Source of the DNA: Tricharina praecox
Taxonomy: Eukaryota
Length of the DNA stretch: 64,000 bases
Assembly (NCBI RefSeq): GCF_024521635.1
Contig: NW_026250409.1
Span: forward strand, 1-64,000
Direction: 5' to 3'
The notes under the pieces are model-generated. The model had not been told where the DNA came from, did no database searches, and saw only the letters and a list, made by a program, of their open reading frames with translations. This document shows positions 1-64,000 of this stretch, in pieces (the stretch's first letter is position 1; every line of letters begins with the position of its first letter). The position numbers and the translations under genes were made by a program.

Positions 1-177
1 CACCAAGGAGGAACAACAAGCCCAGAGTGCAGCTGAACGGTTGCACCAAATAGACGGTGTTGCCCGCAATCTAATGGAGTATGTCCAGGTACGGCAACAA
101 GAGGACTCCCACCGGTCCTGAACCCCCGCGTCAGCCTTTCAATCAGGCAACATGTTATGGGTTACTGGTAGGGACTG

Positions 178-867
178 TGTGACACCCCGATAGGTGTCGG
201 AGGTCACGACGGTCGCAAGAGATGTGATTACATAGTTCGGGTGATTGGAATAGAGTTGCGAGCCGAAGGGATAGTTAGAAGCGATCGAGGACAAGATAGG
301 AAGGAGAAAGCAAACGGATTCCAGAGTCTAGACAGTGATAGGAGATGCAGGAGAACGGGATAACAGTCCAGAGGACTTTGAGATCTCCGTTCATAGGGCC
401 CCGCAGTAGGAACTCCGATCCAGGGAAAAACTGTTATGACGAGAGAATCGAACATCAACCGATGGGGGCAGATAACTTCGAGCGAAGAACTCTGCCGGCG
501 CATGAGGGAGATAATTGCTTGGAAACTCCAATCTATCTTGGGCGCGTGGTGCTTACCACCTGCCTAGTCGAGAAGACTATCCGAAGAGAGCTGACGACGA
601 GTCGAGGCTAGGCCGCGGAACTCCGATGCAAAGGAAGCAACGGAGCTACTTCAGGCCGCACTCTAGAAGAAGCACGTGCTCAAGATCAGAACGGCTATAA
701 GTCGAATCGAGCGGGCAACCGAACCAAACTACAATCATCGCACCGAAAAAACCATCAAAGAAACACCCTTAAGATTATTCCGTTGTGAATTATCGAAATC
801 CCTGACTTTTATTCTACACTCGATATTACCATAGACTCTGACGACGCAAACTCGTTCCAGTCTCACA
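178..867 (+). mobile_element. Solo LTR, family B (690 bp)
   Basis: TGTGACACC...AGTCTCACA termini with a perfect 5-bp TSD GACTG (173-177 and 868-872). Related copies occur elsewhere in the window. Strand is relative to the other copies. Confidence 0.9.
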
Positions 868-874
868 GACTGGC

Positions 875-985
875 TGTCACAGTTCCGAAATCCTTGCCTT
901 AAGTAGCTACTTGGATGATGGCCTTCAGCCATCAAAATATTTTTTAATCGAGTGGTATAGTACTTACCCAGTGTACTTGATTACA
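875..985 (+). mobile_element. Solo 111-bp LTR of the TRIM family
   Basis: TGTCACAG...ATTACA with a near-perfect TSD CTGGC/CCGGC; matches the copies at 22945, 23243, 23457 and 29121. Confidence 0.88.
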
Positions 986-1418
986 CCGGCGCACCGAGAG
1001 ACCCAGTCGCAAGCTGGAGAACAAACACCATGGTCCCTATTGCGTGATTCGGACCATCAAAAGCCATGCCTACAAATGGGATATTCCAGACTCTGCTCAG
1101 AGGCACCGAACTTTTTCCGGTATCCCTCCTTCCCGCCTCCGCCCACTATCCTTTCCTGGGACTGATTCCACCGCCATTAATTCCGTTAATTGCGGACGAC
1201 CAAGAAGAATGGGACGTTGAAGAGATTCTTGACAGCCGGAACCTCCGGGGCAAACTCCAGTACATGGTAAAATGGAGGGGCTACGCGGCATCAACGTGGG
1301 AACCAGAGGAGAACTTTACCGAGGTACAAGCTGTGAACGGCTTCCATGGACTATACCCCATGCAGCCTGGACCAGTCAGACTTGCTCTCATGGGAACTCG
1401 AGCCTTAGGAAGGACTAC

Positions 1419-1931
1419 TGTCACGGCTCGCAACGGAATGACAAAGAAAGGGTCAGCGTAAGGATTAGCAGAGTTGGCACGCAGTGCACAGGTAGTGCAC
1501 CAGCTGTGCAAGGATACGTCGAAGAGGATTGGGTGTTTGTGCAGGAAGCAGGGGTAGTGCGGCTGCGCAGGGTATGAGTCACAGAAGCGGGGGTACTGGT
1601 AAGGTGGATTTCTCAGGGTCAAATACATGCCCACCGTCATTGTCGGGTTGCGGAAAGTAGAGGAGGATTTCAAATATAAATAGACTGTTGCCCCACTTTA
1701 CTTAGTTGTCCACGCAACAACTTATTAATTCAACAACAGTTACCTCTGTTCTCGTCTCGGCTGCCGTCTGCACTGTAGTTCCTGTCTCCACCCTTGTTTC
1801 TCAGTTGCCGTCTGCATTGAGTCCTTTCTTGTCTCGTCTCCCAGTCCCGCCTCGCCCTTGCTCAGCCCAGCTCCTGTCTATCTGTCCATCTGTCTTCGCT
1901 ACCTGGAGCCCAGCCAGACCGTGCCGTTACA
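1419..1931 (+). mobile_element. 3' LTR (family A, 513 bp) of the chromovirus remnant
   Basis: TGTCACGGCTCG...CCGTTACA directly after the PPT; TATA-like ATATAAATA at about 1674; many related copies in the window. Confidence 0.9.
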
Positions 1932-2229
1932 AAAAACCAGACTGAGAACGTAAACCTTTCTGAACGCTTACGCCAAAGCATGACTCAAAGGGCGTTCACA
2001 ATGGAGTTCCCCACGACAGAGTTGTCCGACCAGGTGCTTGGTGTATGGGTAGACTATATAGTCACTCGGCTATTGTAGCGGAAATCCCAACACCAGCACA
2101 CCAGAACAACCAAAACTACCCGCAATACCCCACTAAAATTTCTGGCTGTGAATTATGGAAATCCCTGACTTTTATTCTACACCCAATATCCATCAACACT
2201 CCAGTGTCCCAAAGCGTTCCAGTTCTACA
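1932..2229 (+). mobile_element. Partial LTR, family B variant (3' portion)
   Basis: Ends GTTCCAGTTCTACA and shares AAATCCCTGACTTTTATTCTACAC with 178-867; near-identical to the reverse complement of 23689-23955 and to 28782-28959. Confidence 0.75.
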
Positions 2230-2562
2230 GCGGCAGGCAACAGCGGAGCATCGGGTGAACTCCTGGGCAACAGCTTAGATGATTGGCCAGGACCACGGCA
2301 ATTCCAAACGGTCAAAGAACAACAACGCTGACAATCCGGAAGGGTTCTTCCTTGTCACACAAATTTATTTCCTCAACTTACCAAACAGATGCAGATGGAG
2401 GGCGGCACACGGCCGTGCAAAAGATTTGGATTGCCTGGTTTTTGTTTTCTGCTTTCCATACTTGTTTCTGTTTTACATCTGGTTGTTGTATTTTCTTGCG
2501 TCATAGGGTATAGCCCTAGGGCTCCAAACTATATGAATAATAAATAAATAGATAAATAAATA
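2230..2562 (+). mobile_element. Probable LINE 3' end with (TAAA)n tail
   Basis: T-rich 3'-UTR-like stretch followed by AATAATAAATAAATAGATAAATAAATAA, the type of tail seen on fungal Tad1-clade LINEs. No RT motif is visible. Confidence 0.45.
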
Positions 2563-2828
2563 AGTGGAGGGTTGAGGGTTGTGGCCTTAGCCCAATGTTG
2601 GCCCCAAGCAGTAGAGGCTTGGCATTGGGAGGTAGAGGGCTTGTATTGTGGCGTGGAGGGTTTGTGCTTAGTAGCTAGTCATCCGAGGGTGTGCCCTGTA
2701 CATTCAACCCTAAGTTGTGTGCCCTACCTTTCCATCCCCTTATCTGCCCAAAAATTTGAATTCCTTGAACTTTCCTACAAACCTCCACAACTCAACAACC
2801 CTCAGAGCCCCAAAACTCTCACAGCCGC

Positions 2829-3305
2829 ATGTGGCAACAAAACCACATACCAAGAGCCATCAAACCGATGTCTGATGATCTCAGCACAACTGCTGAGTTT
2901 ATATGTAAGAATTTTCCAAATCTTACATCAATCCCAAATTCATTGTTGTATGCAAAGCGGTTGACCAATGAAGACTCCACCAATGATGCTTTCTTGGGCA
3001 ATTCGAGACAGCCAGCCGTTGGTGATCACGTGAAGCTGATAGCGGTGTGGATGACTATTCCCGGCTCCGGCCGTGTTCAGAGCATCAAGTTGACCTCTTT
3101 CTCCGGCAACGATATTGGCTGGATCTGGAATGATCAGAAAGATGATATTCTTTCATTGATTGATACTGGAAGTGATGTCTTTGGCGTTGTCATCCGGAGC
3201 ATCCCATTCCGCTGGGATGGTTTAACCTCTTATAACGGACTTGTGAGATACTTTAGCGTACAGGTTGGTACCTGTTCTGATTTCCATAATCTCACTGACA
3301 CTTAG
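2829..3305 (+). CDS. Hypothetical 158-aa protein, possibly HIRAN-like
   Basis: Intact ATG-to-stop ORF. The pattern VGDHVKL...SIKLTSFSGNDIGWI....DILSLIDTG..VFGVV resembles the HIRAN layout by eye only. Confidence 0.35.
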   Translation: MWQQNHIPRAIKPMSDDLSTTAEFICKNFPNLTSIPNSLLYAKRLTNEDSTNDAFLGNSRQPAVGDHVKLIAVWMTIPGSGRVQSIKLTSFSGNDIGWIWNDQKDDILSLIDTGSDVFGVVIRSIPFRWDGLTSYNGLVRYFSVQVGTCSDFHNLTDT

Positions 3306-4305
3306 TAGCAGCCCAAGACGACCGGTACACACAAGCAGCTTGAACATGTATGTGTCTGCTTAACATATAATAGTTCAATTCACTGCTAATAGAGCTACAT
3401 CTAGTCCAGTCACAACGGTCATGTGTCTGAGCGTGAGATGAGCAGTGCTGCCCCTGCCGGTCAGTCTGATTGCACATAATAGCTGGTACACCCGCTCCTT
3501 GTAATGCTAAGATCTTGGATGCACTTTCAAAGGCTAACACTAGTGATGCTTATCGCAGCGCAGCCAATGTGAAGTGCACCTCAAGGCATCTACTCTTCGA
3601 TTCAAAGGTAATCATTGCAATCGCTGAATCAAATCTGACCAGTGTTCAATGATGGCTACCTCGCAAAAATTTCAGTAGAGTTTTCAGGCAATGCAACAGT
3701 CTCTGAGTCATACCTGTTTCCGGAAAATAAATGTGTTTCTCTTGATAGAGTGGGTAACACCAAGATGCGATGATAAACTCCGATGTTCATGCTCTCATAG
3801 TGCTTAGTACAACGGTGTATAACAGCTTTGACGCGCATGTTGAAGCTGTGATTGGCCAATATTGAGCAATAGACAGCACTGCTATCAATGTCCAGTCTTA
3901 TTAAAAACCTTCACTCACAGTTAAAGCCTATCAATGCCTAGATATTGCAGGGGATTGTTCTAACTGGAGAACTGGGTGTTGCAAAGCAGTACAAACGGGT
4001 CAGAAACTGTATCCCAGATAAATCCTGCGCACCAGGGGGACAGATGCAGCTTGCCAGTTCTCTTCCTGCAATGCAGTAATAGCAATGGCACCGAGTGCTG
4101 ACAATTAGTGACGGTTGTGGAACTATACCATCACCATCTTGCTATCTACTACGGCCACACGCGATAAGTGATGGTACTTCTTCCGGCGATGGAGTGATAT
4201 CAGTGCCAACCGTTGCTGAACTATACCACCAGCAGCTTCATACTTACCATAGCCACATGCAATACTTATTGGTACTTTTCCATGCGATGATGCAAAAGTG
4301 GTAAT

Positions 4306-4858
4306 AGTCATGGCTCACGACGGAATGACAAAGGAAGGGCCGGTCCGAGGATATGAAGAGTTGGGAGGCAGTGCACCGGCAGTGCAAGGATGATTTGCAG
4401 AGGATTAGGCATGTGTGCAGGGAGCAGGGATAGCGCAGGAATAACTTGCAGAGGATTGGGGCTGTGTGCAGGAAGCACGGATAGCACGGATACGCAGGGT
4501 ATGAGTCACGGATGCGGGGGTACTGGCAAGGTGAATTTCTCAGGGTCTGGCACACGCCCACGGTCATTGTCAGGTTGTGGGAATAAGTGGATAATTTCTT
4601 ATATAAAGGGGCCGATGCCCCTCTGAACTTAGTTCTTCACGCAACAACTTGTTAATTCAACAACTGTTACCTCAATCCTTGCCTTGGCTGCCGTCTGCGC
4701 CGTAGTTCCTGTTCCCGCCCTTATTCCTCAGCTACCGTCTGCACTGAGTTCTGTCTTGCCTCGTCTTCGCGTCTCGTCTCCCCCTTGCCCAGGCCCGTTG
4801 CTGTTCATCTGTCCACAGGTCTTCGCTACCTGGAGCCCAGCCCGACCGTGCCGTTACA
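4306..4858 (+). mobile_element. Solo LTR, family A
   Basis: (A)GTCATGGCTCACG...CCGTTACA with a perfect TSD GTAAT (4301-4305 and 4859-4863). Confidence 0.92.
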
Positions 4859-5160
4859 GTAATTGTTAGCACTGAGGTATACAGAAGGTTCCCAGCCTAC
4901 ACCTGATCAGCTTCCAGCGTGCAAAAGCCTCATGCATTATTTGCTGGTCATTACCTGCTGGTACTCCTGCCCACTACACCGCAAAAGTGGTACAAATAAT
5001 ACTGAACTGGTAGTAACGATTCTGAACTTGTATTACTTCCAGTAGTGTGCCGAACATGGCAGTGGGGAAAATAAAAGGTAAGTAGTAAATGTTAGTACTG
5101 CTTCTAGCAAGGCAGCGATAACAGTGGCCTTCGGTACGTAGCATGACTGATGACTGTGGA

Positions 5161-5221
5161 TGAAATCAAGTATACTGGGAAACAACTATACCACTCGGCC
5201 AAAAAGTATTTTGTTAGCTAA
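5161..5221 (-). mobile_element. Partial TRIM LTR, cut by an LTR-A insertion
   Basis: TGAAATCAAGTATACTGGGAAACAACTATACCACTCGGCCAAAAAGTATTTTG aligns with the minus copy at 29121-29180. Confidence 0.75.
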
Positions 5222-5710
5222 TGTCACGGCTGGTGGCGGAATGGCGAACGGTGGGCTGACACAATGATTGGAAATATTGTGAGGCAGTGCACTGGCAGTG
5301 CAGGGATGAGCCGCAGAGGATTAGGGCTGTGTTCAGCGAGCAGAGATAGCGCAGGAATGAGTTGCAGAGGATTGGGGCTGTGTGCAGGACGCAGGGGTAG
5401 CGCGGATGCGCAGAGTATGAGTCACAGAAGCAGGGTACTGGTAAGGTGGATTTCTCAGGGTCTAGCACACACCCACGGTCATTTTCAGGTTGAGGGAAGA
5501 AGTGGATAATTTCCTATGTAAACAGGTCGTTGCCACTCTGTACTTAGGTCTTCACACAACAACTTGTTAATTCAACAACTGTTACCTCTGTCCTTGCCTC
5601 GGCTGCCATCTGGGCCGTAGTTCCTGTCTCCGCCATTGTTTCTCAGTTACCATCTGCACTGGGTCCCGCCTTTCCTCGTCTTCGCGACTCGTCTTGCCCT
5701 TGCCCGCCCG
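5222..5710 (+). mobile_element. 3'-truncated LTR, family A
   Basis: Starts TGTCACGGCTGG and is colinear with 4306-4858, but lacks the CCGTTACA end. Confidence 0.85.
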
Positions 5711-5749
5711 GGTTTCTGTCCACCGCTCCACCCTGCCCACCCTGCCCAT

Positions 5750-6125
5750 CCTCCTTGGGTCTAAACAAACAAAAAGTAGAAAGTAGATTGACAGTATATA
5801 TTGGTGTGGGCCTACATATCCGCTCCTCCTGCTGCCCTCTCGCCTCTCTTCCCCATCTTCCCCCTTTCCACTCCAAGAAGATATCACTGTATATCCTCAT
5901 CTCCTACTTCCTCGCAGCGGCCACAGACACAGTACCTTGCTGGGCACCCGTGCGCTACCCCTAATGCGATGCCTGCCTCCTCCTGATCCTCCTCCTGTAG
6001 GTCTGCTGGTGCTTTCCTCCCCACATCCGTCGTTCCTAGAAACTCTAAAATTGCCTCGCTGCACCGCTTATCGGCAAAAACTCTACTATCAACCACCTCT
6101 GTTTCCTTGTCTTCATTTCCTTCCT
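5750..6125 (-). mobile_element. LINE ORF2 C-terminal remnant
   Basis: Minus frame VFADKRCSEAILEFLGTTDVGRK followed by an acidic stretch, resembling the C-terminus of fungal non-LTR retrotransposon ORF2. Confidence 0.6.
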
Positions 6126-7763
6126 GACCTTTGACCAGAAGACTCTCTGTTGACTTCTCTACAGTGAGCAATTTTTGGCCAGAGATACTGAGAAGCGGAG
6201 TAGGGTTGAAAATGTTGAAAAACTATGAGTGAGTTCAATTGCTTGACTTATTCGCAAAACACAGCGGAACACCTGCTAGACATACCAGACAGAAGTAGAA
6301 GAAGAAGAAGTAAGTATGAGAATAACACGATTCCTTAGGCGTGCACTGGCATTGTGAGTATTACCAATATGAAAAATGTGCATTCATGTCCTGCACGAGT
6401 GATAACCAATGCAGTTCTGTCTAGAATTACAACAGGAAATGGAGATGTCGGACGAGTGCGTTTTTATGATATCTCGTTGCTAGCTTCTAGCGACTGGATG
6501 TGATCATTAACGCCATCCGGAAACACCCAGGAGCAGCGATGCGTGAGCGTGGCAGTAGATATGCATACCATGGTATAATCCGGCAGAGAAACGCATGTAG
6601 CAGCAGCCAGCCAAGCAGCAGCAAATGACCGGCCGCAAACCAAGAGCGGTTCCGCAAATCTGGTGTGTGGTTGAAACACCACAACCCTCGCGTGCCACCA
6701 TTCGTTTTGTGGCGTCTGCCGTATGCACCGTACGGAGCTGGAGATGTGGCGATGCTGAGCGCTGGGATAACTAGGCATTACCTACTTGATGTATGTAAGT
6801 AGGAAGTATGTGCTTCGTCGACTTCGCCGCTGCCTAATCAGCCCCGCCATCCTGCCGTCTATGGCGATCGATATATGTACCGTATGTACCGACATATATA
6901 CCACTCCACTTCTGGTTGACTAGCTTCACCAGAATACGACGATGCGCTGGCAGCACTGCATGATTCTCTGCATCGTTACCGCGGTTTTGGATGTTCTGCT
7001 GAGTGACATTCTGGCCAGTTATATGTATGTACTGAGAGACCTCCGACGGGTACGGGCAACTGGTGAGACTGATTGCATTAACCAGAAAGCAATAAGAAAG
7101 AAAGCAGCCTATGTTCTTCAGGCCGAACAACCTATAGTATCTCCGTTATGTCGAATACTTGAAGTAATAATGCCTGCGGTGGTAATAATGTCTTATGTGT
7201 CATGTTGAACGACAGAGGCGAACATAAAAGCAGCAATAGATAACATCTCAACGTCGAGGCGACCGCATCGGGTCTGGCCCCGAGCCCCACAGTACTTATT
7301 CATGCTGCTTATTGCTGACTCGTATTGTTCGATCGGAAGCGAAGTGCTAAGTTGCGCAGGAACCGAGTTCCCCCAGGTTCATCCGGGTGCCACGTTTCTC
7401 ACGGCAATATTCAACATCAAGTGCCGGGCCTACTGATGACTCTGGAAATGTTGCTCGCTGGGGAAATGGATGAGATCTCTTGGCGGAGTGTCGGCGGTGC
7501 ATAACACATCCATGTCACGAATTATCACTTGACCCCGTGACTGTGCGTTTATGGCTGGGAGCTGAGACTGAGGCCAAAACGTCACTAAGGTGCGTAGCAA
7601 GCGGCTATACGATGGAATCGGATGGCCTTATCGTCGTGTTTATCTCGTGCGTATCTTCGTTTCCTCACAGGGCCAGCACGTTGCAGAGATTAGGTACCAT
7701 CGTATTGTTCCATCCCCACCACTCGCGCCCAAATCTCAAGGTATCCACAAGCATTACACCCAC

Positions 7764-8992
7764 CTACGCCGAACTCCTCTGACCATCCACATCAATTAAG
7801 CTAGCCTCAACACTAACCGGCCCACCACCAACACGAGTCATGATAACTCTCGTGATCCCCTCTTTCAGCGGCTCGAGGAAAGACGCATCAAGGCCCTCGA
7901 CACCAGCTGCGGTGACATCCTGCTTCCATCCGGAAACACCGTCCAATCCTCCCTTCAAGCTGCCGAGGACGATGTCCTCGTTCTCCTCCAGGTAGTAGAT
8001 GACAGCATTTGGGCCCGCATCGAAAGTGTAGGCGGCGACGTTCTTACCGGCGAGACGGTTGATCTCGTCGACGACGCGGATGCAAGAGCGGCTGACATCG
8101 TTGAGGTAGAAGATCGGCGGGCTGGTGTCGAGACACACCGCGTGGAAAGAGTTGCTATCCGCCATGGTGAGGGCCGCGAACTCCTCAAAGTCCCGCTTTT
8201 CGATCGCGCGCTTCATGGCCTTCATCCTCTGCGGCACGACAATCTTGACGCGGTGGGGGAAGAGGGCGGAGGTAACGACGGTAGCCTGCATTCCCGCGGT
8301 GGACGAGACACCCTTCTTGGCAGCGGAGACGACCAGGATTGCGGCGCGCATCTGCGGCCAGTGCGAGGCCGGCGCGACCTCGAGCGCGAGCGAGTCGCTG
8401 CCGTCCTCTAACGTACCCTGCTCCCAGCTGACGTAGCCGCCGAAGAGACTGCGGCATGCCGAGCCGGACCCCTGCCGGGCGATCCGCGAGAGTTCGGTGG
8501 GGTTCTGCGGGAGCTGGTAGAGATCGGCGATGGCGCGAACAAGCGCGGCGAAGCCAGCGGCGGACGACGCGAGGCCGGCGGCGGTGGGGAAGTTGTTCTC
8601 GCTGACGATCTTGAGGGAGAGGGTGGAGAGCTTGGGGAGGGAGGAGTCGGCGGATTCGAGGGCGGCACGCAGGGCGCGGAGTTCCCGGAAACAGGCTTGT
8701 TGCCGCGCGCCGGAGACGTCTTGAAGCTCGCCATTGAGTGTGAGGGTGTCCTCCGTGAAGAGAGCACTGCAGGCAGCGGTCGTGTGCGTGCGAAGGTTGT
8801 CTTGCGAGAGGGTTACGGAGAGAGAAGAGTTGGTGGGGAGGTTGAGCTTCGCGTCGCGTTTGCCCCAGTACCTGGGGGTGTTAGTTGGGCGATGGTGGGG
8901 GTGGGGGCGGGGGCGGGGGCGGGGGCGTACTTGATGACAGCGATGTTGACCGGCGCCGTGGTCGAGGCGGCGTAGATCTTTGTGTCAGCCAT
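7764..8992 (-). CDS. MVD1: Diphosphomevalonate decarboxylase, about 389 aa; intron 8872-8930
   Basis: MADTKIYAASTTAPVNIAVIK|YWGKRD..LNLPTNSSLSVTL, NNFPTAAGLASSAAGFAA, ARQGSGSACRSLFGGY, DSNSFHAVCLDT, AYTFDAGPNAV. The GT-AG intron restores the frame. Confidence 0.97.
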
Positions 8993-9400
8993 TGATGTAG
9001 TGGTGATGGAATCGAAGCCGTTGATGTTTGGGAGGGATGACTTCTGGACGATGGTGGGGTTAGGTGGATAGCTATTGAGCTTCTTCGTGCTTCGTTCGTC
9101 GTTTCGTGAGATGGGTATTGAAGGAACACAACACGACGCGATTCGGGATTGGAATGGCAGCGGCGAGGTCAATTCACCGCTCCAAGAAATGCCGCCCCCT
9201 TTTTATTTCCTCAGATCCACTTCCCACGATTCCCTTCCCGACCACCTTCCCCGCCTCCCCAGCCCAACCAACCCATTCCTCCCTCGCACGCTAGCCTCCT
9301 TGCCAAGCCGCGCTTGAGCACTGACCGCATCTTCTTTCCAAGTCTTTTCTGACAACAAGTCCGCCACTTCACGATACAGCTCCGTCCACCTAAGACACCA

Positions 9401-10222
9401 ATGAGCGGCTCGAAAGACACCACCATCACCCCGGAATCGGCCTGCCCTGTGGACCCAGCCGCACGGAGCAGATGGAGCTCCCTCCTCAGCTTCGGCGGCG
9501 GGAGCAGCAGCAGTAGTACCTCCCCCACCACCCCGCATACATCACCAACCCCCACTGCCGGCACCGCCGCCGCCGAAACATGTCCGGTCGACCACACCGC
9601 ACGGGAAAAATGGGCGTCACTCGGCAAGAACAAACCCACGCCAGGTGTTCTTCCCGCCAACCACCCGAAACTCGACAGCACACGCGAGACGTCGACGATC
9701 CCCCGCGCGGCCGTCACCACTCCCTCCAACAGCGAGCACGTCGGCGTTGACCCGACGATATACGGCGCGCCCACGGGCAACTGGATCTACCCGTCCGAGG
9801 AAATGTTCTTCGCCGCGATGAAGCGCAAAGCGTTTGACCCGAAGGCGGCGGATATGCGCTCTATCGTGCCGATTCACAATGCCGTCAACGAGCGGGCGTG
9901 GAAGGAGATTAAAGAATGGGAGGCGGGCTGGGGCAGTGACAAGTGTGGCGGGCCGAAGCTGGCGAGCTTTGCGGGCGACTCGAAGAAAATGACGCCGAGA
10001 GCAAGGGTCAAAACACTCCTGGGGTATCATCCGCCGTTCGACAGACACGATTGGGTTGTGGATCGCTGTGGAAAGAAGGTGGAGTACGTTATCGATTTCT
10101 ACTCGGGAAAGCCAGATCCTCGACAACCAGAAAAGGTGTCGTTTTATCTGGACGTAAGGCCGAAACTAAGCATAGAGGGGGTGAAGATGAGAACTGCGAA
10201 GTGGGTTGGGTCGTGGTTCTGA
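9401..10222 (+). CDS. CYT2: Holocytochrome-c synthase family, cytochrome c1 heme lyase type, 273 aa
   Basis: Two CPV heme-regulatory motifs, WIYPSEEMFF, IHNAVNERAW, PFDRHDWVVDRCG, YVIDFY. WIYPSE is the c1-lyase flavour (symbol follows yeast naming). Confidence 0.9.
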   Translation: MSGSKDTTITPESACPVDPAARSRWSSLLSFGGGSSSSSTSPTTPHTSPTPTAGTAAAETCPVDHTAREKWASLGKNKPTPGVLPANHPKLDSTRETSTIPRAAVTTPSNSEHVGVDPTIYGAPTGNWIYPSEEMFFAAMKRKAFDPKAADMRSIVPIHNAVNERAWKEIKEWEAGWGSDKCGGPKLASFAGDSKKMTPRARVKTLLGYHPPFDRHDWVVDRCGKKVEYVIDFYSGKPDPRQPEKVSFYLDVRPKLSIEGVKMRTAKWVGSWF

Positions 10223-10390
10223 GGCAGGGGACGAAGGCAGTGTACGATAGATATCTCAGTGGGCATGTGTACCATATTCGCGTGAAGTAGGCTTGACGAA
10301 GCCGTTACGAATCTTGCTTTAAAACCTGACCAAAAGCGACATAGATATAATAATAAAGCGCAAGTAAACCAAGTGGAGCCCCTAGACTGC

Positions 10391-12374
10391 CTATTTGGTA
10401 TCAAAGTACTCCTCACACCTCTCCAGCAAATCCGCTTTCTTCCCCTTCGTGTCCAATCCAACTCCCTGCAAAAACTCCCTCAGCTGGACGACGGTGCATT
10501 TTACAAGCTGCCCCTTATCGTACATCGCTCTCAGATCCGTACCGGATTCTGCCTTTACCCTCTTCGGCTTCGGAGGTGCTGCCTCTCCAGCCTCCTCTTT
10601 GACCCTCTTCGTCCCCTTCTTCTCGGCCATCGGCGGCGGCAATCCACCAGCGGAATTCATCAACTCCTGTCTCCACTCCAGAACCAAATTTCCAACATGC
10701 CTATCGATAGCCTTATACTTCGGCACCGTCCTGTCGAGCAGATGCTCTGGCATATCCTCCTCCAGCGCGATGGCCTGTAGGATACGGTAGTGCCATTGCA
10801 GACTTGGGTTTTCGTATTTCTCTGGCTCGTATCCCTTTGGCATGTGCAGCTGCTTAACGATGGCGCGCATGCGGTCGATCAGTGCGGCGGAGGCTCTGTT
10901 GGAGGGAATTTCGGGGTTCGCACGGATATCGTCTGCGAAAGGGAGATGGACCATGTGGAAGCCTGGTGGCTGCAGTTGGCGCTCACTTACGGGGTCGATT
11001 TTTTCCAGCGAGGGGATGAGACAGCAGAGGCTTGGTGGGGAGTTGCGGCGGGTGATGGCCCACACCAGCGCTACTTTGTCAGACGCGGCAAGCTTGTTCA
11101 GGAGAGCGGTGAAGGTGCGGGTCGAGCCGACGTAGTCCTTTTCGTCCGGGTAGACGAATTGTGCGGGCTTTACGTTATAGTGGAATTTCAGCGCGGCGGA
11201 TGATTTGAAGCCGATTATGCGGATCCCCGGGGTGCCGAAGTTGCGCATCGCCTTCATTTCTTCCTCCAAGAAGACGATCTGCTCGCCGCCGAATTTGTAT
11301 GCCTTCTGGATTTCGGTCTTGACGAGAAGCTGGGCGGTGAATTCGGCGTGGAAAGTAGTGGTGCCTTTCACGATCTGGGCTTGCTCGCCGCCTGTGTAGA
11401 TGTAATGCGATCGCCCCTTTTCTTGTTTCTTGTAAAGGATGTACCCCTTGACGCCGATGCTGAGTCCCGGGCCGATCTCGAGCGTGGTGGAAAACTGTGA
11501 TCGCTTTGCTGTGGCTTTGGAGCGGATGGTGCTGATCATCTCCTTCAGCCTCGTCGTACCGCTGGCGGTAACAGGCAGCACCCTATCCTCCTCTTCATCG
11601 GAATACGCAGGGCGGTAGATGATATCGTCGTAGAATTTCCCGGGATCGAACGCCGACTTGCGGCCGGGATTGGAGATGTAGAACGGGTCAATCTGTACAC
11701 CGAGGTCGTACAGATCCCTAGCGCGGGTGATGGCGCTGTTCTTCAGCGCCTTGTCATTTGCGTGGGGATCGTCATCGTCAGTGATCAAGAACAGCTTCCG
11801 GCTCTGGAAGTTGGCAGCTTTGGTCGTGAACGTCTGGTTTGCACCGAAGAGGACGTTCGCCATCGACACTGTCTCTCCGCAAGGAACAAGAAGTTCATCG
11901 AACGCGTCGTCGTCCTCAAGCAACGTCTTCAGCCGTTTGATACTCGCCACATCTGGAACGTCGAGATCCATCAGAAGGTACATATGTTCGAACCCTGCGC
12001 CGCCGCCTGTGAAGCTTGTTTCTTTTGTCCCGAAAAGCAAGATCCCCATCATGTCGTTTGGATTCGAGATGATCCGCGATTGCAGGATGGAGTAGGCGCA
12101 TTCCAACGCGGTGCGTACGGCGGAGGTGCGGGGCGGCGTCGCTTTTTGGGGGTTGTCATCAGGAGATGGGGTGTGCTCTGCTAGCATGCTTGGGGAGACG
12201 TGGATCGCGAAGAGAATGGCATCTTTTTGGTCTTTGTAACGCTGCGATGAGCCGTTGAATTAGCTAGAGTTCTGACGGGGAGAAACAGTGGCAGTTGCAT
12301 ACCGAGACGTCCTCCTCCTCTTCTTCCTCATCAACCTCGTCGTCTTTGGGGGACCATTTTGTAGAGCCAGACAT
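10391..12374 (-). CDS. KU70: Ku70 NHEJ DNA end-binding subunit, about 640 aa; intron 12242-12302
   Basis: Acidic exon 1, then KDAILFAIHVSPSML (vWA), RKLFLITDDDDPH, FVYPDE..YVGSTRTF, HLPFADDIR, YENPSLQWHYRILQAIAL and a C-terminal SAP domain (TVVQLREFL...GKKADLLER). Confidence 0.97.
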
Positions 12375-12889
12375 GGTGAGTTAAGGACTAGTAATGGAGC
12401 GGAGTCTCTTTGGCGTGTTCGAAGGCAATAGGGAGTACTGAGTGATGGGGAGCAGAGTGATTAGGAGCACAGAGTGATAGGGAGTACAGAGTGTTGCTGA
12501 TGGCGTATGGGTTATAAGAGAGAAGACGCGACGCGACGCGAGCTGATCACCATCAAAAGAAACACGTGAAGTCGCGTTGACTCACACGCACCCTTGTCCA
12601 GTCTTGGCACCAAACTCATAGACCGTCATGTGTGCTCTAAACTGCACTCGACCATACTCCAACGAGTATCTAACGCCGCCTCGAGAGTCAAGACTGTTTG
12701 CCGCAGGAGTGGTTCCTTTGATGGCTCAATAATGTGCGCGGATGGAAGGGTATTTAGTGTTCCCTCCATGTATTGTCACTCATTTCACTCCATCCAATCA
12801 AGCGACATTCGAATACCCGTATATGTGAGAGGGGGATGCTGCGGCGGCTCGAAGAGGAGGAGGCTTCGGAGGGAGGCGGCGGTGTGGAT

Positions 12890-12990
12890 TAGGGACTCAC
12901 GGAGGGTAGGACACAATTAAGGAAGATATGGAGAAGGAGAGAGTGCGCTACTATTCAGCAATCATCTATTCATTGGTTCTCTGTGCGTGG
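12890..12990 (+). repeat. Short dispersed repeat, copy 1 (copy 2 at about 62446-62552)
   Basis: CGGAGGGTAGGA(C/T)ACAATTAAG...GGAGAGAGTGCGCTAC(T/C)ATTCAGCAATC..GGTTCTCTGTG is shared by both sites. Confidence 0.7.
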
Positions 12991-13036
12991 CGGTGAGTTG
13001 CTGCATGTGCTTAGGTCATTTCATTGTTTACGTGTA

Positions 13037-13345
13037 GTGTGTTGTCGCCGCCTCGCGGGTTCAACATTTTGCTATCAGCGAAACCACCAGGCAGTGGTCA
13101 TGGCTCAGAGGTAGTGAATTTCCCAGGTGATGAGAAGATCCATCGGCTGTACAAGGCTAGCAACCTTGGTGAGGACGCTCTTTTGCTGCGGTTCAATACA
13201 TGTTTCGGTTTTTATCTTTTTTGGTTTTCTATGGTAGTAACTACATGGCAGCTTAGTCGAGTGATCGTTTTGTGGGCGAACTGTCGACGAGTATCACGAA
13301 AACAGAGCCTACAGAAGCGGCTAAAACGGAAACTGCTGGGCCTCT
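13037..13345 (+). repeat. Dispersed ~300-bp tRNA-like (SINE-like) repeat, copy 1
   Basis: Alignable to 31125-31392(-), 57655-57820(-) and 61496-61800(+). Contains an A-box TGGCTCAG(T/A)GGTAG, a CAAGG-CTAGCAA-CCTTG hairpin, a GCGGTTCAA B-box and a T-run. Confidence 0.8.
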
Positions 13346-14760
13346 CAGTGAAATCCATCTGCGCCACGGGTCTTCCCACCTCGATCTTATGGCAGTCTTC
13401 CAGCCGTATGAGTACTTGCAAAAATATGGGCATCCTCGGTGTAGTTTTAATTCTTTGCGTCTCCGTTATGGTGCTGCAGCCGTCTCATGTTATCTTTGTA
13501 CTATTTAATCTAAGGTATTTTCTTTCTCCGGAGGACCGCCAGCCACCTGTATCAAGCGCGAGCTGAGTTCAACCGAGTGCTAGTCTCAAGCTAGGTATCA
13601 GGTCGAGCCCCATAAGCTTGTGCCTGCCAGGACCAAATTCCCCATGCCTGGGTGCGAAATAAAACAGGAAGATCTCTCTCTTTTCCTCAAGCCTGGGTTC
13701 GGTCCGAGTACATACTCACGAGTCGGTTCTCATGACTTCCCACCGGCCTAGAAATTCCAGAAATTCGAGATTCTCCGGCGCCACTGGGAAAGCAACTTGC
13801 TGGTCACATATGTTCAGAGCAAAACATGTGACAGCGAGCCATCTCAGCGGTCTGATTCGTTGGTTCTTGATAGTACATACATGGCTCGGTGGCGGATACA
13901 GAGCGAACGGACGCAACTGATCTACTAAGGTAGTTACATCGAGCAGTTCTTTCATTACCTCCACCGTATAGCTAGGTTACTATAAGAGTGGCTGTTATGG
14001 AATCTCGTTAAAGCCGCTTGGGGGCTCACTTTCGCAGATATCGCCCGTACAACACCCGTCTGGAGTCATCTACTTCAAACAACCACAGCAGCCACCATGC
14101 GCTCATTCTAGGTATGTATGGACTCCCAGGTTCAGCACCACCACAAAACGTTTGGCTGGTGGAATGATTTTTCGTCACTGTCATAGCCTAGAGGTAACTA
14201 GACGAGCGGGGTGAGGTTCGGGCTCCTCGATGATGACAGCAGGTGTTGTCTGCCACCGTAATGAGAGGAGCGCGGTACAGATGGTGGATAAGATCAGATC
14301 AGATCGATACGATAAGATACGATATAGCCTGTGAGGGATGGCTAACTTAGGCATAGTGATTGTCTGCTCTAAGGTAGATGTGGAATAGCGTCGAGAAGGT
14401 ATGGATGAAGAACAAGGTTGAACCTAAGGAAAATTCAACGACGAGAGGAGACTATTTGAGGAAGTGAGGGAACGAGGTCGGAGGGAGACTCCGAGCTTTC
14501 AGCTGCAATTTCACCTTTGTTCAAGGCCGATTAACAGTTGGTTTTGGGTTTGTCTCCTCCTCCTCCACGTGCTCGGTGTTCCCTCGTATTGATGTGTTTT
14601 TCTCCGGGGTTGCAGAGCCGAATTTAACATGAGTACCGATATTCAACGCCGGAACCAGCAATTGATTTTCATCGCTGCTGGGTTCGGTGCTATGATGGCC
14701 GCAGGCGCGTATATGATTCATAGGTTACAGAAGGAGGCGGAGGAGCGTCAGAGGGAGGAT

Positions 14761-14885
14761 GAGGAGTGGCTGAGGGAGGAGGAGGAGGGGTAGGAGGAGG
14801 AGGAGTGGCTGAGGGAGGAGGAGGAGGGGTAGGAGGAGGAGGAGTGGCTGAGGGAGGAGGAGGAGGAGGAGGAGGAGGAGTGGCA
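14761..14885 (+). repeat. Purine-rich 39-bp tandem repeat (about 3 units) built on (GGA)n
   Basis: Unit GAGGAGTGGCTGAGGGAGGAGGAGGAGGGGTAGGAGGAG. Confidence 0.9.
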
Positions 14886-15070
14886 GTACGACAGTCCAAC
14901 GTTGACCCACCGCATCGGGTCTGATCCTGGTTACACTCTCCCCACACCACTAGGTCTATCCGTGCCGCTGCACGCCGCAACACCGAGACGCCTCGACCCC
15001 CACGCTCCCTCGCTTGCCAACCATCCCACCGCCCCACCAACTGCCGATCCGCAACACCCTCTACCAAACC

Positions 15071-15867
15071 ATGAGCTCCGCACCCCCCCAGCCCACGGTG
15101 CTTCTCACGCTCGAGGGCATAGTCCACAACGCGCATCTCTTCAACGCGCTGCACACGCACGCCAATGTCTTCACGGTCAAGAGCAAGGCAGAGGCCCTCT
15201 CCTTCCTCGCCGCGCACACGCCACACGCCGTGCTGCTGACCGACGCGGCGCTCTCGACGGACGCGTACCGGGACCTGTGCGAGCGTCTGCACAGCTACGT
15301 GCTCAGCGGCGGGATCGCCGTGATGTGCAACGAGTTCAGCAGCTTCCTGAAGACGCCAGTGTTCAACCGGTGGATGTAGACGCGCTGGGGGTTGCCGTGG
15401 ACGGTCGGCAGCTACCACCGCACGGACTTCTATCTCAACCGCGCCGCCGCCGCCGTCTGCCTCCTGCCCGGCTTGCTGCCAGTCTACTCGATGAAGGCGT
15501 CCAGTCTGAAGGGCGTCGACGCCCCCAGCAGGGTGTATCAGCCCGCAGAAGACTCGTTCACCCAGAGTAATGTGTTCGCGCCGGAGCGCGTGCAGGATCA
15601 GACGCAGGCCCCGGTGGCGTATAGGATGGTCGGCCGCGGCTGGCTGGGGTATGTCGGTGATGTCAACTAGGAAGAGGGCAGCACGGCGGTGATCCTGGCG
15701 ATGTGCGGATTGGTCGATGGTGACTTTTGCTTCGTCTGTCGTGCTAGGGCGAGGCGGATATGCCGCTGATGGCCTGTGCGAGGTGCCACTATGCGAAGTA
15801 TTGCTCCAGGCAGTGTCAGAGCACCGACTGGAGAAGGCACAAGCCAGTCTGTGCTGCGGTGGTTTGA
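15071..15867 (+). pseudogene. Pseudogene: conserved fungal domain of unknown function fused to a C-terminal MYND zinc finger
   Basis: One frame with TAG at 15377-15379 and 15668-15670 (WGLPWTVGSYHRTDF..YSMKA..GYVGDVN*EEGS..AMCGL), then CFVC. After a frameshift near 15748 it reads CARCHYAKYCSRQCQSTDWRRHKPVC (MYND). Confidence 0.85.
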
Positions 15868-16718
15868 GAATGATTTGGTTGGGCTGATATCACGTTGTGT
15901 GTCTCTTGTTTTACGGGTGCAATCGTCAAGTGGGCATAGAAATCAATGATGGTTTTTGCGCGTGGGTTTTACTGGAATCAGATACCCAGGTATTGCTCAG
16001 TTCTTGTAACCTGTAACCTGTGCCTTCGGTGACAAACTTCCAACCGCGCATCCGTAGAAGGCTCAGAGCGCAAAGCCGATCAGTACGTACTATCCTGAAG
16101 AACTGCCATATCAAAAGTAGTGCCAGCAACCGCGCAAGAAGCAGTGAGTGAAGACCCCGCTATCCCCAACCACTCGTACAATCGAGTGAGAAGACGTAGC
16201 CACCACCACCACCGCACAACCTCCGTAGGATCCCTGCGCGTAAAGTACCTGGTTCATAGTCCGGCCATCCTCAGAGCTAAGGAGCCTCGCAGACTAGGAT
16301 AGTAGACAGTGTTGATACCAGCAATCGGAAAGCACGATGCCAGGAAGCAGCCCGACTGTCGAGCCGGAAGTGTGTACTCTACATACAATAGGTACATCTG
16401 TTGGAAACGTCTGGCAACAGTGTCGCCGTCTTCAATACGGATGAAGGTCGCTCGCGGGGGAACACTCTCGACTTTGATTCGAATTTCGAAATCTACTACG
16501 ATTAGTATCTGCTTCGATCAAGCGGTAGGTATCGGTCTCCGAGGTATAGGTTGGTAGATGATTGCTTGCTGTATTCCCAAGAGACAATATAGCAAACATT
16601 CATGTTTCGATTCAGTTTTCAACAGACATTTGCATGTGCAGATGTGATGTGGCTGCAATCTGCAGTCTCCACCAGGTTAGATCCAACTTTCGTACCGGCT
16701 AGCGCTACCATCAAGCAA

Positions 16719-16817
16719 TCCTCCGTGGCGCAATTGGCTAGCGCGTTCGACTGTTAACCCTGCAACCCGCGGAGTTCGGCGATCGAGAGGTTGGTGGTTC
16801 AAGCCCACCCGGAGGAG
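16719..16817 (+). tRNA. tRNA-Asn (GTT) with a 25-nt intron (16757-16781)
   Basis: Acceptor stem TCCTCCG/CGGAGGA+G, D-arm TGGCGCAATTGGCTAGCGCG, anticodon arm TTCGA-CTGTTA^A-TCGAG, T-arm GGTGGTTCAAGCCCACC, downstream TTTTT terminator. Confidence 0.95.
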
Positions 16818-19153
16818 CTACTTTTTACTAGTCTTTTGGCCAATTTCCTTTAATACAAGGTATCTAACCAATCTATTTTTCACGTCGATGCAGGGCATCG
16901 TCTCGATCTCGTCTCGAAGAATTCATCCGAAGTTGCTGCCGGAGATAAGACGAAAGACGAAAGAGGCAGACGCGAAAGGCGGGGGCGGGGGGAGAGGGGG
17001 GGGGGGGGACGGACTGCTCGGCAGCTCCAACGGAACGGAACGGAGAAACCCGTCAGGCCGTCGCGCCGTCAGCCGTCACGCCGCGGGGCCGCCCCCGCCC
17101 CGCCCCCGCCCTCGCCCCCACACGAGGACTTGCACATGCCTGGACTCTGGAGAAGGCTGCGTGCGGCGTGCCCAGCCGTCAGCACTCAGCAGCCGGTTAA
17201 GCGAGACACGGTTTCGGGTCGTGGTACATAGAGTGCTTACTCTTACTCTGCACGCAGATGTACAGATGGAGAGCATGTGTGTTCACTTCACTTCACTCCA
17301 CTTCACTGCTCCCCTCCCCTTCAAAACAGGCTCATCGCCGAGCATCGACATCGGCATCGACGGTGAAGTGATGAACTGGTGAACTGGTGAACTGGTGGCC
17401 CGGTATCTTTGGCCGAGACACACTGCACTAGTACTCTACATACTAGCGGGTGTGGGTGTGGGTGTGGGGTCTGTGGGTCTGTGCGCTGGTGGGTTGGTTG
17501 GCTGGTTGGCTGGTTGGCTGGCATCGACGATGATTCGGCGGCCGTGTGGATCCGGGGTGGATTTATGCACGTGTGGGACTCGGGGGGCCAGCCCCGATTC
17601 GGTCGCGTCAACGTTGAGAACTTGAGATGTTCTCTGTTGCTGCTTTTACATATGTTCGTCTGGTCGGTCGGTCTCTACAAGAGACACCAGACATACGACT
17701 TCAACATCGCGGAGATACTTTGAGGTTGTTTCTTTTCTTGTTTCTTTCTAAATAGTCAATGCAATTGGTAGCCCTAGTTGCCCGTACTCTATATACCCGT
17801 CGGAGGTCTCTCAGAAGTAACTAAGGCACCAGTAGGTGGGGCCCAATTCCCAAATGCCCCAGACCCCCCCTCCCCCCCTCTCCCCACACCCCTCTCCCCG
17901 GCTGACGAACGGTCCGGTCGTGATAGGAGTCTACCTACCTTGTACTAGTAGCAGTTGGTAGTCGCTCCAGCCTGCAATGTGCATCCCAGGTACTAACAGC
18001 GAGTCGTACGGAACAGCGAGGTTCCGATGGTTTGGTATAGTAGGTTCTGGTTATGATACATGTTACATTTATGCATACATGGACACTTTGTTTGAACTTT
18101 GGATGGCAGCTGCGAGGCAAGGAGGGCTCAGGGGAGGAATGGAGGGAGGGAGGGGGAACCGCTGCGTCGGATCGTTCGCTCGCTCGCTCGCAGTTAAGGT
18201 GCACTTCCGACACATGTTATGCATCGAGAAGCGAATCACGACTCACGACAGCGAGCTGTGTCGGATATGCACCTGCAACGGTATCCGACGACGTGGAGGT
18301 GGAGGAGGGGCCTCGAGGAGGGGAAAATGGAGGCAACTGCTGGAGTCTGGAATAATGTGGGTCCGGGGATAGGTAGGAACGTGAGAGGCTGGTGGACTCT
18401 CGAGTCGAGTGGAGTGCGAATGGCCGCTAAAGTCTGGGGTCTGGGGTCTGGGGAAACAAATCTGGGGTAGGTATTCAGGTGCAAGGCTACGAACGAGGCT
18501 ATGTATGCTGGGTGGTGGAGAGCCAACGGCGCCGCCGCCTTCATGGGGGATAACTAGAGTGCTTACGTGGTTAGTTGGGTCCGCGCATTATCGGCCATAG
18601 ACCATCACAGATAGCTGGCATCCCATTGGCGGTGCCAATCGGCGTTTTGTCTGCCGCGACCACGCATGGGGCAGCATTCGGTCCCAGCGCCGGTTGTGAA
18701 CGATTATAAAGGTAGATACGGCGTGGGGCAGTGCCGGTCATGTCATGTGTCTCAGTCCTCTCGCTGCCTCTCTCTCTCCCTCTCTCTCTGTCTCGCAAAA
18801 GCCGTCATCGGATATCTACTCCCGACGCACGGGGCGAAGATCCGCCCCAGCGCTACGGTGAATCCGTGATAGCTTTCCCCATACAATTGTGCCCAGCAAC
18901 TCCGCAGGAGCGTAGTCCGTTCTCGGCTGTGCCGGGGGCTGCGGCGAGCGCGCTGGTGGTCGTTGGCGAGGAGAGGAAGTCTGGCGACGTGCATTGCCAA
19001 AGATGCCAGCCATCGAGGGGAAATCTACATAAATACGCTGCCGCCGCGCAAAGTGCAATATTCGCTTCCATCTTGTTCGTCACAGACACAGTCACACACG
19101 CCCAACAGCAGCCTGCCCCTCCCTCCTCCTCCTCCCCCTCCTTGTCCTTCACC

Positions 19154-20829
19154 ATGGGCGCCGATCTCCCTGATACAATCCTCACAAACCTCTCGGTCGG
19201 CTTCTTCGTCCGAGGGGTGAAAGCGTACCCTTTCCACATTCTTGCCGGCATCATCGTGCTTCGTCTGCTCTACAACAAGTTCTGCCGCGGTATCACCAAG
19301 GTTCCCGGACCCGCTTTAGCCGCCTGGACCGGTCTCTGGCGGTTCGCCGACGTCAACAAGGGTGACGCACACAACACGGCCATCAGACTCCACAAGGAGC
19401 ACGGAAAACTCGTCAGGATCGGTCCCAGCCATGTCTCCGTCAACGACCCCGCTGCCATCCCGGTCATCTACGGACTCAAGTCGGGATTCACCAAGGTATG
19501 CATGCATCACCAACCGTGCTCCCCGCTTCGCGTGCTGACCTCATCTCCGCAGACCGCCTTCTACCCCATCCAATGCATCAGCTGGAACAAGAAGCCGCAG
19601 ATGAACCTCTTCTCCACCCGCGACGAGCAGTACCACCGCGACCAGAAGAAGCTCGTGGCCAACGCCTTCTCCATGACCGCACTTCTCGACATGGAGCCGT
19701 ACGTGGACGCCTGCACGACGCTGCTGATGTCGCAGCTCGACTCGCGCACCAAGTCTGTCGACCTCGGCGAGTGGCTGCAGTACTACGCCTTCGACGTCGT
19801 TGGCGAACTCTGCTTCAACAAGAAACTCGGCTTCCTCGAGACCGGCGGCGACGTCGACGGCATGATGGGCACCATCGCCGGCATCCTCGAGTACGCGGCA
19901 AAGATCGGACAGATCCCAGAGCTCCACCACATCCTCCTCGGCAACCCGCTGTTCCCCATCCTCCTGCCTAGCATGGAGACCTGGAACTCCGTCCTCACGT
20001 TCACCCTCAAGGCTATCAACACCCGCTGCTCGATCCAGCGCAACGGCGAGCTCGAGGTCAAGAAGGACCAGGTCGGCGGCAAGGACATGCTTTCCAAGTG
20101 GGCGTCGGCCAAGCTCGGCGATCCCCTCAAGATCGGCACTCGGGATGTCATCGTGCACCTGAGCACCAACGTCTTTGCCGGTAAGCCAAGACTCCACCCC
20201 TTCCATTCCTTCCAGCACTGACATTTCCCCCAGGCTCCGACACCACGGCCATCGCTCTCCGCGCCATCGTGTACCTGCTCCTCAAGAACCCCTCGAAGAT
20301 GGAGAAACTCCTCGCGCAAATCGACGCCGCCGACGCGGCCGGCCTTCTCAGCAACCCGGTCTCGTACAAAGAAACGCAAACGCACCTCCCGTACTTCGGC
20401 GCAGTAATGAAGGAAGCGATGCGAGTGCACCCTTCTGTCGGCCTTCTCCTCGAGCGCCACGTGCCCGCAGGCGGCGCCACGATCTGTGGCGAATTCATCC
20501 CTGGCGGCACGATCGTCGGCATCAACGCGTGGGTCCTGCACAACAACGCGCAGGTGTTCCCTAACCCGGAAAAGTTTGAGCCCGAGCGCTGGTTGGAGAG
20601 CTCCGACGAGAAGCTCACCGAGATGGAGAGGAGCTTTTTCGCCTTCGGAGCGGGGTCAAGGACTTGCATCGGCAAGAATATCTCGCTCATGGAAATGTCA
20701 AAGGTTGTCCCGCAGCTGCTGAGGGAGTTTAAGGTATCCCTGGCGGACCCCGGGAAGGAGTGGAAGACCAGGAATATGTGGTTCGTTCAGCAGAGCGGGC
20801 TGGTGTGTAACCTGGAGAGGCGCAAGTAG
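19154..20829 (+). CDS. Cytochrome P450 (pisatin-demethylase-like group); introns 19496-19552 and 20181-20233
   Basis: N-terminal membrane anchor and VPGP, LVRIGPSHVSV, AG^SDTT I-helix, EAMR (ExxR), PERW, FGAGSRTCIG heme motif. Confidence 0.95.
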
Positions 20830-21588
20830 TGGGTGTCACGGTGTGATTTATTGATCGGTCGATGGAGCGTTGGGTTTTGTGATTGCGGGGGTTTTGTCGG
20901 TTTTATCTTTTTATGAGTTTCTTGTACATACATACCATTTCGAGCGGGCGGGCGGGCGGGGACGGGGACGGGGACTGCGGGGAGTCGGGAGGAGGAGGGG
21001 ATCCTACATACGTACTTAGGTACCATACTTATGATACATACTATTGTCAATCCATGACACACCGCTCCGATCGTGATGGTCATCGTCGGCCTCATGCCTG
21101 CAAACCGCGGCACTAGTGTTCGACATAGTCCTGTCCGGAGTCCGGACTGCTAAGCTACAGTAAAGTCTAGTCCGAGGTTCAGGACAGACGAACAGCAGCT
21201 TGTACTACGATGTACCTACCTATCATACATATACCCACCGTATAATGTGCTGCGTGCGTGCGTGCGTGCGTGCGTGTGCCGGTAGGTATCACTCGACTCG
21301 ACTCGGCTCGGTGCTGGATTTTGCCGTTCGGGGGCGAGCGTGCGAGACAGCATAGCATGGTTCATGCTGTGGGCGTTCGGCTGGGTAGAGTACTCTACAT
21401 ATAGGCCGCTGTGCTCGGTCCCGGGTGCATGGTCGCGCCCTGCACATACATAATCAGGTCGTGAATACCTACGCCTGCCATAGGTGATCCAGCCCAATAA
21501 ATCAATACACTCTGTTTTTTTCCGCAGAAGCTTTTCGGGAATTCAAAAGATGCGTGAATCAAGACAAGAGCAGAGCAGGACTACCAGC

Positions 21589-21684
21589 CGCTACCTCTGC
21601 TCCACTGCCTGTCGCTACCTCTGCTCCACTGCCTGTCGCTACCTCTGCTCCACTGCCTGTCGCTACCTCTGCTCCACTGCATGT
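21589..21684 (+). repeat. 24-bp tandem repeat x4
   Basis: Unit CGCTACCTCTGCTCCACTGCCTGT. Confidence 0.9.
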
Positions 21685-22578
21685 CGCCTGTCGCCACTGT
21701 TCCTGCAGCTTAGAAGGAGGGTACGCAGAGTTGCTGTTCCATTCGCAGTTGTGCTGGATAATGGTGCACATTCGGGAAGATCGCTGAGGAAAAGGGGAAG
21801 GCCCCCGGGGGGCTAAGGTTGAGGAAGGTTTATGCGTAGATTGTGTGTAGTTTGGATGTAGTTGTTTTCAATTAACGGCATGGTGTTCAGTGAATCTCTT
21901 TCCGCACCGTCGGTTTATATTTCCGGTGGAATACCCGTCCAGCGCGGTTAAGAAAATTTGTGAGCTCAGAAAAAAACTTTAAACTTTGTGGGTGGTCCAG
22001 CTCAGCCGGAGGATGTTTCTCAGCAGGCCAGCCCCAAGTTACCAAAACATTCTTTTTAAGCCAGCCCAGGGACTGAGATTTTTCTAGCAATTGTCGTTCC
22101 AGCAGATCAGGAATATTCATAGACGGGCTAGCCAACTAGTAGATGGACAGACCCATCTAAATGCTGGAAAATCTGCTGTGTAGGCTAGAACAGCTATCCC
22201 CTACATGTCTGGGGAGGGAGTATATATATGTATGTATGTGTAGCACTACAAAGGATGGCCGGCTAGGCCCTATTAGGAGGCGGCAGTGCGTCTACACTGC
22301 CACACCGCTAACGATTTCTATTAGTTTGGTTGCAGCTGTGCCAGTAGCAGTCACGGTTGCAACTATGACAGTCACCGTCGCTACCTTTGACCCACCGTAC
22401 TTCAAACCTCCACGGTTCCAATACCAAAGAAATGAGCAACAGCTCTGATACAGAGGCTATCGCACTGGAACTCAAGTTACAAAAAGGCAGCTATGTTGCA
22501 GACAGGTCAGTTGCGAATACTACTACTCCAGTGGCAGGCTCTACTAGATAATACACCGAGGGCGGCGGCTGCGGCCGC

Positions 22579-22830
22579 TGTGACACCCCGATAAACTCTC
22601 GGGTGGTCACAGCAAGAGCGGTTCGTTTGGAAGCGATCCCAACACAGGAATCTATAGTCGTACCATAGAGACGAGTTAGGCAGGAATGGGCAAAACTCGA
22701 TCCTGAGTTTAGACAGCAGTTAGCGATACGGGCAATGCAGGGTGAAGTTCGATACGGCCAATACGGCCTGAGGCAGTGCATCATGGAACCCCGTGGAAAG
22801 ACACGCCGATCATGTAACCTGTTATGACGC
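22579..22830 (+). mobile_element. 5' fragment of a family-B-related LTR
   Basis: Starts TGTGACACCCCGATA, identical to the start of 178-867; the right boundary is uncertain. Confidence 0.5.
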
Positions 22831-22944
22831 GCGGTTACCAATGCATCGACAAATGGAAGCCTGTAAAACTGGGCCTGTTCTCAGTGCTGACATGAAAATA
22901 TGTACTGCTTGATCTGAGCTACGCCCGGGTAGGAAGTGGTAATT

Positions 22945-23353
22945 TGTCACAGTTCAGAAATCCTGGCCTTGAGTGGGTACTGGGATGATGGCCTTCAGCC
23001 ATCAAAATACCTTTTGGTCGAGTGGTATAGTACTTTCCCAGTGTACTTTATTACAGTTTGATGGCTGCCAAGGTCATGAGTTCAATTGCAACTGCGAGCA
23101 GTTACATTTCTCTGCTGCAGCGTTGTTCAGGAATTGCATGGCTTACAGTGAGTGACGGTTCATGATTCTTATCATGAATTATCACTCATTGGGGTTAACT
23201 ACTTGAAGGCTTCCTGGAGTAAGGGCCTAAAAGAGGGGATACTGTCACAGTTCAAAAATCCTGGCCTTAAGTAGCTACTGGGATGATGGCCTTCAGCCAT
23301 CAAAATACCTTTTGGCCGAGTGGTATAGTACTTTCCCAGTGTACTTTATTACA
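22945..23353 (+). mobile_element. Complete non-autonomous mini LTR element (TRIM): LTR 22945-23055, 187-bp internal region, PPT, LTR 23243-23353
   Basis: Two 111-bp TG...CA direct repeats. PPT AAGGGCCTAAAAGAGGGGATAC lies just before the 3' LTR, and TTTGATGGCTG occupies the PBS position. No clean TSD (TAATT vs ATCTG). Confidence 0.85.
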
Positions 23354-23456
23354 ATCTGGCGGTGGTTACCCTGAGCAAGGTGATATTGTTGCTGTAGCAT
23401 TCTCAATCAGGCAGAGGAGTTTGCGATCTCGATCGCCGCGCCGGCTGTGTGTGTGG

Positions 23457-23567
23457 TGTCACAGGTCAGAAATCCTGGCCTTAAATAGCTGCTGGGATGA
23501 TGGCCTTCAGCCATCAAAATATCTTTTGGCCGGGTGGTATAGTACTTTCCCAGTGTACTTTATTACA
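23457..23567 (+). mobile_element. Solo 111-bp TRIM LTR
   Basis: Perfect TSD TGTGG on both sides. Confidence 0.92.
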
Positions 23568-23688
23568 TGTGGCTGTGAGCGCAGCGTCCAGCGTCTGTGG
23601 GTATTCGAGACGGAGCATGTCGACGTTGGAGGATGACATAGCGGTTCTTGGTTGTGAGAACGGTGACTTATAACTCTTAAGATAACAG

Positions 23689-24040
23689 TGTGAAACTGGA
23701 ACCGTGTCGTGACGTCAGAGTGTTGATAGATATCAAGTTTAGAATCAAAATCAAAGATTTTGATAATTCACAGCAGAATAATCTTAACCGGTATTGCCGG
23801 TAGTGTTCGTTGTTCCAGTGTGCTGGTATTGGGATTTCCGTCACGATAGTTGAGTGACTGTATAGTCTACCCATACACCAGGCACGTGATCGGAAAACTC
23901 TGTCGTGGGGAACTCCCTTGCAAACGCCCTTTGAATCATGTTCCGGCGTAAACGCTACGGATAGTCACTCACTGAGTCTAGGCCAGAGTGTCGCTGTAAG
24001 ATGACATATGGATAGCAGTTCCGAGTAGGCAAGAAGTGCT
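23689..24040 (-). mobile_element. Partial LTR, family B variant
   Basis: TGTGAAACTGGAACC terminus; the reverse complement aligns with 1960-2229. The right boundary is approximate. Confidence 0.75.
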
Positions 24041-24043
24041 TAC

Positions 24044-24401
24044 TGTAAAGGCACGGTCGGGCAAGGCTGCAGGTAGCAAAGTCGGGCGGGTGATCGGGTA
24101 CTGGGTACAGCAAAGGCAAGACAGGTTCAGAGGACAAGGCAAGGCAGGGCTCAGTACAGATAGCAACTGAGAATAGAGGCAGGGACAAGGACTACGGTGC
24201 AGATGGCAGCCGAGACGAGGACAGAGATAACAGTGATTGAATTAACAAGTTGTTGCGTGAAGAACTAAATACAGAGGGGCAACGGCCTGTTCATATAGAA
24301 ATTCCTCCACTTCTCCCTGCAACCTGACAATGACCGTGGGTGTGTGCCAGACCCTGAGAAATTCACCTTGCCAGTACCCTGCTTCCGTGACTCATACCCT
24401 G
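24044..24401 (-). mobile_element. LTR family A, interrupted at 24401 by another LTR-A
   Basis: TGTAAAGGCACGG terminus, colinear with the reverse complement of LTR-A. Confidence 0.85.
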
Positions 24402-25623
24402 TGTAACGGCACGGTTGGGCAAGGCTCCAGGTAGCGAAGCCGGGCTGGGGATCGGGTTCTGGGTTTGGCAGAGGCAAGACGGGTTCAGGGGCCAAGGTGA
24501 GGCAGGGCTCAGAGCAGACGGCAACTGTGAGACTGGAACGATTTCGGTCATCGGAGTCGATTGATAGAATGGGGTTTAGAATGAAAATAGATAGTATTCT
24601 TTTCACAAGTGGAATAATCTTAAGGGGTAGTGTCGATGATTTTCTGGTTGCTGATTCTGATGATGAATCTTTCGCCGTGTCGTTGGAAGTCTATATAGTT
24701 GGGTGATTTGGTCGGGTCACGTGCCAGCCGTTGCCGTAGCTTGTTGCCGGATGGAACCCTGGCGTGAAATCTCTGCACCTGGTGCGGAGACTTTCTCCGC
24801 CATGTCATCAGAGTCGTCGTAAGCCTTCAGGATAGTTTATACAAACTAGGCAGGTATGGCGCACCAATCCTTACCCGAGCATAGTCCGGTTTCAGCTATC
24901 TTTTCGCTGGGCAACGGCTGCGCCTTTCGGCACGGCTCTTATTTGCTTAAGACGCCAGAAGAGGGGCAACACTCGTCATAGTGGTTTTTCTCCGATCAGA
25001 GTTTTCTCTGCGCTTGTTCGCGATTCGCCTGCCTCAAGTCGAGCATGACTGTATCGGACTTTTCGTGCGTATCGCTGCGCCTCTGATCCCACCTAGACTC
25101 TAGTTCCGTTTGCTTCCTTCCTTCCTATCTCGTCTCCGACTAGCTACGACTAATCTAAAGGTGTTTCCTCCTGCTCCCCGATCTATCTAACTATTTTTCC
25201 CGAACTTCCGTTGGTAAGAAGCCGAACCCTGAAGTTGGGCCGACTGCGACCAGGGTGTCACAGCAACTGAGAACAGAGGCAGGGACAAGGACTACGGCGC
25301 AGACGGCAGCCGAGGCAAGGACAGAGGTAACAGAGGTTGAATTAACAAGTTGTTGCGTGAAGAACTAAATACAGAGGGGCAACGGCCCGTTTATATAGGA
25401 AATCCTCCACTTCTTCCCGCAACCTGACAATGACCGTGGGCGTCGTGTGCCAGACCCTGAGAATCCACCTTGCCAGTACCCCACTTCCGTGGCTCATACC
25501 CTACGCAGCCGCACTACCCCTGCTTCCTGCACACAGCCCCAATCTCCTGCGACTCATTACTGCGCTATCCCTGCTCCCTGCACACAGCTCCCAATCCTCT
25601 GTGACTCATCCTTGCACTGCCGG
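24402..25623 (-). mobile_element. LTR family A split by a nested solo LTR-B and cut again at 25623
   Basis: TGTAACGGCACGG at 24402; LTR-A sequence resumes at 25263 after a duplicated GCAAC. Confidence 0.85.
24526..25262 (-). mobile_element. Solo LTR, family B (737 bp), nested in LTR-A
   Basis: TGTGAGACTGGAAC...GGTGTCACA with a perfect TSD GCAAC (24521-24525 and 25263-25267). Confidence 0.92.
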
Positions 25624-26134
25624 TGTAACAGCACGGTCGGGCAAGGCTCCAGATAGCGAAGTCGGGCGGGTGACCGGGGACTAGGCGGGGCTGAGACGAG
25701 GCGGGCTCAGAGGACGAGGCAGGGTAGGGCTCAGTGCAGACGGCAACTGAGAAACAAGGACAGAGACAAGGACTACGGCGCAGACAGCAGCCAAGGCAAG
25801 GACAGAGGTAACAGTTGTTGTATTAACAAGTTGTTGCGTGAAGAACTAATTACAGAGGGGCGTCGGCCCGTTTATATAGGAAATCCTCCACTTCTTCCCG
25901 CAACCTGACAATGACCGTGGGCGTGTGCCAGACCCTGAGAAATCCTCCTCGCCGATACCCCGCTCCAGTGACTCACAGCCTGCGCTGCCGCGCTACCCCT
26001 GTCTCCAACACACAGCCCCAATTCCTCTCACTCATTCCTGCATTGCCGCCTGCGCAGCCCCCTGCGCAGCCCCTGCGCTGCCTTCCGACCCCTATTCCGA
26101 CTCTTCCTCAAACGTTCCAATGTGAGCCGTGACA
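25624..26134 (-). mobile_element. Full-length LTR family A with non-matching flanks
   Basis: TGTAACAGCACGG...GAGCCGTGACA; flanks are GCCGG and TGGGG. Confidence 0.9.
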
Positions 26135-28341
26135 TGGGGGAAGTGGCCACAGGGCCAGGCATTGCCCCAACAAGAAGCGAAATCCGTTCCGAGCAGCCGT
26201 TGCCCGGCTGGAGTCAGCCCAGCCCACCAACACCACCCCAGCTCACATCTATCACAACTGCGACCGGGATTGCAGCGAGACCTCCCAGCAGTCGGGAAAA
26301 GCCTAGACCAACAACCGCTTGATGGCCGGTTGTTGGTCGTATCCAGGATAAGTCTTTGTCTCCTATGTCCCCCCATTATTCGTTTGTCTAGTCTCTCATT
26401 GTCAGGAATGGTTGTGGAGAAATCATCGATTGAAGGCAAACTTCTTGTTGTATTGTGAAACCTTTCGTTTGGTGACAAAACCATTGCCACGCATGCGCTG
26501 ATCGACTGTGGGGCAACCGGAATTGCATTTGTAGACAAAGACTTCCCCTGCCATCACCACCTACCCCTCGTACCCCTGAAATTCCCGCGCACCCTCGAAG
26601 TCATCGATGGCCGTCCCATCGAGTCAGGCGACATCACACATGTTGCCACCACCACCCTGTCCATACAGGAGCACCACGGAGAAATCCCTACGTTTGTCAC
26701 CTAACTAGGCCACTACCCCGTTGTACTCGGAATCCCCTGGATGGACCTCCACGGTGTGGCCATCCGGTTCAGCTCCCGGACCCCCATCTTCGGCTCCCAA
26801 TACTGTACAGCTTACTGCAATGCAGTGCCCACAGTTGCACATGGAGTCACGATCGGCCCACCTGACATATCCACCTATGCTCTCGCGTCAAAAGCAGCTC
26901 AGGAAGAGCCAGCGGTAAGCGCGGCGGCCGGCGACATCGTGGCCCGCTGCATTACGTCTCCCTCAAGAATCAATAACCAAGAATACACTAACCTTTCAAG
27001 GGTAACCACAGTCAGAATCTCTGCTTTACAGATGGAGTCATTCCAAGAACTGGTCAGCAGGAAAAGTCTGACGATTTTCAACACCACGCTTGCTGAGGTC
27101 AACGGCGCACTGAAAGGAAACAAGGACCCTACGGCACATATCCCTCACAGATACCACGAGTTCCTACCGCTGTTCTCCGAAGCCCTTGCCCAGAACCTGC
27201 CCCCGTACCGACACTACGGTCATAAGATTCCACTCAAGGAGGGATTTACGCCCCATACGGACCACTGTATTCACTCTCCAAAACGGAGCTCATCGCACTG
27301 AAGGAATGGCTTGACGACAACTTCAGCAAAGGTTTTATCCGTGCTTCTTCCTCTCCAGCAGCATCGCCAATCCTGTTTGTCAAGAAACCGGACGGCTGCC
27401 TACGCCTGTGTGTGGATACAGGGGACTGAACGAAGGAACAATCAAGAACAGGTACCCACTCCAACTCCTCCAAGAAACTCTGATGCGGTTCTCCGGGGCG
27501 AAATACTTTACCACCCTGGATATCTGCGGTGCTTACAACCTTGTACGGATGGGGGAAAGAGAAGAGTGGAAAACTGTCTTCCGGACACGCTATGGGCTCT
27601 TTGAATCCCTCGTGATGCCCTTCGGCCTCACCAACGCCCCTGCCAACTTCTAAGCTCCGATCAACGATGTGCTACGCCCTTTCCTTGTCGGCTTCTGTAT
27701 CGCATTCATCGATGACGTCTTCATTCACAGCGTATCCTTAGATGAACACCGGAAACACTTCAGGAAAGTACTGCAGGCCTTATCGGCAGCCGGCCTACAT
27801 CTCAAACCTGAAAAATGTCATTTCCACCAGGCCGAAGTCAAGTATTTGGGACAGATCATTACAACAAACGGAATCAAGATGGACCCAGCGAAAGTCTCCT
27901 GCATACTGGAATGGGAGGAGCCGAATACCGTCACCGATGTGCAATACTTTCTGGGATTTGCGAACTTCTACCGGTGATTCATCCAAGACTATTCCAAGGT
28001 GATATCCCCATTGACAGAATTGACCAAGAAGGAGAACGGAAAGTATGTTCCCTTCGTGTGGGGACCGGAACAGCAGAAAGCGTTCAACGAACTGAAAACA
28101 GCATTCACCTTGGCCCCGATCCTCTGGCACTTCGACTACGACCGGGAGATGGTAGTTGAAACTGACGCCTCCGACTACGTCTCCGCCGGAGTCCTATTCC
28201 AGTACGACGATGAGGGAATCCCGCACCTGGTGGCGTTTTATTCCAAGAAACACTCCCCGGCAGAATGCAACTACGAGATCTATGACAAAGAACTCCTTGC
28301 AATCATCCTCGCCTTTGAGGAGTTGAGACCACATCTGGTGG
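26135..28341 (+). mobile_element. Degenerate Ty3/Gypsy gag end, protease, RT and RNase H (truncated at both ends)
   Basis: GGSGHRARHCP (zinc-knuckle half) and SGKA* gag end; ALIDCGATG protease; [64 protein letters not shown]. Many stops and frameshifts. Confidence 0.95.
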
Positions 28342-28781
28342 GCAACTGAGAACAGAGGCAGGGACAAGGACTACGGCGCAGACGGCAGCCGAGGCAAGGA
28401 CAGAGGTAACAGTGGTTGAATTAACAAGTTGTTGCGTGAAGAACTAAATACAGAGGGGCAACGGCCCGTTTATATAGGAAATCCTCCACTTCTTCCCGCA
28501 ACCTGACAATGACCGTGGGCATGTGCCAGACCCTGAGAAATCCACCTTGCCAGTACCCCGCTTCCGTGACTCATACCCTGCGCAGCCGCACCACCCCTGC
28601 TTCCTGCACACAGCCCCAATCCCCTGCGGCTCATTACTGCGCTATCCCTGCTCCCTGCACACAGCCCCCAATCCTCTGCGACTCATCCTTGCACTGCCGG
28701 TGCACTGCCTGTGCACTGCCTCCCAACTCTCCCGATCCTTGCGCCGACCCTCCCTTCATCATTCCGTCGCGAGCCGTGACA
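28342..28781 (-). mobile_element. Truncated LTR family A
   Basis: Near-identical to 25263-25623 and continues to the GAGCCGTGACA terminus. Confidence 0.9.
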
Positions 28782-28959
28782 ACTATATAGTCACTTGACT
28801 GTTGTCCCGGAAATCCCAACACCAGCACACCAGAACAACCAACACTACCGGCGATACCCCTTAAGGTTATTCCGCTGTGAATCCTCAAAATCCCTGACTT
28901 TTATTCTATACTCGATATCTATCAAGACCCCGACGTCCTGAAACCGTTCCAGTCTCACA
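28782..28959 (+). mobile_element. 3' part of a family B LTR
   Basis: Ends GTTCCAGTCTCACA; aligns with 2053-2229. Confidence 0.8.
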
Positions 28960-29120
28960 TACAGTCAGTGAAGAATGCAATTAGTGGGCTGTAGAAACGT
29001 GGAAGTGCATCATCCAGTTGTGAATATTGTATGTTGATGCTGGTAGACAAATTGTGAACGAAGAGGGGTGAGAATAACTTACAAAGTTGAAGATGGAAAG
29101 CTTTGATTGTAGATGCTTGG

Positions 29121-29231
29121 TGTAATAAAGTACACTGGGAAAGTACTATACCACTCGGCCAAAAGGTATTTTGATGGCTGAAGACCATCATTCCAGTAGC
29201 TACTTAAGGCAAGGATTTCTGAACCGTGACA
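29121..29231 (-). mobile_element. Solo 111-bp TRIM LTR
   Basis: Perfect TSD CTTGG on both sides. Confidence 0.92.
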
Positions 29232-31124
29232 CTTGGATGCTACAAATGGTTGAGAACGTAAGAGGAGGAATGAGGAAGAAGGAAGGAAGGAAGCAGGAGG
29301 GAGTAGGAAGGGAGACTGAGGGTTGTTTGTGGGCCGGATGCCAAGACAGCAAAGTGATGGGGTGTGAGTAGGGCCTGTTTTGAGGGAAGGGGTGGTGACA
29401 AAGGGTAGGGCTAGTGATAGGGGCCTCGTGAAAACGCTGGGTGGAGCGGCGAAATTCAAGGCATATCGTCTAGTCACATCTCACTGGGCTACTCCTACCC
29501 ATACGGCGGGTTCACAAGACATTCATGTTCTTCTCTGTATCTTCCTTTGCCCTTGTACCAATGTGATTCATTGCCGACCTTGAAAAGAATAGAATCAAAA
29601 GTCTTCACGTTGCTGTCATATACCACAGAAAACGAGAGAGGGGGACAACATCGATTTATCTTGTATACAGCCAGTTCGGGCTACGGCAAACCCAACCAAC
29701 GAACCTTCCCCGCCCGCCAGAGATCTCGAGGGGACGAGTGCGTTTTGAAAATGTCTCGTTACTAGCTCCGGGCTATTAAAGGACATAGTAGGTAGTACGG
29801 CTAGAATGTCCTGATGTCTCGGATGTCGCGCTGCCAACAACAGGAAGCGTGCCAGCATCTCAAAGAGTGGCGGGGCGTTCGATAATCAAGTTGCGGGCGC
29901 AAGTTTCGACAGTGGTCACGAGCGGAACCTGGCACCTGCTGCTGTAATAATTGTGACAGAGTTTGATCGATAGCATCTCAACTTCTTCACCGCGAATTTG
30001 AACCTACTAGCTACGCTGTCTTTCGGTGTCTGACATGACAGCCCCTGGTCTTCCTATGTAAAGTGGGTGCCGGTATGCATCGTCGTCCTGTGCCGCCCTA
30101 CAGTACGTATTGGAATTTTGGCCTGCTTCGCTGTGGATGGCACACTGTCTTTGCCGTGGCTACCGCGTTCGCTCGTCGCCTCACCACAGATACCACACTA
30201 TACTGTCTATGCCACGATGAACCCGCTGTATGTACTTGCTGTGGATAACCCGCTTGCCTCGCCGCGGATATCACTCTGTTCTTGATCGTCGAGGTATCCT
30301 GTAGATGATGACTATGATGAGAGAGAGAGGAGGCCTCTCGAAATTCCCCACTATCCACTAAGTTCTCCTCGTTCAGGGTCAGCCCGCCATCCTATGATCC
30401 TTGAGAGTCCAAAGTTGACTTCGGTGCTCGAATCCCCTGCCACCTACCAACCAAGGGGAAGGTATGTACTCTAGCTCTGGATTCAACCAGATGCTCGCCC
30501 AATTGCCTGTCCTGGGGTCTGAATCGCTTGAACCTGGTAGTCGAATTGGTCTCGCGGTCTGCCGACGTTTTGGTGTTCGCGTCCACGCTCGCCTCTATGA
30601 TAGGTACCAAGTATCTCATTCTCCTACCATCGTCGTTCGACTTTCAAGTCTAGCTACCACGAGCTGCTGACTCTGCTTTCCTCCCCCCTCGTGTCCGATT
30701 TCATCGTCTTTCTCATGTGCTTGCTGCACAGCCGGGTCTCGTGCCGGATCCCATACCGGGGCCGGGCCCAGCCGAACGGTGTTTGTCTCGTCGACTGCCT
30801 GGTGCTCGTTCTAATAGGTGTTGAATTTTTTCTGGTGTCGCTACGTAGGTCTTAGAAAATCAACGATGCGTTGGTGTTGTTGTCTCTGGTTGGTGTGTAG
30901 GCAGCGGCGGATCCCAGTGGGGACTCGAGCAGGAGCCGGTCATGCAATCTCACGCGGCGAGTGATATGTAAGTACTCACTTACATAAATTCCTAGATAAA
31001 CCTGTTAACTCAAAGGATTACAGGCCGCGAGCGGTAGCTAACACGGTTAGTGAGTCGAATTAGCTTACTTCATTGTGTCTCTGAGGTTGAAAATATGCAC
31101 TTAGATTAGTTGCTGATCTTGTTG

Positions 31125-31392
31125 CTCTGTTTTCGTGATGCTCGTCGACGATTCGCTAACAAAACAATCACTCGACTGAGCAACGATGCAGTACCGCAGA
31201 AAACCAAAAAAAGATATAAACAGAACCACGGTTTGAACCGCAGCAAAAGGGCGTCCTCCCCAAGGTTGCTAGCCTTGTACAGCCGATGGACCTTCTCACC
31301 ACCTGGGAAATTCACTACCACTGAGCCATGATCACTGCTTGGTGGTTTCGCTGAGAACGAAATCTTGAACCCACGATGCATCGATAACCCAC
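31125..31392 (-). repeat. tRNA-like dispersed repeat, copy 2 (best-preserved arms)
   Basis: Minus strand reads TGGCTCAGTGGTAG...CAAGG CTAGCAA CCTTG GGGAGGACGCCCTTTTG CTGCGG TTCAAA CCGTGG...TTTTTTT. Confidence 0.8.
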
Positions 31393-31643
31393 TAAAATCA
31401 ATTGTCATAATGAACGAGAGACCATATGTACGAAAAGAAACAGAAACAGATATACAAAGGAGAGAGATATGTATATGGAGATATAAAGAAAGTGCTTAGG
31501 AACCTGGGCCAGTACTCCGTACTCCGTCGTCGAAACCCCTTGACACAAAACCTGCTGAGTCAACTCCCTATCGGACTCTCAATTTGAGGTGCAGTTCGTA
31601 CCTAAAGCGTGGAGGAAAGACCCGTGATACAAATCACCGCGGA

Positions 31644-34094
31644 CTACCTCTTCCATGACAATCTACAGATGGGGCCGTGGATAACCCATTCCTCGCCCTC
31701 CTCGTCCGTGTCCTCCTCATCGCGTTCTCTCCTCACGTCGCCTCCCTCAATTTCGACCCCCTTGTCGTCGTCCGCTTCTTTCGCTTCTTCCTTCGAGCAC
31801 GGCGATAGCTTATAGTGCTTGAATCGCGGAACCCACACACGCCTGAAACACACCTCGCATGCAGAATCCACACACTTTTCCACGCGGGAAAGAATCCCTC
31901 CAGACTCCTTCGGAAGTAGAAGCCCGCCTCGCTCGACCTCTGCTCGATAGCGATGGATGTGGACCGGACAGACTGCTGTTGGGCAGCAAAGGAGTAGCCC
32001 CAACTTGGCCCTGTTTGTGGAACCACGCCAGTGATTCCGGGTCTCAAACTGCCCGGTGTAGGCGGTAATGCAACACCACGGGCAAATCACATAGTCGCCT
32101 GTGGGCGTAGTCGATCCACCATTCGGCGCACAGAAACAACACTCTCCGAGAACAATGTCGAAGCGAGAATCGTACCTGTCCGCGTCGAGTTCGGCGGGGT
32201 CGAGATTACACATCCGAAGCGCACGGTACCATAGCAGAACGAGAGCTTGTCTCGTTGGGAGAGGGGTCTTCCAAGCGGCCAGCGACGGTGTACGTCCATG
32301 ATGGTCGATTGCACGGAGATTCGCGCCCTCATTCATCAGGAAGACTAAAGCCTGAAAAAGGTCGTCATAATTATAAGTGACCCGGTGCCAGTAAGGCTCG
32401 TATTTAAATTAGAGGAAGAATTGATGGAGCACAGTGGAGCCGGTCGTCGGCACGGAAGCTCTAACGTCTGCACCCCTGCTGAGCAGCTCGTGCAGGGCCT
32501 CCTGGACCTGGGCCCAACGATAACCCTCGGCGAAACTTCGCCCAAGTGCTATGAGCGCAGCCGCGGCGGTTCTATCTGGGACTAACACTGACAGAGGGAT
32601 ATTGGCATCCCATCCCATATGTATCAGTGTCCGAACGGCTTTGGTGTTTGCATGCAACAGCGCCTGTTGTGCAAAGTGCCGTCCATCCGCACAAGGTACA
32701 AGCTCAGCCAGTGCCATGAGGGTGCGTGGACTTGTATTTCCTGCTAGAGCAGCGCTGAGAATATCTCCGGGGTCTTCCTGCAGTAATGGATCAGCACCGC
32801 GCAGCAGTAGAAGCAAGGGAAATTCTGCCCATTCGATTGTGTGAGGTAGTGTGGCGGCATAACATTGAAAATAACATTCTAATAGATGGATTCCGATATC
32901 ACTCGTCACATTAGCCCCTTCGTCGAGTAGGCTGACAATGGTGGAGTGGTGTCCGCCGCGTAACGCATACTGACGAAAGGATCAGTTTTGCGCTTTGACC
33001 GATGCAACCTCAGGAAGCCCACTACAAGCGGTGTTTCCCCACGACGATTTCTATCGTTGGATGACGCCAATCCTTTCCGAAAAAGATCCAGGATGCCAGC
33101 AAAATCTCCCTCTGCGGCAAGTTCGAAGATCGGGGCATCGTGCGGCAGTATGTTCTGCTTCGAGAGGGTAATCTACGGGAAGGAAAGAGACCAAGCTTGC
33201 TGTCGTGCTTGCATCGAAAGCCGTAACTGAAATTGTTCGAATATTGTCTTCCACGTTACAATATTGGCCTGGAAAAGGTACTGGCTACCCAACAGCCGGC
33301 CGGAAGGTGTCACAGTCTTCATGCTAATGTGTTGGACTTGCTGAATGCCCCAACAACTAGAGCAGTGGCAACGTTCGGAACAGGCTCTCCCCATGGAACT
33401 TTTAAACCAGCCTGTACGTCTGCGACCCCGGAAAGGTGTTGAGACGGCCATCGAACTTATCTTCGGGCTGAGAGGCGACTGCGGATGTGGGACGCATTTG
33501 AATTCCATTGCTAACCTAGCTTCTAATCTCTGCGGGAGAACAGCATCTCGAGTATAGGAGCTTGGAGGAGCGATTGGGTGTTGACAACATCCACAAGGAG
33601 ACGCTGTATATGACACCGATTTCCTGTACATCGGTCCTTCAGCGTCCCACCTTCCTGCTACGCGTATGGAAGTGGAAAGCGAAGCGGGGCACTTACTGGG
33701 CCGCAAGTGAGAGCACAAGATTGAAAGCACCGATATGCGAATCCAGCCTTTTCCCCAACGCATCGACCTCGCCGCCCTTTCCGAGCGTCCACTTCGTCTT
33801 GACCCAGCGCGTTGGGTCGCCCGCGGTTCCCGTCAGGTCAACTGCGAATCCGTGCAGCGTCTTCAGGTCCTTCCTGAAAGCGTCGAGGTTGAGGCCGCTG
33901 CGGAACAGCTCGTCCGCGGACAGCGCGTTGAGCTCTTCGAGACGTGCCATGACTGACTTGAGCGTGGCAAGTGAATCGTGGACCCGAACGATGGCTGTCG
34001 GTGCGTCTTTCCACGTGTCCACGAGTTTCGAGTACTTCACGACCAGGAGATCCGTGAGGGCAACGAATCCGGCGATGCTGGCGGCGACTTCCAT
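31644..34094 (-). pseudogene. HeLo-like N-terminal domain + ankyrin repeats + Cys/His-rich C-terminus, copy 1 (disrupted)
   Basis: MEVAASIAGFVALTDLLV..WKDAPTAI (fungal STAND N-terminal/HeLo-like pattern); GTAAGT intron at about 33624-33696; ankyrin-like LLLLLRGADP and GANLRAIDHHGRTP. In-frame TAG at 33173-33175 and TAA at 32409-32411. Confidence 0.8.
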
Positions 34095-34988
34095 GGCTGC
34101 TTGTGTAGACTTGGTTGTCCGTGCGGGGCTGCTTGCCTTCCAGCTACTCTGAGGCTGAGTTCTATATATGTGCCCGGCTTTCGTGGCATTGCTGATGTTG
34201 TACGACCATGAAGGTACTTAATGCAAGTACTTGGAGAGGCGGTGTCAACGGCGCCTGCGCTTGGTGAAGTCACCTGATTTTGGCGTGCGTCAAACCGGTA
34301 ATGGCGGCAACAAGTAGCGAGCTGTGAAGAAAGTGCTAAAGCAAGTTGCTAAGAGTCTTCCATAAGCAAGAAGTAAAATACTAGAAAATATTGAGTGTAC
34401 CGGAAGGCAAAAACATTCCGAGGGCTACCACAGTCAGCGCCGAGGGCAGTAAATGGCGGAGGGCGCGACGCTGATTGGAAAACAACGACTGGTGTGAAAA
34501 TAAGTCAAAACCAGAGGCCGAATGATACAAGAAGTGTCCGCTATAAACATTCCGTGACATCAGCCCTCGGGGCGGTCCCAGTCTGATAGTGTTGGATACG
34601 GTGCTCTTCATAGATAGTCTTTGACCCACGGTAGCTACCTAGTCTCCCTCTCTCTACGTCTCCATTCCATCTCTAGATAATCCCACCCCACGATCCTTCA
34701 CAGTCCCGGACTCCATGGAGATTCTTCGGCACTCCCCTCTCGGCGAGCTTGTTAAAGAAGCTCCCAGCCGAGCAGCCTGATCAACTCGATTGCGCCAGAA
34801 CTTTCTACCCGCACCGGCATTTCTAGACGTCCTCGAAAGCTCTACTAGTGTTTCACCCTGCTTCGAAACCGGTGCTGTTGCTTTAATTGAGTCAACCCCA
34901 ACTCGACCTTTTGTCGGAGGGGAAAAGTTCCACGTACCTGAACATCCGCCCCCAGAACGGGCTACCCAAACCACTATCGCGTACTCTG

Positions 34989-37713
34989 CTAAACCTCTTC
35001 CAGTGAATCGTGAAATTCCTGTTCCTCGTCGGAATCTTCGTCATCCCAATAGTCGCCATCTGACTCCAAATCTTCCATCGAATCCAGCAGTATCGTGTAG
35101 TGCGGGCGTGCGTTCCATTTACTGCTCTCGGCTGTACATATCGCGCATACGGGTTCCGCACACTTCCGGACCCGACGGAGCACACCCCCCGACCTTTTCG
35201 GAAGCAGAAACCCGCCTGTCGACTCGGCCGCCGAGCGATATCGGTGGGACCTACAGACGGCGGTTGGGCAGCAAGGCGTGACGTCCAGCTCCGGGTCTCT
35301 TTTAGACCCGTCGTATTCAACCGCGGTGTTGCGTTCGTAATCGCACACGTATGCTTCTCGGTGGCACCACGGACACAGCAGGAAGTCGTACGCTGTGGAC
35401 CTCGCATCCAATAAGCAGAAGTAACATTTGGCGAGAACGACGTCGAAGCGAAAATCGTAGTCCTTGTCGAGGTCGGCGGGATCGAGATTGCACATCCGAA
35501 GAACACGGTACCATACCAGAACACCTGCTTGTTGGAGGGGCGAATCCCAGGCAGCTCGGGTCGGTGTACGGTCCTGTCGATCAACGGCACGAGGATCCGC
35601 TCCCTCGCCGATTAAGAATGCTAGATACTGACAAACATCGTCGTATCGATATCGGGTAGGCCATTCTGGATCGTTCTCTGCTAATGACGAAAAGAAGTCG
35701 TGGAGCACAGTGGAACCGGTCGTCGGCACCGAAACCTTCATGTCAGCACCTCTACTGCGCAGCTCGCGGAACGCTTCGCGGGCCTGTGGCCACTCGATAA
35801 GCCCCTTGTAGAGACTGTTCGCAACCACCATGATTGGAGTCACCGTGGTTCCGCCCTCGACCACGAGTGGGGCGTTGGCATCATGTCCCATCTGCAATAA
35901 TGCGCGGATAGCCCCTGGATTTGCCCATTTCAAGGCCGCTATGAAGTGGCTATCTTCCACACGAGGCACGAACTCGGCCATCGCCTTTATCGTGCCCGTG
36001 CCTTGGTAGAATGCCAAAGTATCCATGAAAAGACCGCCAGGATTATCCCACAGGAACGGGTCCACACCGCGCTCCAGGAGGAGCAGTGGAAAGTCTCCCC
36101 ATTCGGGCTTGTCCACTAGTATCGCCTCAACCAATAACATCATGCCATCATCATCCGCTACGTTTGCTCTTTCCTCAAGCAAGTCGAGAGCGGTGGAGAG
36201 ATGTCCGTTGCGGACCGCAAATTGATGGAACCGTCAGCGGGGGTGGTTTCGGCAACAGCAATCTCGGGCTCTCGAGTGACTCACCAAGAGCGGCGTCTGC
36301 CCGTCGACAGTTCTATCGTTGGGCGAAGCCGATCCCATCCGAAAGAGATCGATGATGCCAGCAAAATCCCTTCCTAGAAAGCTCGAAGATTGGGGCGTCG
36401 ACCGGCAGTATATTCTGCTTCGAGAGGGTGATGGACGGGAACGAAAGCGACCAGGCCTGCTGTTATGACTGCAGTGAAAGTAGAAACCGAAACTGTCCGA
36501 AAGTTGTCACCCACGAAACGAAATCGATGGACAGAAGAAGTTGCGTGTCCACGGTCTGGCCGGAGTGAGGTGTCACGGTGGCCGTCTTTAGGTACTGTGA
36601 TTGTCCGATCCCTCAGCAACGAGCGCAATCCTTGGAACATGCTATCGCTTTCGTGCTCTGGTGGCCGCCGATACGCTTGCCACCCTGCAAGACCAAAGGC
36701 CCCGCCGTGGATTGTGGTCGTGAATCCGAGATACGTGACTGCTGCGAATGCGCAATAAATGATCTTTCAGGCGTCCCCATCCTTGTATAAATTTTCTGAG
36801 TAATATCCAGCTGAGCCTCAAGCTTGGGAGTGTGGACGGTCGATTGGGTGTTGGCGATATTCTGGAGCTTCACGACGTGCTGCTGTATATCTGACACTGT
36901 TTTCCTGTAAATACGTTTAGCAACGTTTCAAAAGTTTGACGGTAGCGAGTGAGCAGCGATGCACACGAGACGAGATTGAACTGGCATCACGCTCGAGAGC
37001 TTGGTCTTCGTAACCATGGGACCAGAACAGCGAAGGCGCACAGTGATCAGTAACTCGAACACCAGTACGGCTACTATTGATGAAAATTATTCTCAACCCT
37101 GAGCCCGTTGACCCACTCAGAGTCAGCCATCTCCGGAAACATAGGTGTGCTGCAAACAGGAGTACACCTTTGTCGAGAATAATCGGCCTCCACCCTTATC
37201 CGTGGAAAGACTTCGGCCTCACCGGAGACCGCCTCCGGTGAGACGCCACTCCAGTCCGGGGCTCAATGCTCGAGACGTCTCGTCTCGTGTGCAACACTTG
37301 GAATGAGGTACTAACTGAACCGCAAGCAACAGGACCAAGCTAAAGACTCCGATATCCGAATCCAAGCTGCGGCCCAGCTCCCTGGCCTTTTCATTCTTCC
37401 CGAACGTCCACTTCGTCCTGGCCCAGAGTTTCACGTCGCTTGGAGTTTTCAACAGGTCATCCGCCAGATCTTCCAGGGACTTCATGGTCCGCTTGAAAGC
37501 CGCGATTTTGAGACCATTGCGGACCAGCTGGTTAGAGGACAGCGCCTTCAGCTCTTCCAGACACACCACGATCGGCTTGAGGGTGCGGAGGTAATCGCGG
37601 ATTGAAACTATGGCGCTGGGAGCATCCTTCCAGGCGTCGACGATCTTCGAGTACTTTGTGACGAGGAGGTCGGCGAGCGCGATGAATCGGGCGATACTGG
37701 CGGCGACTTCCAT
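34989..37713 (-). pseudogene. HeLo-like N + ankyrin + Cys/His-rich C-terminus, copy 2 (disrupted)
   Basis: MEVAASIARFIALADLLV..WKDAPSAI; long first intron; TGA at 36613-36615 (W in copy 1), TAA at 36463-36465 and a 2-nt deletion near 36368. The last exon is open for 397 aa. Confidence 0.8.
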
Positions 37714-39779
37714 CGCTGCGTGTGCTGAGCGTGCGAACGGACGTCCGGAACTGTTTCCTCCAGCTACATGCTATCTTACTGCGGAGCTGGCGTTTATATG
37801 GACGTCTTTCATGGCACTGCCCCATGCCACAACATCTTTTGATTGGGTGGATGAGGATGCAGGTTCGGCGCTTATTCGATTTCTGATATATCTGAGACAC
37901 ACTGCAGCCTGCCGGTCATTCTTGTTGCGGCCCGTAAGGCCTTTGTTGTCGGAGCGGCGTGTTTGATCGAGTGAGGTTTGTGCACGGCTCACGAGGAAGG
38001 TCCTAGTTCGTCTGGAACGACTATAAGTACAACTAGAAGTTCAGCTAGAATAATAAGAACTACATCTTCTTCTTCTTCCGACTGCCTTCGGATCGGATCC
38101 CCTCTCGTGCGCCCCAAACCTCCAGATCGTGCATCAACAATTCTGTGGCTTCCGCCGGCCAAGGAGATTTGCGAACAACTCGGGGAGCTTCCCGCCGTAC
38201 GTCCCGACGATCCCGCGCGGTGCAGGCGGTCGATGATATCGTCATCTCTGCTGACCCGCCGAACGGAGTGTTACGTAGGTACGGTTCGTCTCGAATTCAT
38301 CCTCAGCGGCGCGCTGTCACGGCCACTTTTATCTCCTTCACTCTCCCGGCACAGTCGGCGTGGGCCAGCTTGGGTAAATCACCCAGTCACCCAGTCACCC
38401 GCGGAGAGAATCTAGCACTATAGCAGGTGGATGAAACCCCCTTCTTGTGGAGAACGGACTCTGCAGCCCCTGTCGTTCCCCATGTCCCTCTGATCCAGGT
38501 CCGCACCGGGAGTGCCCGTAACTGGTCCCGGTCGCCAATCTGCGGCAACTGTCCCACAATATCGTTGCTTATAAAATCCTCTGCAATCTGGTTTGTTGCC
38601 GCCGCGCGGAACGTGTAGCCTTCCCGCACACTACTTGTATGGTAGCGAGACGAGTTGGCAACGAGACGGTACTCCGTCAGATTCGCCTCGCCGTGCAGTC
38701 CCATGGCGAACTCGAATGGTGATCATCCGACACGGCGAGAGTCGAGAGTCGAGCAATCCTAATTGAGTGCCGGTATGGCACAGCATAGCAGACTCCCACG
38801 GTCCCCCTCCCGCGTTCGGGCGACCGAAGACCTTGCAACTCCCTACCGCCAGCAACTTCCTGCAGTCAGCGCCAACTGCGGCGCCTATGCCCGCTGCAAA
38901 GCTGAGCCTAGCCCCCGCGTTGACTAGAGTAGCGACAGCACCGCCACCAATAAGCAAATCTGAATTCCGACCCAGCTCTAAGCCCCCTCTAACGATGCGG
39001 ACTGTTGTCCTCCCGCAAATCGAGGTCGTGGGCCTCGTCGATCCAAAGCTTGAGGAAAATTCCTCGAGAGTCACACCAGATTTCGCAAAATCAGCCGCTG
39101 CCGTCGTCGTTGTCAGTACATCGCGAGGAACGGAGACCAGGCGGTAGTCCGGCTGCTCATTGACGGGGTGAGCCGACGGCCAGGCTGTGGGAGGTAAATC
39201 GTTTGTTTTTTGTTCAATCATCATTGCGCCCGACCTTAATAGATCATGGCAGATACATATCCGTTTCCACCCAGCTGTCACTGGGAGGTAACTAATTCGT
39301 TGAAGATTCACGCCAGAAAAAAACTACAAACAGAGCACATTTCGAGTGATTATCTGTGCGCGCCCGCTGCCACACTTGAACCATCCCTTCGGCCCGAGCC
39401 CAGACCAGTTCATCATGCAGTCCCGCAATTCCTCCCCAGCTTCCAAGTCTAATCACAACTGAGGCACCATAGGGAATCGAGCAGTGCTCGCGAGGTCTCC
39501 GATGTTGCCGTTGTCGTCGTGGCTGAAGTTGTGCTCTCTTCCACCAATACTCTCAGCTCCGCCAGGGCGTCTGAGATGTATTAAACGAGGATATCTGTTT
39601 CGATCCGTTGTATGTATAGACCTTAACTTGGCCAATAACTAATGCTTAGGTATAGATGAGAGTGAGCGGGCCAAATACAGAGATTATAAGGAGATACAAC
39701 GACAAATTCCGTCATATACGTCTTCCAAGGTTATCTCAGAGTACAACTATTCGAGCTGCTAGGGGGGGTTCGACAATTC

Positions 39780-40200
39780 CGCTACGTCAAGACTTGAAGA
39801 CGACAACTCTGACGCCTCATTCCGGCCGGATCCTGGACACGCAGTACATTGGTATTTTTTCGGGGTCGATTTCATGACGTGGAAGACGATTTTTGGACGG
39901 TTTCGGTTACGGGTTGCGATTGCAGTTTTGCCAGCAAGCTTTGTCTCAGTTTTTCCTATCAATTGCTCTTCCAAAGCAGAACAGACTGCCGGACGATGCT
40001 CCAATATCCGAACTTCCCCGCAATGTGGAGGCTCTCAAAGCTGGAGCCTGGAACCCTTGAGGTCATTCGGGCATTTTTTTAGACCGTGGATGTGATGTTA
40101 ATGCACCGCTTTTATTTTTTGGCGAGGCGAAACCAGTGTCAGTGAAGGAATCCTGTCGAATGTCCTCGAGGTACCAAGTAGGGCGGGCGAGTGACCGATG
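39780..40200 (+). pseudogene. Third, inverted and heavily eroded fragment of the HeLo-like/ankyrin gene
   Basis: LKTTTLTPHSGRILDTQY and MTWKTIFGRFRLR match copy 2 LKTATVTPHSGQTVDTQ and copy 1 VTWKTIFEQFQLR. Confidence 0.7.
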
Positions 40201-40656
40201 ATCGACTCAATGGTATCAGTTTGTGAGATATCATAGGAAACCGGCTTAACCTACTGGTCCCCGACCCCGAGCGACTCGGCTCAGGAGGTGGTATGTCTTA
40301 TGGTAGGATGAATTCTCGTGCCGAGATGGCGTTTGGAACGACCTCATTCCTTTGACGTGCGTATGGACACTGAACAAGGGACCAAGCGCTTTTGGTCGTT
40401 GCCCGACCGCTCGAGAAAAGCTTAGCCAGCCTCAATACTTGGAATGAAGGGATACCGGTAGAAGATAGACAACGAGTGATATATCTAGCATCTACTCTTC
40501 CAATTGAAGAGAGCAACGCCCCGTGAACAAGGCGAACAGGACGGGAGTTTGATTAACAACTGATAAGCCAAATATTAACTATTGCCCAAGGGCATTCACT
40601 GTATGCATACTCATCGCAAAATTTCCGTGCCAACACCCCTCTAGGCTCTCGTCCCC

Positions 40657-42616
40657 CTAAATCCCCGCCAGCCCCTCCGCTAATACCGCAATCCCCACCG
40701 CCCCGGGATCCGGAATATCACCGATGTGGTCTATATAAACGGTTCTCCCGAGCCTGGGCATCATCCCCTTCGTATTCTCCGCACCCCTTCTCGCACTCCT
40801 TGCCGCCGCCGTCAGATCCTTTTTCTCGTGCAGAGTCTGTAGGAACGGATGGAGGGCATCCATGAGTGTGCGATCACCCGGCTGCGCCGGCGTATACCTT
40901 CCCATTTCGTGCATAGCTGTGAGGGCCGCCTTGCTCCACGTGCCGATGTCGGCATGCGTCTTGCCCGGACTGTCGTCGCGGAGCGCTTTGACAAGCGCGT
41001 TGAGGTATATGCTGAAGAGCGCCCCCGAGGTGCCGTCCATGTTCTCTTCCACCACGTTGGCTAGTTGCGAGATCGTGCTTACCGGGTCGCTGCTCACCCG
41101 TCCGGTTGAGATAAACGCTTGCACGGCTTGCGCTCCGCGTTTTAGACCTATGCCGCAGTCGCCGTCCCCGACGAGCGTGTCGAAGCGTGTTAGGAGGGGC
41201 TCGGCCGCAATGAGCTTTTGGAGACCCGGGGAGACTATCTGCGAGAAGTGGGCAGTGTCCACTGATTTCTCGTTAGCTGGCGGGATTTTTTGTTTGAGCG
41301 GATGGTGACTAACTCTTAAGGCAAGATGTGGGGATTTGCTCGAATTCTTCCAGAGGGCAAGGGGGGGAGGTCTTGACGGAGGCCCAGGTGGAAGGTTTGA
41401 CGGAGGCAGTCCAGCCGAGGGTTTCGTGGGCCGCATCCAGGAGTGAGATCATGTCCTTGCCTGGGCCCAGCCCGGTATCGACGACACGGAGGAGAGTGAT
41501 GGAGAAGCCGCTACCGTTGAGAGAAGTCATGAACGTGCCGGTGTATATACGCAGAGGCTTGACTTTGTATTGCGCGGCTACAAACAATCAGTCTCCGAAC
41601 AGCGGCCAATCATATAAAGGACGACATACCGAGTCTATCCACGACCTTGGCCGTGATACCGCCTAGTTCCAGTGGGGAAACGCCTCCAAGGTTGTTGATC
41701 ATAAGCACCCATTCCTTGTGGTCTTTAACGTCGAGATAATTCCTGTCCTTATCACTCTTGTCGAGCAATTGCATCAGCATAGCATTGATCAACCTGGAAA
41801 CCTGCGAGATCTTCATCCTCCTGCACCCGCGTTCATTATGAATCCCCATGCCGAGCTCAATCTCATTCTCCTCCAACACACACTCCTGCATTCCCGTTGT
41901 TCCGGGGATATGCACATGGTCGAGCGCACTGCCGAGGGTGACGAGGTTCCTAGTAATGAGTCTCGCGAGCTCCGCCGTCTGCGACAATCCCGCGCCGGTG
42001 GCCGCAAGCGCACCAACAATCTTCTGAACGAGCACGGTGCCGGCCATTCCGCGCCGCCCGACCTTCCCGCTCTTCTCGCGGCCGACGCCAACGTCCTCGC
42101 CCACAACCACCATCTCCACGTTGAGCCCGAGCGCCCGCGCTTTCTCCGTTGCGAGGCCGAAGTGCAGGACGTCGCCCGTGTAGTTCATTACGATCAATAA
42201 CACGCCGGTGTTCGCCCCGGCCCGCTGCGATATGCAGTTGTAGATTTGCTTTACCGACGGAGAGGCAAAGATGGTGCCTGAGACCGCGGCACGCAGGATC
42301 CCCTCGCCGACAAAGCTGCCTTCTATCAGTCACCTGGATGGAGTGCATGGGACGTGAGGAAGTACCCTGTGAACGATGGCTCGTGTCCCGCACCGCCGCC
42401 GGAGACGAGAGCGACGGTGTCCGGCGAGGACGACTTGCGGTAGATAATCTTGTTGACTTCGTCGAGGGCCACAGAGGGGTTCGCATATTTTGCGGCCTTG
42501 AGGGCAGCCATTACAAGGTCCGTTGGATCATTGATGAAGTGTTTGTCTGTTTGTTCATACCCGATCAGTTTACACCCCAGTGTCCATCCATGGAAGAAAA
42601 GAGACTCACTCATCAT
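40657..42616 (-). CDS. DAK1: Dihydroxyacetone kinase (DhaK-DhaL fusion), multiple introns
   Basis: KHFINDP, ALVSGGGAGHEPSF, IVMNYTGDVLHFGLA, GRRGMAGTVLVQK, ELGMGIHNE, GDGDCG, MDGTSGALF, GDRTLMDAL, PDPGA. Confidence 0.95.
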
Positions 42617-43100
42617 GGTCCGTGCTTTCGAGGTGATTAAGATTCTCGGTATTGGTATCGCTATTAGGCCCGCTAAACTGAGGCGGGATAGGTTATTATT
42701 ATTGAGGTATCGTATGCTCATTCAATATCACAACATACAGCGAAGAAACCGCAGCCTTTAAGTGGGCTCGGCCACGCAGAAATGAGCCCTTCGCCCCCCC
42801 GTACAATCATCATTCCGCCGCCACCGCTCCGTAATGTCCTGGCCACGGGGGTACGGCGAGGGAGATACTTATCAATCTCCTCCGTGGGTTGGACGGCAAG
42901 GACCCTAATTAAGGACCGATCCGATCCGCACAATTGTGTAACCATGTCGTTGTGACGTTCCAGCGGGACTCACGTACTAGTACTGTAGCATTTCCGGGGT
43001 TTCCTAGGTGCTGATAGACTCTAGAGCAGCGTACTCGTACATCCGGTCCGAGCGACCCAATCACCCTTTCGTCACCTCCCCTCACCTCCAACGACATGCA

Positions 43101-43668
43101 ATGACCATCCCGACCAACATCCTGCTGCAACGCCAACTCCGGCTTCTCCGCTCCTCGGTGCTCGTGGTGCTCTGGACCCACCTGGTCTGGTCGAAATGCT
43201 TCTCGATCGGCGCAACCATAGGCCCGTCCATGCTGCCCACCATCAATGTCTCCGGCGACTGGGTGCTCATCTCGAAGTTCCACACGCGTGGCCGCGAGGT
43301 GCGCGTCGGTGACGTCGTCTCGTTTAAGCACCCGCACGATGGTGGCGATGTCAGGGTCGTCAAACGCGTGATCGGGCTGCCGGGGGATTTCGTGGTGAAG
43401 GATCCGAGCGATGGCTCAGGGGACATGTTGCAGGTGAGAGATAAATAATTCACTTGTTCACTCAGGGCAGTGCTGAGGAGAGGAGTAGGTGCCGAAGGGT
43501 CACATGTGGGTTACTGGCGATAATATGCCGCATTCGGTGGACTCGAGGTTTTACGGACCAATTCCATTGGCGATGGTGAGTGGCAAGATCATTGCCCGCG
43601 CAAGGCATCTATGGAAATGGTCGTGGATGAGGAATCCTCTGGATGAGGAGATGATGCAGGTCGATTGA
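43101..43668 (+). CDS. IMP1: Mitochondrial inner membrane peptidase subunit (S26); intron 43434-43488
   Basis: GPSMLPT catalytic Ser, [28 protein letters not shown]...[11 protein letters not shown]. Confidence 0.88.
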
Positions 43669-43825
43669 GCGATCGAACTACATGGACTGAATCCTATCTA
43701 CATACAACCATGTCTCTACACTATTCCTTCTCTGTAGATTCTAAAATACATGGGACGCCTTCCAACCTTGCATCCCCGTTTCGTTTGATATTTTACAGAC
43801 AAGCGCTTCGTCGTCACCGGAACAA

Positions 43826-45036
43826 TCACTCGTCCTTTACGCGCACCAGCATCCTATCCCAGCCCTCCAATCCGTGCTTCTGCATGATCTGCGCCGTGTT
43901 CTCGTCCCACTCCGATCTGAACAGGAAGGCACCGATGGCCTTGAGTTTCTGCTTGGCCTGGAAATTCCGTGTGTTGAATCCATCGCGGATGATCTTTCCC
44001 TTCAGGGCCTCGGCATCAATCTTTCCCTCCTGCTCGAAGACGATCACGGAGTAACGGTGGTAGGGAGATCCCTTCTGTACGTGCGGAGGAAGCCAGTCCA
44101 CGATGGTATCTGAGGGTTGGGCTCCAGTGCCAACGGCTTGTGTTTGCGTTGGTGAGATTACGATGTTCGAGACCAGCCAGTGTAGTCGGTAATCGAAGGA
44201 GTCTTTGGCAACGTTGGGGACGTCTTCAGGTGGGGGTTTTGTGAGTAAATTGCAAATAGCTTATTTCCCTGTACACGCAGGAGTGGGGGGACAATTCGAC
44301 ATACCCGAGTCCACAACCACCACAGTGCAAAGCTTCTTCCCCGTAGTGAAAGGAATGACCTTGAATGTCGGCGGGGCCTCCGTCTTTGAAGAGTCCAAGA
44401 TCGTGCCGGGCGGTACATCGTATCCCCAGAACCGCAGCTGCACATCGACCACGGGATCAAGCACGGGCAGCACGTCGGGGATCACGCTCAGCTGCGTCAA
44501 ACGCTGCATCAGAATCGGCCGTCGGTATTCCCTCCATTTCCGGTTTGCAAGGAACCTGTAGACCGGCTTGTTCAAATTGACTGTGTAGAACGCAATAAAC
44601 ATCAGCGACGGCCCTTCCTCCTTCTACCATCACAACCGCCGCCGATGCCGGGGGGGGGGGGGGTCATCGTACTTGTTCCCCGGTCAAAGTTGTACTTGAC
44701 TCTGGGGTTGTTGATATCAGCCTGGATCTGCAGATATTCCAGGTGCTTAGTCAATTCCTTGATTCGATGATGGTTGACCTTGTCGCCCTCCCGCTCAACG
44801 ATGTCGGCGATCTTCTTTCGTTGGTAGGCAACAGCCTCCATCTTCTCCAAGCGGTCGGCGCGAATCACTTTGAGCGCGAGTTGGTACGTTTGGAACGGCA
44901 TGCTCTCTATCGTACGCACTCTTGCGGCTCCATCGTCGCCGGCTTTTAATCTCAAGCCGCGGGAGAGCACGGTAGGACCGCTGCAGGAGATCGTGGGGCG
45001 CAGTCCGTGCGCCGTGAGCGACCGCACGCAGTTCAT
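43826..45036 (-). CDS. MRPL35: Mitochondrial ribosomal protein mL38 (YmL35, PEBP family), two introns
   Basis: MPFQTYQLALKVIRADR, ADINNPRVKYNF, LNKPVYRFLANRKW..ILMQRLTQL.VIPDVL, WLPPHVQKGSPYHRY, LFRSEWDE. Confidence 0.93.
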
Positions 45037-45272
45037 GGTGGGTGAAGAAGGTGTCGGTGGTTGGTGGGGCGGGGGTTGGCGGGTGGGTTGCAGTTGAGGC
45101 TGTTAATGAAAGTTGAGCTCAATCAGCAGAAAAAAAGTAGCCTCTTCCGGAGAAACCCTGCAACCCTTCCTTCACCATCGAGACTCAAGAGCCTCCTCCA
45201 TCTCTACGCTCAACTCACCAACTCACCTCCGCCGCCCCACCCCGCCGACCGCGAGCGTTCGAATCAGCAATC

Positions 45273-46338
45273 ATGGCTGCCGTGCGATCGATATACTCCA
45301 AAGCTGGGCTTTTCTCCGGCAAAGGCAGAGTCGGCGTCGTACAGGATGTGCTGAAGGTGCGACCGACGCCCATCGATATTGACTCCCCCGATCTGGAGAG
45401 CAGCATGCTGACTGATTGTCGGATCAACAGCCGTTGTTCGGATCCTCACGGCCAATGGCCACGGAGGCCGCCTTCAACCACGTCCGAATCATCCCCGCCG
45501 AGCCTCCGGCGCCTGTTCCCTTCGCGATCCGAAAAGGTGACACACCCGTCATCCTCCGACGCACGGCAAAAAACCACAACTGACACGCCTCTCATGTAGC
45601 ACCCACGGTCCTCGCGACACTACACGAGTTCCCGTCGATGGAGCCCGCGCGCTTCGAGCAATTCCCGAGCACCTTCCTCCACGCCCCGTTGCGCCGCGAC
45701 ATCCTTCACAAAGCGATCGTCTACGAGGGAGACGCCCACCGTTGGGGCCGCGCAAAGGTCAAGACCCGTGGCGATGTCCACGGTAGTAGCCGCAAGATCC
45801 GGCCGCAGAAGGGAACAGGTAAGGCGCGTCTCGGTGATAAGAAGTCGCCCATGCTGCGTGGTGGAGGTGTGGCCCACGGCCCGCATCCTAGGGACTTTTC
45901 CAGTGACCTGCCGAGGAAGATTTACGATCTGGCTTGGAGGACGGCGTTGAGCTACCGGTATCGCCGTGGAGAGTTGTTTGTGGTCGGCAATGAGTTGGAG
46001 ATAGGACTGCCGGATGCGGGGCTTGCTGCGGCCATCTTCAAAGTCCATGACTGGGGACATGATGCTTCGCGCTCGCTCTTGATTACTGCTGAGCTTAGGC
46101 CGAATATGGAGGATGCTATGAAGGTTTTGGGTGCGGAGGGGAGGGTTCTGACGGCGGATCAGGTCGATGTGAAGGATCTCGTGAGTTTCCCTGACTGGGC
46201 GCCGCCCTGACCTATCTACATATTTGCAAGAAGACAACTGACGTCTTCTCCGTATCGCAGCTGGAGACTGGAAGGGTCATCATCGAACGGGAGGCATTGG
46301 CATGGTTTGAGCAAGAGCACGGCATCGATGCTGCATAA
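45273..46338 (+). CDS. YML6: Mitochondrial ribosomal protein uL4m, three introns
   Basis: PLRRDILHKAIVYEGD, KIRPQKGTGKARLGDKKSPMLRGGGVAHGPHPRDFS.LPRKIYDLAWRTALS. Confidence 0.93.
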
Positions 46339-46755
46339 GATGGATAACCAAACAGGAGAATAGACCAAAATGTATATTTATGTACGATATAGAAATAGCA
46401 TGAATATCGGCCGTGACAGCAAAAATTCCGCAAGTCAATGGCCGCATAACGGGCCTCCAATCGCATGAATCTCCATGTCTGTCTGTCGTCTGCCTCTCGT
46501 GGCCACCCCTCCCCCACCCCCGGTTTAGCGCATGGTGGGGCAATTAACGTCGCTTGCAAAATTCTGGTTACACACACACGTCCGGTCAGACCCACGCAGC
46601 GCCGACGATCAGACAGCCAGACAGCGACATCTTCTCCCTCGGCCCATCCAACGCACGCCGCATTGCGCCGAACCGTCCAACCGCCCAACCTCCCCCCCCC
46701 CACCCACCCCTCTCCCCTCCATTCCTTTATACCCGTACGACAACCGACAAAAAGG

Positions 46756-48394
46756 ATGGTTCTCCGGCCCGTGCTCAGCTGCGTCCGCGCACCACGAGCT
46801 TCCTCCTCCTCCATCTTCTCCACCATTACACGACTGGCAATGCCTCTGCGCGCAAAGATCTTGCACCCTGCGTTTACGCAGTCTATGGTATGTTTGTTTG
46901 TCGAGCCAGTTCACTGTACCGTACCCGGGATTGACGCGTGGGAAAAAAATAGTCTTCGAAAACGACCCCACCCTCGCTGCGAAAGAATAGCGATCCCGAC
47001 GATGTCCTGGTCGGAAGCACGTACGGAATGCGCACCATTGAGCTCAACCGCCCCGCGAAGCACAACTCGCTGAACGAGTCCATGATCCGCAAGATTGTGC
47101 CGCGGCTGCAGGTCTTTGCTCCCTCCTCCTCCTCCTCCCGTCTACAGGTGGTGGTGGGCTCGGCTGAAATGTGGGGTGGATTTAGGAATGGGAGAAATCA
47201 CAGCTGGCAAACCTGATCGTCATCAAGGGAGCGGGGGAGAAAGCGTTCTGTGCGGGCGGGGACGTAGCCGCGCTCGCCGAGAAGTGCATGAAGGGGCCCG
47301 AGGGAGTGACCGAGGCGATCAAGTTCTTCGCGCTCGAGTACCGGCTCAACCACCTGATCGCGACGTACTCGAAGCCGTATGTAGCGATCATGGACGGCGT
47401 GACGATGGGCGGCGGGGTGGGGCTCAGCGTGCACGCGCCGTTCCGCATCGCCACGGAACGCACGCTCTTCGCTATGCCCGAGACAAAAATCGGCTTCTTC
47501 CCGGACGTCGGCGGGTCCTTCTTCCTGCCGCGCCTAGACGGATACCTGGGTACCTACCTGGCCCTCACCAGCGCCCCGCTGAAGGGCGTCCACACCCTCT
47601 ACGCCGGCATCGCAACACACTACCTGCACTCCTCGTCGCTGCCCGACCTCGAGCAGCGCCTCTCTGAGCTCTCCTTCGCCGACAACGCCTCGATCACGGA
47701 GCGCAACAGCATCGTCAACGCGACAATCGAGGAGTTCGTGACGGGCCTCCCGCCGAACGAGCCATTCGTGCTCTCGGGCGACCTCCGCCGGCGCATCGAC
47801 CGGTGCTTCAGCCACTCGACCGTGCCAGAGATCCTGGCGGCGCTCACCGCCGACGGTAGCCCCTGGGCTCTCGAAACCATCTCCGCCATCAACGCGCGCT
47901 CGCCCACCGCCGTTCACGTCGCTTTACAGCAGATGCGCGTCGGCCGCGAGTGGACGATCGAGCACACGTTCCAGCGGGAGTACCACATCGCGGCACACTT
48001 CATGCGGCACGCGGATTTCGTCAATGGGGTATCCTCACTACTAATCCGCAAGGACAAGGTTCCGCCCGCGTGGAATCCCGCCACCGTCGGCGATGTCAAG
48101 CAGGAGGATGTAAACGCGTTCTTTAATCCTCCCGTTGGCGCGAGAAAGCTGGATATGTTTAAGCAGGGCGCCCCGGATTTTAAGAATTACCCGCATGCGT
48201 TTGGACTGCCGAGTGAGGAGGGGCTGGGCAGGATGGTTAAGAGGGGACGCTACACGCTCAGGGAACTCGTCGATAAGGTCGTCGATGAGTGGGATGGCAA
48301 GGAGGGAGTCAAGCAGAAGGTCGTCGATGTTGTCGAGAGACGCTGTGGAAAGGACGTCAATGGGTATCTCACGTGGGATGGGAGGGAGGATTAG
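46756..48394 (+). CDS. EHD3: 3-hydroxyisobutyryl-CoA hydrolase-like / mitoribosomal mS47, two introns
   Basis: IELNRPAKHNSL, KAFCAGGDV, MDGVTMGGGVGLS, FAMPETKIGFFPDVG, YAGIATHY; presequence-like N-terminus. Confidence 0.93.
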
Positions 48395-49589
48395 TGGGGG
48401 AGGGCACGGGGTGGCCGGTGACGAGTGATCCAGAGTGCTTAGCTCTGCGCACATGTACAGTAAAATATGTAGTATGATACGTACCTTGTGTATATTGAGA
48501 AGGTGAACAGAGCGGATGTGACATCCACCCAAAACCATCGTGCAGAATCGACAGGGTTTGATAGAGTAGAGTACCTCTCACCCACCGCAGACCGGGCAAC
48601 CCCTCCATCCACACACACACACACCCAGTCCACAGAGTCCACAGAGTCCACAGAGTCCACGCACCGAAGGGCTAATCGCAAAGTTGCGACCCCGCCACCA
48701 CCATCACCACTACTACATAGAGTAACAAACGGCAGTACTGCACACACACCCTATATACTCTAGTAGAGTCACACATATATACACGCACTCTGACTCTGAG
48801 CTCTCTCTGGGCTCTCCGCACACACTCTCTCAAATAGTGAATAAGGTATGGTAGAGTATGGTAGATGATGGTTATACGCGGATCCAACACGCCTTCCACA
48901 CCATGCCATGCCATGCTCATGGGAAAGTAGACTGCAGAATTGAGTTCTCTCGTACGGCACCACCACATCGCACCGCACCGCACCGGTGTTTTCCGCCGTG
49001 CAGTGCAGAGGGGAGGGAGGGATTGGAGGGGGGGTGGCGGAGATGGAAGTCCTTCCGTTCATCCATCCAATGAGTCAGTCGGGCAGTCGTCAAGCCATCC
49101 ATCCAGTGAGCCATCCATCACGATCACTCCTCACATCGACGTTTCCTCGCTTTACCATTTCCGAAACTCCGAACTTCCGAAGTTCCGAGCTGGAGAATCC
49201 GAGCTGGAGAATCCGAGCTGGAGAATCCGCGCTGCAGAGCTGGAGATGCTGGTGCAAGAGGAACTGGAAACATCGTCGTGATAGCCATGTAAGTAAACGA
49301 GAGAACAAAGTTAACTATCATAACGACGTGACTACTAGGTGAGTTACATAAAACTACAATACAATCCTCCACTTCCCCTCCTGCTGTCTCCTCTCTCCCT
49401 CCGTCTCCTCAGATCCTCCTTCAGATCCTCCTCCTCAGATCCTCCCCTCAGTCCACCTCTATCAACCTCCGCACTCAACGAGTCAACATACATGAACCTC
49501 AGAAACTAAGTAGACATACCGAAAAACGACCACCAAATTCAAACCACGCCCCCACCCCCCACCTCGGACTCGACTGTCGATAAAAGATA

Positions 49590-49640
49590 CTTAAATCATA
49601 CAAAATACAAAATACAAAATACAAAATACAAAATACAAAA
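49590..49640 (+). repeat. (ATACAAA)n heptanucleotide microsatellite in the bZIP 3' region
   Basis: About six tandem ATACAAA units. Confidence 0.9.
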
Positions 49641-50143
49641 GGACACAAATCAAACCCCCAAATAACGCCAATCGCAGCGCCGCCACCCGAACCCCCCAGA
49701 GTAAAACAGTAAAATCGAGAAAAAAAAATCGCCCAGATTCCGGGTCTTTTTTTGGCACGAAAAAAGCAACGTAGACGTAAAAAAAACCCAAATAACAAGC
49801 GCCAGAGGGAATGAAATATGATGGATGAGAGTAGCAAGAGAAGGAAAGCGGGAATCACCGTTCCCGGGACCGAGACCGAAAAACAAGCAACAAGCAACAA
49901 ATCGCCATGCAAAGGAAAGATCAAATCAAAAAAAGCAAGTACAAATGCAATCAAAATCAAATAGCCTTCCCAAGACTCAAGGAAAGAAAGCAAATACACC
50001 ACCAACGCGAACAAACGAAAACGAAAACGAAAACGGACAAGGACAAGGACAAGGTAGGAAATACCAATTCCTGTACAGGACCTATTATTTTTTTGTTGTT
50101 GTTCGTTATTTGTTTCGGAACCGCCCCGGCCGTAAAGCCTCCC

Positions 50144-51340
50144 TTATGGCGCGCTCTTGAGCATCTCCAGGTCATATTCTCCGCCGTCCTGGAGCGCGGG
50201 GTGGATCTTGCACTCGGGTATATCCGCCGAAGACTGGGAGGTGTAAGAGTAACTCGATGCATTACTCGCCCTCGCGCTCCTTCCCAGCGGCCCATCTGCA
50301 AGCCGGATCGCCTCGTTGCTGAGATACTGTCGGATCTGCAGACACTCGCAGGTGTTGTGTTTCAGCAGTTCGTTCTTGAGCTGGAGGACCTCCTCCTTCA
50401 GCATCCCGACGCAGGCTTTCAACTGCTTGCTGGTGTTTTGCGCGTCGCGCGCGTCGCTCTCGAGGTCTTGCATCCACGCCTTCTTCTTCTGTCTGCACTT
50501 GCTGGCCGCTACGCGGTTGCGCTCCAGGAACCGCCGACGCTTCGCTTCCTGCACCTCGGGTGCTTCCTCGCTGGTGGAATTCTTGCGCGATTTGCGCACC
50601 GATTGCGTCGAGGAGCGGCGGCGTTTACTCGGTCCACCACCATCACCACCTCCACCGTCCTGTGAGCCTTCCCCCGAGTAGTTGCTCGATGTACGCCGCT
50701 GGTGCGCGGGAGAGGTGCGCGGGGACAGCTCCGGGGAGCCTTCGGGGGACATCAGACGTGTGGGGAGGATGAGCGAGGAGATGTGTGAGAGCGTGGGGGA
50801 TTTGTGGTAGTCCTCCGGCGGAGTGACCTGACCGTGAATTGTGCGTGTGGAATCGTTGGGCATGTGGGAGATCAGGCTATCCAGTGGTGAGATATCACCG
50901 GGTGGCCCGTACTTATCCGGCTCGTCCCCGGAAGAGTCCGGCGGTGATGGCTGGCCCACGAACGAGCTCGTGATCTGTATCGGTGCGATTCCGTCTTGCT
51001 GTGCTCGAGACGCCTGCTGCGACTCCGCCACCGAGGTGGTGCTCATCGAGAGCGGAGGGGGCACGAACGAGGATGTGTAGCCACCGAGAGCTGGCGAGTC
51101 ACGGAGGCCCCGCCATACGTCTGCGCTCGTGGGGGAAAGCTGTCGGTCCAGCGAGGGAGAAGCTAAGGGCGTCAATCGCGGGGAACGGAACGAGGAATCC
51201 GGCATTGATGTTTCCGGTCCGCCCTTCGAGTCACCGGCGGGAAAGTCAAAGTACGACTCGATCTCCATGAAAGCGGAATTGAAGAAGCCCGAAGGAGTCT
51301 CCGAGGTGGTGGTTTGCGATTGCTCCGACATGGCCGGCAT
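50144..51340 (-). CDS. ATF/CREB-type bZIP transcription factor (AtfB/Atf21-like), 398 aa
   Basis: [28 protein letters not shown] basic region, leucine zipper, [15 protein letters not shown] tail; Ser/Pro-rich N-terminus with HGQVTPP. Confidence 0.92.
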
Positions 51341-51774
51341 GTTTGCGAGACTATCTTCCCGTCCAGGTGAAGTGAAGTTGTTGTTTCGTAGGTATTTAGA
51401 GCTAGCTCGAAGCTCGCCAGGAACAGAACAGAACTGAATCTCGAATCAATAGCTAGATCGAAGCTCGCCAGGAACAGAGCTGAATCTTTCGTCAATGGCG
51501 GGGTTTGTAGTGGTAGTGGGTGGTGGGAGGTGCAGCCCTTTTACGATCCGATCCTGAGTGATGGGCAGAACTCGAATCCTTGCGGTGGTACAGCTTTAAT
51601 TGTGGGGGTGGGAAGGTGGTGGAGGATAAAGGCCTGCTGGGAGCTGCAGAGCATTAGATGAGATTTTCTGCTGGGGAAGAGGATGTGGTGGAGGAGGTGG
51701 TGGGGTGGTGGGGGAGGGCTTGCTTTCAAGAGCTTGCAAGCTGCGGTCGTTCTTGGGTGGCAACGGGGGTGGGT

Positions 51775-51830
51775 AGTGGTGATGGTGGTGGTGGTGGTGG
51801 TGGTGGTGGTGGTGGTGGTGGTGGTGGTAG
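51775..51830 (+). repeat. (GGT)n microsatellite
   Basis: Direct reading. Confidence 0.95.
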
Positions 51831-52408
51831 TGCAGAAGTGCATATGGGGAACAGGGAATGGATGGGATTCTGCTCACAGAAAATATATGCGGGAAAAATA
51901 CAATGCGTGTCCGTCCGGTTTGAGCACCACACAAAAAAGAGCTCACAACCTGCACGCAAGTGCGTCTTGGCCGATTGATTGATGTCCCTCGTGCGGACTG
52001 TGTGCGCGTTCAAAGATGGAGAGGAAATAAAACGGGCAATTCTCTGGGAGAGAGCTACGGAGATGAGTCGGTCGTGGGCCGGCAGTGCTCTACTTCTTGA
52101 CTATCTCGTCCTTTCGTTGGATTGTGATATGTGAGCGATATATGCGAGATCCGGGCCTATGCTCTGCAACGTTGAACTGTGGGGCCGGCGAGCATGGACC
52201 GGAGAGAGAAAAGATGAGGAGGAAGAAGAAGAAGAGTGAGGTAGCAGCAATTGGGCAGGAGGCCGCGGGAGCTGGCTCAATGGACTATGGAACGGGGCCG
52301 ATAGCTGCCAACAGCAGGCAGGCAGACAGGACGGGTAGGACGGCGCCGTAGTTACTGGTCTTACGCGCGTGGGTGTGTGTGAGAGAGAAAGAGAGAAAGA
52401 GATTGAGA

Positions 52409-52411
<3 letters not shown>

Positions 52412-52469
<58 letters not shown>

Positions 52470-52478
52470 TATGTGTGA
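52412..52478 (+). repeat. (GT)n microsatellite
   Basis: Direct reading; a 13-bp GCTCTCGGTTTCT tandem follows at about 52546-52604. Confidence 0.95.
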
Positions 52479-54145
52479 GTCTTCAGCTGGGAGGTAATGT
52501 GGTGGTTGTGGTGGTGGTGGAGTCTGGCCGGTTGCGTTCGCTATCGCTCTCGGTTTCTGCTCTCGGTTTCTGCTCTCGGTTTCTGCTCTCGGTTTCTGCT
52601 CTCGCACACTCTCTGCTCTCGCACAGCTCTACTGGTGAACCAGGTAGGTGCAGGGGCTTCTGTCTGGCTCGTGCGTGCGTGCTCGGATGCTTCAAGCCCA
52701 AGTCTCGCGAAGCCGATTTGTTCGCTCAAGATTGCCTTCGGTTCCAGATTTCAGGTATGTAGATATCTCACTGACGTCGAACCGACGGTACCGCTGGGCT
52801 CGTTACGATCGATCGGAGGGTGGTAGGAGAGTAGGAGAGTCCGATGGCGCTGGTGCCGGGCTCGTGCCGAAGATTAGGCGACGATGATGGTGGTGATGCG
52901 ATCGGTGGAGCGTGCACGGCGGCGGTGGAGGAGGTGGAGGTGGTAGTAGTGGAGGTGGTAGTAGCAGTGGAGGGAGGTATCGAGGATGAATTGCTGGGCG
53001 GTTTGCTTGCTGAGGCGTAGGCAAGTTTGTATGTAGACGTTGACGTTCGTGAGAAGGCTCCGGGCAAGCAAGTTGGTAGGTACGGTAGAAGTTAAACGGC
53101 TGCTGCTATGATGTACTGCTTCACTTCGCGAGATACACACACATCGCGACGACCAGGAACAGCCAGGCTATACAGTAGTTATAGCAAGTACGTTTTCTCT
53201 CTCCTCGACGATCACCTACCACTGCTACCACCACCACCACAACAACGGTACTGCCACAATCCGGGCAGTTCTGCGGGTGGTGGTGGTGAGGGGGGGGGGG
53301 GGGGGGCTTGTGCTTCCTTGGCTCGTTGACCTTGACCTTGACCTTGGAAGCGGCCCACCATCAATTTAATCCAATCGAGATTGTCGGAGCGCAAGTCCAC
53401 CCCCAGCAGCAGCTGCTGATCGACGGCAACGGGAACGTCTCGGGGGGGGGGGGGGGGGGGGGGGTGATGGGGGATAACTAGGCTAGGCTAGGCTGTATCG
53501 TAGATGTGTACTAGTGTGTAGAGTACTCTACTCCACTCTAGATATGATGTGTGTCGCACAGCCAGTCAGAATGTTTGCCGGGCCATGTGTGATGCGGTAC
53601 GTAGAGTACTCTGCGTATTGTATATGGAGTAGAGTAGAGAAGATACAGCTACGGTGGTGATCTGGGCACACGACTCCGGTGGTGACGCGAGCACGATTCT
53701 TCGGATTCACAGCTATGCTCCGGGCAGTCGGCTTCACAGCAGTGCTCGCTCTGGGGGCACTCGGCTCCGATGCGAGCATCATTGCTCGGCTTGACGAGCA
53801 GCCCTCCCTCCCCCGCCATGCAGCAAGAGAGACACGGCTTTGCAGTACCGCGCCCGCCCGCCCGCCCGCACGCATTGACGCCTCGGCCAATTCCGCACCG
53901 TCATCGAAACGAGGGAAGCGCAAAGGTTCCTTCCATGTGCTCGGGCTCTTTCTTTCTTTTTCTTCTTGTTTTTCCTTTTTCCTTTTTCTTATGGGCTGGG
54001 AGGAAAGGAAAGAGGAGGAAGGAAAGGAAAGAAGAGGACATGCCACAGTGAGGCGGGCGGGCGGGCAGGCCAGCAGCGGACGGACGGGCTACAGCTGGCC
54101 AGAAGCGGAACAAACGGCGACGGAGGAATGGCCTTTGGCAGCCGG

Positions 54146-54272
54146 CCCAGCAGCGAGCGAGCCAGCACCCAGCAGCGAGCGAGCCAGCACCCAGCAGCGA
54201 GCGAGCCAGCACCCAGCAGCGAGCGAGCCAGCACCCAGCAGCGAGCGAGCCAGCACCCAGCAGCGAGCGAGC
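54146..54272 (+). repeat. 22-bp minisatellite, about 5.5 units
   Basis: Unit CCCAGCAGCGAGCGAGCCAGCA. Confidence 0.92.
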
Positions 54273-57200
54273 AACGAGCGAGCGAGAAAGAAAGAGAAGC
54301 GATCATAGATAGTGCACCATACTGCATACGCTCATCCATCATCCATGAATCCGTGAGATGCGCAATGCAAAATTAGAAAGAAAATCGGCATCAGCAACTG
54401 CAATCGGCTCTACCAGCGATTTGCGTGTCCACTGGTGTCCATGGTGTCCCACTGTCCCAACAGCCGAGGGGGGGCAGGGAGGGGGAGGGAGGGGAGGGAG
54501 GGGGGGCCATCAGCCTGGAACCGTAACCGGTTCCGGCTAGCTGCCGCAGCGAGAGAGGGAGGTGTGCGAGGTGCGGCGGCTTTGTCTGACGATGCGAGAC
54601 ACACTCGGAGCTGCCTCCCTGGCCAATCAGAATGGTGCGGGGGGGGGCGGATGGGAATGGTGGGGAGGAAAGAAAGAAAAGAAAAGAAAGAAACAAAGAA
54701 AGAAAACGGCCGTGAGGGGAATAACGCGGGGGAGGTGAACAGGTCAGAACGGAGGGCGCACGGGAGAGAAGGGAAGAGAGCTTCGTGGAATATGCCGGGC
54801 GCTGCTGGAGGGAGTGGGCTGGAGTGGAGGGGAGGGGAGGGGCACTGCTAGAATCGGCAGAGGAATAGTCAGCACTTCTCGTCTCGACAGAGTAGCACTG
54901 CGAGGCTCCATTCGGTAGGGTAGCACTGCGAGGCTCCATTCGGTAGGGTAGCATTGCTCGTCTATGCCAGAGCAGAGCAGCACTGCTCGAATCGACTCGG
55001 CAGAGTGATAGATACCTGGCACTGCTCGCCTCCATCATACCGGAGCAGAGCAGCATTGCGAGACTCGACAGAGCAGCACTGCTCGTCTCGACTCGGCAGA
55101 GGATGTAATCGCACTGCTCGCTCGCCTCCACCAGAGCAGAGCAACACTGCTCGCTCGCCTCCACCAGAGCAGAGCAACACTGCTCGACTCGGCAGGGCAA
55201 TGGCACTGCTTCAACTCGTGTCTCCTCACGCACTCACCGTATTCAGCCACCCACCCCTCGATCCGGCATAGCAGCGTCCCACTGTCCCAGTCATCCCCCG
55301 CGTCCGAACGCTCGCGAAGCCACTTACCAAGCTACAAGGAAGCCACTTACCACTATCCACTCTGCAGTCAGCCACCTCAACCAACTGCTCACTCACATCT
55401 GCGGCGGCGAAACCCCGCGAACCAAAGTGGCGCATATCTACAAATCATATGTGGAAATCGGGGCGACACAAGAAATCGGATGCCGTTTCCCCGTCCACCC
55501 AGCCATCCATCCCAACCGACACACAGATATCGTACCCAGAGTAGCGCGGAGGCGTGGACCGTGGTGTATGTGGAGTAGAGCATGGCCGATCATGCCGTCA
55601 TAACCCTCGTCCCCCCGGCCGCTCCTGCCAACCCGCACGCACGGATGTCACTTGCGAGATGGATGGATGGATGGATGGATGGGTGGATGGGTGGGTGGAC
55701 AGGCGCGCACGCTGGACCGTGGATGGATGGATGGGATGGGATGGGATGGGAGAGAAACAATCTCAGGCACCACGTAGAGGACCTAGAGTAGGTACACAGA
55801 CACACACACACATGTGTGATGCGCATCGAGGAACCATCATCATCTTGCAGCACCAGCAGCAGTACTTACCTACCGGTGTGTGGTAGCAGTGTGTGGTAGC
55901 AGTGTGTGGTAGCTGCTGTGGCGATGTGTATGGTATGTACAATGATACGCACGCCCGGAATCGTGAACGATCCTGGCTGAAATCCTCCCCCCCTCCATAT
56001 CACTTGCCTATCCAAACGCGTGTCCGCGGGGATGAAAGAGATGGAAAAAAAGGATGGAAAAAAAGGATGGAAAAAAAGGAAGGAAAAAAAGGAAGGAAAA
56101 AAAGGAAGGAAAAAAAGGAAGGAAAAAAACATGGGAATGGGATGGGATGGGAATGAGGGTGGCGTCGCCGCCGTCGCCGTCCGTCGTTGTCCGTCGGAGA
56201 GTTTCCCCGAGAGCCTCAGTCTCAATGCAGATCGACCACCGGGTTTTTGATTCTTTCCTTTTGGAATTTGATGTGATGCATCACTGCTCACTGCTCACTG
56301 CTCCGAGGCCTGCCAGCCATCCGTGTCTCGTGCCCCCGAAAGTACCTGCGGCACTCGGCTTCCCACCGGTTTGCCTATCCGCTCCCCAATCCCCCCACTC
56401 TTCCACTCAACTAACCAACGCCCCTCGCCCCTCGCTCCGAAACCTCCCCTCACCCCTCGCTCCGAAACCTCCCCGCTCCCACTCCAACTCTATCTGTCGG
56501 CTCGATGTGTGCCCGTCCACTGAAGCCGCCCGCCCGACTGCGGATGATGATGCGTCGCCGTTTCGGGATGGCAGTTGGGCACCGTAGCTGAGCTGCGCTC
56601 ATCGGGTATGTAAGAGGTAAGAGGCAGGTAGAATAGGGAGAGGAGGTAAGCAGGCGGGCGCCGTTTCCAGAACCCTCCCGACGCATCGAGAGGGAAAAAA
56701 CGTACCTATTCCCGCCGATAGGTACCCATTCGGGACTCCACGCCTCTGGAGCGACAGTGAAGTCTGCTCCTCCTGCCTATATAGTATCAGCTGCGTCGTT
56801 CGTGTGTGATGGATGTGTGAGACCAACAACTCAACGGTTCACAACCAACCGCCACACGCCACATCCATAATACCTACCCATATACCCACCTGTCTATATG
56901 CCTGTCTATATACTCTGCGGAACACCGACCCACCTACCTGGGTGCACACCGTACTGTACTGTACTGTACCGTCAACGTTGGAAAAAAGTTCCGTCCTCGC
57001 AGTTCTTTGTTGTCGTCGGTGTGCTGAAAATCCTGCTTCGTCAGTCTTGGGAGATGCCCCGGCGGCGCTGTACGTAGGTGCGTAGGTGCGGAGGTGCGTA
57101 GGCATGGAAGGTAGAAGATACGTATCCGACCAGACCAGACATCGCCGGAAATCGATATTGCTCGACGATACCTACATGGAGTACAAATCTCGAGTTACTT

Positions 57201-57654
57201 TTTGTGTCACTCGATGTGTCGATCATCACCACGAGTAGGTACCAGGACGATCATCCAGTACGGTACCCACGGAGCCTCCCACCGGATGACCGGGCTCAGA
57301 TATGCAACCGGGGATTTTCGCTACGTTTTATAGAAATTCGGAGCGTAACGCCGGAGAAATGCCACTGCCACTGTGGATCTGAACCCAGTCGACGGGGGGA
57401 GAGCAGGAAAGTGGAGTGGAGGAGAGGAGAGGGAAGACTCGGAAGGAAGGAAGGAAGCTGGCTACAACTCGGCATCACCAGCAATATCACGACATCCGTT
57501 CCAAAACACAAAGCATCACGTGCTCCGCTGCCGAGTGTTATCCTATGATTTCGTGATGCTCCTCCCTGCCTCCGAGCAACAATCTACCTAGCCAGCCAGC
57601 TAGGCACTCCGTCCGGCAAAAAGAAAAGAAAAGCCGCAACGCAGGCTTGAATCT

Positions 57655-57820
57655 TAGCAAAAGAGCGTCCTCCCCAAGGTTTTAGCCTTGCACAGCCGCG
57701 CCGATGGACCTTCTAAGTTCCCACCACCTAGGAAATTCGCTATGTACCACTGAGCCAGATCACTACCTGATGTTTTTGCGGATAGCGAAAATATGAACCC
57801 GCGAGGCATCGATAACCCAC
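57655..57820 (-). repeat. tRNA-like dispersed repeat, copy 3 (truncated)
   Basis: Minus strand GTGGGTTATCGATGCCTCGCGGGTTCA...TGGCTCAGTGGTAC...CAAGGCTAAACCTTGGGGAGGACGCTCTTTTGCT. Confidence 0.8.
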
Positions 57821-59169
57821 CACACTGTATGCAGATACGTGCAGCAACCCACCGCCATACCCATACGCAGAGAACCCCCGGCCGATGGACCTTGGAAGTT
57901 GGGCATACACCCCCATCACTTGCGAAGTTGGCTCCAACTACTCTATACTGGGCCATAATCTTTGCTGGTGGCTTTCACGCTTTGAAAATTGTAATACCCG
58001 AGGAGGCATCAGAGGCACCTGCTATGACTCGGCATCACCATGAATTCCACAACACCCGTTCCAAAACAAAACAAAACTTCGCGTCTTTGCACACGGCTCG
58101 ATTGCCAGCCCCCCACCCTTCCACACCGCCGCCGGGGTCGAGAGGAGATATAGGCTATAGCACACACAGACGAAAGTGGAGGTAGAGGTTGATCGTCTAG
58201 GTATTCTCTGGATGGTGATGAGAGAGAGAGAGATAGAGAGGCCTCTCGGACAGCCTCTCAAGCTGAGTTCCCATGGTGCGTCCCTGAACCCGTGTGACTT
58301 CCCCGCGGTAGGACAGAAGCTCGTTGCTCGGCGTAGTTTTACTGCTTCCACTACTTTCACTGCTTCCACTGCCCTCGATAGCCTGAAGTGTGAACTAAGC
58401 TATCATCGAGGCTCGCATCTCAAAACCTGCAATCCAGCACTCCGCCACCAACAACCCCGCATACGTTCAGATAGCCATTGCTAGCCACGGACTGCAGAAT
58501 ATGCACAAAACGGACCTTCCGACGACTGCTAATACTGGTACCAGTAACCAGACTCTCATCGAGACCTTTCGGGATAGCTCCGCTGAGGCCATGGACCGAA
58601 TCAAGACGCAAGCCTGACCACTGACGACGTCAAAATTGCCCTTTGTATTCGCAAGCATGGATGATCACTCGGCGCTTTACTTAACTCAACGCGACTCTCG
58701 ATTATCTTGGGAGGACGACCGGCTAGCAGATGGTTTTGTGGAAAATTGTGGGAACGGATGTGGCACGTACAAACTTACGGAGCGGTGGTGGAGCGTGGCT
58801 GGACCACGGTATTCGCGGACGAGAGATGCGGTAAAGTCATCCGGTGTTTCTCACTCGCCGCAACGGACTAGGTCTCTGGTATATTCTCTCATTCTCGGTA
58901 AGACCATGCAGTTCTCGTTCTCGATTCCATGCTTCCAATGGTGCCTGTATAGGCCGGCGACAGCCGCCTCCACTTCCACTGAACGAGGGAAAATATTACT
59001 ATCAAGTACATTAATTAGGTACTCCGTCTATGATCGTCCAGTCGTTATGCGTACGCGGCCCCAGCCGCCAGCCCCAAAACTCCATATAATCCTCTACTAG
59101 AGCGCAGCACAGTATCCAATCCAATCCAATCACAATCACAACTCCTGCCTCCGCGCGCCCAACGTTCCC

Positions 59170-59757
59170 CTACACTTCACACTCCCTTAACAACTCGACC
59201 ACGTGCGTATCCCTCCACGCCTCCGCCAACTCCAACGGCGTGCGTCCATACCTATCCTCGACCTCCTTCTCCGCACCATTCTCCAGCAGCAACTTCACCA
59301 TCCTCCCACTGCCCTTGCCCAGCCCGACCGCGAGCAGCAGGACGGGGTACGCAGTCGCATCCGCGCCCGCCTTTAGCAGTGCCTGCACAGCCGCAAACGC
59401 ATCGTGCCACACCGCGACGGCGAGCAGGGGCGCGGGCGCGCCCGGCGAGGTCGCCAGGCCCGGTGTCGGCCCGACGGGGAGGTGGTGCATCCGTGTGGCG
59501 GGAAGCCCGCGCTGTAGGAAGTGAGAGAGGGGCTGGTCGCGAAGGAGGTGCGCGAGGAAGGCGCGCTGTGAGCATGAGGTGCGGTAGAGTCGGCTGTTGA
59601 GGAGATGGTATAGCCGTGGTGAGGCCTGGGCGAAGCTGGACAGCGTGGGTGTGCTCAGGTGGTCTGCGATCGTGAGGAAGAGCTCGTTCGGGAGAGTGAG
59701 GAGGGGTGCGCTGCTGGTGCTGGTGCTGGTGCTGGTGCTGGTGATGGTGCGTGCCAT
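59170..59757 (-). CDS. F-box-like + ankyrin-repeat protein, 195 aa
   Basis: LLTLPNELFLTIADHL (F-box); VQALLKAGAD and VKLLLENGAEKEVEDRYGRTPLELA (ankyrin); TATATA about 110 bp upstream. Confidence 0.85.
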   Translation of the reverse strand: MARTITSTSTSTSTSSAPLLTLPNELFLTIADHLSTPTLSSFAQASPRLYHLLNSRLYRTSCSQRAFLAHLLRDQPLSHFLQRGLPATRMHHLPVGPTPGLATSPGAPAPLLAVAVWHDAFAAVQALLKAGADATAYPVLLLAVGLGKGSGRMVKLLLENGAEKEVEDRYGRTPLELAEAWRDTHVVELLRECEV

Positions 59758-61495
59758 GCTGGCTGCTGGTTGCGGCGAGGGAGAAATGGTGTTGCGTTCT
59801 TTCGTTCTTGCGTTCTCAGGGAGGTGGAGGAGGAGGAGGAGGAGTCAACTCGTCCGTCCGCTAAAGGTATATATCGCGAGTCGTCGATCCGTCAGGTACG
59901 GGGTGTTTATGGAGGCAGCGCAAGTTTTGGACGACAGAGGGCGTCCCTGACGGAACCCTCCTAATATACACAGTCCCTACACAGCGGTTCCGAGAACCCG
60001 AGGGAGAGAGGGAAGGGAAATGTATCCCCTTCCACTCCCGTTCCACTCCCGTTCCCCTTCCCTTCCAAGTTCCCAGCCCCGAGGTTTCGCACCTATCGAT
60101 CGAAGCCCGGGGAGGAAGATAAAGCTCGGCTACGAGCTCCTGACCAGGCATGCAGGCAGGGCATGTCGCTGATTGAACCCCTGCATGAGTGACCAGCCGT
60201 GCTGCGTGCATCGTCATCCCAGGTCCCGGGTGCACACGCACGTGCATATTATGAGATGCCACCGCATCTCGCAGTGCAGCGTATACGGGTATACACATGG
60301 TTAACTGCCGCCCGAGAGGGTCGAGACATAACGAGTGGATATATCGGGGAAACAGCCAATTAGGCGGGAATCGTAAACACATCTGTACCATTAGAATTGA
60401 CCGGTAAAGAAGAACCAGGTATGATACCGGTAGGTACTCGGCCAGGACCAGCGACATCGCGAGCTGAGCGTAGCGTTCTACTAGTAGTAGTTAGTAGTAA
60501 GTACCAGGTCCGGCCACGAATCAACATCATCAGCTGGAAGGTGGAACACGTCGCGGACTCGCGGACTCGCGGCGATCTAGAGTAGAGCGGAGTATAGTAG
60601 ACGCCTTCTCACGGGATCACGGGATCCCGCCCCAGTCGCCCTAGCCCCGACTCCCCACAGCCGCACAGCGTGCGATAGGTAATTAATCCTAGCCGTTCCA
60701 CGCGAGCAGGGAGTCCACCTAACTCTAACTACCGATCAACGGAATAATAGAACAATGGAAGAAGATCAATGGAAGGGGATCAATAGAACGATGGAAGGAG
60801 CGTTGCAGGCTTGCCGCCGCAGAAATCCCCGGTGGACTCGCGATGAGGGATGAGGGATGAGAAATGAGCGATGAGGAAGTGCGCGTGGGTCTTGTGCTCC
60901 GCTACGCCTTGTGGATACTTAGCCAGATAACTACCGGCCGCTCAGCGCGCAGGTGGAACATCAAGTGGGTACATACCGGTATGTATGCTTACCGCATCGT
61001 TGCTGCATCGTTGCAGTACCGTACTACTAGTTAGTAGAGAAGCAGAGAACACAGAGATAGAGAAGTATCTATGTGGAGTAGAAAACTTCGGCACGTGCCC
61101 CTGACGTTCTTCCTGGCCCGACACTGGCCCGACAGAGCTGAGCTGAGCTGAGCTGAATCCCCTGTTCCACTCTATACCCACTAGTAGTAGACGGGAGTCG
61201 GGACTCTCCCACGACGTTCCCGCGAGACGAATGCTCTCGGACGCGATAAGCAAACTGCGATGATAGTAGGTACTAGTAGTACCCCACAACCTCGCGGACG
61301 ATCCGGCGGACTCTGGTGGGCTCTGGCGGGTTGGTTTGGCGTAGGGCCGTTGCGGAGACGTTCCATGAGTAGTTACCTTGTATCTACCGGTATCTGAATT
61401 CAGCTGCGTCATTCCTTTGGAGATCCAGTTGACAGCTATATACTAACTACTGTATTACCTGTTGCCACAGTCGTTTAATGAGAGTATAGTACGAG

Positions 61496-61800
61496 GTGGG
61501 TTATGAAAGCCTCGCGGGTTCAAAATTCCGCTCGGAGCGAAATCACCAGGCAGTGATCATGGCTCAGTGGTAGCGAATTTCCCAGGTGGTGAGAAGATCC
61601 ATCGGCTGTACAAGGCTAAAGCCTTGGGGAGGACGCTCTTTTGCTGCGGTTCAATACGTGGCTCAGTTTGTTTCTTTCTTTTTTTTGATTTCTGTGGTGC
61701 TGCGTGGGTGCGCAGTCGAGTGATTGTTTTGTGGGCGAACCATCGACGAGCATCACGAAAACGGCGCCTAAGCGGCTAACCCGGAAACTGACGGGACCTC
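61496..61800 (+). repeat. tRNA-like dispersed repeat, copy 4
   Basis: Colinear with 13037-13345. Confidence 0.8.
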
Positions 61801-62445
61801 AAACACCTCACTACCCGACGAAGCAGCTAAGGAATACATACCTCCCCAACATCGACTTTCATGCACTCGAAGCATGCCGATGTGAATACCGAGTCCAAGC
61901 AACCCTAACTGTCAGCAGCGGCGCCACATCGTGCTGGCCGGTAGCGGGGCCGCAACCTACGGCCGGCCAGAGTGGGCAGGAAATGAGTGCGGCGGTTCGC
62001 CATAGTCTAGATAGGCTGCATGCTAAATAAACTGGAGATCTCTCTCTCTACCCTTACTGTCAACATCAGCCGCGGCCCCCGGGCCCGCACATCTCTATGG
62101 TGAGATATATGAGGGATGGAAGAAGGTTGAGAGGAAGCGGAAAAGGAAAGGGAAATGTAAAGGGGAGGAGAGAGATGTGGGATTGGGAAGTGAGGGAAGC
62201 CTCCCGTCGTGGGTTGATAATGCTCGTAGCAGGGGCGGCGTATTTGTGACCGTCTTCATTGGCGGAAGCAGGAACGCCAGGCCGCAAAAGGCACGCAACC
62301 CCCATAGAAAGCAGTCGGAAGACTTCAAACGAAAGGACAGAGGGCAAGTGGGGAGAGCGGCCGAGTCAGTCTGTAGGAGGGAGGGAGGTGGGAGAGAGTG
62401 GGTATGCAGGCCCATATGAGCCTTTACCGTGTATTTACATTGCTG

Positions 62446-62552
62446 GGACAGGTCAGGGCGGAGGGTAGGATACAATTAAGAAATATATATGGAAATGGAG
62501 AGAGTGCGCTACCATTCAGCAATCGTCTACCTATTCTGGGGGTTCTCTGTGT
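62446..62552 (+). repeat. Short dispersed repeat, copy 2
   Basis: Matches 12890-12990. Confidence 0.7.
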
Positions 62553-63809
62553 ATTACCATGGTGGACATGTATTGGAGCATCGTGCTCGTGGACAAAATG
62601 CAAACCGAAGCGCATACTCAATCAACCGTGCTTATGAATATCCTGTCATCTCGCAAACCGAGTCTTTTTCGTCTTCATTGCCCACCCACTTTCAGGTCTG
62701 CCGGATCCACCACCGCAGAGACTACTGTCAAATGAGCGTTCGGAGATGTGGCCGTCGGGTAGTGACGCCGGGGCGCCGCTGGACGCCGCCGCCGGACGAG
62801 CGGCCACCAGAGGCAACGAACGGGTGTGTGTATAGATAGAGGCCTACCTCCGTGTGTATAGACAAGTCAAGTAAACCAGACGATATATTTGACAACTACG
62901 AATGCCGAGCATGTGAATTGAGAGCGGTTAAGGAGCTATATTAGTAGCATACAAGTCCCTTCCCGCCCCGACGCAATTCCAAGCCTTGACTTTCCATTGA
63001 CCCTACTCTTTTCCTCGCTATGTACAATTCAACTTCACGCACACCGCGGCCCCAACGACCCATCATAATCCATTCCAAGCCAACGTTTCACGCATCGAGT
63101 CCGTACCCCTTGTAGACTCCAACACTGTGCGCACGGAGCCGCTGATGGTTGATAGGACCATGAGGGTGCTGAGGTAGATACGCATTACGGAGGAGGAGGG
63201 AGGAGGAGGGAGGAGGAGGAGGCCTAGAGGTAGCGCTCTATGGGCAATGAGTGGATGGAAGAATTTGATACATCCTATGGGGTAACAATGCCTCTTTATT
63301 GCTTACTTGGCCATCACTAAAGTAAATGCTTATATGTTAGCATGTTGAAATATACGGGTAGACAGATGATGATATTCTATTGGATACAGAAGACGAACCT
63401 ATCGTCTACGGCGCAGACCTCTATTTAAGACTGAGAGGCTACCAAAGGTTGGCCGCCGAACAAAGTTGGCCGCTTATCAGAGTCCGCCGGGCCCGCTCAT
63501 CAGAGTTCGCCGCCGCCGCGTAACCATATACTCGTCCATGGTTCATAGTGGCCGTCGAGACTCTTCCAGAGCCGAGACTCTTCCACCGCCAAACCTTAAC
63601 TCGTGGCGAGATCTCCGGGCGACTAAAGTTTGACATAGCATACACAAGGCATAGTACCGTACTTAGCTACAATGCGTAAATAAATACTACGTCATTATCA
63701 TCAACAAGATGTAAAACGGTCGGAAATCACAATCACGAAACGATTACAGCTCATGCGCGTCAATGCCCCTCGAGTCACCATTCACAATACGAATCAAAAA
63801 GAGGGTATT

Positions 63810-64000
63810 AAAACAAAAACATAAATCAAACAAAAACAAAAACAAAAACAAAAACAAAAACAAAAACAAAAACAAAAATAAAAACAAAAACAAAAACAAA
63901 AACAAAAACAAAAACAAAAACAAAAAACAAAAACAAAAACAAAAACAAAAAACAGAAAATAAAAACAAAAACAAAAACAAAAACAAAAACAAAAACAAAA
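63810..64000 (+). repeat. (AAAAAC)n hexanucleotide tract running off the window edge
   Basis: About 190 bp of CAAAAA units. Confidence 0.97.

Follow-up and report, generated by a model that had tools for sequence, protein, structure and literature searches.

A 409-bp non-coding LTR element from a fungal genome with an LTR complement placed for possible self-priming

Introduction

Can an LTR element of 409 bp that encodes nothing prime its own reverse transcription? The question is raised by a unit at positions 22945-23353 of the window, by which we mean the whole 64,000-nucleotide stretch of Tricharina praecox DNA analysed here: just past its 5' LTR, where a primer site would be expected, the unit carries a sequence complementary to the LTR itself. 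TRIMs, or terminal-repeat retrotransposons in miniature, were first described in plants and later in animals and fungi, and TRIMs, fungal TRIMs and self-priming are each well known already. How an element of this kind is primed matters, as primer choice tells which helper a non-autonomous element depends on. According to the accessible parts of the sources, Tf1, Tf2 and the Tf1/sushi chromoviruses, among them the fungal elements Maggy, Skippy, Cft-1, Boty, Grasshopper and Afut1, have no tRNA primer site and are primed by the first bases of their own mRNA (PMC6934838, PMC6317226, PMC4600332, PMC5341516, bioRxiv 10.1101/2022.12.06.519325). The self-priming RNA is described in the accessible text of the last of these as a 'pretzel' of three duplexes, with the duplex of primer and primer site at its centre (bioRxiv 10.1101/2022.12.06.519325).

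Results

Anatomy of the 409-bp unit

The unit had been described in an earlier note as two 111-bp TG...CA LTRs around a 187-bp non-coding core that ends in a polypurine tract, and repeat search and a six-frame check of open reading frames confirm this description. The 5' LTR (22945-23055, plus strand, as are all parts of the unit given below; TGTCAC...TTACA) and the 3' LTR (23243-23353) are both 111 bp long and, by repeat search and alignment, identical at 106 of 111 positions, with TG and CA ends. Measured against the majority of the five full LTR copies in the window, the 5' LTR has four private differences and the 3' LTR has one. The core between them (23056-23242, 187 bp) is non-coding, its longest open frame in any of the six frames being 35 codons. 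It ends in the polypurine tract AAAAGAGGGGA (23229-23239), which consists of 11 purines and is separated from the 3' LTR by the three nucleotides TAC.

The stretch from 23068 to 23228 is a structured non-coding region with two long hairpins (23071-23144 and 23146-23191). When 23068-23242 was folded, the predicted free energy was -66.6 kcal/mol (z = -6.33), and none of 200 shuffled sequences was equally stable; a structure of this predicted strength would fit a possible role in packaging or dimerisation. The second hairpin, 46 nt long and near-perfect, shows a sub-threshold likeness to microRNA-precursor models (E 2.5-3.4).

Beyond the unit, the window holds three more full copies of the LTR and one partial copy. 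The solo LTR at 23457-23567 (plus strand), 103 bp downstream of the two-LTR unit, is flanked by the target duplication TGTGG/TGTGG, and that at 29121-29231 (minus strand) by CCAAG/CCAAG. A third solo LTR (875-985, plus strand) lies inside a chromovirus integrase gene, with flanks CTGGC/CCGGC that agree at four of five positions; once this LTR and one flank copy are removed, the reading D-W-R-T-E-R-P-S is restored, the 1232-residue polyprotein P0004 having N-W-R-T-A-R-P-S. The partial copy (5161-5219, minus strand) is older and covers LTR positions 53-111 at about 85% identity. Since the solo copies show 5-bp target duplications, the 111-bp repeat is a true LTR with the boundaries given above.

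Two-LTR copies with 5-bp target duplications had been proposed as a check on the element, and the outcome is mixed: such duplications are found at the solo LTRs, two of them perfect and one matching at four of five positions, but not at the two-LTR unit, where the flanks are TAATT and ATCTG. Because it lacks a target duplication and 5 of the 111 positions differ between its LTRs, this copy of the element is old and probably recombinant; most simply, two neighbouring insertions would have recombined to produce it. As a component of the host genome, the element is unremarkable. All LTR copies in the window fall within two nests of broken transposons, at about 1-5730 and 22945-29230, none of them in or beside ordinary genes. 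The genes of the window include Ku70, cytochrome c heme lyase, mevalonate-diphosphate decarboxylase, a P450 and similar. Ku70 (10394-12259, minus strand) is a single open frame, with metagenomic relatives at 86-88% identity and Wilcoxina mikolae (73%) as the closest named organism, followed by other Pezizales, which puts the host in this order.

An 11-nt LTR complement one base past the 5' LTR

A single base, G 23056, separates the 5' LTR from the putative primer-binding site TTTGATGGCTG (23057-23067). This is the exact reverse complement, with 11 of 11 pairs, of the putative self-primer CAGCCATCAAA (22996-23006, LTR positions 52-62), which is unchanged in all five full LTR copies. That such a complement exists one base past the LTR was the central observation of the earlier note, and it holds: only 26 of 200,000 shuffles of the core yielded a complement of at least 11 nt that starts within 5 nt of where the LTR ends. 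The 11-nt match is genuine and not random, and its position is the right one for self-priming of the Tf1 type.

The duplex of primer and primer site has a predicted free energy of -15.9 kcal/mol. In the predicted fold of 22996-23080 it encloses a U5 stem-loop (23022-23054), which ends 2 nt before the primer site and is worth -9.9 kcal/mol alone; the whole fold reaches -26.4 kcal/mol (z = -3.6), and 1 of 200 shuffles was equally stable. A counterpart of the third duplex of the 'pretzel', 23009-23017 with 23068-23073, is predicted to be weak (-5.7 kcal/mol). Within the LTR, the right arm of a hairpin (TGATGGC-cttca-GCCATCA, 22985-23005; duplex -10.8 kcal/mol) overlaps the putative primer.

Past a 2-nt bulge the complement resumes with eight more pairs (22988-22995 with 23070-23077, -9.9 kcal/mol), which brings the total pairing between LTR and core to as much as 19 bp, interrupted by the bulge. 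The complement thus reaches 22988, and a transcript start as far up as this position would therefore also fit. Three readings of the extended helix offer themselves: the start may lie nearer 22988, the helix may have some other use, or it may derive from an inverted piece of LTR. There is no clear TATA box: the LTR copies read TTAAGTAG or TTAAATAG about 21-28 nt upstream, and the letters of this region in the copy of the 409-bp unit are TTGAGTGG.

What else might the pairing be? One answer is that the element is a TRIM in which pairing between LTR and core acts as a structural signal, for packaging, dimerisation or RNA stability, and that a host RNA, either a tRNA fragment or a small RNA, is the primer. 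The length of the helix, which at 19 bp with a bulge exceeds the 11 bp of Tf1, speaks for this, as does the strong structure of the rest of the core (z = -6.33). We nevertheless consider it unlikely. The duplex ends exactly one base from the LTR, which is where the 3' end of a primer must sit, and chromoviruses of the self-priming group are present in the window. Furthermore, the primer site contains no recognisable complement of a canonical tRNA 3' end or of an anticodon loop, nor does it share a complement of 6 nt or more with the window's single tRNA gene. The first TGG past the 5' LTR occurs at +7, and the tRNA 3' end that it would imply has an A where the nearly invariant C61 of tRNAs is expected. 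The tRNA gene of the window (16719-16817, plus strand) contains an intron; it is recognised by Rfam (51 bits, E 5.5e-08) and was missed by ARAGORN with bacterial settings. A precedent for priming by a host RNA comes from the fungal TRIMs of the Helenus group, which the accessible part of the source describes as primed by internal tRNA fragments (PMC10886601).

Sequence variation bears on a second alternative. Of the 111 LTR positions, 21 vary among the five full copies, and they are unevenly spread: the block that contains the primer and the hairpin (LTR positions 41-62) varies at 1 of 22 positions and the block of the U5 stem-loop (78-110) at 2 of 33, together 3 of 55 as compared to 18 of 56 elsewhere (Fisher p = 0.0005). 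No covariation between primer and site was seen, the window offering a single primer site for the comparison. Among the differences listed for four public runs (see below), none falls inside either 11-mer, and a frequent one, 23069 C>A, falls in the predicted bulge. Were the complement functionless, the first ~21 nt of the core would be what remains of a partial LTR fragment taken up in inverted orientation at the element's origin, and the sequence has the look of it, in that the reverse complement of 23057-23077 equals LTR 22988-23006 bar a 2-nt insertion and one transition, just as an inverted duplication would leave. However, the 11-mer is perfect where the remainder has decayed, it is unchanged in the listed run differences where neighbouring positions vary, and conservation within the LTR is concentrated in the primer and U5 regions. 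In the Tf1 model, moreover, each cycle copies the primer site anew from the primer, and the resemblance between primer and site is equally explained by such re-copying. We judge a functionless relic to be improbable.

A third possibility is that polymerase III transcribes the element from a tRNA-derived promoter in its LTR, which would make it a TRIM of the Helenus/Cassandra type (TRIMp3). The LTR does contain a sequence, TGGCCGAGTGG, that fits the box A consensus, and a run of four T residues lies at 23012-23015. Three of the five LTR copies read TGGCCGAGTGG at positions 69-79, which also fits the pattern 'TRGCY ... YGG' in the accessible text on these elements (PMC10886601). Against this, a permissive Rfam scan of 22900-23600 (E up to 10) returned no tRNA or 5S match and ARAGORN none, no box B follows box A inside the LTR, and the T run would halt polymerase III 17 nt past the proposed start. 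Helenus also lacks, as far as the accessible part of its description goes, complementarity between the tRNA-like part and the primer site, unlike the 409-bp element (PMC10886601). A TRIMp3 identity is therefore very improbable in our estimation. Tf1/sushi-type self-priming is the best reading of the sequence of the 409-bp element, and we favour it with moderate confidence.

Evidence for a propagating TRIM family

Within the window the core (23056-23242) occurs once, with no second copy. To look beyond it, we used four public runs of the 19 that match: X1, a soil metagenome (192 records); X2, a very small run (151); and X5 (14) and X14 (11), which are runs of two related organisms. All four are contigs, which cannot show RNA ends. 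The core and both of its LTR junctions are covered by contigs in each of the four. In X5 a single 327-nt contig spans 23020-23346 with 10 other letters and 2 gaps, in X2 a 60-nt contig spans 23005-23064 with 1 other letter, and in X14 a 155-nt contig spans 23096-23250. The contigs disagree with one another at single positions; position 23095, for example, is T in two X2 contigs and C in the rest. Since several contigs carry different letters at the same place, more than one copy of the element exists per sample. Summed over contigs, the depth of the core exceeds that of the flank 22600-22930 many times over, a ratio that is not a copy number. One deletion variant, seen in one contig each of X1 and X5, joins 23062 to 23157 and would retain 10 of the 11 pairs.

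The flank itself (22724-22923) can be followed in X5 and X14 at about 89% identity up to a point where unlike sequence takes over, and the element is therefore absent from this locus in both organisms. The loose end of the X14 contig at 22923 resembles a ~270-bp TATATAG repeat described below. No contig of the runs examined covers 23377-23524. One X14 contig joins a sequencing adapter to 23022. In X2, one contig runs from the LTR end plus G straight into TAC plus the LTR start, at a depth of 7 and with 28 nt on its shorter side; it looks like a two-LTR junction formed from unprocessed cDNA ends, or a genomic LTR-LTR tandem, and its support is thin. The gap in cover, the adapter join, this junction and the deletion variant were given no weight in the argument.

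Pattern searches were also made in assembled contigs. A 23-nt LTR pattern had no match in metagenome contigs; a 21-nt pattern had two, which were bare 21-mers without further likeness and were put down to chance. The one match in prokaryote genome contigs, a 28/30-nt hairpin in a bacterial MAG, was likewise taken as chance.

Taken from sequence, then, the 409-bp unit very probably belongs to a solid TRIM family. The earlier proposal of a TRIM is thereby strengthened to one of a propagating non-autonomous family, on the grounds of the target duplications at the solo LTRs and of the contigs from other organisms that cover core and junctions; the alternative it had named, a one-off deletion derivative whose core occurs nowhere else, is contradicted by the presence of the core in contigs of relatives. 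That the unit was never mobile as such, being two independent solo LTRs with 187 bp between them or what a single internal deletion left of a large element, might be argued from the lack of a target duplication around it, the single core in the window and the third solo LTR 103 bp away, which shows that LTRs cluster here, but is barely credible given that contigs of other organisms and of the soil metagenome join the core to the LTR on both sides in several variants, that summed contig depths of the core are well above those of the flanks, and that the core starts with a sequence like a primer site and ends with a purine tract.

Chromovirus remains and a candidate helper

Having no genes, the TRIM family depends for its copying on the proteins of an autonomous LTR element, a Tf1/sushi-type chromovirus being the likeliest. 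Remains of such chromoviruses occur in the window, all of their pol pieces broken. A pol C-terminus at 981-1405 (plus strand) contains an SH3_Tf2-1 domain (E 3.6e-08) and a Chromo domain (E 4.7e-10), and its product is 60-76% identical to the last 138 residues of P0004, up to the end of that polyprotein. Fourteen bases past it starts an LTR of a ~510-bp family (1419-1931). The two together (981-1931, plus strand) represent the candidate helper family: a pol C-terminus with a Tf2-type SH3 and a chromodomain, to about 1405, and then an LTR of the form TGTCACGG...GTTACA.

The ~510-bp LTR family, which has internal tandem repeats, accounts for eight copies or pieces in the window, some in head-to-tail partial arrays (1419-1931, 4306-4858, 5220-5731 and, on the minus strand, 24044-24533, 25260-26134 and 28341-28781). 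The copy at 4306-4858 is a solo LTR with the target duplication GTAAT/GTAAT. A degenerate chromovirus fragment at 26135-28346 (plus strand) comprises the second half of the gag zinc knuckle (GGSGHRARHCP), protease, reverse transcriptase (with the FIDD motif) and RNase H, and its frame is interrupted by two stops. Both of its ends are truncated and adjoin ~510-bp LTR copies of opposite orientation (25624-26134 and 28341-28781). Its RVT_1 and RT_RNaseH domains lie at 27315-28346, and metagenomic polyproteins 75-77% identical to this part carry a Tf2-type SH3, an integrase and a chromodomain.

At the chromovirus junction, GCCTTAGGAAGGACTAC is followed by TGTCACGG and the LTR ends in GTTACA; at the TRIM junction, GCCTAAAAGAGGGGATAC is followed by TGTCACAG and the LTR ends in ATTACA. 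Common to the two are TAC directly before an LTR start TGTCAC, and the LTR end TTACA. Because these shared letters sit exactly where RNase H and integrase act, the ~510-bp LTR family is a reasonable candidate helper, and we treat it as a lead suggested by sequence. The check proposed earlier, a search for an autonomous Gypsy element with the same termini, primer site and purine tract, is thus answered in part: the ~510-bp LTR family shares the TAC-TGTCAC junction and the TTACA end, but a generic alignment of the polypurine-tract junctions of TRIM and chromovirus scores 22, no better than background windows (22-24). The candidate helper's own primer site does not lie within the window.

A ~270-bp repeat with a TATATAG motif and the common end ...GTTCCAGTCTCACA is found at 766-870, 1965-2235, 23689-23954 (minus strand), 24525-24626 (minus strand) and 28782-28962. 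It ends in CACA and twice trails the ~510-bp LTR, at 32 and 90 nt; it may be the LTR of a third family, or a 5' leader.

A second candidate for a self-priming pair was tried and rejected. It joins 26136-26146 to 25888-25898 by 9 Watson-Crick and 2 G-U pairs, one base past an LTR, and 29 of 3000 shuffles were as good. The pair was rejected because its supposed primer site is the coding sequence of the gag zinc knuckle (GGSGHRARHCP) and the LTR is inverted relative to pol, its orientation being judged from the junction of pol C-terminus and LTR at 1405-1419.

Discussion

A proposed route for self-priming by the 409-bp element

If the element primes itself as Tf1 does, its replication might proceed as follows. 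RNA polymerase II would start in the 5' LTR at about 22988-22996, and the 5' end of the RNA would fold back, so that CAGCCAUCAAA pairs with UUUGAUGGCUG one base past the LTR and the U5 stem-loop is packed against the primer duplex. The RNase H of the helper would then cut after the duplex, and the freed 3' OH (A 23006) would prime minus-strand DNA from G 23056. Once the strand has been transferred to the 3' LTR, synthesis of the plus strand would be primed by the purine tract at 23229-23239, and integrase would insert the new copy, duplicating 5 bp of the target. In this mechanism we infer the start site and the cleavage as well as the polymerase and the helper element.

The LTR-internal hairpin may find a place in the same scheme. 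An RNA that starts at 22996 would lack the left arm of TGATGGC/GCCATCA and would carry it in its 3' LTR copy, and the hairpin could thus keep the 3' copy of the primer from mispriming. A hairpin-masked primer would be a feature not described for Tf1. In its fullest form, the proposal is of a complete minimal self-priming element: 409 nt with a promoter, an 11-nt self-primer, a U5 stem-loop, a primer site, packaging hairpins, a purine tract and integrase ends, whose LTR hairpin hides the 3' primer copy and leaves the 5' copy free. Such an element would live as a parasite of fungal chromoviruses and would be the first TRIM on record to do without a tRNA. We advance this larger claim tentatively, giving it slightly less than even weight.

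Were it true, a parasite would keep self-priming with just 409 nt of RNA signals, and a self-priming TRIM would link its family to the Tf1/sushi chromoviruses even though no coding sequence is common to the two. The element would also offer a very small natural substrate for dissecting the self-priming structure and the RNase H cut. Annotation pipelines for transposable elements that are keyed to tRNA primer sites would miss such elements in fungal genomes.

The earlier note was aware of no self-priming TRIM this small. As regards self-priming this stands, in that we found no description of a self-priming TRIM in the full-text literature, a scope that most subscription journals fall outside. 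As regards size it does not: 409 bp is no record, because an LTR element of 292 bp is reported in the accessible part of a published account (PMC3281118).

Comparison with known systems

The 292-bp element is SMART, an LTR retrotransposon of grasses, which according to the same accessible text resembles the 409-bp element in being extremely small and non-coding, and differs from it in being a plant element and smaller than 409 bp (PMC3281118).

With TRIMs in general, the element shares short direct TG..CA LTRs around a short non-coding interior, which a primer site and a purine tract delimit; its family also has solo LTRs and 5-bp target duplications, as TRIMs do, and like them it needs a helper. 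The primer site sets it apart: in described TRIMs it complements a tRNA 3' end or, in the fungal Helenus as the accessible part of the source has it, a fragment of a tRNA anticodon loop (PMC10886601), whereas in the 409-bp element it complements the element's own LTR. Helenus, Cassandra and Ajax (TRIMp3; Kojima 2024, PMC10886601) come close in other respects, being, from what the accessible text states, small fungal TRIMs with 5-bp target duplications, non-canonical primer sites and a box A-like motif in the LTR. Helenus differs in that the same text gives no complementarity between LTR and primer site for it and places it in Basidiomycota rather than Pezizales (PMC10886601); the LTR of the 409-bp element, for its part, has no tRNA- or 5S-like match.

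The Tf1/sushi elements differ in scale and in what has been mapped: they are autonomous elements of 5-6 kb whose LTRs measure several hundred bp and whose mRNA start is mapped at the primer, whereas the 409-bp element encodes nothing, has a 111-bp LTR and a putative start, extends its complement to 19 bp and has a weak third 'pretzel' duplex. Like the 409-bp element, they live in fungal hosts. They have no tRNA primer site, and none is apparent in the 409-bp element; they carry a U5 stem-loop beside the site, as is predicted for the 409-bp element, and in Tf1 and Tf2 of Schizosaccharomyces pombe and the Tf1/sushi chromoviruses, Tj1 and Tosmo among them, an 11-nt LTR sequence is complementary to a site just past the 5' LTR.
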